From the NCBI GenBank assembly GCA_964016885.1, contig OZ024741.1, positions 59,396,001-59,460,000 on the forward strand: a stretch of 64,000 bases of DNA, given 5' to 3'. This document shows, piece after piece, positions 1-64,000 of this stretch; within the stretch, counting starts at the first letter, position 1, and each line of letters starts with the position of its first letter. Made by a program: the position numbers and the translations under genes. This DNA is from Eledone cirrhosa (lineage: Eukaryota). Below the pieces are notes generated by a model. The model worked only from the letters and a program-made list of their open reading frames with translations. It did no database searches and was not told the DNA's origin.

Positions 1-27
1 TGAATCAATGGGTCACGGGTGGTCTAG

Positions 28-70
<43 letters not shown>

Positions 71-228
71 ATATATTATATATATATATATATTATATAT
101 ATATATATTATATATATATATATTATATATATATATATTATATGTATATACTATATATATATATTATATATTATATATATTATATTATATATTATATATA
201 TTATATGTATATACTATATATATATATA

Positions 229-557
229 TGAAGACAAACATAGAATATTCGAAAATATTCTGTATGTTTATAATAAACATTTTGAAGACCCAATCGCTAT
301 AGAATAGAATACGTCACGTATTACAATTTGAGATTCTCGATAAAAGCATTGGATATGTAATCCTGATGATTTCTAATAAGAATGAAACGCGTAGATTACT
401 TCCCTTGCTTTTATCGAGAATCTCAAATTGTAATACGTGACGTATTCTATTCTATAGCGATTGGGTCTTCAAAATGTTTATTATAAACATACAGAATATT
501 TTCGAATATTCTGTTTGTCTTCACATATATATCGCTATTTCAGAGCATTAAATCCAA
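229..557 (+). mobile_element. Non-coding fold-back element (arms ~229-348 / 406-523) with an HHR in the loop; probable non-autonomous PLE derivative
   Basis: Near-perfect ~120-bp inverted repeat, flanked by (TA)n on both sides. Confidence 0.7.
357..399 (+). ncRNA. Minimal type I hammerhead ribozyme
   Basis: Helix I GTAATC/GATTAC, core CTGATGA, helix II T-TTC-taataa-GAA-T, then GAAAC-GC-GTA (palindromic ACGCGT helix III, GUA site). Confidence 0.8.
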
Positions 558-682
558 ATATATATATATATTATATATATTATATGTATATACTATATAT
601 ATATATATATATATTATATATATTATATGTATATACTATATATATATATATATTATATATTATATATATTATATGTATATAC

Positions 683-714
<32 letters not shown>

Positions 715-906
715 TATATATATTATATGTATATACTATATATATATATATATATTATATATATTATATGGATATACTATATATATATATATATATATAT
801 TATATATTATATATATTATATGTATATACTATATATATATATATATATATTATATATTATATATATTATATGTATATACTATATATTATATATATCATAT
901 ATATAT

Positions 907-1692
907 AGATGCCCTATTCTTAGTGAGACAACTACAAGAGAGGTTCTTGGAGAAGAATAAGCCACTATAATTAGCTTTTGTTGACCTAGAGAAGGCCTTT
1001 GATAGGGTTCCCTGACCTGTCATCTGGTGGTCCCTAAAGAAACTAGGTGTAGAGGAATGGCTTGTTAGGACAGTGCAAGCTATGTATAGGGGTGCTGTCA
1101 GTAAAGTGAGAATAAGAATGGAGTTTAGTGAGGAATTCCAGATGCAAGTAGGAGTAAATCAGGGTTCGGTTCTCAGCCCTCTCTTGTTCATTATAGTCCT
1201 CCAAGCCATAACAGAGGAGTTTAAGACTAGCTGCCCATGGGAACTTCTCTATGCTGATGATCTGGTACTTATAACAGAATCAGTAGAGGAGTGAGAGAAT
1301 AAATTATGGCTATAGAAACAGCAGTTGGAATCAAGAGGACTGAGAGTGAACATAGCTAAGACAAAAGTGTTGCTAAGTAGAAAAGAGTACAAAACTCTGA
1401 TTCCATCAGGGAAATGGCCATATTTGATATGTAGAAAAGGAGTTGGCATAAATTCTATAAAATGTACACAATGCAGATCTTTGGTACACAAGAAATGTAG
1501 TGGGATAGCAGGCAAAATAGGTAGGGAAAATTACCTGTTAGTGGGCGAGGGTAGTGAGAGCCGATCTCAGATCGCTGAAGCTCACGGAGGAGATGACGAA
1601 GGACCGTGACAAGTGGAGAGATGCTGTGCTGAATACGACCTGTCCCACGCTTGCAAGCAGGGAAAAGCAGACGTAAACTGATGATGATGATG
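907..1692 (+). mobile_element. RTE-type LINE, family A; 5'-truncated, internally deleted and decayed
   Basis: Motifs DALFLVRQLQE, QGSVLSPLLF and LYADDL. The sequence jumps near 1535 to the 3' end shared with 48228-49512, then a (GAT)n tail. Confidence 0.9.
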
Positions 1693-1720
1693 ATATATAT
1701 ATATATATATATATATATAT

Positions 1721-2796
1721 CATCATCATCATCATCATCAACGTTTAACGTCCGTGTTCCACGCTTGCATGGGTTTGGACGGGGGTAGTCCCACTTGAGG
1801 CAAGAGTGATTGTCTTGCTCGCATAGGACTGTCTGGCAGGTTTTCTACAGTTGGATGCCCTTCCTAACACCAACCACATTTACAGTGTGGGTCTGGGAGG
1901 TTTTTACCGTGTTGCCTACACGGCCACATTACAGCGTGGACTGTGTGTTTTTTTGTCGTGACACCTACACGATCTCATTTGTTTCGGCCTCGATGGCGCG
2001 GCACCAACATAACTTTACATAGAACGGGGTGGTGTGGATGGGGTGGGGGTGGGGGTGGTGGGGCGGGGTGTATTTTGTTAGAGATGCCTACTGGCTGGAG
2101 TAGGTTTTACTATATATTTAGGTAAGGCGGGTCTTCTCTGTTACTGAGTACCGCCAAAGGTCTCGGTCCAGTGACATTGTCTTGGAGAGGTGTAAGTGTG
2201 TGATGTCGGAGTTTATCAGCTCGTCCCAGGTTTTTCTAGGTCTGCCTATTCCGTGACTACCGTCTATCTTTATTGCCCTGCACTTTGTTATACAGCTATC
2301 GACTTTCATGCGCATCACGTGTCCATACCAACGTAGCCTTCTCTCGAGTAAACAACATCTGATCCCTCTTATCTCTAATTTTTTCCTTAGTTCGTTTATG
2401 CTTTGCTGTTCACGTATATTACTGTTACACATCCAGCGGAGCATGCAAGCTTCGTTCCTCTCTAGTCTGCGTATATCCTCTGCACACAATGCCCAGGTCT
2501 CACTGCCATGCAGCATTGCTGTTCGTATGCAGGCATCGTACAACCTGCCTTTCATTTTTAGGGAGAACCCTTTAGCAGCTAATAGTGGTATAAGCTCTCT
2601 GAACTTTTTCCAACCAGTTCTGACTCTAGCTACAGTACTTTCAGAGCACCCTCCCCCACTGCTGATTTTATCGCCCAGGTAACGGAAGCTGTCCACTATT
2701 TCTATAGAACCCTCTGCGCAATTGAAAGAGCTAGTATTTTGTGGGCACTTGCTGCTACTTATTGCACCAGAACACCGGCCACATGTAAAATCTATG
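1721..2796 (-). mobile_element. RTE-type LINE, family B; 3' fragment with 3' UTR and (GAT)n tail
   Basis: ORF 2118-2849 has FRYLG, HGSETW, RRLRWYGHVMRM and GRPRKTW. Confidence 0.92.
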
Positions 2797-2848
<52 letters not shown>

Positions 2849-2976
2849 TATATTATATATATATATTATATATATATAATATATATATATTATATATATA
2901 TATATTATATGTATATATTATATGCATATATCATATGTATATAGTATATATATATATTGTATATATATATATATTG

Positions 2977-3015
<39 letters not shown>

Positions 3016-3420
3016 TGGGAACAATGTTGTATAAAATAATGATGTTTAAGATAAATATAAACACTCCAACCCTTTCGTTATCATACTTCAAATGAAAGAC
3101 ACTGCCTATGTTTTTCAAATTAGTCCAAACTAATGAGGTTGTGTAGGTGTCACGAGAAAAAAAAACACAGTCCACGCTGTAATGTGGCCATGTGGGAGAC
3201 ATGGTAAAAAGGCTCCCAGTCCAGACTGTAAATGTCGTTGGTGTTAGGAAGGGCATCCAGCCGTAGAAAACCTGCCAGATAGTCCTATACGAGCGAGACA
3301 CGGTCATCCAACCAATCTTGTCTTAAGTGAGACAATTCCTGTCTAACCCATGCTAGCGTGGAAGATAGACATTAAATGATGATGATGATGATGATGATAT
3401 ATATGTTTATATATATATAT

Positions 3421-3467
<47 letters not shown>

Positions 3468-4361
3468 GTGGCGTTTTTAGTTGTGGATGAAAGATATTCC
3501 AGTTAAAAGTGCCTTATGAGTGAAATTAAGTAGACAGAAACTGTTTGGAATCCTGCCAGAAGGATTGTATCTACAATTCAAAATGCCAGCCTTGTAATGC
3601 CATACTGTGTCACATTGAATCTCCCCAGGAATTATATTAAGGGTACACATGTCTATGAAATGCTCACCTACTTTCATAGTAACTCAATGAGAAAGATGTT
3701 CTGTTGTTCCATTCCATTCTATGAAGTAATTCTATCAACCAACTTAGATGCTAATCACACTCATTGCCAGAGGTTTCATTTCCTAATGCTCATCTTCTTC
3801 ATCAACTGAAATATCTCTCTCTCTCACCTTATTTATGCATGCACAATCTTCAAATGCGCTCAACCATGTGTTTTCCTTCACGCATACATGCATATACATA
3901 TTTCAACCTCAAACATTTGCATGCAGTGCGTGCACATGTGTATATATATTTATATATACATATACACATATGCACATATACATATATGTGTGTGTGTGTA
4001 TATATATATATACACACATACATCCACACATATAGATGATGATAATGATGATGATATATATATATATATATATAGGAACATGTTCATGACACAGAATGAC
4101 ATATGCATGCCAAAGCATTAAACTATATTATTTTTTTCATCTTCTTCCCCAGCAACAGGAAGTATCAAACTAGCAGGAAATACAAGAAAATATTCCATAA
4201 AAAGACAATTTACTGAGACAGATTCTATGTGAAATCTATAAATATATTACCTGAGGGGACATAATGCTTGCAATATAGTGTAATAATGTGAAGATTGCTT
4301 AAATACTGTTGAATATTGTATGTATATATATATATAAGGAGTAAATCATTGGAAAATATAG

Positions 4362-4364
<3 letters not shown>

Positions 4365-4434
<70 letters not shown>
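4365..4434. repeat. (GA)n microsatellite
   Basis: Directly visible. Confidence 0.95.
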
Positions 4435-4438
<4 letters not shown>

Positions 4439-6782
4439 AGTGTTTGCTTAAGATAGACAATGTTAGAAAGAAAAAGTGAGAGAGAGAGAGGTGTACAGCC
4501 AAACACCACACATTTGTATAAGTAGAGAACAGCTTTTAAACATGTTATATTTAAAACATGACTGTGTTCCAGTTTGATCGTTTTATTAAGAATTTATAAT
4601 TGGTCACCTGCTCTCTGTGGTCATAAAGTTTCATGAGAATGGTAGAAAATAGTGGACACCTAATTCAAAATTTCCCAAAGGTTGAAAAATGGCAGTTATT
4701 ATAATTGGTTTCACATATTCTGTATCTGAGTGTAAGTTTTAGTTTATATATTGTTATTAGTAAAGCTTCCATAGTTACTTGCCTTGTTTTGTGTGGTGTT
4801 CTATATAGAATTGTAGAGTTGTCAACTAATAGAGCTTTATATAATGTAGTTATACAGAACATGAAGCAAAATTGCACACAGTAAGTGCACAAGAACAACA
4901 GATGGCTTATAACAAATGATATTAATTGGTTCATTTTCTTCTTCACGTGCATGTGGCATTGAAATCTGAATGTTAAGTGTTGAAACAAATATTCCCAACC
5001 TTTTAATCTGACACTAATGACTCAACCAGGCAAATTAACTAATTTACAGTGGTGTTTGTAAAGTTATATTATAGATATCAAAGACTAATTTCAATAAAGT
5101 CTGTATGTGCTCAATCTTTTACTATGCATTTGCTTAACCTTTTCGTTACAATATTTCTAATTAAATATGCTGCCTATATTGTAGAGGAATTTAGAAAATA
5201 ATTTTTTCATTAGTAAGCTCATACTTGATAAAACTTTCTTAAGTAAAATTATGATATAAGTATCAATATTTTAAAATGGAAAGTTCTGTATCATAAAACG
5301 ATGTGGCTTCGATGTAGGTTGATATCAAAATAATTGAAGTAAATCGGAGCATATGAGATTTGCTTTTTAAGATGTATGAAATAAGTTTGAAACACTAAAT
5401 ATTCTATAATATTTTTTACCTCAAATTTCTATTAGATGATTGCTAAACAGTAACTTAATGTATCAGATTTGATATAATTTATTTACATATTTTCAGGGGG
5501 TTTACTCATAATTTGTCTTTTACTATTTCTATTGGATACTTCCAGAACTACAATAATTTTTTAATATAAAACCGATATGTCCTTGTTATAGTATTCTTTC
5601 TTTTAATTATTTTATTAGGTATTTCTTAAAGAATAAACCTAGAGTACTTGGTCTGATATTCAAAATTATAATGGAAATGTGTTAGTGTTGGTATTACAAT
5701 AAAATGCATCCAATGCACTGTGCCGAGGCCACAAAAAGTGCATCCAGCACACTTTATAAGGTGGTTGGTGCTAGAAAGTGCATCAAGCTGTAGAAACTGT
5801 CAAATATGAATTGTCACTCCAACCTGTCCAACAAGGAAAGAGGTCATAAAATGATGATAGGGTTGATCTGGGACTCACTTAGAGAGAACATACTTTCTTA
5901 AGCTACATATTTGTTCAAGAATTGTGATGTTTGGATAATGTTTTTCTCTTATGGTAAATCTATGAGTTATTGAATGGCTTCTTTCATTAAAGATAAAATC
6001 ATTTGAAGTGCCAAAGTTTTTGTGGCTCTCTGCTCTCTAAGGCTGGAAGGTAAATTTGAAATATTCTATAACTTACACCCTCTCATAGTTTTTAATGCTT
6101 TATGCCAAGTAATGTTGGAGTCAGCTACACCTTTCATGCCTCTGGAGTTTATAAATAATAGAATTATTTTGGAATTTATCCAATTGGTTATACCTTTACA
6201 TTGAATCATATCTAAAATGTACCGGGTATTTAAAGCATAATAAGTATAGGAAAATTCACAACTACTTGTAATAGAAGCAATAAATATTTGATCAACCAAT
6301 TCCACCATCTAGCTTTGATTCTCTGCTGGAAACAATTCACTTACATAAGAATACCCTACACTTAAGAATACCCTTCACCTTTCATATTTTCTCATCCATA
6401 TAAATTTCACGTTTATACAATCATTGATCATATGTAGAAACATTTCCAATGTAATATTTTCTAGATAAAGAAAAGATGCTGTGTTTATCTACACTAGAGA
6501 AAGAAATCCACAGAATAGAAGAAACACTAGATGTGTTACAACGCAGATGTGTTACAAACCAATAGACCAAGCTATAGAAAAATATAGGAAAAAGTACACT
6601 ATAACAAATACATCAGACACCACAGCTATTAAAACACAAACCACTCATAAACTATATTATATGAATGAATCAAATGCCTACTAACTTCAGAATAGATAAA
6701 CACATTACCAGAAACCTAGGGAATCAAGGCAAAAATCCATTACATTAAACCATAAATCAACTCCAATTATTATTATTCATTA

Positions 6783-6967
6783 TTGGCAGTATCAGTAGAG
6801 GGTCGGACGCTATGCTTTCCAGCATAGTTACATCCCTTTACGATCTGAGTTCAAATCTCGCCGAGGTTGACTTTGTCTTTCATCCTTACGGGGTCGATAA
6901 AATAAAGTACCAGTAATGAACTGGGTAATTGCTGGCCTTGTGCCTAAAGTAGAAACAATTATTACAA
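6783..6967 (+). mobile_element. tRNA-derived SINE with Meta-like central domain (family M)
   Basis: B-box-like GAGTTCAAATC, central CTTTCATCCTTACGGGGTCGATAAAATAAAGTACCAG, and an ATT-type tail. About 10 copies occur in the window. Confidence 0.8.
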
Positions 6968-7079
6968 TTAGTCTTATTTCTATTGTGTTGTCACTGCTTT
7001 ACTGAGCACAGTTCTGAGCACCTTTTGATATATTTATTTTGATGGTGCTGTTTCTATTGTAATATGTGTGCAATGCCAG

Positions 7080-7540
7080 GTAGTGCTATTTTCTATATAC
7101 TATATACATTTGTAAGTCTTAGTTCTTGGGTTAGGTATCTATCTATGCATTTTTTTTTTATCATTCTCAGAACACCTATAATAATTATTATAGGTATTGT
7201 TTCTGTTTTCATCATCCGCATTCAGGTTATTTCTGTCCCCAGATAATATTTGGATAATTTTTCCATTTCATGGTGATTGATATGTCAATTAGAAGGCATT
7301 TTTTCTCTTTGTTGTCTTTGACTGTAATATCTGCTCAGTTGTCTTTGATCTTTCTGTCTGCGTATATTGATATGTCCCAAAGTATGATTGCTTTGTCATT
7401 CTCTGACACTTTTTCTGGTGTATGCCTGCACCACATCTTTTCTATTTGGTATTTCATAGCATTGAGTGTATGTAAATCCCAGCTCTATCGTGTCTATGGA
7501 TATATTCCTTTTCAGCTAAGACAGGGTAGCCAAAAATAAT
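7080..7540 (-). mobile_element. Decayed R4/Dong-like non-LTR element (restriction-like endonuclease region)
   Basis: Minus-strand translation gives HRHDR...TPEKVSENDKAIILWDISIYADRKIK...DITVKDNKEKKCLLIDISI. Confidence 0.65.
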
Positions 7541-7759
7541 GTAGTTATTATTATTACTATTTGAAACTTCCTTCATATTCTGCTTCTATCCCAAACCATG
7601 CTGAATGTCAACATGACACCTGAGGCACAATTTGATAATACACATATTTTACAATCAAGTGTCATACAAATGATGCCACAAGGGCACAAACAACAGTAAA
7701 TGTCTTAGCAAGGTTTTTAAATTGATAATGCCCTTATCAGGACATGGACAGTGACAGTC

Positions 7760-8965
7760 AGCACTAGTTTCTGTATCTCTTGAACAGATGGCTTTCCAGG
7801 TATCCAGTCCAAATATTTTTCAGTTCCCTTTTTTATCATTCCAAGTGTGCCGACTATCACTGGTATGGTACAGGCTTTAAGATACCACATTTTCTCAATT
7901 TCAACTGTTAGATATTTATACTTACTGAGCTTTCTGAACTCTTCCTAGATGTTATGATCTGTTAGAATGCTCATGTCAATTAAGAAACATGCTTTCTCTT
8001 TATGGTCATTGATAATTATATAAGCTCTATTGGCCTTGATTGTTCTGTCAGTATTCACAGAAATTCCAGAGGATTGTGATGTTCTGACCTTCTGACACTG
8101 CATCTGGGTGATGGTTGTACCATTTTCTCTCCATTTTCAGACCATAAAACTTGCACATTACCCAGTGTAAGTATTGCCCCACTCTATCATGCCTTGTTTT
8201 ATATTCCTGGGTCAATCATTTCAACATGGTCATCACAGAATCGATACTTTGGGTCAATTCCATCCTGATCAAGTTGGCTTGAATGCTGTGGGTTGGAAGA
8301 CACTGATCTTGTGCAGCAAAAATGAAGCACTCACCCACTGCCTTTAGCCCAGAACTTCACAGCCACTGATGAATGAGAGTTTGATCTACATCAGGTTCTT
8401 TGCTATGGAGAACATATTGTCATGCAGTGATTATTGCTCCCATTTAGTGTACTGTCTCTGTTGGCATTCATGTTTTGCCAACCCTTTGATATTCTTTGAG
8501 GTCTTAATTGCAGAATTGTCATCATTTTCAAACTGTATGCCCTGTTCTTCTGCAAAATTCATACTTGCCTTTGTGACTGAATCTAACCTCTTCTTTCTTT
8601 CATGATATGTGGTCATTTTTATCATCCAGTCATCTGTGGTTTTAAGGTAATTGAATCCAATGGTTGATATCCTGTATGAAAGCTCAAGCTGCATCATTCC
8701 TCAACCTCTATTTTGTCAAGAAAGTTAGAGGTTATCCACATCTGTTTTGGTGTCCATTCTCTTAATTTCGTTAACATTCCAATTTACAATGTTGAAACTG
8801 TAAGTGACAACTGGGATTGCAAGTGCATTTATGGCAGATAATTTATTTCTTGAGTTAAGCTCAATTTTCATGACAGCACATACTCTCTTGGTAGCATTCC
8901 TTCCTGGTTCTCTCTTTCATGCTGACATTGTAAATATCTTGGCCTTCATTGATCCCTAGATATCA
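7760..8965 (-). mobile_element. Decayed R4/Dong-like non-LTR element (thumb to endonuclease region)
   Basis: Minus strand gives ELNSRNKLSAINALAIPVVTYSFNIVNW...IKRMDTKT, ORF 8431-8697, FIFAAQDQ and RHDRVGQYLHW. Confidence 0.7.
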
Positions 8966-8983
8966 GTAGGCTTATTATTATTT

Positions 8984-9200
8984 GGCAGTGGATTGGCAGT
9001 ATCAGTAGAGTATCGAACACCCTGCTTCGTGGCATAGAGTTACAGCCCTTTATATTCTGAGTTCAAATCCTGCCAAAGTTAGATTTGCCTTTCGTCCTTA
9101 TGGGGTCGATAAAATAAAGTACCAGCACTGGGTCAATTTAATCAACTTTCCCCCTCCCCTTCAAATCGCTGACCTTGTGCCTAAATCAGAAATCATTATT
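8984..9200 (+). mobile_element. SINE family M, longer-tail variant
   Basis: Same head and central domain as 6783-6967. Confidence 0.75.
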
Positions 9201-9214
9201 ATAAATGGTTTGCA

Positions 9215-9680
9215 CAGTAAATATGATAAATACTGGATCTTCTACTTCTTGTTGAACCTCGACAAGTACCTTAGACAGACTACTTTCCTAGTTATGTATA
9301 CTGCCTAACAAGGCAGTCTTTTGGGGAAGAGCAATTTGTGATTTGAGGTCTATTTGCTCTCAATGTTAGTGTTGTCAAACACAATATTCTGATGACAACA
9401 GTAATTATCTTAATGTTGTTAGGTGGTATTGACCACATTCATGCAATTTTGATCTTCAAGTCAGTATATGTTGTTATTTTCTCAATTTCTTTCAAGAACT
9501 CGTTGTAGTCTTCTAGGATGATAACATCTATAATCTAATATTCATGCCTATTTCAGAGCATAACTATCATGTCAGGTCTGTTGTGTTCAAGATTGTGGTC
9601 CACTGACAATGAGGTTCTTGTCATTGTTAGTGGCATACCTTATTAACATATCAGGTGATGCCCACAAGGGTGTTCAGTTA
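9215..9680 (-). mobile_element. Decayed R4/Dong-like endonuclease remnant
   Basis: Minus-strand HNRPDMIV and EKITTYTDLKIKIA-like segments. Confidence 0.5.
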
Positions 9681-9847
9681 TTCTACTATCTAAACAGCAA
9701 TGTTCTTATTGTCTTGACTTGCCTCAAACATTTTTAGAGGGAAACTCCAACAGCCCTTGTTGTGGCCTGTGTTTAAATGAACATGTCTTTTCCCAATTTC
9801 TATTTTGAGGATATTGGGTGTCTCTTGATTCTTTTATATAAATTGTG

Positions 9848-10228
9848 ATGGCTTAGTGATTAGGGCATTGGGCTTGCAATCGAAAGGTTGTGAGTTCAAT
9901 TCTCAGACCGGGCGATGTGTTGTTTCCTTGAGCAAGACACTTTATTTCACATTGCTCCAGTTTACTCAGCTGCAGAAATGAGATGATAGGACTGGAGTCC
10001 CTATCATTCCACTGCAAAGTGGTCGTGGAGGTGCCATGGCAAAAAGGCACCCAGCACTCACTGTAAATGAGGTTGGTGTTAGGAAGGGCATCCAGCTGTA
10101 GAAATCAAGCCACAATCAGTTCCTGTATGAGCAAGACAAGGTCAGCTGACCGGACACTGCCCACAACAGGACAACGCATCTAACCCATGCTAGCGTAGAA
10201 GAACGGACGTAAAACGGTGATGATGGTG
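9848..10228 (+). mobile_element. tRNA-derived CORE-like SINE (family C) with an RTE family-C 3' tail
   Basis: A box TGGCTTAGTG, B box GAGTTCAATTC, central CCTTGAGCAAGACACTT. The 3' part matches 39542-39810. Confidence 0.85.
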
Positions 10229-10472
10229 AAATTGTATTTATTTGTATGTATTCTATTAAAATAAACTAATGCAGGCTTTTTGTTACAAACAAAAAAAAAA
10301 TTCATAACAAAAGCAATACTCTTAGCACAGTACAATGATAATAAAACAAACAAATACAAGACAATACCAAATAAAACTAGATAGGAACAGACAACATACA
10401 TCAGTCACTAACAAAAATAAACACTTCACTGATGATGTATTAATCTAATGCTCCAAATTCAAATTCTTGCAA

Positions 10473-10663
10473 TAATTGTTTCTACTTTTTGCACAAGGCC
10501 AGCAATTATCCCAGTACATTACTGGTACTTTATTTTATCGACCCCGTAAGGATAAAAGGCAAAGTTAACCTCGGCTGATTCAATCTCAGATCATAAAGGG
10601 CCGTAACTCTATGCTGAAAAGCATAACGTCTGACCCTCGACCGATACTGCCAATCCACCGCCC
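10473..10663 (-). mobile_element. SINE family M with target-site duplication
   Basis: ATTCTTGCAATAAT is duplicated at ~10463 and ~10665. Confidence 0.85.
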
Positions 10664-10799
10664 TATTCTTGCAATAATGCCTACACTAATCCCATTGACA
10701 TTACATTCTATAATGAGGCAGCAGCACACACCAACATAACTACTTTCTGAGGATGAGACTATGAAGGTCTAGCAATCTTGATGATGGACATAGGAACTT

Positions 10800-11004
10800 T
10801 ATGAGGGTCAGCTGAAAAGTTCATAGGCTGTCCAAGATATTCTCATAAGGGTTGACCAAATGAGGTTTATTTTTCAACATCGTTCCTAGAAAAAAAACAG
10901 TGCAGTTATTGAAAAGAAGAGTTGAAATTAATGCATGAAAGATTTCACAGCTCTAGCATTAATCCTTCAAAGTCAGCCTATGAGGTTTTCAGCCAACCCT
11001 CGTA
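10800..11004. mobile_element. Mariner-derived MITE (~205 bp)
   Basis: Imperfect ~30-bp TIRs TATGAGGGTCAGCTGAAAAGTTCATAGGCTG / CAGCCTATGAGGTTTTCAGCCAACCCTCGTA with TA ends. Confidence 0.75.
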
Positions 11005-12130
11005 TCTTTCAAAGTTATTTGCAAGAAACTCATATGAATATACAAACACAATTTGTTAAAATACATAAAAATAAGACCCAGTCATATGTGTGTGTGTCTT
11101 GCTCAAGGACACAATGCGCCACCTGGAATTGAAATCATGACTTTTATTATTGTGAACTGAACACTCTAACCACCAAGCCATGCATCATGATATCATGACA
11201 TCAACCTCTTTAGTGCTGGTGCCAGAAAAAGTGTACATAGTACACCAGTAAGGTGGCTGGTGATAGGAAGGACATCCAACAATTGAAACCATGCAAAAAA
11301 AAAAGGGTCAAGAGGACTCTGTAGTTGCATCAAGGGTACAACCTCTCTAATGTGAGTGACATGATAAAATACAGCCTTTATTCTCTATAAAGTGGTTGCT
11401 GAGAGGAAGTGCATCTAGTCATAAAACAAAATGTTAGATAAAGGGTAGAAAGGATTTTTTCAGCTACGTCAATGATGAAATGGCAACTTCTCTAGTGTTG
11501 GTGACATAATAAATGCACAGTACACTCTATAACGGGCAGGAACATATGTAAGCAGCCCATCTGGGAGATCAGTGGTTCTAATTAAGTATTGACTTGATCT
11601 GTGATGACCTGTCCAACTCTTACTTGTAGGAAAAAAATGGCCGTTGATGATGATGATAATATACCATTCTCAATTTACAACCACTTAGCTAATGTTCAGA
11701 AAAATCAACATTAACGATGTTTGCTCTAACAAATGAAGAGTTCAATGACCATCTTGAAGACTACAAGAGATAGCATTGATTCTTCTATTAAGAAATAACA
11801 TAGCCATAACTAGGAGACACCAGTTAAACTGTAGGTTGAATCTGGATGAGTAATCTCTGTGCATTAACAGACAGTATTAGGTTCCATATAATAGTAAGAA
11901 AAATCCCGTCTCTCGTAATATCATAGTTATTATCTTTAATATTATGATTACATAGCGTGATAGAACTTATAATTAAATCATTCTGAATTCAATTTATGTG
12001 CAAATATTCAATGTTTAATTATTGTTTTCCCTATATAAATATATTCATTATTATCAAGAAAGCAATTAATATTCTATTAAGTTTGGCGTTATAGTGTCAT
12101 TTAGATTCCAATTGAATCAGCAATGTACAA

Positions 12131-12173
<43 letters not shown>

Positions 12174-12306
12174 GGTGTGGGTGTGGGTGTGTGTATGATA
12201 TATGTATATATATATGTATGTATTTATATAGATGTATCTATGTATATTTACTTATGTATGTATGTGTACATATGTATATATATATATGTGTGTATATATA
12301 TGTATA

Positions 12307-12532
12307 TGGAGGCACATGGCTTAGTGGTTAGAGCATTGGCCTTGCAATCGAAAGGTTGTGAGTTCAATTCTCAGACCGGGCGATGTGTTGTTTCCTTGAG
12401 CAAGGCACTTTATTTCACATTGCTCCAGTTTACTCAGCTGTAGAAATGAGATGATAGGGACTGGGGTCCCTATCATTCCACTGCAAAGTGGTCGTGGAGG
12501 TGTCACGGCAAAAAAGCACCCAGCACTCACTG
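12307..12532 (+). mobile_element. SINE family C, 3'-truncated
   Basis: GGAGGCACATGGCTTAGTGG head plus CORE-like domain. Confidence 0.85.
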
Positions 12533-12647
12533 CACTTTTTTATATAGCTGTCATCCTTCATATGCATCACATCTCCATACCAACGCATCTCCTCTCCAGA
12601 ACACAACATTTGATAACTCTTATGCTTAATCTCCCTATATATATATT

Positions 12648-12946
12648 TATCATCATTTTACGTCCGCTTTTCCCTGCCTGCAAGGGTGGGACAGGAACTG
12701 ATTCTGGCTTGATTTCTACAGCTGGATGCTCTTCCTAACACCAACCTCATTTACAGTGAGAGCTGGGTGCTTTTTTTTTTGTCATGGCACCTCCACGACC
12801 ACTTTGCAGTGGAATGATAGGGACCCCAGTCTTATCATCATCTCATTTCTGCAGCTGAGTAAACTGGAGCAATGTGAAATAAAGTGTCTTGCTCAAGGAA
12901 ACAACACATCACTTTGAGCAAGACACTTTATTTCACATTGCTCCAC
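12648..12946 (-). mobile_element. SINE family C with RTE-A tail; 5'-truncated with a terminal fold-back
   Basis: Arms TGGAGCAATGTGAAATAAAGTGTCTTGCTCAA / TTGAGCAAGACACTTTATTTCACATTGCTCCA. Confidence 0.8.
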
Positions 12947-12989
12947 TTATATATATATACAATGCATTTGTGAGTTTTATATCGAATAA

Positions 12990-13178
12990 TAATTGTTTCT
13001 ACTTTTGGCACAAGGCCAGCAATTACCCAGTACATTACTGGTACTTTATTTTATCGACCCCATAAGGATGAAAGGCAAAGTTAACCATGACGGGATTTGA
13101 ACTCAGACCGTAAAGGGACGTAACTATGCTAGAAAGCATGGCGTCTAACCCTCTACCGATACTACCAATTCATCGCCT
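12990..13178 (-). mobile_element. SINE family M with TSD TTATATCGAATAATAAT
   Basis: Family motifs plus a flanking direct repeat. Confidence 0.85.
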
Positions 13179-13189
13179 TATATCGAATA

Positions 13190-13490
13190 ATAATAATATT
13201 CAATTTGTTTGCAAGCAAACAGCCTCATTACACTATGTGTTTTGAACAACCATTGATATTCTTTGTTCTAGTGGTGACAGAGAGAAACAATCAACCCTAA
13301 TATTGCTTTGTTTGTTTCTGGGTTATTTCCCTTTGTCAAGATTGTGTATCTCTCTTCTCTACACAATCTTGACAATATTATTGTTGATTGTTTCTCTCTG
13401 TCACTGCTAGAACAAAAGAAAGATGATGGTCATCTTAAACATGTAGTGTAATGAGGCTGTTTTCTTGGAATCAAATCGAATATTATTATC
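13190..13490. repeat. Old diverged inverted repeat (~125-bp arms) with an inner hairpin; MITE-like
   Basis: Paired segments such as ACAGCCTCATTACACTA / TAGTGTAATGAGGCTGT and GTGACAGAGAGAAACAATCAAC / GTTGATTGTTTCTCTCTGTCAC. Confidence 0.7.
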
Positions 13491-13498
13491 TATAATAA

Positions 13499-13666
13499 TT
13501 GGTGGATTGGCAGTATCGGTAGAGAGTCGGACGCCATGCTTTCCAGCATAGTTACGTCCCTTTACGATCTGAGTTCAAATCCTGCCGAGGTTAACTTTGC
13601 CTTTCATCCTTACAGGGTTGATAAAATAAAGTACCAGTAATGTACTGGGTAATTGCTGGCCTTGTG
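13499..13666 (+). mobile_element. SINE family M, joined directly to an RTE-B 3' UTR
   Basis: Family motifs. Confidence 0.8.
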
Positions 13667-14490
13667 TAAAACCTACTACAGTCAGTAGGCATCTCTAACA
13701 AAATACACCCCCGTCCCACCACCCCCACCCCATCCACACCGCCCCTTTCAATGTAAAGTTATGTTGGTGCCACAAAATCCAGGCCGAAACAAATGAGATC
13801 GTGTAGGTGTCACGACAAAAAAACACACAGTCCACGCTGTAATGTGACCGTGTAGGCAACACGGTAAAAACCTCCCAGTCCCACACTGTAAATGTGGTTG
13901 GTGTTAGGAAGGGCATCCAGCCGTAGAAAACCCGCCAGACAGTCCACGCTGTAATGTGACCGTGTAGGCAACACGGTAAAAACCTCCCAGCCCCACACTG
14001 TAAATGTGGTTGGTGTTAGGAAGGGCATCCAGCTGTAGAAAACCCGCCAGACAGTCCACGCTGTAATGTGACCGTGTAGGCAACACGGTAAAAACCTCCC
14101 AGCCCCACACTGTAAATGTGGTTGGTGTTAGGAAGGGCATCCAGCTGTAGAAAACCCGCCAGACAGTCCACGCTGTAATGTGACCGTGTAGGCAACACGG
14201 TAAAAACCTCCCAGCCCCACACTGTAAATGTGGTTGGTGTTAGGAAGGGCATCCAGCTGTAGAAAACCCGCCAGACAGTCCACGCTGTAATGTGGCCGTG
14301 TAGGCAACACGGTAAAAACCTCCCAGCCCCACACTGTAAATGTGGTTGGTGTTAGGAAGGGCATCCAACTGTAGAAAACCCGCCAGACAGTCCTATGCGA
14401 GCAAGACAACCACTCTTGCCTCAAGTGGGAAAACTCCCGTCCAAACCCATGCAAGCATGGAACATGGACATTAAACGATGATGATGATGA
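13666..14490 (+). mobile_element. RTE family B 3' UTR containing 5 tandem copies of a 112-bp unit (~13827-14392)
   Basis: Matches the 3' UTR at 30847-31225. The 112-bp period is visible in the repeated ORFs. Ends in a (GAT)n tail. Confidence 0.9.
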
Positions 14491-14491
14491 T

Positions 14492-14681
14492 AGGGCGGTG
14501 AATTGGCAGTATCAGTAGAGGGTTGGACGCCATGCTTTCCAGCATAGTTACGACCCTTTACGGTCTTAGTTCAAATCCCATCGAGGCTAACTTTGCCTTT
14601 CATCCTTACAGGGTTGATAAAATAAAGTACCAGTAATGTACTGGGTAATTGCTGGCCTTGTGCCAAAAGTAGAAACAATTA
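14492..14681 (+). mobile_element. SINE family M, full length
   Basis: GGGCGGTGAATTGGCAG head plus central domain. Confidence 0.85.
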
Positions 14682-15399
14682 TCTATATATATATAAAAGA
14701 GAGATGTTTATTGGTTGGTTGGTTGAATCACACGAAAACTACACACACACACTCACACACACTCAAATACATACACACACATCTAAAGAGAGAGAGAGAC
14801 ACAGAGGAAGAGGCAGAAAGAGAGTGATACAATTAAAGTGTTAGATATTTTGAGAGAAAGAGTAACGTCCCACGAAAGTCTAGAAATGGCTTAAACTATA
14901 GATCCTTTGATCTATAGGAAGGTTTAACAATATTGCGTTAGCTTTTATAAAGTCGTTTTACAGTCTTTGATTTTACAGAAGAAAGAAAGATTGATACTAT
15001 TTGAAATTAATCTACCCTCCAGCTTTTATCCATATAATACTTACAGACCTTACTAACGAAGCCACACTTCAGAAGCAATGTTATGTGGTGTATTGCTGTG
15101 TTTCAGATGACGTCCTTTGGAGCTGAAAAAGATCATATTGCACAACATTTAAGATCCAAGGCCAATGCTACCATTTACTCGGAAGTTTACTCCCCTAGCC
15201 TAATAAGGAAGTTTTATGATTTTTTTTTATATGTCTTTCTCACACACAGACATTACAGTCTCACCTCATACCAGACAACACATCCAATACAGTCGTTTTC
15301 TTTGTTCTCCTGGGCAAAGCCAGGAACCTCAGCTAGTTCAATATAAAACTCATGAATGCAATTACATATCTGCTATGTTAAAGTGAAACTAATTTAGTT

Positions 15400-15433
<34 letters not shown>

Positions 15434-15559
15434 AAGTATATATATCATCATCATCATCATATGCATATGTATATACGCATATATGTATGTATGTATATAC
15501 ATGTGTGTATGTATATGCATGTGTGTATATAATTATATATGTATATACATACATATATC

Positions 15560-15901
15560 ATTATCATCATCATTTCATTTTACGTCCGCTTTTTCCCTGC
15601 TTGCAAGGGTGGGACGGGAACTGATTCTGGCTTGATTTCTACAGCTGGATGCCCTTCCTAACACCAACCTCATTTACAGTGAGTGCTGGGTGCTTTTTTT
15701 GCCGTGGCACCTGCACGACCACTTTGCAGTGGAATGATAGGGACTCCAGTCCCTATCATCTCATTTCTACAGCTGAGTAAACTGGAGCAATGTGAAATAA
15801 AGTGTCTTTCTCAAGGAAACAACACATCACCCGGTCTGAGAATTGAACTCACAACCTTTCGATTGCAAGGCCAATGCTCTAACCACTAAGCCATGTGCCT
15901 C
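15560..15901 (-). mobile_element. SINE family C with RTE-A tail, full length
   Basis: The head is at ~15900. The tail CCCGTCCCACCCTTGCAAGCAGGGAAAAAGCGGACGTAAAATG matches 49448-49490. Confidence 0.85.
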
Positions 15902-16375
15902 TTTCCCAATGTACTGACATACAAAACTGTTTCCAAAGTTCATTAACTTTACTGAATAATATGTCATAAACACTGAATTAATATATTCCCAGCTTTGAAA
16001 AATGCTCATCATATATATGTGTATGCATATATATATATAAGTATATATAGATTGGATTAATATATTCCCAACTTTTAGAAATGTTCTTCATATATATGTG
16101 TGTGCATATATATAAGTAAGTATAGATTGGAAGTTAACAGTTTAAACTAGTAAGACCATGGTGAGTTAAGTAATCAATACTTGGGAAAGGGGAGTGTAGG
16201 TGTTGTAAAATGTTTGTTCTCGACAGCTGAACTCATGGCGTTTTAACAGCAAATCATTCACCATCGAAACGTTGTGAGCACAGCTATCAGGCACTTACTC
16301 TTCACAATATAAGTATATATGTGTGTATAAAGAGAAAGAGAGAGAGAGAGAGAGAGTGTGTGTGTGTGTGTGTGT

Positions 16376-17040
16376 GACTCAAAAAAAGCTGACCCTGTGC
16401 ACATTTTGTGACACTGTATATTCATTTTCTAACTGATCAACCTTAAATTTCAGGATATGGTAGATACAATGTCTGAGAAGGCAACAAGACTTAAGAGCTC
16501 CAGCACCAGATTTTCTATGTAAAACAATATTATAAGTGTGGTTCATACAAACTTGTTCAGGAACAATTTCATGCATTTTTTTTTTTTAATCGACAATTCT
16601 CCCTTCAAAGCCAATAAACAAAACTGGCTGAAGAAGTTTGAGACCTATAGGACAACGGAGAACCTCAATACAATGTTGGAGGACCGCCCTACCAAGGAAG
16701 TGTACATAAGAAGTTATTGATATGGTCTGGGAATCTGTTGAACAGATCATTGCGCAGGAGAAACCAATCCTTGGGTCTCTCCACAGAAACCTACAGAATG
16801 TTTGCCAATGAGGGTCTTAAGAAACACCCTTACAGAATACAAACTAAAGAAAAGCTTACTGTAACAGATAAAGCCAAAACAATGGCTTTGGCTGAGAAAA
16901 TGCCATATATTAAAAATATGCCTAAAGCTGCTACATTTCAATGAGTAGATGACAGCTGCCATCAGACAAGCCATCGATAGGGAGGGACTGCATATGTGGC
17001 TGGCACAGTCGGGACACTCATTGAGGAGCCTGCTCCACAT
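16376..17040 (+). mobile_element. Decayed Tc1/mariner-superfamily transposase remnant
   Basis: HTH-like segments IKNWLKKFETY and SLRRRNQSLGLS...LKKHPYRIQ...EKLTVTDKAK, with many disablements. Confidence 0.5.
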
Positions 17041-17290
17041 ACAGTAATATATGCACACTTCCTAATTCTGCCATCAACAATTCACAAGTGTACATGAGAG
17101 CATATGTGCTCTATAAGATCACATGCAATAAATGTAGCTCCTCATACATCAGAAGTACCATATATATTAAGGAGCATGTGACAATGAGAGCCTCTTCCAT
17201 TAAAAAACATTTTGACAGATACCACAACCAAGACATTCGCCCGACCTCACGTGTACAAACAGTTACCTTTTTCTCTCAATAAGTAATGCA
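17040..17290 (+). mobile_element. Penelope-like GIY-YIG endonuclease remnant
   Basis: ORF 17088 reads VLYKITCNKCSSSYIRST...KEH...SIKKH. Confidence 0.55.
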
Positions 17291-17697
17291 ATGCAGTCAA
17301 AGACATTCACCAATAAAGACCAGTTAAGTCTGTGGCTGACAGAATTCTATGCATCAAAGCCAGAAGAATTCTACAGAGATGGAATCATTTGCCTTCGTAA
17401 ATGATCACAGACATAAATCGCAAATATAAATGAGGTTGGTGTCAGGAAGGGCATGCAATGGTAGAAATCAAGCCAAAATCAGTTCCTGTATGAGAGAGAC
17501 ATGGTCACCCGACCCGGCATTGCCAACAATAGGACAACCCGTCAAACACATCCTAGCATGGAAGAATGGATGTAAAACGCTGATGATGATGGTTCTGACT
17601 GGTAAAAGTTTCTTAATTTAAAAATATGCCCAAATCAGTAAAAATGTGAAAAGCAGCAAGAACTTTGTGTCCAACCTAATATATATATATAAGATAT

Positions 17698-17734
<37 letters not shown>

Positions 17735-17739
<5 letters not shown>

Positions 17740-18055
17740 ATACAGAAGACCTGACTTCCCACGGGTACAAGCCGAAGCTGAAGCATATAGATAGTATGCC
17801 CCCACCCCCCTCCCATTATAAAGGGGTCATGTAGGTGTCATGACAAAATCACCCAGTCTACATTGTAAAGTGGTCGTGTAAGCACCATGCTAAATGAAGT
17901 TGGTGTTAGGAAGGGCATCCAGCTGTAGAAATCAAGCTAAAATCAGTTCTGTATGAGCAAGACATGGTCATCTGACTTGGCATTGTCCACAACAGGACAA
18001 TCCGTCTAACCCATGCTAGCGAGGAAAATGGATGTAAGACGGAGGTGATGATGAT
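17735..18055 (+). mobile_element. RTE family C 3' end fragment
   Basis: Matches 39472-39810 and ends in (GAT)n. Confidence 0.7.
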
Positions 18056-18259
18056 ACACACAAATATATTTAGTAAATATAGAGTAACGTAAATGGTAAG
18101 AGGTTAACAGTATGCATGTCTGGAATATTCAGCTACTTGCAAGTTAATTTAATGAGCAGGTTGTTCAGTTCTTCATATCATCTGAAATATTCATCGTCAG
18201 AACTGACAGAGATTCAACAAAAATGACCAATTCACTTTAAAAATATAGTTGAATATTTT

Positions 18260-18597
18260 ATTATAACATCAATATTTATCGTTTCACAAAAGTGGATTTA
18301 GTATATCAACTGTCTGAGTATCAGATGAAAATATATGGTGAATTTACTAATTTACTAAATTTATTCTAATGTATATCAAAATCAAAGTCATGTAATATTT
18401 GTGTATGTTGTGCATTTGTGTGTGTGTGCACACATGCATAAACACATATTATGTGTGTGCAATATCATAGCCATCATTTTGTAATACATTAGAATAAATT
18501 TACTAAATTGATAAATTTGCCATATATTTTTATCAGATATACATACAGTCAATATACCAAATTCACTTTTCTGAAGCCATTAATATTGATATCATGA
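18260..18597. repeat. Diverged inverted repeat (~120-bp arms)
   Basis: AAATTTATTCTAATGTAT / ATACATTAGAATAAATTT, with further paired segments outward. Confidence 0.6.
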
Positions 18598-18617
18598 TGA
18601 TGTATATATATATATAT

Positions 18618-18809
18618 CATAATTGTTTCTACTTTAGGCACAAGGCCAGCAAATTACCCAGTACATTACTGGTACTTTATTTTATCGACCCCGTAAGGAT
18701 GAAAGGCAAAGTCAACCTCGGCGGGATTTGAACTCAGATCGTAAAGGGACGTAACTATGCTGGAAAGCATGGCGTTCGACCCTCTACTGATATTGCCAAT
18801 CCACCGCCC
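18618..18809 (-). mobile_element. SINE family M with TSD ATATATATATATCATAAT
   Basis: Family motifs plus a flanking direct repeat. Confidence 0.85.
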
Positions 18810-18840
18810 ATATATATATATCATAATGATATATATATAT

Positions 18841-20770
18841 ACTGGGATTGATACCAGTGAGCTGGGACTCCTACTTAAACTTACCTATAGTAATGATTAT
18901 CTAGACACATATGACCTTAGCAACCTGTGCCCTACAAGACCAGCAAGAGGCAGACCACCTACCATTACCTCAATGGCCAAGAAAACCCACACAGATAGAT
19001 GGAACGGGTGGACCAGAGCCATACGGACCTCCGAAAACCATGATGAACTAAAGAAAATGATTGCACACGCGGTGGGGGCCAATATAAAATTAACCCTTAA
19101 GGAACATGTTCAAATTTAATGGAAAAACATATGCCCAAGAGGAGGGAGCAGCCATTGGTGTTAGCATTGCAGGCGACATAGCTAAGCTATTCATGGTATG
19201 GTGGGACAATAGACTTAAACTTAAACTTAAAGGACAATTAGAAGGCAACAACCTCTTAACCCTGATAATGTACTCCCGCTATGTTGATGATATAAACATC
19301 GTAGTAAAAACACCCCCACTAGAGAACAGTCAGGAATTAGAGAAAAACACCATGGAAAGCATCCAGCAAATAACTAACTCCATCCACCAGAGTATTAGAG
19401 ATACTATAGACCACCCAAGCAAACACCCCAACCATCGATTACCTGTACTAGATACAGAGCTCTGGTTAAAAACCATTAATAACAAAAAACAAATCCTCCA
19501 TTCCCATTATGCCAAACCCATGACTTCCAAATATCTGATCCACCAAAACTCAGCTGTTTCGGACCACACCAAAATCAACATACTGATTGCGGATTTGGTA
19601 CGGGTGATGAGAAACGTGTCCCGCATGTGCAACACCAAAGAACTAGAGAGACACATACAACACTTCATCCACCGTATGCAGTTCTCTGGTTACAATCAGA
19701 GAGATAAAATCAGAGTATATAGAGAAGCCAGAACCAAATGGGAAAAATTGGTAAATAATGATACAAATGGGACCTGCCCCTTGTATAGGAGCAAATTTTG
19801 GAATAGAATAGAAAGATCTAGGAATAAGGTTAATAGAATAAACTCATGGTATGATAGCAATAAATACCAGAGTGTAATGTTCATCAATACAACCCCTAGA
19901 GGTGAATTAGCTTACAAATTTAAAAGGGCCCAAGATAAACATAAACTCAATATTAAGATAGTAGAAAGACCAGGTACCTCCATAAAAACACTTATTAGCA
20001 ATACATACACTTTTCAAAGACCTCCCTGTATAGATAAGAAATGTATAATCTGTAAACTAAGCCCCCATATTAACTGTAAAACTAGAAATGTAGTATATAG
20101 CATAAGATGTACTGAAGGACAATGTAGAGATAAGATAAATAGTGTACATAGGTGAGACAGCTTGTAGTATAGGAGAACGGATAAATGAAGACTGGTGAGA
20201 GCTTCAAGATAGTAAAGAATCATCTGTACTCCACCAACATGCTAAAATGGAACATATGGGTGAATTAGAGAACATAGAAATAAAAATAGAATCTACACAC
20301 AGAAAAGACGCAATGTTTAGACAAATCACAGAGGCAATAAATATAAATGAACTCCAACCAAAATTAAATAGAAAACATGGATGGAATAGCAACATCACAA
20401 CTTACAATTAAGGACAAAATGAAAACACACACACACACATAGAACAAACAACCAACCAGTAACATGTAAATAAACAAATAAATAAACAAATATAAACACA
20501 CAGAGACACCCAGACGCAAACTAAGCACACAACACACACAAAAACAAGATGGCGTAGGACAGAACAAAGGAAAGAACCCCCAGTCACTGAAGAGGTCACA
20601 GAATGTGTGACGAAAGAACTTTGACAATATATGAACAATCGTCTGGTTGTGGAACCAACCAACCAACCAACCAGAAATTTATAAATTTAATTTATAATAA
20701 ATTGGAGTGAAAGCAATTGGTGCGTGTGTTTCTGATTGGCAACATGACCCTCCCAAAGCATAACAATATA
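18841..20770 (+). mobile_element. Penelope-like element (RT plus C-terminal GIY-YIG), 5'-truncated and frameshifted, with an HHR-bearing 3' terminus
   Basis: QEEGAAIG, YSRYVDD, LPVLD and VVYSIRC...YIGET motifs. Paralogous to 45286-47970. Confidence 0.9.
20583..20625 (+). ncRNA. Minimal type I HHR in PLE 3' terminus
   Basis: GTCA-CTGAAGA-g-GTCACA gaatg TGTGAC-GAAAG aa CTT-TGAC. Confidence 0.7.
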
Positions 20771-20771
20771 T

Positions 20772-21107
20772 ATCATCATCATCATTTTACGTCCGCTTTT
20801 CGCTGCTTGCAAGGGTGAGACGGGAACTGATTCTGGCTTGATTTCTACAGCTGGATGCCCTTCCTAACACCAACCTCATTTACAGTGAGTGCTGGGTGCT
20901 TTTTTGCCGTGGCACCTCCACGACCACTTTGCAGTGGAATGATATGGACCCCAGTCCCTATCATCTCATTTCTACAGCTGAGTAAACTGGAGCAATGTAA
21001 AATAAAGTGTCTTGCCCAAGGAAACAACACATCACCCGGTCTGAGAATTGAACTCACAACCTTTCGATTGCAAGGCCAATGTTCTAACCACTAAGCCATG
21101 TGCCTCC
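20772..21107 (-). mobile_element. SINE family C with RTE-A tail, full length
   Basis: Same structure as 15560-15901. Confidence 0.85.
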
Positions 21108-21124
21108 TTATATATATATATATT

Positions 21125-21675
21125 AAAAAAAAAAATAGAGGTGTGACACACGAGTTGTGATATATTAGTAAAAAAGAAAAGAAAATGGTGACAAATTTTT
21201 CCCAGTAAAAAATAGTTTAATTAGGAATAAGTATATATTAGTAATAAGTATTGGTTAGTATTCAGTTTTAGTTTTAAGTTTTTACCGGTTGCGCATTTCT
21301 AATGCTTTTCAAAAATAATTTTGAGATAGAGCGCTCGTGATGTTTGCTCTAATCTGGAAGTGTGCATAAGAAGTTATTGCTATGGTCTGGGAATCTGTTG
21401 CACAGATCATTGTGCAGGAGAAACCAATCCTTGGGTCTCTCCACAGAAACCTACAGAAGGATTGCCAATGAGGGTCTTAAGAAACACCCTTACAGAATAC
21501 AAACTAAAGAAAAGCTTACTGTAACAGATAAAGCCAAAACAATGGCCAAAACCGGTAAAAACTTAAAACTAAATACTAACCAATACTTATTACTAATTTA
21601 TACTTATTCCTAATTAAACTATTTTTCACTGGGAAAAATTTGTCAGCATTTTCTTTTCCTTTTTACTAATATATA
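21125..21675. mobile_element. Fold-back element (arms ~21160-21290 / 21549-21675) whose spacer contains a 191-bp copy of 16696-16886
   Basis: Inverted arms are visible. The spacer is nearly identical to part of the upstream mariner remnant. Confidence 0.75.
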
Positions 21676-21864
21676 TATATATATTCAGGTTCGAGGTTCA
21701 CCACTGGATAAAGCTGGTCAATCTCAATGTAATAATATGGAGAGTACTCAACGTAAAGCAGTTCAACCGTCTTTGTTTTTGTAGTTGGTGGTGCTATTAC
21801 GGAGTTAAATATTATAATGAAATGACAGGAGGCTGGATTTGTGTAAATCCTTGAAAGGTTTATT

Positions 21865-21922
21865 ATACTATGATCATTTCAATGACCGGGTTCCGTATGA
21901 ATCCGGTGATATCATCAGGTAT
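21865..21922 (-). ncRNA. Minimal type I HHR
   Basis: Reverse complement of 23730-23787. Confidence 0.75.
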
Positions 21923-23729
21923 TCGAAATATAATAAGTGAATGTAATAGATAAAATCCATGGGGCTGAAAATCAAAGACCCGAGGGCGACCGCCATCGAG
22001 CATCTTCTACCTTTGCCGGTCGCCCTCGAGTGACGTGGCTAAAGCTTACAGTGTGCTACTACCGGTCAAATAAAGGAAAATAGAAAGGGATAGGAACATA
22101 AGTTAGCGTTAATATCATGCCACAAGAAAAAAGAAAGAAAGAAAGAAGAGAGAAGAAGGGGGAAGGAAGAAGAAGAGAAGCCAGGGTTAATGTCAGCTAT
22201 AAGAAGAAAGACAGAAAGAAAGAGGAGGAAAGGTCGGTATTACAGTCAGGCCAGGAATGTCGCGAAAAAATTTTTAATCTAAGGGACCCGTATCTAAACA
22301 ACTACTACCGGTCAAATATAGGCAAACAAAAAGGGGAAGGAAGATAAGTCAGCGGGAGGAAGATAGAAAGAAGGGAGAAGAGAAGGAAGAAAAGGAAGAA
22401 GAAAAGTCAGGGTTGATGGCTACAAGAAGAAAGATAGAAAGAAAGAGGAAGAAAGGTCGATATTAATGTCAGACTACAGTCAGGCCAGGAATGGCGCGAA
22501 AAAATGTTTCAAAGGGACCCGTATCTTAGCAGAGGTAAATATAGTGGGGGTCAGTGTGTTATAATGTGTGAGCAGAAAATTGGAACGTTACATTTTTGTT
22601 TAGACTTATAGGATGAAGTTAAAAAATTAATATTTAATATTAACATTATAAAATTAAAGAAATTAGAAAATTTAAAGTTAAACAGTTTAACATCTTTAAG
22701 GTTTTGGTTGCGAGGTTTAAGCAAAGAAAGAGACTTTTATGAAGACACTTAAATTTTATTATAGAGTAAAGATTATGTCTTTGTTTAGCCGTCAAACAGC
22801 ATGCGGCGACTACAAGCTTGGGCAGCCCATCACTCCGAGTGATATCGCCTAGCGAAAGATATGGAAATCGATTTTTCCGAGCACTCTAGGAATGTATAAC
22901 AGGCTTCAGTTGCGCCAGCAGGAAGCCAGCCCGCATCGTTAGGCCATTCTTGTACAAAACCAGTACTATTCCTTTACTCAGGAGGGGGGTTTGCTTAAGT
23001 AGAGGAAGGCGTGATATATCTAATAGTTCTGATTTGATCTGTAATTTAAAGGTACTATATGGTGGTTAAAAAACCGGCTCCGCGCCGGGCCCCTGGGGCG
23101 AATCAAGCCACTCCGAGTAGTTTCATTTACCGAAAGAAGGGGAAATTTATTTTTCCAAGCACTCAAGGTAGGCCTATGCACCAGGGGGCCGGTCCCGCCG
23201 CCAGGAAAACCAACCCAACAGTCCGACAGAAAGTTGGAACGTTAAAATATTGTTTAAATTTATAGGATGAAGTTGAAACAATTCAGAATAACATTATAAA
23301 ATTAAAGAGTAAGAAGATTGAGAATTGAACAAACAGAAAATTGAAAATTAAACATTTAAAAAACTTTTTTAAGGTTTTGGGTTGCGGGGTTTAGTTAAAG
23401 AGAGTCTTTTATGAAGAAACGTTAATTGTATTATGTAGATCTTCTATAAGTTCTCCTAGTGGGATGTAGAGTAAGGGATATAGTCGGGTAATATTTATTT
23501 TTGTTCTCAGGGGGAGACATTCCAGTGTCGTGTGCTAATGGGTACAAGTGAGCAAAAGTCCCAATAAGAGGAGTAGAAATACATGGATACATAGAAGTGG
23601 AATACGTGGAAAAGAACATTAATAAAGCAAAGGTATAAATATATAAATAAACCAACAAGAGTGGTGGTGGCGTAAGATGATTCTCAGCCCCATGGATTTT
23701 ATCTATTACATTCACTTATTATATTTCGA

Positions 23730-23787
23730 ATACCTGATGATATCACCGGATTCATACGGAACCCGGTCATTGAAATGATCATAGTAT
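23730..23787 (+). ncRNA. Minimal type I HHR
   Basis: ATAC-CTGATGA-T ATCACCGG...CCGGTCAT T-GAAAT-GATC-ATA-GTAT; palindromic GATC loop and AUA site. Confidence 0.75.
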
Positions 23788-23904
23788 AATAAACCTTTCA
23801 AGGATTTACACAAATCCAGCCTCCTGTCATTTAATTATATATATATATACAAGCAAATTATAAACGTAAACATGTATGTTTTTGAAACGGTGCGCGAGTT
23901 TGAA

Positions 23905-24114
23905 ATTAGAAATTATAAGCTTTCACCGTATTTTAGACTAAAGAAATTTCTAGCCTGATAGTGGGGTTTATAACCCTCGGAGAAATGGAAAAAGATGAGT
24001 GTTGCCATGTACGGCAACACTCATCTTTTTCCATTTCTCCGAGGGTTATAAACCCCACTATCAGGCTAGAAATTTCTTTAGTCTAAAATACGGTGAAAGC
24101 TTATAATTTCTAAT
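23905..24114. repeat. Perfect ~102-bp-arm palindrome in (TA)n
   Basis: Arms meet at GTTGCC-atgtac-GGCAAC. Confidence 0.9.
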
Positions 24115-24203
24115 ATATATATATGTATATATCATTTCTGATTTTTTCGTTTCGCTTCGCTTTTCCTGCCCACCGAAAATGCGATTCTCGCTGAATCTTT
24201 ATT

Positions 24204-24252
<49 letters not shown>

Positions 24253-24469
24253 TAGCTAAAGTACCCGTTCTTTGGACGGTTCAAGTAGCTTTCGACGTAG
24301 CTCATTAAACTAAACAAAGTAAATTTGAATACATAGAAGAAAAACGTACTTTATGTAAACATGGAAACCTTAGGCACTATTCCAGCGAAATAATTAATAT
24401 GTGAGCTCCGTGTCATCCGTTATCCCATGTAACAACAGAAATCCAGTCTAGATATGTGGTTAGAAAAAG

Positions 24470-24743
24470 CTATCTCACTTACCGCTTTTCATAGGCGCCG
24501 CTAAATCCCATTGCTGGTTTCTCCTCTTCCACGTGCGTCCAACTCATTAACACCGGGAGCTGCCAAAACTCGCGTCCACACCGTTCCTGGTCACCACTAG
24601 AGAGAGGCCGATCTGCTGGCCCTTCCGGTCGAGCACCCTTCTGGCCAAGCACCCTTCCGGTCAAGCACCCTTCCGATGGTCAAGCACTCTTCCGGTCGAG
24701 CACTCCCCAGCTTCCGGCCACCGCACGCCACACCATACCCACA
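24470..24743 (-). mobile_element. LTR fragment of the Gypsy-like family at 27391
   Basis: Minus strand begins TGTGGGTATGGTGTGG and has internal CCGGAAGGGTGCT repeats. Confidence 0.75.
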
Positions 24744-24904
24744 AGATATATTTTTTTTGGACAACAGTAAAACCTTTTGTTTCAAGTACAAAGAGTTAAG
24801 TAAAATCCGAATGAGCCGAATTGTAATAATCAAAATCCCAAAACAAAATGTTTGACAACATAAAAAATGAGTTCCTATTGTATTGACGAAAGATAACTCT
24901 TGTC

Positions 24905-25800
24905 TTACTTAATCACGAAAATTGTATAATAGATATTACTTCATTTTCAAATTCGGCTAGTAGTTTGTTGCTAGGTGGATTCTTCTTAGATTTGAAGATA
25001 TGATCAAAGTTGTAACTGGAGTTATTTATTTTGTCATCCGATTTTGTATCAAAATGGAAGGCACGCCATCTAAGTCTTCGTATAAAGGACTCAGATTTCT
25101 CAATGAGTTGTTTTAGATATTCCTTATTTTTAGGTAAGGGTACATCTTTTAGAGAAGAAGAAATCCTAAAGAATTCCATTATTTTGCAATCAGTTATAAT
25201 TTAAAGTGCTCAACATTTAAGGAGCTATTTATAAGCAGAGGGGATATTCAATTTGTTGGTAATTCAACAAATATAAATGTTTATAACTAATTCAGAACAC
25301 TCAACTAGTTTTCTGGAGTATAATATACAATGATATTAAATAAATGGAAACTATATTTATAAAAACATATTTATTCTATTATATATATTTCAAGAGTACC
25401 AAAATTTTGGTACGCTATCATCAGATAAAATACGAAGTGTGTTTTATAAATTTTGACATAACCAAGGAGAATATACCTTAACGGTTCAAGTTAGCCTTGG
25501 ATAGTGAAGGGGAAATAGAAGAAAAGTCAGATATTTCAAATTATTAAGTTGAGTATTCAAATGAGGTTTAGGTAAAAGGGCTGAAAAAAACGTTATTTTA
25601 GACGCTATGGAAAATTTAAGTAATTATGATAAGTTATTGTATGCGTAGGAACGAAGAGAAAGGAAGAAGAGCTAGCATTTACGTTAATTTGGGGGGGGGG
25701 GAAGATTTATTTACCTATATTATGAGTTATAATATTGTATATATAATCAATTAGATTATATGAAGAATTATGGTTGTAAGTATTTTTATCTTATTACATT
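24905..25800 (-). mobile_element. Second PLE type: HHR-bearing terminus followed by the ORF N-terminus (24913-25179), truncated
   Basis: SLKDVPLP...YLKQLIEKSESFIRRLRWRAFHF resembles the N-termini of C-terminal-GIY-YIG PLEs (Hydra-like; assignment from memory). The terminus is homologous to 61860-62010. Confidence 0.65.
25374..25430 (-). ncRNA. Minimal type I HHR
   Basis: Minus strand: TTTTAT-CTGATGA-T AGCGTACC aaaatttt GGTACTCT T-GAAAT-ATAT-ATA-ATAGAA. Confidence 0.75.
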
Positions 25801-26072
25801 ACGATAGGTTATATGTATATAAATGAGTTTTTAACACGTTGGATTGATAATGTTTTTGAAAAAACTAATTAACCCGAGTGTATATTATTTTTTTCTTTTC
25901 TCGTGTATCGTGGTTGTCTCCCTTTCCCGCTTCGTGACGCTATGAAACTTCCTCAGTCAAAAGACTGCTGGAATTTTAAATTTGGCGGTCATTCGATGCG
26001 TGAAGGAGCAGCTTAGCAGACATGATTTTTAACTGCGGTAAGAATTTTTTCTCATATCAAAGTTTAATGGGC

Positions 26073-26197
26073 TTCCACTGAAGATTTATAAGTGCCCACC
26101 TAAATATATTCTTACGTGAATATATGTTAGGCTTCTACATAAACTGGAAATATTCTCCCAATTTGTAGAAAACTTATAATGAAACAATTGTTTGGAA
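26073..26197 (+). ncRNA. Type I HHR with long branched helix II
   Basis: TTCCA-CTGAAGA-T TTATAAGT...ACTTATAA T-GAAAC-AATT-GTT-TGGAA. Confidence 0.8.
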
Positions 26198-27062
26198 AGA
26201 GAGATATACTTTAACTTTAATTATATCTCATAAAATAATACAACTGGCTTTCCACAAAATACATATAGTTAGCACCCCAAACACTTAAATTGGGATATAC
26301 TAACATATAACCTAATGTTTGTTGAGTGAGATGGTTACCAGTCGGAGTTTAGCGTTAAGCTATCTCTGTTATTGTATTAAATATGTTACTCTTGATTTGG
26401 CCAGAGGTACTTATTTCCAGGTACCTTATAAACATGACGTTCTGTATTTGTTACTGTTGTGAGATATGGAGGTTTTTTGGTTGTCACTTCTCTGTTTTTA
26501 GCCTAAGAAAATATATGTATGCGTGTGTAAATAATTACATGCATACATTTATTTTTTTTAATTAATTGAGTTCTTAACACGTGGAATTGATAATAGTTTT
26601 AAATAACTAATTAACCCGCGTGTATTAAATATTTTACTCTTAATTTGGCCAGAGATTTACATTCCCAATCGCCTTTAAAGCGTAACCTTCAGTATTTGCT
26701 GCGGTGATGTGATGCGGTTTGTTATGTTGGTATCACCTCTTTTTTTAGCCTAAGAAAATATATATATGCGTGTGTAATTAATACACGCATACATTTATTT
26801 TTTTAATTTCAATTGAGTTCTTAACACGTTGAATTGATAATGTTTTTGAAAAAACTAATTAACCCGAGTGTATATTATTTTTTTCTTTTCTCGTGTATCG
26901 TGGTTGTCTCCCTTTCCCGCTTCGTGACGCTATGACACTTCCTCAGTCAAAAGACTGCTGGAATTTCAAATTTGGCGGTCATTCGATGCGTGAAGGAGCA
27001 GCTTAGCAGACACGATTTTTAACTGCGGTAAGAATTTTTTCTTATATCAAAGTTTAATGGGC

Positions 27063-27187
27063 TTCCACTGAAGATTTATAAGTGCCCACCTAAATATATT
27101 CTTACGTGAATATATGTTAGGCTTCTACATAAACTGGAAATATTCTTCCAATTTGTAGAAAACTTATAATGAAACAATTGTTTGGAA
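27063..27187 (+). ncRNA. Type I HHR (second unit)
   Basis: Same motif 990 bp downstream. Confidence 0.8.
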
Positions 27188-27390
27188 AGAGAGATATACT
27201 TTAACTTTAATTATATCTCATAAAATAATACAACTGGCTTTCCACAAAATACATATAGTTAGCACCCCAAACACTTAAATTGGGATATACTAACATATAA
27301 CCTAATGTTTGTTGAGTGAGATGGTTACCAGTCGGAGTTTAGCGTTAAGCTATCTCTGTTATTGTATTAAATATAAATATCTATATATAT

Positions 27391-28132
27391 TGTGGGTATG
27401 GTGTGGAGCGCGGAGGCTGGGGTGTGCTCGACCGGAAGAGTGCTTCACCGGAAGGGTGCTCAACCGGAAGGGCCAGCAGGTCGGTCTCTCTCTAGGGTGA
27501 TCAACGAACGTGGTGGACGTCAGTTTTGCAGCTCCCGGTTAACGAGTTGGATTAGCGGCGCCTGCGAAAGCGGTAAGTGAAGTAGCTATTTCGGCACTGG
27601 AAACTGAGATCTGATTGATAAAAAAAGAACTTTCTCGAAAACAAAGCTACTGGAAAAACAGAGAGGAGTCTGTTGTTTTTTATTACTTAGCGCAAGACAA
27701 AATTAGGATATGGCGACGAGATTACGAATGAGCGAAGCGATTAGGGCATTTACCGGTGAAGGCGATGTTGTCGCTTGGCTGCGAAAAGTCCGGCTGGTCG
27801 CAAGCTTACAGAAGATAGAATTACTGTGTCAACGGACTCCGAGGAAGAGGAAACCCAAAGTGCCGCCCCAACACTGCGGAGATCGCAAAGAAGTCGCAAA
27901 CCACCAACCTGGACAGCAGACTTTCATATGCAGAAGGACGAGGGGGAATTGATCCTTGAGATCAGGGGGGGGGCTTGTGGGTATGGTGTGGTGTACGGTG
28001 GCCAGAGGCTGGGAAGGGCCAGCAGGTCTGCCTCTCTCTAGGGTGATCAGCGAACGTGGTGGACGTCAGTTTTGCAGCTCCCGGTTAACGATTTGGATTG
28101 TACGCACGTGGGAGAGGAGAAACCAGCCATTT
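27391..28132 (+). mobile_element. Miniature internally deleted Gypsy-like LTR retrotransposon
   Basis: 5' LTR starts TGTGGG at 27391. PBS-like TGGCGACGAG at ~27711. A gag-like start is fused to an integrase-tail-like LRRSQRSRKPP. A G-rich PPT precedes the second LTR at ~27976. Confidence 0.8.
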
Positions 28133-29189
28133 ACACAGACGAAAAAACTATATATTTTCGGCTGTTTTCAAAGACCGGCAGTTTCAAGAGTGGAAGAGAT
28201 CGTCCTGACGAGAACTAGTTGAGTTCAAAATGCATTGACGGTTGTCTCCCTTGCTTCTGCCAAGCACCGCCTGGTGGTATTAGCTGCAAGTGTGTTATTC
28301 ATAGCTATGGCTTCCTAAATGTTTATTTATAAACATACCGTATTTCTTTAGAAATACAAAATCCAAAAACATATTTGTATACAGCTATGTTCAAAGCTAA
28401 ATTCTAATTCTATACATTTATTTATTTATTTATCATAGTGACTAACGGTAATGGCATGAATCAATCAATGAAAGTTTGTTACGTCCATTCGTTTGCTTCT
28501 TCTGTCTCTCTGAGGTGCAAAACCTAATGTAATAAACACCCAAGTATGCATACAACTTATGAACAGAATCGTCTGTACTATGCTATAAGTATATTTAATA
28601 TAACTGCTATTTATATATGGCCATATCTCTGTTCAGTAGTACGGAGCAATATTATGTAAAGGAGATGATGTGTCAAAATGTTGCTCAATGATTTAGCTCT
28701 TGAGAAAGTCCAGCACAGCACTCCCACGAATTACTGATTTTATCAACACCATCAATAAAAAAAATCTCATAAATATAGTTCTTATCTATTTTCAGAACAT
28801 ATGCCCACCTCTCTACAAGATTCAGAATGCAATTTCTGTCTATGTAAAAGAATAATAAAGAAAGTGAGTATTATGAAATTTATTACATTAAGACATTTTA
28901 ACCCCCAAAGGCCTCAAATATTATAACTCTCTTCTTTACTCATGAAAGAACTTTTTATATCAACTCTATGAAACAGGATTAGGTGGTGGTTCTTGTCAGA
29001 TTTTAAATTTATTTTTTCATTTCTTCTGCATAACTTTTATTGGCTCTATCAAAAGTCAGACGTTTCCAGTAGATGGAACAAGATAAATAAAAGAAGTTAA
29101 TATCAATTTTGAGACTCTATCATAATTCATTATGAAATAATTGAAACTATTTGATTCCATAAAATACTATTTTATCATATATTAACATC

Positions 29190-29328
29190 ATCAAATCCCG
29201 CCAAGCTTAGCTCTGCCTTTCATCTTTACAGGGTCGATAAATTAAGCACCAGTAATGTACTGGGGTCGATTTAATCAACTTTCCCCTCAAAATTGTTAAC
29301 CTTGTGCCTAAATCAGAAACCATTATTA
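29190..29328 (+). mobile_element. SINE family M, 5'-truncated
   Basis: Central domain and tail. Confidence 0.7.
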
Positions 29329-29931
29329 TATATCACTCCACCTCCCTTTTCTCTTGACCTTCCATGGTTGGTATGAGTAGGTGGGGTGGAGGGCGTTGCA
29401 GAGTGGAGCAGTGTACCACCTCCCTGCCTTTATCTCAGCCACAGAATGTGGGTTGTCACAAAGTCTTTCCCTCTAGAGTCATGGGTGTGCTACAGAGTGA
29501 AGCAGTGTACTACTTACATCTTTCCAGCCATCATCTCTGTCAATAGCCAAGTCTAAGATTGTTGTGAAGTGTTTACCAGGCCATTCCATGTTTTTATGTT
29601 TCTAGTTATATATCAACAGTAACAAAACAAAACTGTGAAAAACAGTTGTTCTAAATAATAATTGATGAAACTCAAGAAAATTTTATTTCCACAAATACTG
29701 ATAACTTGGAAAAGTCAATTTTATATTTATATTACATAATCTGAAAAGGTTGAATTTTAAATCTCTGGGCAAATTTGACGCCTTTTGCAGTTTCATCATC
29801 AAAAGTGCTATGGAATTAGGAAATTTGTTGGTTCAAATGCAATGCAGAGAACTTATTAGAAAACAATAAATGTTTAATAAATAAATTAAAATGCATACAC
29901 ACACACATATATTATATATATTATATATATA

Positions 29932-31226
29932 TAAGAAATTCCAAACATGGAAGCATGGCCTAGAATCAAAAGGACTTAAAATTAACCTGGCTAAGACTAA
30001 AGTTCTAGTTTGTAGGAAAGAAAATAAGGCGGCGGTCCCTTCTGGGAAATGGCCATGCTCAGTGTGTAGGAAAGGCGTAGGTAGAAACTCCATTTTATGT
30101 CCCAAATGCAAAGTATGGGTGCATAAAAGATGTAGTGGGATCACAGGTAAGCTAACTAAGAACATAGATTTTACATGTGGCCGGTGCTCTGGTGCAATAA
30201 GTAGCAGCAAGTGCCCACAAATACTAGCTCTTACAACTGCGCAGAGGGCTCTATAGAAATAGTGGACAGCTTCCGTTACCTGGGTGACAAAATCAGCAGT
30301 GGGGGAGGGTGCTCAGAAAGTACAGTAGCTAGAGTCAGAACTGGATGGAAAAAGTTCAGAGAGCTTATACCACTATTAGCTGCTAAAGGGTTCTCCCTAA
30401 AAATGAAAGGCAGGTTGTATGATGCCTGCATACGAACAGCAATGTTGCATGGCAGTGAGACCTGGGCATTGTGTGCAGAGGATATATGCAGACTAGAGAG
30501 GAACGAAGCTTGCATGCTCCGCTGGATGTGTAACAGTAATATACGTGAACGGCAAAGCATAAACGAACTAAGGAAAAAATTAGAAATAAGAGGGATCAGA
30601 TGTTGTTTACTTGAGAGAAGGCTATGTTGGTATGGACACGTGATGCGCATGAAAGTCGATAGCTGTATAACAAAGTGCAGAGCAATAAAGATAGACGGTA
30701 GCTACGGAATAGGCAGACCTAGAAAAACCTGGGACGAGCTGATAAACTCCAACCTCACACACTTACACCTCTCCAAGACAATGTCACTGGACCGAGACCT
30801 TTGGCGGTACTCAGTAACAGAGAAGACCCGCCTTACCTAAATACATAGTAAAACCTACTACAGCCAGTAGGCATCTCTAACAAAATACACCCCGTCCCAC
30901 CACCCCCACCCCATCCACACCACTCCGTTCTATGTAAAGTTATGTTGGTGCCACACCATCCAGGCCGAAACAAATGAGATCGTGTAGGTGTCACGACAAA
31001 AAAACACACAGTCCACGCTGTAATGTGGCCGTGTAGGCAACACGGTAAAAACCTCCCAGACCCACACTGTAAATGTGGTTGGTGTTAGGAAGGGCATCCA
31101 GCCGTAGAAAATCCACCAGACAGTCCTATGCGAGCAAGACAATCACTCTTGCCTCAAGTGGGAATACCCCCGTCCAAACCCATGCAAGCGTGGAACACGG
31201 ACGTTAAACGTTGATGATGATGATGA
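29932..31226 (+). mobile_element. RTE family B; 5'-truncated at (TA)n, one frameshift, (GAT)n tail
   Basis: ORFs 29891-30256 and 30211-30840. Confidence 0.92.
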
Positions 31227-31265
31227 TATATATTATATGACGATGATGATATATATATGTGTATG

Positions 31266-31320
<55 letters not shown>

Positions 31321-31423
31321 ATGATGATGATGATATATAAGTTTATCCCGGGTTCAATCAGGGGTAACCACAGTAAGTAAGGTACTCAATACATAGCAGA
31401 GTATGAATGTTTAATATAGAAAT

Positions 31424-31516
31424 GGCTTCTACAGGATTAGAACTTTCATTTGGGAGAAATCATCAGGAAGCCCTAATGATTTCTTCTGAATGAAACAGTT
31501 CTAGTCCTGTAGAAGC
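31424..31516. ncRNA. Pair of inverted, individually damaged type I HHR copies in a fold-back element (31338-31531)
   Basis: Minus strand: GGCTTC-CTGATGA-TTTC..AAAT-GAAA[CA deleted]G..CT-GTA-GAAGCC. The plus copy keeps GAAACAG..CTGTA-GAAGCC but its core is mutated to CTAATGA. Confidence 0.6.
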
Positions 31517-31609
31517 CATTTCTATATTAAATATATATTTATATATAGTAATAATAATAATAAATGTGAAGACTAAAATCCAAAGAGGGTTCGATAAGGA
31601 TAAATATAG

Positions 31610-31772
31610 AGCACGAAAAACATGGGCGGAGGTGGTGAGAACAGACCTCAGATCGCTGAAACTCACTGAGGAGATGACGAAGGGTGGTGACAAGTGGAGA
31701 GATGCTGTGCTGAATAGGACCCATCCAACCCTTGCAAGCAGGGAAAAGTGGACGTAAAATGATGATGATGAT
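31610..31772 (+). mobile_element. RTE family A 3' tip
   Basis: RKTWAEVVRTDLRSLKL... followed by (GAT)n. Confidence 0.85.
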
Positions 31773-31911
31773 GAGGATATATCATCATCCTCATCATCAT
31801 CACTGTTCATGGGTTAAACGAGTTTGTTCCATTTGAGGCAAGTTGGGTCGGGTGACCATGTCTCGCTCATTTAGGACTGTTTTTGGCTGGTTTCTATGTC
31901 TGGATGCCCTT

Positions 31912-31947
<36 letters not shown>

Positions 31948-32749
31948 AATTGTTTGTTTGTTTGCCTGTTTGTCTTCTATGCACTTAAAAAACAGTGGAC
32001 CAATCATGGCATGTGAGTTTGTTAGACTCAGGAATAGGTTTTGCTCACACTTGGACCTGTATCAATTTGTTTGTCAATCTGTGGTCATAGTGGTTGTCAT
32101 GAGTTATCATCGTCACTATGATAGAATGTGATGGAAAATAGAGAGAATGAAGAAGTGAGAATTTGAAAATCAGCCCATGTGAAATTAAATAGAGCACTGA
32201 AAGCCAAAAATGGAAGTAAGTTAACAATGCATGAATGAGGAGATAAAGAAGGCGAAGAAAGTGAGTGATATGATTTCAACATAGTAGCTGACACTAAACG
32301 AAAAAACACATGCTTGCTTCAGTATTGAACATCCCTCTCTCTCTTTCCTGCATGAAAGGCGGTACAACTAAAACAAGTGAACAATACACGTTCAATCAAC
32401 ATAAATCAACAACACATACTTACTTTCATATCAAAATCTGCTCTCTCCTCTATTGACTGCAGCACATTTTGTCATACATCATATCTCTACCCTCTGTGTA
32501 TAATATGTCATGTCTACTTCATATTTAGCCCGTGAACAAAAACAACCTCTATACCATTTGAGGACATCATGTATGTAGGTGGAGATTGTTGAGGTAGGTA
32601 AAGGGGATAGAGTGGAGGTGAATGTATGTTGGGTGGGGATTTGAGAGGTAGGTCTAGGGTGGGATATTTAGCCAGTGAGGGTTAGAGTGTTAAGACATGG
32701 GGTGTATGGAAGGAGCGAAGTGGTGCCTGATTCATACTAGAGACTACTA

Positions 32750-33300
32750 GATGTTGCTTCATCCCATGCACATAGGAAGGTGGGTCTTCTTGATCCTGTG
32801 TCATTGCCTTTGAGAGGTACAATTGTGTGAGGTCAGCTTTATTCACCTCACCCCAAGCTTTCCTAAGTTTTCCTCTTCTATAGCTTCCATCAACTTTGAG
32901 CAGCCTGCACCTTTTTATACAACTACTGTACCACCACAATCTCCTCTCCTGCACACTGTATCTAATCCCTCTTATGCCTAGTTTCTCACTCAGCTCATTT
33001 GTGCTGTTCACATATAATTACTATTACACATCCATCGGAGCATGCAAACTTCATTTCTTTCAAATCTTCATAAGTCCTTTGCACACATCGTCCAGGCCTC
33101 ACTACCATGTAGCATTGCTGTTCATATACACGCATCTTACAAACTGCCCTTCATTTTGAAGATAAGACCTTTTGTGGGTAGCAGTAGTAGTTCCCTGAAC
33201 TTTCTCCATCCCATTCTCACATTGTCTACTGTACTTTCAGAACACTCACCGCCACTGCTAATTTGATCACTCAGGTAACAGAAACTGTCAACTGCTTCTT
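32750..33300 (-). mobile_element. Old RTE fragment
   Basis: Degenerate FCYLSD, HGSEAW and QERRLWWY. Confidence 0.75.
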
Positions 33301-33629
33301 TAAGAACTAACAGCAATCAGCAGTCTGGGGCCGATTATGTTAGTGTCCTCCCTAAAAGGCCTGTTGGGTATTTATGTCAGTTTTGCAACAAAGCCTGTAG
33401 GTCTGCCTCTGGACTAAAGTGGCACGTGAGAGTGCATAAGGAGCAAGTTACGTTCAGGACTGTCTGAGAGTCTCATGTGTGTATCATATCTTTAAAAGGG
33501 TATGCAGGATGTGGAGTCTTTTACAGGCTCATGACCATTCAGCACAACATTGAAGAGATGGCCCTCATTCTATAAAGAAGTGGCAGTTATATATATATAT
33601 ATATATATACATCATCACCACCACCACCA

Positions 33630-33985
33630 TCATCATCATCGTCATCGTTATTGTTATTATTATCATTATTATTTAACGTCCGCTTTCCATGTTAGCATGG
33701 GTTAGACAGGGTATCCCATTTGAGGCAAGTTGAGTTAGGTGACCGTGTCCTGCTCATACAGAACTGTTTCTGGCTAGATTTCTACAGCTGGATGCCCTTC
33801 CTAACACCAACTGCATTTACAGTGTGTAGTAAGTACTTTTCATCATGACTCCTACATGACCACTTTACAGTGTGGGCTGGGTGCTATTTTTCATGACACC
33901 TTCATGACCACTTTACAGTGTGGGCTGGGTGCTATTTGTCATGACACCTTCATGACCACTTTACAGTGTGGGCTGGGTGCTTTTT
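33630..33985 (-). mobile_element. RTE/SINE 3' tail with three ~41-bp tandem units
   Basis: ATGACCACTTTACAGTGTGGGCTGGGTGC occurs three times. A similar copy lies at 34465-34785. Confidence 0.7.
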
Positions 33986-35127
33986 GCTTTATATATGTAT
34001 ATGAAATTCAGTTTTTATTTCCCCCTGAGCTTTCCTCTCAACAGCTGATTTTAACTAACCTCCTTTTTATAAGGTCACATGCTGCGGTTGTTGCCTGAAA
34101 CTGCTCTCGCTATGATATGCCCGTTTGACTGTACCAATTGTTTGGATAAATCCCTCCTTTGAGTTTAGGCTGAACTCCTGCTGATGACTCATTACGTGGC
34201 CTAGGTTATGTATTATATGGTAATGTTACATGACTCCTGTGCAACTGTTGCATATGGAATATAATGTAGAAACTGTCAACAGTCCTGGTGTAAATAATAT
34301 ACCCTCACGCAGCTGTTATAATTACGAATTAACAAAAGATGTCCATTCTGAATTATAAGTTTGCATTTACAACATACATTTCTCATAAAATCATTGCGCG
34401 AGTAAATAGCAACTGGAGCTACAGAATATATCCAATTAGCATTGTTAAACTATTTATCTATATCATGATCATCACCATTTAACGTCCATTTTCCCACGCT
34501 AGCATAGGTTAGATGGGTTGCTCTATTGTGAGACAAGCCAAATCCGATAACCATGTCTTGCTCATACAGGACTGGTTTGGACTTAGTTTCTCTGGCTGGA
34601 TGCCCTTAACACCCACCACATTTATAGTGTGTGCTGTGTGCTTTTTGTCATGACACCTACACAACCACTTTACAGTGTGGGCTGGACACTTTTTGCTGTG
34701 TCACCACTACGACCACTTTACAGTGTGGGCTGGGTGCTTTTTGTTGTGCCACCTACACAACCACTTTACAGTGTGGGCTGGGGAGATAGATCTAGGGGTG
34801 TGTGTGAAGGGGCAGAGTATTCAAGAATGGATGGAGTGTTAAGATGTGGGAGATGCAAGAGGGGGAGGGACATGGATGAAGGGAGTCATGTTAGGATGTA
34901 GAGGTGTATGGGAGGGGGAATACAGTACATACAAGATATATGCTTCAACCTGGGCACACCAGAAAGCATATATATATATATATGACACACCTACATACAT
35001 GCATATGGATATACCCACAAATATATATAGCTACACCTGGCTATACATACATGTGTACTCACACGCACACATTTGTGTAAAGATATATAAGCAAACACTC
35101 ATATGTAATGAAAATATAAAGTATTGA

Positions 35128-36170
35128 GCAAATTGTAGCTGAAAATATTGCTTCTTATAGAGATAAAAAGGACACTTTAGAACTATTGAAGATCTTCAGC
35201 ATGCTGGGTTTTTAGGTGCAATAAGACATAATCTCACATTCAACAAAGCTGGTAATAATTCAGTAGTTGTAACCATGGGAAGTAGTAATAGAAGTACAAC
35301 ATTAAGAGAAAGCCATATAAATTATTATTTTTATAACTTACTTAATGAAAGATACTGATATGAGTTTGCTAACAAAAGTTGCCAATTCACTACAGGATCA
35401 AATTCAACTATTAAGTCCATTGGCTAAGGAATCAGCTCAACTGAAAGTTCAATCTTTCCCATTAAATAAAAACAACATATCAGTTTTACAAATTGCAACT
35501 TGTAATCTTGATGGATGTTCAGCTGAAAAAATTTCTAATCTTAGCTTATATGATGTAATTTGTATGAATATACTTGAAAATCACAGATATACAAGTTCTT
35601 AAAAAGATTTGTGGTGAACTGAATAACCCAAAACGTTCTAATGTCCATAAGTAGAAATGAAAGACAAGAAATAGAAATATGTAATGGCAAATCCTAATAT
35701 TGAGAATATAGAGCACAACATGTATAATGTAGAACCAGGAATTTATATGAACTGGAACTAATCTAAAATTATATCAAACTTTCTCAAGAATGTCCTTTTG
35801 AGTGTTAAGCTTTGTTGAGATTTTTCCAGGTGAAAATTTTTCTTTTTCTTTTTCTTTTTCTTTTTCTTTTTCTTTTTCTTTTTCTTTTTCTTTTTCTTTT
35901 TCTTTTTCTTTTTCTTTTTCTTTTTCTTTTTCTTTTTCTTTTTCTTTTTCTTTTTCTGAATATATACCACAAGCTTGTATTTATCAAGGATTTCCGCAAA
36001 GAAAAACATATAGTTAATATTTTATGTCATATCAAAAATATATCTTTTGATGAAAACCATATCATTGTATTTGGTAATCTAGATGTTGAATTTGGATTGC
36101 AGATAAAAGAATTACTGCAAGAACATCGTTATATTCAATTTATAGTAACTGTAAAACCTAAAATATTTCG
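35128..36170 (+). pseudogene. EEPD1: Intronless decayed EEPD1-like sequence (HhH plus exo/endo/phosphatase domain); probable processed pseudogene
   Basis: AENIASYRDKK.HFRTIEDL...AGFLGAIRH (HhH), VLQIATCNLDGCSAEKISNLSLYDVICMNILEN and LKKICGELNNP resemble EEPD1 as I recall it (LATWNLQGCSVEKANNPGVREVVCMTLLEN...LEKFCTELNQP). The copy has stops, frameshifts, deletions and a (TTTTTC)n expansion. Confidence 0.75.
35836..35957. repeat. (TTTTTC)n microsatellite
   Basis: Directly visible. Confidence 0.95.
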
Positions 36171-36394
36171 ATTTGAGTTAAATCACAGCATCAGTCAACT
36201 ACATCTCTAAAGGAATGTTTGTATAGAGCCATAACTCCTGGTGGAACAGTAATGACATAAGGTATTTCTCAGGCATTTTAAACCTGGTGAAGCCCACCCC
36301 TCTCGAGGTATGAACACAGCTTTCTTCAAGAGAAGGATAGAGAAAGAGTGATAGAGGGAAGTGAGAAAGACATTTAGAGGAAGAACAAACCCCT

Positions 36395-36542
36395 GCTACT
36401 GGACTGGTACTTTTTTTATCACTCCCCAAATGATGAATGGCAAAGTTGGCCTCAACAGGATTTGAAATCAGAGTATAGAGAGCTGGAATGAATACTGTAA
36501 AGCCTTTTATCCAATGTTCTAACAACTCTGCCAATTCTCCAC
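36395..36542 (-). mobile_element. Old SINE family M-like copy
   Basis: Degenerate central domain and B box. Confidence 0.55.
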
Positions 36543-36809
36543 TCAAATGAATAATATTAGCTATAACAACAATGTTGGTCTGTGGAGCCATTTAGTTTGC
36601 TCCAAATCTATGGCAGGAAATAGTTGATTCAACAAGATTTCAAAGCACTTGCTTACATATATATATTATATATATAAATATAAAATGATGAATTTGCAAA
36701 CATGGAAGCATTTGCCGGTGGCATATCATCTTACCCAAATTTCTTCACATAATTGTGTTAATATCTGATGATGTCACACCAGTGCTAGTTGCTGTAGTAA
36801 TGATTGAAT

Positions 36810-36995
36810 AATAATTGTTTCTACTTTAGGCACAAGGCCAGCAATTAGCCAGTGCATTACTGGTACTTTATTTTATCGACCCCGTAAGGATGAAAGGCAA
36901 AGTCAACCTCGGCGGGATTTGAACTCAGATCGTAAAGGGACGTAACTATGCTGGAAAGCATGGCGTCCGACCCTCTGCCGATACTGCCAATCCAC
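36810..36995 (-). mobile_element. SINE family M with TSD TTGAATAATAAT
   Basis: Family motifs plus a flanking direct repeat. Confidence 0.85.
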
Positions 36996-37309
36996 TTGAA
37001 TAATAATGGTTGTACACTGATATCACTGAAATATGCATTATAAAATAATATGCTTAGGTAACCATAACAATTGTCTTAACATTAACTCATATATCTTATA
37101 CAACTACATGAATATATCTCCATAAGGGGAAGCGTTTCATTTATTTGAAATCATCAGGAATTAATTGATGATTTCAAACAAATGAAACAGTTCTAATCCG
37201 GTAGAAATCATTTCCATATGAAAAGAATATGTATATTCTATATTAATGTATTTAGTACTCTATTTAATTGTTTCTCTTTGGAAAATCATTCTTAATTGTG
37301 TGTATATAC

Positions 37310-39813
37310 ATACGACAGTAAAGAAGAACAGATAGAGACATTCAATGTAGAAGAGCACTGGGAGTTCCTAAAAAATAACTTACTAGAGGCGACGGATGAG
37401 GTCTGTGGCTGGAGTAAGACCTCAAGCAGGAGGAGAGTGACTTGGTGGTGGATCAATAAGGTAGATGAAGAAGTTAAGGCCAAGAGACAGGCATGGAAAG
37501 AATGGAAGAACGGGGGGAGCAAGTTACATTACATAGAGACCAAGAGGGAAGCTAGGCAACAAGTATAATTAGCTAGGAGGGAAGCAGAGGATAGAAAATT
37601 CAAGCATGTTTTGCAATGTGAGGACCAGAAACAGGAGGTATTCAAGATTGCGAGGCAGTGTGTCAGAGAGAATTGTGATGTCATTGGAGAGAAGTGTATC
37701 CGGAATGATAAAGGTGAGCTTGCCCTCACAAGTGCTGAGAAGAAAGATGCATGGAAGAGCCATTATGATAGATTACTAAATGAGGAGAATGCATGGGAAG
37801 AAGAGACCCTACCCCAAGTAGATCCTTTAGAGGGGCCAGCAGTACAAGTCAGCAGCAACATAGTAAGTAAGGCAATCAAAGATATGAAGATGGGGAAGGC
37901 AACCAGTCCATCGGGTATAGCTGCCGAGATGCTAAAGGCAAACAGGTCTGTAGGTCACACTATAACCACACATACTGTTAACCAGGTAATACTAGAAGGT
38001 GTCATACCAAAAGATTGGTGCAGTAGCATCATTGTCAACTGCTACAAAGGTAAAGGCGATGCACTAGATAGAGGAAACTATAGAGATATAAAGCTGATGG
38101 GCCAGGTCATGAAAGTAACAGAAAGAGTTATAGCACAGTTGATTAGGGACCAGGTGAAAATAGATGAGATACAATTTGGGTTTGTACCAGGAAGAGGCAC
38201 CACTGATGCCCTCTTCCTTGTGAGGCAGTTACAGGAAAAGTACCTAGCTAAAAGTAAGCCACTCTACCTGGCATTCGTCGATCTCGAGAAAGCCTTTGAC
38301 AGAGTTCCACGTGCTGTAATCTGGTGGGCTCTTAGAAAACTAGGAGTAGATGAATGGCTTGTGAAAGCTGTACAAGCCATGTATAGGGGATCAGTCAGCA
38401 AAGTTAGGATTAGCAATGAGTAAGCGAGGAATTTAGCGTACAGGTTGGTGTCCACTAGGGTTCTGTTCTTAGCCCTCTCCTGTTCATCATAGTCCTGCAG
38501 GCAATAACGGAGGAGTTTAAGACCGGATGCCCATGGGAACTCCTGTATGCAGATGACCTCGCACTTATAGCTGAATCTATGGTAGAACTAGAGAAGAAGT
38601 TCCAAACTTGGAAGCAGGGACTAAAAAGAAAGGGTCTCAAAATCAACATGACAAAGACTAAGGTCCTTGGAAGTAGACGAGAAAACAGAACCCAGATCCC
38701 CCTCAGGGAAATGGCCTTGCTCAGTATGTAGGAAAGGTGTAGGTAGGAACTCCATTCTCTGCTCCAAATGCAAACAATGGGTACACAAGAGATGTAGCGG
38801 GATCTCAGGAAGCTTAATTAAGAATGTAGGCTTCACATGCAGCAGCTGTGCTGGGACAGCAAGCAGCAAACAGCCACAGGAAACAAGTGCCACCAATCTC
38901 TGGAGGGCTCTGTAGAAACAGTAGACAGCTTCTGCTACCTACGTGACCGAATTAGCAGCGGAGGTGGGTGTTCAGAAAATACAATAACTAGGGTAAGAAC
39001 GGGATGGAAGAAGTTCAGGGAACTACTGCCACTGCTAGCTGCAAAAGGCTTCTCCCTCAAAATGAAAGGCAGACTGTATGATGCGTGTATCCGAACAGCA
39101 ATGTTACATGGTAGTGAGACCTGGGCGCTAAAGGTGGAAGACTTACGTAGATTAGAAAGAAACGAAGCTGGCATGCTCCGATGGATGTGTAATAGTAATA
39201 TACGTGAACGACAAAGCATAAATGAATTGAGAGAGAGACTGAGCATAAGAGGAATCAAATGCTGTATGCAGGAGAGGCGGTTGCGTTGGTATGGACATGT
39301 GATGCGTATGAAGGATGACAGCTGCATAAAAAGGTGCAGAGCACTAGAAGTCAATGGAAACCGCGGAGTGGGGAGACCCAAGAAGACCTGGGATGAGGTG
39401 ATAAAAGCCGACCTTACCCAATTACACCTCTCAAAGGCGATGACACACGACCGTGATCTCTGGCGTCACGCAGTAATACAGAGTACCCAACCTCCCATGG
39501 GTACAAGCTGAAGCATATAGACAATATGCCCCCACACCCTCCCACTGCAAGGTGGTCGTGGAGGTGCCACGGCAAAAAAGCACCCAGCCCACACTGTAAA
39601 GTGGACGTGTAGGCGCCATGGAAAAAGCACCCAGCACTCACTGTAAATGAGGTTGGTGTTAGGAAGGGCATCCAGCTGTAGAAATCAAGCCAAAATCAGT
39701 TCCTGTATGAGCAAGGCATGGTCCGCCGACCAGACACTGCCCACAGCAGGACAACCCATCTAACCCATGCTAGCATGGAAGAACGGACGTAAAACGATGA
39801 TGATGATGATGAT
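37310..39813 (+). mobile_element. RTE family C; ~2.5 kb, 5'-truncated, with several disablements
   Basis: RT motifs [35 protein letters not shown] and YADDL, a PHD-like finger, a C-terminal domain and a (GAT)n tail. Confidence 0.93.
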
Positions 39814-39869
39814 GTGTGTGTGTGTGTGTGTTTGTGTGCGTGTGTCCAGTTGTAACAAAATCTCTGTCT

Positions 39870-40937
39870 TTTTTTAGGCTTAATAAAATATTTAAAAAAA
39901 CTCAATATCAGATTTATTTAATCATTAATGTAATCACCATTCTTCTATGTGACCTTTCTCCATCTGTCAATAAGCTTTTTAATACTACATTCATAAAATT
40001 ATTTAGGTTTTGAACTAAAAAAGAAAAATACTTCATTTTCAACTCCTTCTCTTGAAGTAAGTCTTAATCCACTCAAATGGTTTCACAAACTTCTAAAAAG
40101 ATGGTAATCTATTGATGTAATGTCCGGGGAATATTGTGGGTGAAGCATAATTTCCCAGTCGTATTTTTCTAGGAAATATTTGGTCTTTTGTGCAGTGTGA
40201 GGTTGAGCATTTTTGCTGCAAAGCTGCTTTCAAACATCTTAGCTGGTGGCAAAAGACTTCAGCTGTTATTGTTTGATTATCGCCTAGCAGCTTGTGATGA
40301 ATTATTCCCTGCATATCTCACTACACACTCAGAAGAATTCTCTTTAGATGCAGACCAATTCTGGGTTGCTAAGCTGGCTCCTCCACATGACATCTTCACT
40401 TGACATTATTGTAAAGTATCCATTTCTCATTTCCAGTAATGAACCCATGCGTAACCCATTTTCCAACCTTTGACACTTTATCAAGCCATTTCACTTCACA
40501 ATGGATGGTAGTATGGTCCACATTGAAGCTCGTTCTTAGTTCCGAAACTGTAATAGTCAGGTATGTATCAACATTGACTTCCAATGCATCAAAATCTAGC
40601 CCTCTTGCAGGCTGTAGTCCCTATTTCTGGCTCGTGAAAGCCATCTCCTGCATATTCTTTCTGTCACTACTCCATCTCTATAAGTGTTTTGAAGTGATAT
40701 TACTGCTGCACTTGCATAATTACATTTTTGAAAACATGACGAATGTGTTCTTTACTTGGGGTGAACATGGAGCCAATACAACAGCTTCAATAAGGATAAA
40801 TTTGACAAGATCTGAAAGAAAATGAAACATATTAGTGATTTCAGCATATTCCAAATATAATTGTGAAGTTAGACATCTTTAGATCTAACTCAAGCTTTAC
40901 TTTAAAAACAATGCACAGAACTTTCACTACAACCTCA
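39870..40937 (-). mobile_element. Decayed mariner transposon
   Basis: ITGNEKWILYNN (cf. TGDEKW), NQTITAEVFCHQL and HPQYSPD...DYHL (YSPDL-like). Confidence 0.8.
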
Positions 40938-41288
40938 TATATAGAAATTAATTCTACAGGACTAGAACTGCTTTATTTGTATGAAATCATCATATATATA
41001 TATATTTGAGTAAATGAGGTATCGTATAAGGTAATCCAAGTAGAGGTTATGAGTACAAGATGTTTACTTAGTTGTGGTGTTCGGGTAGCTGATTCCAGAT
41101 AGTTCCTAGGTAAGCAGTTCCTGGAGTATTAATAATAAAGGAGTGAAGAGTAACCTGGATAAGCTAAACAATAGGGTTTATTCCAGGTATTAACAAATGT
41201 TTCATTGGCTCGGTGTGTCTAAAAATTGTTATCTGTGGTGCTGCTTTGACATTCGATTTTAAGTACAGTTATCACCAGCCAAATTATC

Positions 41289-41540
41289 AAACAACACACA
41301 AAAACAAGATGGTGTAGGACAGAACACACAAAAACAAGACGATGTAGGACAGAACAAAGGAGAGATACAAAATAAAAACCCAGTCATTGAGGATGTCACA
41401 GAATGTGTGAGGAAAGAGCTTTGACAAAATATAAACAATCATCCGGTTATTGAACCAACCAACCAACCAAATTGAAGTGAAAACCAACAGGTGCATGTAT
41501 TTTTATTGGCAGCATTACCCTCCCAAAGTATAACAATAAA
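41289..41540 (+). mobile_element. Solo PLE terminal repeat with a degenerate HHR (41383-41425)
   Basis: Homologous to 20530-20770 and 47690-47970. Confidence 0.75.
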
Positions 41541-41554
41541 TATATGTATCCATA

Positions 41555-41765
41555 CTGAGAGTACAAGACTCCCCCCTGGACAGGACGCCAGTCCATCACA
41601 GGGTTAAACCTCCAGCTATTGCTGCTACTCATTTTCAGCTGAGTAAACTGGAGCAACGTGAAATAGTGTCTTGCTCAAGGAAACAGCACATCACCTGGTC
41701 CGAGAATTGAACTCACAACCTTTTGATTGCAAGCCTACTGCTCTAACCACTAAGCCATGTGTCTT
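41555..41765 (-). mobile_element. SINE family C variant with ...CCTGTGATGGACTGGCGTCCTGTCCAGGGG 3' part
   Basis: Same tRNA head and CORE-like domain as family C, different 3' region. Confidence 0.7.
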
Positions 41766-42641
41766 CACAACGCCGGGATAAGCTTTCTGGCTTAAGACAC
41801 CCAGCCAGTGGGATGGCGTCATCATATGGCTAAAACAGCACGTGCTGTGACCAGTGGCACCGAGTGGCGCCCGACAGACTAGTCAGTCAGGGTGGTGTAT
41901 CCATACATACACACTTGTTTGACATTGCTTCAACCAATTCACATATTTCAACTGGATTCTCTTTTACAGTAGAGAGAGAATCGAACATTTAAGAAAATTT
42001 GTTCAATTCCAAGGTTTTGATATTTTTGTAATTATAAATATTGCATAGGTAAAGTGGTGGGAAATTTTTAAATATGAATAATTATTTACCTTTGCAGGTG
42101 CAAATGAATCAAGAGATATATTAGAATGATATATTTCTTTTGTTGTAGAACAAAGAGCAGGTGCTATATTATAAAAATTTAATAAAAGTTTTAAAAATCA
42201 TTGCTATTCACACACACATTCTTATATGCTCAAAAGCATATAAGAATAACTTTTACAAAGTGATAGTGACAGGTATATTCCCAGTAAAGCAACCTAAAAT
42301 AAGACTGCTTCACCATTAATCCCACCCTTACTGCAGTTTCAATTGTCAAGAAACTTTGTAAAAGTTATTCTAAATAGAATAGATAATTTTAGCTATCTTT
42401 TCATTGAGATGTTTCTGTATATCGGTGACAATGACTTTCTGATGATATACACACACACATATATATGTGTGTGTGTGTGTATTAGTATTATCATCATCAT
42501 ATATACCCGTACACACACACAGACACACATATATATGTATATATATATATTCATTTATTTATTTATTTATTTATTAAAATAACAGATTAAAGTTTAAGCA
42601 AATAATCTTCACATTTATTATTATTACTAATATATATATAT

Positions 42642-43081
42642 ATCATCATCATCATCATTTTAGGTCCGCTTTTCCCTGCTTGCAAGGGTGGGACGGGAAC
42701 TGATTCTGGCTTGATTTCTACAGTTGGATGCCCTTCCTAACACCAACCTCATTTACAGTGAGTGCTGGGTGCTTTTTTTGCCGTGGCACCTCCACGACCA
42801 CTCAAGACTCCCCCTGGACAGGATGCCAGTCCATCACAGGGTTAAACCTCCAGCTATTGCTGCTACTCATTTTCAGCTGAGTAAACTGGAGCAACGTGAA
42901 ATAGAGTGTCTTGCTCATCACCCGGTCCAAGAATTAAACTCACAACCTTTCGAGAGTAAACTGGAGCAATGTGAAATAAAGTGTCTTGCTCAAGGAAACA
43001 ACACATCACCCGGTCTTAGAATTGAACTCACAACCTTTCGATTGCAAGGCCAATGCTCTAACCATTAAGCCATGTGCCTCC
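42642..43081 (-). mobile_element. Chimeric SINE family C: head, internal variant piece, RTE-A tail
   Basis: Segments match both 41555-41765 and 20772-21107. Confidence 0.75.
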
Positions 43082-43193
43082 ATCATATATATATATTAAT
43101 ATATATATATATATATATATTAATATATATATATATAAATATATATATATTAATATATATTAATATATATATATTAATATATATATATATATA

Positions 43194-43228
<35 letters not shown>

Positions 43229-43233
<5 letters not shown>

Positions 43234-43575
43234 TAGCACAATTTAGTATAGCTAGATCCGAACTTAGAAATATTATAGAACAGTATAGCAAGAAGCATAA
43301 TAGAATAGAGGCCCAGCAACTGGGAGAAAAATTTGCAAATGGCTTGCGTAAGCTCATGCAGCGCTCACGTAATGGAGAGATAGCATGCTTTCCAACAGAC
43401 AAGTCTGGCAGAATGTCGGTTGACAGCCTGCCAAACTACATCCAGGCAATGCAACCCCACATCACTAACACAAGAGAGGTAACACCACAGGAGCATGAGG
43501 ATAGAGAAAAAGCCCTCAATGCCCATATGGTGATGTGGACGAATATAATGCAGCCCAACAAAAGGACTGCCAACA
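43229..43575 (+). mobile_element. PLE 5' fragment duplicating 45286-45631
   Basis: Near-identical sequence with the same 5' breakpoint. Confidence 0.85.
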
Positions 43576-43594
43576 TATATATATTAATATATAT

Positions 43595-43790
43595 AACGAA
43601 GGAAATGTGGTAAGGAACCAGGTGGACCATAACGCACCAAAGTACTCAATACTTGAGGTAGTAGAGTGGGTAATAGGAACCAGTAAGACCCCGACAGCTG
43701 AGCTCAAGCCGTTTCGACGGCTAATTCTGGACTGAATTAGCCGTCGAAACGGCTTGGGCTCAGCTGTCGGGGTCTTACTGGTTCCTATTA
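43595..43790 (-). mobile_element. Fold-back element (57-bp arms 43671-43727 / 43734-43790) retaining the 3' half of an HHR
   Basis: GCCGTC-GAAAC-GGCT tgagctc AGCT-GTC-GGGG. The CUGAnGA half is missing. The tail recurs at 50400-50493. Confidence 0.65.
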
Positions 43791-43916
43791 ATATATATAT
43801 ATATATATATATTAATATATATATATATATATTAATATATATTAATATATATATATTAATATATATATATATTAATATATATATATATATATATTAATAT
43901 ATATATATTAATATAT

Positions 43917-43954
<38 letters not shown>

Positions 43955-43988
43955 ATATATATATATTAATATATATATATATATAAAT

Positions 43989-45269
43989 ATCATCATCATC
44001 ATCATCATCATTGTTTAACGTCCGTGTTCCATGCTTGCATGGGTTTGGACGGGAGTTTTCCCACTTGAGGCAAGAGTGGTTGTCTTGCTCGCATAGGACT
44101 GTCTGGCGGGTTTTCTACAGTTGGATGCCCCTCCTAACACCAACCACATTTACAGTGTGGGGCTGGGAGGTTTTTACCGTGTTGCCTACACGGCCACATT
44201 ACAGCGTGGACTGTCTGGCAGGTTTTCTACAGCTGGATGCCCTTCCTACCACCAACCACATTTACAGTGTGGGACTGGGACGTTTTTACCGTGTTGCCTA
44301 CACGGTCACATTACAGCGTGGACTGTGTGTTTTTTTTTTTTTTCGTGACACCTACACGATCGCATTTGTTTCGGCCTGGATTTTGTGGCACCAACATAAC
44401 TTTACATTGAAAGGGGCGGTGTGGATGGGGTGGGGGTGGTGGGACGGGGGTGTATTTTGTTAGAGATGCCTACTGACTGTAGTAGGTTTTACTTTGTATT
44501 TAGGTAACGCGGGTCTTCTCTGTTACTGAGTACCGCCAAAGGTCTCGGTCCAGTGACATTGTCTTGGAGAGGTGTGTGTGAGGTCGGAATTTATCAGCTC
44601 GTCCCAGGTTTTTCTGGGTCTGCCTACTCCATGGTTACCATCTATCTTTATTGCCCTGCACTTTGTTATACAGCTGTCGTCTTTCATGCGCATCACGTGA
44701 CCATACCAACGTAACCTTCTCTCGAGTAAACAACATCTGATCCCTCTGATTTCTAATTTTTTCCTTAGTTCATTTATGCTTTGCCATTCGCGTATATTAC
44801 TATTACACATCCAGGGGAGCATGCAAGCTTCGTTCCTCTCTAGTCTGCGTATATCCTCTGCACACAATGCCCAGGTCTCACTGCCATGCAAGATTGTTGT
44901 TCGTATGCAGGCATCATACAACCTGCCTTTCACTTTTAGGGAGAACCCTTTAGTGGCTAATAGTGGTATAAGCTCTCTGAACTTTTTCCATCCAGTTCTG
45001 ACTCTAGCTACTGTACTTTCTGAGCACCCTCCCCCACTGCTGATTTTGTCACCCAGGTAACGGAAGCTGTCCACTATTTCTATAGAACCCTCTGCGCAGT
45101 TGAAAGAGCTAGTATTTTGTGGGCACTTGCTGCTACTTATTGCACCAGAGCACCGGCCACATGTAAAATCTGTGTTCTTAGTTAGCTTACCTGTGATCCC
45201 ACTACATCTTTTATGCACCCATACTTTGCATTTGGGACATAAAATGGAGTTTCTACCTACGCCTTTCCT
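43989..45269 (-). mobile_element. RTE family B, 5'-truncated; the 3' UTR has 2 copies of the 112-bp unit
   Basis: ORF 44523-45296. Confidence 0.92.
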
Positions 45270-45285
45270 ATATATATATATATAT

Positions 45286-47970
45286 AAATATAGCACAATT
45301 TAGTATAGCTAGATCCGAACTTAGAAATATTATAGAACAGTATAGCAAGAAGCATAATAGAATAGAGGCCCAGCAACTGGGAGAAAAATCTGCAAATGGC
45401 TTGCGTAAGCTCATGCAGCGCTCACGTAATGGAGAGATAGCATGCTTTCCAACAGACAAGTCTGGCAGAATGTCGGTTGACAGCCTGCCAAACTACATCC
45501 AGGCAATGCAACCCACATCACTAACACAAGAGAGGTAACACCACAGGAGCATGAGGATAGAGAAAAAGCCCTCAATGCCCATATGGTGATGTGGACGAAT
45601 ATAATGCAGCCCAACAAAAGGACTGCCAACAACTTCCAGGCCTGGAACAATGACGTGCCGGCGTTGTATGGGCTTCGAAAAGACCATAAAACGGGCTGTG
45701 ACCCTGTCGCGGGACCACCAACACGGCCAGTCTGTGGAGCTAACATTGCTAGTAACTACAGACTGTCCTACTTCCTCTCCCTGATCATACGCCCCATCAT
45801 TGAGATGTCCCCAGATGTATGTGACAGCACGGAGGACCTCCTCAGCAGAATCGGCGTGAGTAACCGATCTGGGGACCTAACAAACTGCATAATAGGCAGT
45901 ATGGATGTTGTGTCCCTGTATCCATCTATTGACGTGGATTTTGCTGTGGAGAAATGCGTATAAATGATCAGCGAGAGCAAGGTTGAGTTCCGTGGGATTG
46001 ATACCAGTGAGCTGGGACTTCTACTTAAGCTTACCCATAGTAATAGTTACCTAGACACTTTTGACCTTAGCAACCTGTGCCCTACAAGACCAGCAAGAGG
46101 CAGACCACCTACCATTACCTCAATGGCCAAGAAAACCCACACAGATAGATGGAACGGGTGGACCAGAGCCATACGGACACCCGAAAACCACGATGAACTG
46201 AAGAAAATGATTGCACATGCGGTAGGGGCCAGCATAAAATTAACCCTTAAGGAACATATGTTCAAATTTAATGGTAAAACATATGCCCAAGAGGAAGGAG
46301 CAGCCATTGGTGTTAGCATTGCAGGCGACATAGCTAACTTATTCATGGTATGGTGGGACAGTAGACTTAGACTTAAACTTAAACTTAAAGAACAATTAGA
46401 AGACAGCTTAACCCTGATAATGTACTCCCGCTACGTAGATGATATAAACATCGTAGTTAAGACACCCCCACTAGAGAACAGTCAGGAACTAGAGAAAAAC
46501 ACAATGGAAAGCATCCAGCAAATAGCAAACTCCATCCACCAGAGCATTAGAGTTACTATAGACTACCCAAGTAGACACCCCAAACATCGATTACCTGTAC
46601 TAGACACAGAGCTCTGGTTAGATACCATTAACAACCAAAAACAAATCCTCCATTCCCATTATGCCAAACCCATGACTTCCAAACATCTGATCCACCGAAA
46701 CTCGGCCATTTCGGACCATACCAAAATCAACATACTGATTGCGGATTTGGTACGGGTGATGAGAAATGTGTCCCGCATGTGCAACCCCGAAGAACTAGAG
46801 AGACACATACAACACTTCATCCACCGTATGCAGTTCTCTGGCTACAATCAGAGAGATAGAATCAGAGTGTATAGAGAAGCCAGAACCAAATGGGAAAAAA
46901 TGGTAAATAATGACATAAATGGGACCTGCCCCTTGTATAGGAGCAAATTTTGGAATAGAATAGAAAGAACTAGGAACAAGGCCAATAGAATAAACTCATG
47001 GTATGATAGCAATAAATACCAGAGTGTAATGTTCATCAATACAACCCCTAGAGGCGAACTAGCCTACAAATTTAGAAGGGCCCTAAATAAACATAAACTC
47101 AATATTAAGATAGTAGAAAGACCAGGTACCTCCGTAAAAACACTTATTAGCAAGACATACCCATTCCAAAGACCCTCATGTATAGATAAGAAATGTATAA
47201 CCTGTAAAATAAGCCCCCATATTAACTGTAAAACTAGAAATGTAGTGTATAGCATAAGATGTACTGAAGGACAATGTAGAAACAAAAATATAGTGTACAT
47301 AGGTGAGACAGCTCGTAGTATAGGGGAACGGATAAATGAACACTGGCGAGACCTTCAAGATAATAAATAATCATCTGTACTCTACCAACATGCTAAGATA
47401 GAACACAAGGGTAAATTAGAGAACTTAGAAATAAAAATAGAATCCACACACTGAAAAGATGCAATGTTTAGGCAAATTACAGAGGCAGTAAGTATAAAAG
47501 AATTACAACCAAAATTAAATAGAAAATATGAGTGGAACAGCAACATCACAACTTACAATTAAGGACAAAATGAAAACACACACATAGAACAAACAACCAA
47601 CCAACATGTAAATAAATAAACAAATAGATAAATGAACACAAACACACACAGACACCCGGATATGGCGCATGCGCAAACTGAGCACACAACACACACACGG
47701 AAACAAAATGGCGTAGGACAGAAGAAAGGAAAGGCACAGAAACAAAGAAAGGAATCCCCAGTCACTGAAGAGGTCACAGAGTGTGTGACGAAAGGACTAT
47801 GACTATATATAAACAACTATCTGGTTGTCGAACCAACCAACCAACCAGAAATATATAAGTTTGTAGATTTGTAAATTTATAAATTTATAAATATATAATA
47901 AATTGAAGTGAAAGCAACTGGTGCGTGTGTTTCTTATTGGCAACATGACCCTCCCAAAGTATAACAATAT
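45286..47970 (+). mobile_element. Penelope-like element, ~2.7 kb: RT plus C-terminal GIY-YIG, a few nonsense mutations, HHR-bearing 3' terminus
   Basis: PTDKSG, LYGLRKDHK, RPV, SMDVVSLYPSI, QEEGAAIG, RYVDD, a Cys linker, and VVYSIRC...VYIGETARSIGERINEH. Stops fall at 45961, 47368 and 47452. Confidence 0.93.
47760..47804 (+). ncRNA. Minimal type I HHR in PLE 3' terminus
   Basis: AGTCA-CTGAAGA-g-GTCACA gagtg TGTGAC-GAAAG ga CTA-TGACT. Confidence 0.7.
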
Positions 47971-48101
47971 CGGTTTCAACACACGATTTCAGATAAAGAA
48001 TCTTGCTAAACAAATTCAGAAACGATATATATATATTAATATATATATATATATATATATATATTAATATATATATATATATATATATTAATATATATAT
48101 A

Positions 48102-48150
<49 letters not shown>

Positions 48151-48227
48151 ATTAATATATATATATATTAATATATATATATATTAATATATATATATAT
48201 TAATATATATTAATATATATATATATA

Positions 48228-49512
48228 CTTGGCCTTTGTTGACCTAGAGAAGGCCTTTGATAGGGTACCCCGATCTGTCATCTGGTGGTCCCTAAGGAAG
48301 CTGGGTGTTGAGGAATGGCTTGTAAGGACAGTGCAAACTTTGTACAGAGGTACTCTCAGTAAAGTCAGGGTAGGAATGGAGTTTAGTGAGGAATTCCAGA
48401 TACAAGTAGGAGTACATCAGGGTTCGGTCCTCAGCCCGCTCTTGTTCATTATAGTCCTCCAAGCCATAACAGAGGAGTTTAAGACTGGCTGTCCATGGGA
48501 ACTTCTCTATGCTGACGATCTGGCTCTTATGGCAGAATCAGTAGAGGAGCTAGAGAATAAATTCCGGCTATGGAAACAGCAGTTGGAAGCAAGAGGACTG
48601 AGAGTAAATCTAGCTAAGACAAAAGTGTTGATGAGTAGAAAAGAGGACAAAACCCTGATTCCGTCAGGGAAATGGCCATGTTCGATATGCAGAAAAGGAA
48701 CTGGCATAAATTCTATAAAATGCACACAATGTAGGTCCTGGGTACACAAGAGATGTAGCGGGATAGCAGGCAAACTAACAGGTAGGGAGAAATATGTATG
48801 CAGTAGATGCACAGGGAAATTAGACAGTAGAAATCGCACTGATAGACACATTTTTCAAATGCGAGAGGGCGCTATAGAAGTGGTGGATAGCTTCCGGTAC
48901 CTAGGAGATCAGATTAGCATGGGAGGAGGGTGTTCCGAGGCCATAGTATCTAGAATAAGGACGGGTTGGAAGAAGTTTAGGGAGCTGCTTCCTCTGTTGA
49001 CGAAGAAGGGTTTCTCCCTGCGTACGAAAGGCCGGTTGTATGATGCCTGTGTGAGGAGCGCGATGCTGCATGGTAGTGAGACATGGGCAGCTACCGCAGA
49101 AGATATGCGACGGCTGGAGAGAAATGAGGCAAGCATGCTCCGTTGGATGTGCAGTGTAAATGTGCGTGAACGACCCAGCATAAATGTGTTGAGAGAGAAA
49201 CTGTGTCTGAGAGGGATAGAATGTAGTGTACGGGAGAGGAGACTGAGGTGGTATGGACATGTGATGCGCATGGAGGATGACCGATGGGTGAAGAAGTGCC
49301 AGGAAATGCCAGTTGAAGGAAGACGTAGTAGAGGTAGACCACGAAAAACATGGGCGGAGGTGGTGAGAACAGACCTCAGATCATTGAAGCTCACGGTGGA
49401 GATGACGAGGGACCGTGACGAGTGGAGAGATGCTGTGCTGAATAAGACCCGTCCCACCCTTGCAAGCAGGGAAAAGCGGACGTAAAATGATGATGATGAT
49501 GATGATGATGAT
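48228..49512 (+). mobile_element. RTE family A; young 5'-truncated copy with an uninterrupted 418-codon frame
   Basis: ORF 48229-49485 covers RT motifs, a C4HC3 finger and the C-terminal domain. The stop codon abuts the (GAT)n tail. Confidence 0.95.
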
Positions 49513-49702
49513 ATTAATATATATAATATATTAATATATATATATATTAATATATATATATATATATTAATATATATATATTAATATATATATATATTAA
49601 TATATATATATATATTAATATATATATATATATATATTAATAATATATATATATATTAATATATATATATTAATATATATATATATATTAATAAAAAATA
49701 TA

Positions 49703-49738
<36 letters not shown>

Positions 49739-49880
49739 TATATATATATATATATTAATATATATATATATTTATATATATATATTAATATATATATATA
49801 TTAATATATATATATATTAATATATATATATATATATATATATTAATATATATATATATTAATATATATATATATATATT

Positions 49881-49940
<60 letters not shown>

Positions 49941-50051
49941 TATATATATTAATATATATATATATATATATATTAATTATATATATATATTAATATATAT
50001 ATATATATATATATATTAATATATATATATATATTAATATATATATATATA

Positions 50052-50105
<54 letters not shown>

Positions 50106-50249
50106 TATATATATATATATTAATATATATATATATATTAATATATATATATATTAATATATATATATATATATATATTAATATATATATATATTAATAT
50201 ATATATATATATATATATATATTAATATATATATATATATATATATATT

Positions 50250-50290
<41 letters not shown>

Positions 50291-50359
50291 TAATATATAT
50301 ATATATATTAATATATATATATATATATTAATATATATATATATTAATATATATATATA

Positions 50360-50399
<40 letters not shown>

Positions 50400-50553
50400 T
50401 AACGAAGGAAATGTGGTAAGGAACCAGGTGGACCATAACGCACCAAAGTACTCAATACTTGAGGTAGTAGAGTGGGTAATAGGAACGTTCCTATATATAT
50501 TAATATATATATATATTAATATATATATATATTAATATATATATATATATATA

Positions 50554-50587
<34 letters not shown>

Positions 50588-50725
50588 TATATATATATAT
50601 TAATATATATATATATATTAATATATATATATATATATATATTAATATATATATATATTAATATATATATATATATATATTAATATATATATATATTAAT
50701 ATATATATATATATATATATATATT
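49513..50725. repeat. Long (TA)n tract with TTAA phase breaks; small insert at 50400-50493
   Basis: Directly visible. Confidence 0.95.
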
Positions 50726-51316
50726 AATATAAGAGAGTATTGAAGTTTGCTTGAAGCATTGTGGAATAATAAGTAAATATCTTTAAGTCGTTTGGAAGCC
50801 TCGACAATTCAAATGGGTAAATCTTCGGGTAACAAGATCCGGTGGTGGAGAGAGAGATGTAAGTGGGTGTACTTTGAAATGCGTGGTGTGTATAAGATGT
50901 GTAGAAGAATGAAGGAAGAGTATAAAGGATTAAATAAAAATAACAACACAAGAGAGAGTTACCTTGGGAGAGATTTAATAGTCCCTATATATTTCGGATT
51001 CACATCCATCAACTGGGGGTTTTTTCCGGGGTGGGGGAAAGGTTGTCTGTCTGACAGGTGCGAAACGCGTCCTCCGCCGTTTGTTGTTTTGAATATCTGA
51101 GGTATTCGGCAGAGCGCGCGTGCGCGTGAAATGGGGTCGGTCGGGCAGAGGTCAGCGGCCGAATGAGGGAGTGGGGTGGCGCTAGCTGTCAGTCCATTCT
51201 CTGCCTGTTCGTTAAATGTTACTGTGTGCGTGTGTTGTTGTCTCGCTTGAGTGTGTGCGTGTGTTGTTGCCTTTTTCCTCTGTATTGGCAGTGTAGTATG
51301 TTCCTATGGTGGAATG

Positions 51317-52803
51317 CTACTGTGTGTAGTTGTCTCGTTTTTTGAAGTTATTGTTACAGATAGTTAGGTTATTTGCGTCACAGAATTCCAGGATTCTGGA
51401 GCCTTCCTCATTTCTAGTACCGAACCCATAGCCTCCATGGATTCCGTCATAGCCGTCGCAATGTTGTCCAACGTGACCATTTAGGTCGCCTGCAATAATT
51501 ATATAGTCACTGTCGGTTATTTGGGAGGTAGCGAGCATCAGTGTCTCATAGAATCTGTCTTTTATAGTGCCCGGCAGTCCGGATTAGGGTGCGTACGCAG
51601 ATATTACTGTCACCGTAGTTCTATTGAGGACAAGTCTTATTTTAATTATTCTGTCTTTCACTCTATTTACGTCTATTATCTTATCTGCCCACTTTTCTGC
51701 TACCATGATTCCTACCCCACCCAGCCCATTGTCATTTCCCACCCAGAAAAGCTTATAGGCATCGTTCTTTACCCACGATGAATCTAGCAGACCCTCCTCT
51801 CCACCTGGTCTCTTGAATACAACAAACATCGACCTCCTTACGTTCAAGCATTTCTACAACCTCGTTAGAGCGATCCTTTAAGGTGCCTACATTCAAGGTA
51901 CCAACTCTGAAGTTTGGGATTGCGTTTGGAGGGGGGGGGGGCGCAGGGGGGGGGGAGATGGGGTTATGTTAGCCATCCGCGGCCGAAACAAGGGGGAGGA
52001 GTGTTTGCATTCTCGTCCACGAGATGAATTTGTCTTTATCTTTGGCATTGTCGCTGAGCGTCCAGATTCTTCTCTCTCTTCAACTCTCCAGAATTTCGTA
52101 GTTCATCCATCATATCGAAAGACAACCAGGTAAGCGATAGTATAGGCCTCTGACTTATGATTGGTCCATGTAATAATGGTGGTACGTGGGGGCGGTAGGG
52201 AGGGATTTTGGGTAGTTAGCGAGAGTGTAAGGTTATAAATAAGATCCCCGTATCTTGGGCATAATTTAACAAGCATAAACAAAAATACAAGATTGTTTTG
52301 GAAAATACGACTGTATCGATGAGAAAGACAAAGATTGGAAAAAAATGATAGAGAATGGCGAATGAATGGACGAATGAATTAAAATGGAGAGGAGAATGGA
52401 GAGAAAATATTTGTACATTACATTATACCAAGGAGACAGCCATACCAGAACAGGGCTTTGGCGATTCTGATTTTTTTTTCGTATTTGGTAGGGTTTATCT
52501 TATGTGTATAGAGACGGGGGGCGGGGTTGGCCGCGAACCAGCATGATGTATGAGGGGAGGAGGAGAGACAGGGGGAGCAGAGGTTAAGAGTTTAAATAAA
52601 GCACTCGAAATTTGGCGTAAAAATTTAGCCAGCATAACAAAATATATTTAAAAGGAATATATAAGAAGGATTTGTTTTGTTTTGAAAATACGACAGAATT
52701 AAGGTTGGCTAGTTAGCGAGAGGGTAAGGTTATATATAAAATCCCCGTATCTTGGGCATAATTTAACAAGCATAAACAAAAATACAAGATTGTTTTGGAA
52801 AAT
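51317..52803 (-). mobile_element. 5' part of an RTE-type LINE: 5' UTR and AP-endonuclease domain
   Basis: RVGTLNVGT, YKLFWVG...GGVGIMV, VISAYAP, AGDLNGHVG and GTRNEEGSRILEFC...NNFKKR. Confidence 0.85.
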
Positions 52804-52846
52804 ATATTAATATATATATATATATTAATATATATATATATATATA

Positions 52847-52890
<44 letters not shown>

Positions 52891-52954
52891 TATATATATA
52901 TATATATTAATATATATATATATATATATTAATATATATATATATATATATATA

Positions 52955-53050
<96 letters not shown>

Positions 53051-53190
53051 AATTAAAATACTAGAGTGTGTTGGAGTTAAACACCCTCTTCGTATTATAG
53101 AAATGACAGTAAAGGTATAGCTCAATGTAATTAAACAGACCCGAAGAATTATGAAAATAAACCAAAGAAGCCTTCAATACATCAAAGTCT

Positions 53191-53240
53191 TTATTAGCCA
53201 ACAATGTTTCGTCCTATTAAGGACTCATCAGGGCAATTAA
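53191..53240 (-). ncRNA. Minimal type I HHR
   Basis: Reverse complement of 55332-55381. Confidence 0.8.
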
Positions 53241-55331
53241 AGTTATAAGAAGCACTATCGGCCAATACAAGCCAAAAACTCAGAAGAATATGGAGTGTAC
53301 ATACATTAAAGCATAGGAAGATTATCGGGTAAAAATTATCAAGTAAAAATTGCTAAGGAAGTGAATAACATTTTGAACCATATTACAAATATAGTCAAAT
53401 GCAAAAACTAAAGCTAAACAAAGGTGGTGATATAGAGCGAGAATTATTGTACTATATATAATATAATATAATATAAAATAATATAATTGATAATGACAAT
53501 AATAATAATAATATTAAAAGGCCCAATATATCTAATAAACGGACTTAAGTAGAATTATGGTAGGCCAATGGGGACAGAAAAAAAGAAATGTATGGAGGAT
53601 ACGAAGGAGCATAAAATCATAATCAATATACTGTATTATACAATAGAAAGGAGCATAAAAGGGAATTGAATATAATTATAGTATATTTGAAGGGGCGAAT
53701 GACAAGTGTGTGTTAATTATCCAAAGAAGAATCCAAATAAAATAAAATAAAATAAAATAAAATAAAATAAAATGAAATAAAATTTTATTTTATTTTATTT
53801 GGATTCTTCTTTGGATAATTACCCCCCACCCCCACCCCACACACACACTTGTCATTCGCCCCTTCAAATATACTATAATTATATTCAATTCCCTGTTATG
53901 CTCCTTTCTATTGTATAATACAGTATATTGATTATGATTTTATGCTCCTTCGTATCCTTCATACATTTCTTTTTTTCTGTCCCCATTGGCCTACCATAAT
54001 TCTACTTAAGTCCGTTTATTAGATAACGTTATTCAACTGATAGTAGAATATTTCATTCTTTTCCACATATTTTTATAGTGATATCTTAAACTTTGGAGTC
54101 TTTGATTACTTAAACCATAGCTAATTTTGTATTGACTTATGTATTTTAAATACTTTCAATATTAATTAATTTAATAGGGTTTTCTAATCATTTATCCGGG
54201 TTTGTTTCCTTAATTTTTTACTTAACTGCATGTGACACCTAAGTAAATACTTTTGTTTTTGTTTTTCGATTTCGGTTGATTTTATTTATATATTTATACT
54301 ACCGTGCGTAGTTTTCTGTCTGGTTCTTATTCACTTATTCACAAATGTCTGTCCACCAACCATGTAATTATGTATATTATACTATGTTCAATATTTTATA
54401 CTGAAATTTTTATATCATTCCACTCTTTGTAAACGTAATACTGATCTTTATTATTTACCGATTATTAAATGTACCATTATGTTATGTTAAATTTTGTAAA
54501 TTCTGTAATATGTTTACATTTTAATAATTTTTGTAATGTTTGGATAATATTTATTTACACCAATCGTAGAGAAATGTGACCTCCATCTATTTTCTTGCAA
54601 TGGTTTTTGATGTTTCCAACATAATTTTTCCAACATAATTTAGTTCTGTACAATATTTTTCTCATCCGGTCTGTAACTCTATATGATTTGTTAAGTTATA
54701 TACCATTATATTATAATATTGTTATTATAGTGTTATTGTAACATTTATATTAAATTAACCGGAGAGTATCTATTATATAATTATATAGTTTATTATTATA
54801 TATTATATGTTTACTTTTAATCATTTCTTCTTCATTATATACTATAAATAATATATGTATTATATTTTTATTTTCATTTTTATTTTCATTTTTATTCTTA
54901 TTATTCTGATTATTCTTATTTATATTTAAACTCTTAATAAGGGTTAGTTTGGGCTTGTATTGATGGAAATGTGTATTGATATACATGTATATATGTGTAC
55001 ATATGTATATATATATATATGTATATTGGGCCTTTTAATATTATTATTATTATTGTCATTATCAATTATATTATATTATATTATATTATATTATATTATA
55101 TTATATTATATTATATATAGTACAATAATTCCCGCTCTATATCACCACCTTTGTTTAGCTTTAGTTTTTGCATTTGACTATATTTGTAATATGGTTCAAA
55201 ATGTTATTCACTTCCTTAGCAATTTTTACTTGATAATTTTTACCCGATAATCTTCCTATGCTTTAATGTATGTACACTCCATATTCTTCTGAGTTTTTGG
55301 CTTGTATTGGCCGATAGTGCTTCTTATAACT

Positions 55332-55381
55332 TTAATTGCCCTGATGAGTCCTTAATAGGACGAAACATTGTTGGCTAATAA
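55332..55381 (+). ncRNA. Minimal type I HHR
   Basis: GCC-CTGATGA-GTCC ttaata GGAC-GAAAC-ATT-GTT-GGC. Confidence 0.8.
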
Positions 55382-55420
55382 AGACTTTTGATGTATTGAA
55401 GGCTTCTTTGGTTTATTTTC

Positions 55421-55470
<50 letters not shown>

Positions 55471-55539
55471 TATATATATATATATATATATTAATATATA
55501 TATATATATATATATATATTAATATATTAATATATATAC

Positions 55540-57400
55540 TATTAGCAGCATCATCATTAACTGTTGCAAGGGTAAAGGAGATGCCCTAGATAGGAGTAAC
55601 TATAGAGGCATTAAATTAATCGACCAGGTCATGAAGGTGACGGAAAAAGTAATAGCGCAACTAATCAGGGAGAGAATTGATCTAGATGAAATGCAGTTCG
55701 GTTTTGTGTCAGGCAAAAGTACCACAGACGCTCTTTTCATTGTACGACAACTACAGGAGAAGTACCTAGCTAAAAGTAAACCCCTATACTTAGCTTTTGT
55801 TGACTTGGAGAAAGCCTTCGACAGAGTCCCCCGTTCCATTATCTGGTGGGCTCTTAGAAAACTAGGTGTTGACGAATGGCTTGTGAGAGCTATACAAGCC
55901 ATGTATAAAGAAAGTCAGCAAGGTTAGAATTAACAACGAATATAGTGAAGAGTTTAGTGTAAAAGTTGGTGTTCATCAGGGCTCTGTTCTTAGCCCCCTA
56001 CTATTTATTATTGCCCTTCAGGCTATAACAGTGGAGTTCAAGACCGGCTGCCCATGGGAACTCCTATACGCAGATGATATAACGCTCATAGCTGAATCAA
56101 TGGCCGAGCTAGAGAAGAAATTCCAAACATGGAAGCACGGCCTAGAATCAAAAGGCCTTAAAATTAACCTGGCTAAGACTAAAGTTCTAGTTTGTAGGAA
56201 AGAAAATAAGGCGCCGGTCCCTTCCGGGAAATGGCCATGCCCAGTGTGTAGGAAAGGCGTAGGTAGAAACTCCATTTTATGTCCCAAATCCAAAGTATGG
56301 GTGCATAAAAGATGTAGTGGGATCACAGGTAAGCTAACTAAGAACATAGATTTTACATGTGGCCGGTGCTCTGGTGCAATAAGTAGCAGCAAGTGCCCAC
56401 AAATACTAGCTCTTTCAATTGCGCAGAGAGTTCTATAGAAATAGTGGACAACTTCCGTTACCTGGGTGACAAAATCAGCAGTGGGGGAGGGTGCTCTGAA
56501 AGTATACTAGCTAGAGTCAGAACTGGATGGAAAAAGTTCAGAGAGCTTATACCACTATTAGCCGCTAAAGGGTTCTCCCTAAAAATGAAAGGCAGGTTGT
56601 ATGATGCCTGCATACGAACAGCAATGTTGCATGGCAGTGAGACCTGGGCTTTGTGTGCAGAGGATATACTCAGACTAGAGAGGAACAAAGCTTGCATGCT
56701 CCGCTGGATGTGTAATAGTAACATACGTGAACGGCAAAGCATAAATGAACTAAGGAAAAAATTAGAAATAAGAGGAATCAGATGTTGTTTACTCGAGAGA
56801 AGGCTACGTTGGTATGGTCACCTGATGCGCATGAAAAACGACAGCTGTATAACAAAGTGCAGGGCAATAAAGATAGACGGTAGCCACGGAGTAGGCAGAC
56901 CCAGAAAAACCTGGGACGAGCTGATAAATTCCAACCTCACACACTTACACCTCTCCAAGACAATGTCACTGGACCGAGACCTTTGGCGGTACTCAGTAAT
57001 AGAGAAGACCCGCCTTACCTAAATACAAAGTAAAACCTACTACAGCCAGTAGGCATCTCTAACAAAATACACCCCCGTCCCACCCCAACCACACCGCCCC
57101 TTTAAATGTAAAGTTATGTTGGTGCCACAACATCCAGGCCGAAACAAATGAGATCGTGTAGGTGTCACGACAAAAAAACACACAGTCCACGCTGTAATGT
57201 GGCCGTGTAGGCAACACGGTAAAAACCTCCCAGCCCTACACTGTAAATGTGGTTGGTGTTAGGAAGGGCATCCAGCTGTAGAAAACCCGCTAGACAGTCC
57301 TACGCGAGCAAGACAATCACTATTGCCTCAAGTGGGAAAACTCCCGTCCAAACCCATGCAAGCGTGGAACACGGACGTTAAACGATGATGATGATGATGA
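55540..57400 (+). mobile_element. RTE family B; ~1.86 kb, 5'-truncated, frameshifted
   Basis: ORFs at 55631, 56031 and 56393, plus the 3' UTR and (GAT)n tail. Confidence 0.93.
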
Positions 57401-58110
57401 TATAGAGTTATAAACTCAAACAGTCTTTTACAAGTAATTAGCTCAAAGAAAGAAGTATTTCTGAGCCGTGAAATACAAGTTAATATACATTGATATATAT
57501 GATAAACACTAATACAATCATATAAGTGTTTGTATTGCAAATGACCAAGTTAGCTAGATTGAAAAATACTAATTAGATTAATACAGTTTGCCTGTCTCGA
57601 TTTAAAATAGTAAATCAATAAAAACAAACCCATATTGGCAATAGCCGTGGTACTTGGACAAATTTAAATTTCAAAATCCAAACCTGTTCCGTAGATAAGT
57701 TTAAACTTCAAAACCCAAATAAGTTTCGATAATTGAAAAAGTCAAAAATTACATCTTCTGTTCTCATCAGCGAGTACCCAGAAAAATTGGTATGTTTCAC
57801 CTCAAAATATTTAGGAGGACTGATAGATGCACATGGTTTCTCAGCTCCTAGCTACCCCATACTCGTGCTGCTAGAAATAACAGCCGTTATTATGGGACTA
57901 AAATTTAGCTCAACAAAAGGAGCAGTTAATACTATATATAGAGTTATAAACTCAAACAGCCTTTTACAATTAATTATCTCAAAGAAAGAAGTATTTCTGA
58001 GCCGTGAAATACAAGTTAATATAAATTAATATATATGATAAACACTAATACATTTATATAAGTGTTTGTATTGCAAATGACCAAGTTAGCTAGATTGAAA
58101 AATACTAATT
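57401..58110 (-). repeat. HHR-containing tandem repeat, subfamily A, 536-bp period (~1.3 units)
   Basis: TATAGAGTTATAAACTCAAACAG occurs at 57401 and 57937. Confidence 0.85.
57649..57778 (-). ncRNA. Type I HHR with long helix III (subfamily A)
   Basis: Minus strand: GGTACTCG-CTGATGA-GA...TC-GAAAC-long hairpin-GTC-CAAGTACC. Confidence 0.75.
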
Positions 58111-58255
58111 AATATATTAATATATATTAATATATATATATATATATATATTAATATATATATATATTAATATATATATATATATTAATATATATATATA
58201 TATATATATCAATATATATATATATATATATATTAATATATATATATATATATAT

Positions 58256-58293
<38 letters not shown>

Positions 58294-58294
58294 A

Positions 58295-58530
58295 AATAAA
58301 TATGTACGTGATGAAACACAGATACCAACACATCTGTATATATATTTCAAAAGAAAAATTTAGCCAGATTGAAGTATACTAATTATTATACTACAGTTTG
58401 TCCATATCGATTTAAAATAATAAATCAACAGAGACGAACTGTATTGCCAAGAGGCCGTGATGTTTAGACACATTTAAATTTCAAAATCAAACCTGTTCCG
58501 TAGATAAGTTTAGACTTTAAGATCCAAATA
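58295..58530 (-). repeat. Third diverged partial unit of the HHR repeat family (helix III and GUC site only)
   Basis: Homologous to 57500-57720. Confidence 0.7.
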
Positions 58531-58571
58531 TATATATATATATATATATTAATATATATATATATATATTA

Positions 58572-58620
<49 letters not shown>

Positions 58621-58794
58621 AATATACATTAAAATATATGATAAACACAAAACGTGTTTGCATTGCAACAGACAGTCAGCTATTAATGAAATAAACTAAT
58701 TAAAGTGAATACAATTTGTCTGTCTCGATATAAGTCAATAAAGACAAGCTTATATTGGCAAAGGCCATGATGTGAGATGTACTAATTTCTACTG

Positions 58795-58970
58795 GATCCT
58801 GTTGATATGCACAGAAGATTTGGATATTTCACTTTTTATTTCAATTCCATTTCGATTCTCTTTATTTTTTAAATTCACATACCACCATTGCGAAACGGAT
58901 TTAGGTTTCGAGGTTCAAATTCGTCTAAAGAACAGGTTTGGATTTTGAAATTTAAATCTGTCCAGGAATC
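58795..58970 (+). ncRNA. Variant type I HHR (subfamily B, unit 1)
   Basis: As 59350-59526, with a 1-nt deletion in helix I. Confidence 0.65.
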
Positions 58971-59349
58971 ATGGCCTTTGCCAATATAAGCTTGTCTTTA
59001 TTGACTTATATCGAGACAGACAAATTGTATTCACTTTAATTAGTTTATTTCATTAATAGCTGACTGTCTGTTGCAATGCAAACACGTTTTGTGTTTATCA
59101 TATATTTTAATGTATTTAACTGCTCGGAAATGCCCCTTTCCTGGAGCTTAATTATTGTAAAGGACTGAGAGCCTATTCTCAAAATATTATATAGTATATT
59201 GCTCCTTAAATGTTAGAGCTGATCTTTAATCCCGCATATATGGCTGTTATTTCTAGCACCGTTAATGCAGCACGGCTAGTTTGGTCTGGCTATACACGTG
59301 TAGTCAGACTTGCAAAATTTTTTGATGTGAGATGTACTAATTTCTACTG

Positions 59350-59526
59350 GATTCCTGTTGATATGCACAGAAGATTTGGATATTTCACTTTTTATTTCAA
59401 TTCCATTTCGATTCTCTTTATTTTTTAAATTCACATACCACCATTGCGAAACGGATTTAGGTTTCGAGGTTCAAATTCGTCTACAGAACAGGTTTGGATT
59501 TTGAAATTTAAATCTGTCCAGGAATC
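59350..59526 (+). ncRNA. Variant type I HHR (core UUGAUAU: U3-A8 and U9) with long helix III
   Basis: GATTCCTG-TTGATAT-GCA...TGC-GAAAC-~27-bp hairpin-GTC-CAGGAATC. Confidence 0.7.
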
Positions 59527-59776
59527 ATGGCCTTTGCCAATATAAGCTTGTCTTTATTGACTTATATCGAGACAGACAAATTGTATTCACTTTAATTAGT
59601 TTATTTCATTAATAGCTGACTGTCTGTTGCAATGCAAACACGTTTTGTGGTTATCATATATTTTAATGTATTTAACTGCTAGGAAATGCCCCTTTCCTGG
59701 AGCTTAATTATTGTAAAGGACTGAGAGCATGTTCTCAAAATATTATATAGTATATTAATATATATATATATATATA

Positions 59777-59828
<52 letters not shown>

Positions 59829-59838
59829 TATATATATA

Positions 59839-59900
<62 letters not shown>

Positions 59901-59997
59901 TATATATATATTAATATATATATATATATATATTAATATATATATATATTAATATATATATATTAATATATATATATATATATATATATATTAATAT

Positions 59998-60433
59998 ACA
60001 GTATTTTCCGTTGTGTTGTAATATAAATATTACACACAGTAGATTGACAGCTCACGTAGAGTTTGCTCGACGGTTCCAGTTGAAATTCCAAAAGTAATCC
60101 GGAGAAAAATAGAAAGATTTGAATGGATACAGTTTAGTTGAAAGGAATTTATTGACACGTGTTTAGTTACATAACCTGAAAACAGCTGCTATCTACAAAG
60201 TATTAGTTATGCAGACAATCAATATTTCAATGTTATTATTTACTGTCATTTCATCAGAATGAAATGACAGTAAATTTCTGATGAAATGACAGTAAATAAT
60301 AATATTGAAATATTGATTGTCTGCATAACTAATACTTTGTAGATAGCAGCTGTTTTCAGGTTATGTAACTGTTATAGAAACACGTGTCAATAAATTCCTT
60401 TCAACGAAACTGTATCCATTCAAATCTTTCTAT
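59998..60433 (-). mobile_element. Fold-back element (arms ~60109-60259 / 60276-60433)
   Basis: ~150-bp inverted repeat in (TA)n. Confidence 0.75.
60276..60390 (+). ncRNA. Minimal HHR with long helix II; 5' strand of helix I mostly lost at the fold-back junction
   Basis: CTGATGA-A ATGACAG...CTGTTAT A-GAAAC-ACGT-GTC. Confidence 0.65.
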
Positions 60434-60448
60434 ATATATATATATATA

Positions 60449-60540
<92 letters not shown>

Positions 60541-60590
60541 TATATATATATATACATATATATATATTAATATATATATATATATATATA

Positions 60591-60645
<55 letters not shown>

Positions 60646-60651
<6 letters not shown>

Positions 60652-61157
60652 AGCCCCATAAAAACGGCTGTTATTTCTAGCAGCACGAGTATGAGGCAGC
60701 TAGACACTGAAAATCCATGTGCGTTGATCAGTCTTCTTAAATATTTTGAAGTGAAACATACCAATTTTTCAGAGTACTTGCTGATGAGATCTGAATTTGG
60801 TATTTTTTCACTTTTTCATTTATCGAAACTTATTTGGATTTTGAAGTTTAAACTTATCTACGGAGCAGGTTTGGATTTTGAAGTTTAAATTTGTCCAAGT
60901 ACCACGGCCATTTGCCAATATGATTTGTTTTTATTGATTTATTATTTTAAATCGAGACAGGCAAATTGTATAATTATAATTAGTATTTTTCATTCTAGCT
61001 AACTTAGTCATTTACAATACAAACACTTATATGTTGGTATTTGTGTTTATCATATATATTAATTTATATTAACTTGTATTGCACGGCTCAGAAATGCTTC
61101 TTTCTTTGAGCTATTTCATTGTAAAGGACTGTTTGAGTTTAGAACTCTTTATTCATA

Positions 61158-61160
<3 letters not shown>
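60646..61160 (+). repeat. One unit of HHR repeat subfamily A (opposite orientation to 57401)
   Basis: Reverse-complement homologous to 57401-57910. Confidence 0.85.
60774..60902 (+). ncRNA. Type I HHR with canonical core and long G.U-rich helix III
   Basis: GTACTTG-CTGATGA-GAT...ATC-GAAAC-tt-24-bp hairpin-tt-GTC-CAAGTAC. Confidence 0.8.
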
Positions 61161-61819
<659 letters not shown>

Positions 61820-61948
61820 GGAAAGTTATATTTAAATTGTTGTGTTACAACTAGTAAATATTTATAACTGATATAAAAGCACTCGACAAATATTTGGAGT
61901 ATATTTACAATATTAAATAAATGGAAACTATATTTATAAAACCATATT

Positions 61949-62014
61949 TATTTCATTATATATATTTCAGGGATAACATATTAACAATATGCTATGCCTT
62001 CCTCAGACAAAATA
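61949..62014 (-). ncRNA. Minimal type I HHR
   Basis: Minus strand: TATTTTGT-CTGAGGA-AGG c ATAGCATATT gtt AATATGTTAT c CCT-GAAAT-ATAT-ATA-ATGAAATA. Confidence 0.78.
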
Positions 62015-63453
62015 CAATATAAACAGTTCTATAGATAAATAGATAAATAGATTCGACATACCGTACCAACATCTACTTGCATTTGAGAAGGTTGATTTGG
62101 TTGTGACAAAATTGTACACAGAGAGAAAGAAAGAGAGAGAGAGAGAGAGAAAAAGAGAGAAAAAAGGAAAGAAAGACAGAAAACGAAGAAAAAGAAAAAG
62201 AAGAAATGCATGGAACAAAATAGAGAGATGGAAAGATAGATAAAGAGAAGAACTTCATGTAAAGAAACAGAAAGAGAGATATATATATATAGAGAGAGGA
62301 AATAGAGATAGATACATATATAGAAAGCTAGGTAGTGGAACGACTGTTGAATAACGTATCAATGATACATTTATTTGTTTATTTATTTATTTAGCTCTAG
62401 TATTAATGTAAGGGAGATATATGGAGGGAAAACCAGCTGTTAAATAGGGAGAGAAAAAATATAGAGAGAGAAAAAAGAGAGAGAGAAAATTCAAAAACAT
62501 CCAGAGACAAGCGAGGCGTACAAACCTCTGTTTTAATGTAGAGGTATTAGTAATTACAAAACCAGCCTCTGCATTGTAAATATCAGTATTCCTGAATGAG
62601 ATATGTATCCACAATGTGTGAAAATTAATGATCTTATGTTTAGTTTTTAAAAAAATTCATATGTTTATGTGATAATTACAAACATCTATGTGAATGTACA
62701 TGATCAATTCTGCAAACCCTAAGTTCACGGAAAGTATTCTCAATGCTGTGTAAAAATTTAAGTATACATATATGTGTATATAGAGTCAATATTACTATTT
62801 CTGTCTCTACTCTACAAGATTATCTATCAAGCAAAGATAGAGCAGATTTCAATATACTAATAAAAATAAAAATAAAAAATAAAAATATATCGGAAACAAA
62901 ACTAAACTAAAATAACAATAATAATAATAAGTAATAATAAAATAGAAAACTAAGAAATATTACGAAAGAGTATTACATATTAAAAATATTACATATTACA
63001 TATTAAAAAAAAAATTTACATATTAAAAATTTACATATTAAAAATATTAAAAATAAAACATTAGGAAATACTACAGTAATAAAAATAAAATAAAATAAAC
63101 CACAAAGATCAACCCTTCAAAATTAATTGACAATATATTGCCAAGTTCATTATAAACATCAGAGTCGAAAAACAGATAAAGCCAAAAATTATCTATCAAA
63201 TCGCATCTAGCAAAGATCATTTCAAAAAAGTATAGGATGCCCAATTTGGTCTACATGTGTTCTTATATTTAATATAGAAGTTTATCTAGTGTAACGTTTA
63301 TTCGAAATATTTGGAGCATCAACTTTTAGGATAGTTTAATTTTTCATGAAGAATGTTTAAATAAATAAAATAAAATAAAAATAAAAAGAGTAAAAAGAGA
63401 ATCAAAGATTTATCGGCTAGTTTCCCATATAATTATAAATCAAACTAAATATA

Positions 63454-63810
63454 CTACATTTTAAATTTAAATTTATATTTAAACGTTGAGTTTAATCTAT
63501 GTTTGCAACAACTGAATAAATTTGTCCGTAGATTAAGGGAATTTTTAGATTTTAGTATAAAGAATATCTCCTCTGCGCAGAGGTCACATGTCTCAGAGGA
63601 TGAATTAAAAGGAATCCCTCTTGAGACTATATTCCAAGCCGTCGAATATCTAACGTTATCTAGCTTAAGTTGCCATAGTACGCCTGATAGTGCCGTTGAA
63701 GATTTTTTACTTGGATCTGTGAAAGAATTCTTGTGGTTATTATAGCGAAGTTTAAATTCCGTCGATGTGGAACCGACGTAGTTAAAAGAATTAGAGTCAG
63801 TATTAACATT
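63454..63810 (-). CDS. C-terminal half of a PLE GIY-YIG endonuclease (5'-truncated; no start codon, so absent from the ORF track)
   Basis: Hand translation, open to TAG at 63454: ...YVGSTSTEFKLRYNNHKNSF...STALSGVLWQLK...AWNIVSRGIPFNSSSETCDLCAEEIFFIL...LNLRTNLFSCCKHR. Confidence 0.8.
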   Translation of the reverse strand, partial: NVNTDSNSFNYVGSTSTEFKLRYNNHKNSFTDPSKKSSTALSGVLWQLKLDNVRYSTAWNIVSRGIPFNSSSETCDLCAEEIFFILKSKNSLNLRTNLFSCCKHRLNSTFKYKFKFKM

Positions 63811-64000
63811 ACTGTTAATGGATGTTTTTGAATTTTCTCTCTCTCTTTTTTCTCTCTCTATATTTTTTCTCTCCCTATTTAACAGCTGGTTTTCCCTCCA
63901 TATATCTCCCTTACATTAATACTAGAGCTAAATAAATAAATAAACAAATAAATGTATCATTGATACGTTATTCAACAGTCGTTCCACTACCTAGCTTTCT

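Follow-up and report, generated by a model that had tools for sequence, protein, structure and literature searches.

The window analysed in the present study, a 64,000-nucleotide stretch of Eledone cirrhosa DNA, contains two tandem units of a hammerhead ribozyme motif of one subfamily, here termed B. The initial annotation had reported the core UUGAUAU in place of CUGAUGA in both units (58802 and 59358), and direct reading of the sequence bore this out. Core positions are named by Hertel numbering. The features of the locus are as follows:

57649-57778, minus strand: second canonical-core relative (A-like)
58619-58771, minus strand: inverted 5' piece of the 58768-59756 insertion, monomer positions 6-157, adjoining (TA)n
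58768-59756, plus strand: whole forward insertion, from monomer position 361 to 237/238, crossing two cleavage sites, with (TA)n at its end
58795-58970, plus strand: unit 1 hammerhead, UUGAUAU core at 58802-58808, from the sequence
58963-59518, plus strand: one full 556-nt monomer of the putative retrozyme, cleavage site to cleavage site
59350-59357, plus strand: helix I, 5' strand, unit 2, eight Watson-Crick pairs with 59519-59526
59358-59364, plus strand: core positions 3-9 of unit 2 (U3 U4 G5 A6 U7 A8 U9), A9U being 59364
59365-59447, plus strand: helix II (3 bp, G10.1-C11.1; strands 59365-59367 and 59445-59447) with a 77-nt U-rich loop
59448-59518, plus strand: G12-A13-A14-A15.1, long helix III (26 pairs) and GUC, from sequence and folding
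59519-59526, plus strand: helix I, 3' strand, unit 2, from sequence and pairing scan
60773-60903, plus strand: subfamily A hammerhead with the canonical core CUGAUGA, sharing about 73% identity with B across 311 bases

Hammerhead fold of the two units

In unit 2 (59350-59526), GAAAC lies at 59448-59452 and GUC at 59516-59518, as read from the sequence, and helix III consists of 26 consecutive Watson-Crick or G-U pairs; cleavage is predicted after 59518 from the hammerhead consensus. In unit 1, GUC lies at 58960-58962 and the 5' strand of helix I is short of one U, giving five pairs followed by a bulge. The earlier description of the helices, GAAAC and GUC as intact therefore holds for unit 2 and is a slight overstatement for unit 1. 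Unit 2 was the only unit recovered by a pairing scan that required a helix I of at least 6 bp. Three helices surround its junction and the open end lies in helix I, as in type I hammerheads, with helix II weakly predicted. U4, G5 and A6, G12, A13 and A14, A15.1-U16.1, H17 and G10.1-C11.1 are all present, and the conserved A9 is replaced by U9. An alternative register with CUGUUGA as the core was rejected, as it leaves three bases unplaced on either side of the junction.

The 7-mer UUGAUAU by itself occurs at chance level (29 matches, 34.6 expected), and the whole motif is beyond chance (folding z = -3.85; 0 of 200 shuffles equally stable). Its minimum-energy fold contains helices I and III without helix II, the median pairing probability of helix II being at most 0.016 in seven of eight groups under the folding model. 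Across 14 hand-picked units of five subfamilies, 95.7% of cells were paired, against 10-55% when the partners were slid, and two-sided changes occurred at 7 of 36 pairs, a comparison in which kinship of the units inflates the shuffle control. Neither with its gathering threshold nor with an E-value limit of 10 did Rfam give a hammerhead at 59350-59526. It also missed the copy with the canonical core at 60773-60903, which makes the long loops the likely reason. Over the whole window, CUGAnGA occurs 39 times against 20.5 expected, the two canonical relatives included, and none of 100 shuffles had as many.

A dispersed tandem repeat of 556 nt

The two cleavage sites of the locus are separated by 556 bases, and the motif likely belongs to a 556-nt tandem repeat which, judged from its sequence, would be a non-LTR retrozyme copied by Penelope-like elements. 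The circular fold of the monomer has a z of about -3.6 (30 shuffles). The genome that was searched comprises 3.0 Gb in 1,796 contigs, and in it the element is a short tandem repeat with one hammerhead per unit and a period of 556-557 nt, dispersed over many contigs in arrays up to 3.5 units long. Among 61 hit groups from 3-kb loci, with shorter loci and subfamily A loci set aside, 79 of 107 segment ends fell at monomer positions 150-159 (41) or 230-239 (38), beside (TA)n; since these loci were selected for the core, every one crosses a cleavage site by design. The 5' ends of the insertions are scattered, and inverted 5' pieces are common. The AT-rich target, the fixed internal 3' ends, and the 5' truncation and inversion are those of Penelope-type insertion.

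Frames with reverse transcriptase (RT) and GIY-YIG domains occur in the genome. GIY-YIG matches are abundant (10,596 candidates, of which 150 were scored), and an RT domain was found in all five long frames tested among these candidates. Three long open frames at GIY-YIG hits (L224:1275-4562; L225:3809-6622, minus strand; L226:1988-4519), 844-1096 aa in length and with RT domains, are candidate autonomous Penelope-like elements. The pairing scan found no hammerhead in these three frames, and a terminal repeat related to the retrozyme was not found in 42 GIY-YIG loci out of the 10,596 candidates.

Of 33 copies broken near the cleavage site, 3 begin at the site itself, which is no enrichment. 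Two of the 33 are internal deletions, and the 5' starts fall at monomer position 1 (three), 2 (three), 3 (one), 4 (two), 5 (two), 6 (five), 8 (six) and 9 or later (nine). A linear cleaved RNA as template was rejected on this ground, and an uncut or circularised RNA as template is consistent with the pattern. Private variants among units of the same locus (26 loci) comprised 22 shared and 78 unit-private variants; the shared ones fit a circular template, read-through or local conversion alike and do not separate them.

Distribution of the U3-A8 core

When the core was left free, 615 subfamily B matches were obtained genome-wide. Among the matches listed (100 of the 615, all on contig C1), the core was UUGAUAA in 87, UUGAUAU in 7, UCGAUAA and UUGACAA in 2 each, and UUUAUAA and UUGUUAA in 1 each, and none had C3 or G8. 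CUGAnGA was found zero times in the helix I context of subfamily B, and a genome search for a C3-G8 core in that context gave two matches, neither of which was CUGAnGA. The swap is not confined to this locus. Canonical-core B copies elsewhere were looked for and none was found, and searches based on CUGAnGA alone would miss the family, as had been anticipated. Of 14 aligned units, nine have U3-A8 and five have C3-G8, and positions 3 and 8 are paired in all of them, in agreement with the initial reading of U3-A8 as the compensated form of C3-G8.

The U3-A8 pair is common to subfamily B and its sister subfamily C, and it probably represents a single evolutionary event. In the 14 units, both partners change in five of the eight helix I pairs, including two that differ between B and C, and 17 of the 26 helix III pairs change on one side yet remain paired; the pairing kept across subfamilies suggests that the structure was preserved after the swap. 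U3-A8 as a natural variant has already been published (Perreault 2011; Cervera 2014). According to the available part of the former (PMC3088659), it is natural and active in vitro, and about 1,300 U3-A8 motifs are described in Schistosoma Penelope-like elements (PMC4209133). In the accessible deep-mutagenesis data of PMC9901934, strong rescue came from the G3-C8 swap alone and the other double mutants there were low, so U3-A8 may already be weak.

Several related subfamilies were recovered. Subfamily A has the canonical core in 33 of 36 matches, with position 7 variable. Subfamily C (L196:178-312 and L236-L265; 52 matches) is about 74% identical to B and carries U3-A8 with A9 and a shorter helix II loop, its helix I being two compensated pairs apart from that of B. 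The subfamily C search gave 56 matches: 42 UUGAUAA, 6 UUGAAAA (the free position 7 alone changed), 4 with other single changes and 4 CAGAnGA. Subfamily D (L235:6152-6288, minus strand) has a canonical CUGAGGA core, a GUA cleavage triplet and a helix I that is strongly diverged yet paired. Subfamily E shows a third core variant, CAGAnGA (U4A with C3-G8), in six units at five loci (L268:1044-1131 and 1920-2007; L266, L267, L272, L273); its helix III is shorter and position 7 varies. Pairing is complete in both L268 units, and the others have helix I mismatches or internal duplications.

Probable recurrence of A9U

A census of 577 subfamily B copies was made with patterns of one form for each of A9/G11.5, A9/A11.5 and U9. 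U9 occurred in 135 of the 577 (23%) and A9 was kept in 442, of which 429 had G and 13 had A at position 11.5. UUGAUAU, which had been taken as the core of the family, is therefore that of a minority, and the predominance of A9 indicates that U3-A8 and A9U were separate events. U9 was not seen among 36 subfamily A or 56 subfamily C matches.

The first tree, of 109 units, rejected one clade holding every U9 copy (p=0.0026). It did not reject either of two looser groupings, one uniting the second and third U9 groups (p=0.067) and the other joining all U9 groups with one A9 group (p=0.19). A denser tree comprised 146 units at 105 loci, with U9 copies oversampled and the core and position 11.5 masked. 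U9 copies fall into three expanded groups of 20, 19 and 6 loci, to which are added one lone copy and one single-locus event beside the second group; one reversion of U9 to A occupies two loci. In the denser tree, an A9 copy is sister to the third group (support 100/99), A9 copies branch as a ladder between the two large groups, and support for the second group is weak (83/84). Other A>T lineage changes numbered nine over 89 A sites, which gives three such changes at one A site a rough probability of 0.014; a triple recurrence of one change is also seen at 59614, an ordinary column, and some of the homoplasy therefore stems from tree error or recombination. Altogether, A9U is likely a later change that arose three separate times. 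Divergence from the column majority is 0.8-1.1% in the U9 groups and 1.6-3.0% in the A9 groups, which are not clades, and U9 copies are marginally younger by terminal branch length (p=0.06).

Position 11.5 corresponds to 59443, where the window unit has A and most A9 copies have G. The 3' strand of helix II (59441-59447) occurs a second time in A9 copies, at 59531-59538, within a small hairpin shortly downstream of the cleavage site, and both large U9 lineages alter one base in each repeat copy (59443 and 59532).

A natural A9U hammerhead was not found in the literature searched, which included the available text of PMC7151607 and PMC8490949 and had most subscription papers outside it; A9U is likewise not mentioned for the U3-A8 hammerheads in the accessible parts of PMC3088659 or PMC4209133.

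Apparent conservation of the remaining core

In the subfamily B tree (146 units at 105 loci), the 13 core positions other than 9 and 7 showed 0 multi-locus and 14 single-locus changes, against 113 and 329 in the other columns (p=0.026; p=0.08 for changes at three or more loci). Copies were fetched by patterns fixing the 5' half of the core, where changes are undercounted, so this support for selection is modest. Helices I and II showed four multi-locus changes, all of one pair switching from A-U to G-C and back. The covariation of helix I between B and C, and the apparent conservation of the remaining core positions, suggest that the motif is probably still under selection. The earlier argument for function rather than decay is upheld to the extent that, since the swap, selection seems to have acted on helix I and the remaining core; function itself is still inferred.

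Discussion

In the present study, the account that fits best, with a probability of about 0.55, is that U3-A8 is a family-wide core that would keep some cleavage, and that A9U, arising later and three times, would slow cleavage without blocking spread. The retrozyme RNA would be transcribed and would cleave slowly at GUC; a Penelope reverse transcriptase would start at the internal sites 156 or 237, and uncut or circularised RNA would be the template, with copying passing through the cleavage site. The long helix III means that the ribozyme could cut as a monomer. Fast cutting would destroy the uncut or circular template, so that rate-lowering core changes could be tolerated or favoured, with selection still acting on the remainder of the core. 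Changes at A9 are described as 10-100-fold slower in the minimal hammerhead (PMC4075628, citing earlier work). For a Penelope element, ribozyme mutants are reported to insert normally in vitro, with uncut RNA as the main substrate and two internal RT starts (PMC11167929), and PMC11014351 cites a viroid case in which a weak hammerhead was useful. The uncut Penelope substrate, together with the lack of a 5'-end excess at the cleavage site, suggests an RNA that cleaves slowly and is copied either uncut or as a circle. A9U would not be needed for this, since A9 is still present in 77% of the family.

It is also conceivable, though rather unlikely, that A9U largely inactivates the ribozyme and that the U9 lineages spread via uncut read-through RNA, under relaxed selection or by hitchhiking. 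The normal in vitro insertion of Penelope hammerhead mutants (PMC11167929) and the lack of a 5'-end pile-up at the cleavage site would agree with this, as would the presence of C11.1U in all three units of one U9 locus; moreover, activity may be very low when U3-A8 and A9U are combined with a helix II of only 3 bp. Decay, however, would be expected at varied core positions and mostly as transitions, whereas one recurrent transversion is seen and no other core position is altered in any multi-locus lineage (a test of low power within the U9 lineages alone). In addition, the U9 lineages still have multimers of up to 3.5 units. A single origin of A9U, followed by template switching or gene conversion, or one gain with several losses, is quite doubtful. 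The two large U9 lineages do share the derived states at 59364, 59443 and 59532, the looser unions in the first tree were not rejected, and the inverted pieces imply that template switching is common. These shared states nevertheless alternate with lineage-specific markers; a transferred tract spanning position 9 would measure less than about 45 nt, and some six crossovers would be required. The ladder of A9 copies in the denser tree also stands between the two lineages.

An improvement of folding by A9U, either by weakening a competing pairing between the core and the helix II loop or by allowing U9 to wobble-pair with G12 once 11.5 has changed from G to A, appears improbable. The folding model leaves a fraction of 0.75 of the core unpaired in the lineage of the window unit, where three A9 groups have 0.33-0.36. 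The other two U9 groups gain little or nothing, at 0.44 and 0.32, and 0.59 is reached in the basal A9 group. The wobble version would draw on the loss of a fourth helix II pair by the 11.5 change and on the association of the two positions: A11.5 occurs in 56 of 66 sampled U9 units and in 12 of 80 sampled A9 units, the genome-wide A9 figure being the 13 of 442 given above. However, 11.5 is a CpG site at which G changed to A about nine times independently in A9 copies, and at three loci the change is in just one sibling unit, so the association is partly due to CpG decay. Moreover, the U9-A11.5 and U9-G12 pairs have probabilities below 0.01 in the folding model, and U9-A11.5 pairing was rejected as the cause of the co-occurrence because it is not populated there. 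A9 itself pairs with G12 in the hammerhead active site, which also speaks against a gain from its replacement.

Both the element type and U3-A8 are already known. The metazoan non-LTR retrozymes (Cervera and de la Peña 2020, PMC7229834; Li et al. 2026, 10.64898/2026.07.22.740005), as far as the available text of these reports goes, are likewise low-GC, non-coding tandem repeats that occur as dispersed multimers, carry a single type I hammerhead in each unit and are proposed to be mobilised by Penelope elements, the element here being described from genomic copies. Their monomers are 220-350 nt, whereas that described here is 556 nt; helix III has 1-2 pairs in them and 26 here, and the core here is non-canonical. 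The U3-A8 hammerheads of PMC3088659 and of Schistosoma Cercyon (PMC4209133) show the same compensated 3-8 pair in a natural, Penelope-related setting, but the Cercyon hammerheads are minimal and without helix III, unlike the long helix III of the window motif. The Penelope-like element PAc (PMC11167929) has, as here, AT-rich targets, two internal RT starts and copying through the hammerhead. It encodes RT and endonuclease, whereas for the 556-nt repeat no autonomous partner was found in the 42 loci compared, and its RT starts are 30-40 nt apart, against ends 81 nt apart here. The fungal and protist Penelope hammerheads are type I with a large helix III and are predicted to be active as monomers, like the window motif, but they sit in autonomous elements, and no core change is described for them in the available part of PMC4209133.

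About 630 units in one genome (577 of B and 52 of C) escape CUGAnGA descriptors and Rfam. Within them, close natural copies differ at single core positions, with copy numbers and a tree, so that cleavage rate can be compared directly with amplification success across these copies. More tentatively, and at less than even odds, the superfamily, with a hammerhead able to act as a monomer, may tune its ribozyme downward by selection. Three non-canonical cores would then have been sampled, namely U3-A8, U4A, and U3-A8 with A9U, the last reached in three parallel events and present in the youngest expansions, whose core would thus be doubly altered. If so, the copies would form a natural series in which slower self-cleavage raises retrotransposition, and A9U would be an unreported active natural core.

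Other repeats also lie in the window. A long inverted repeat between (TA)n tracts (60193-60344) matches an Rfam microRNA model below the gathering score and is probably a generic hairpin. Tandem arrays with units of 112 bp (13827-14393 and 44096-44326) and 47-48 bp (33842-33985, 34615-34782 and 39543-39647) recur at several sites and are likely other dispersed repeats.
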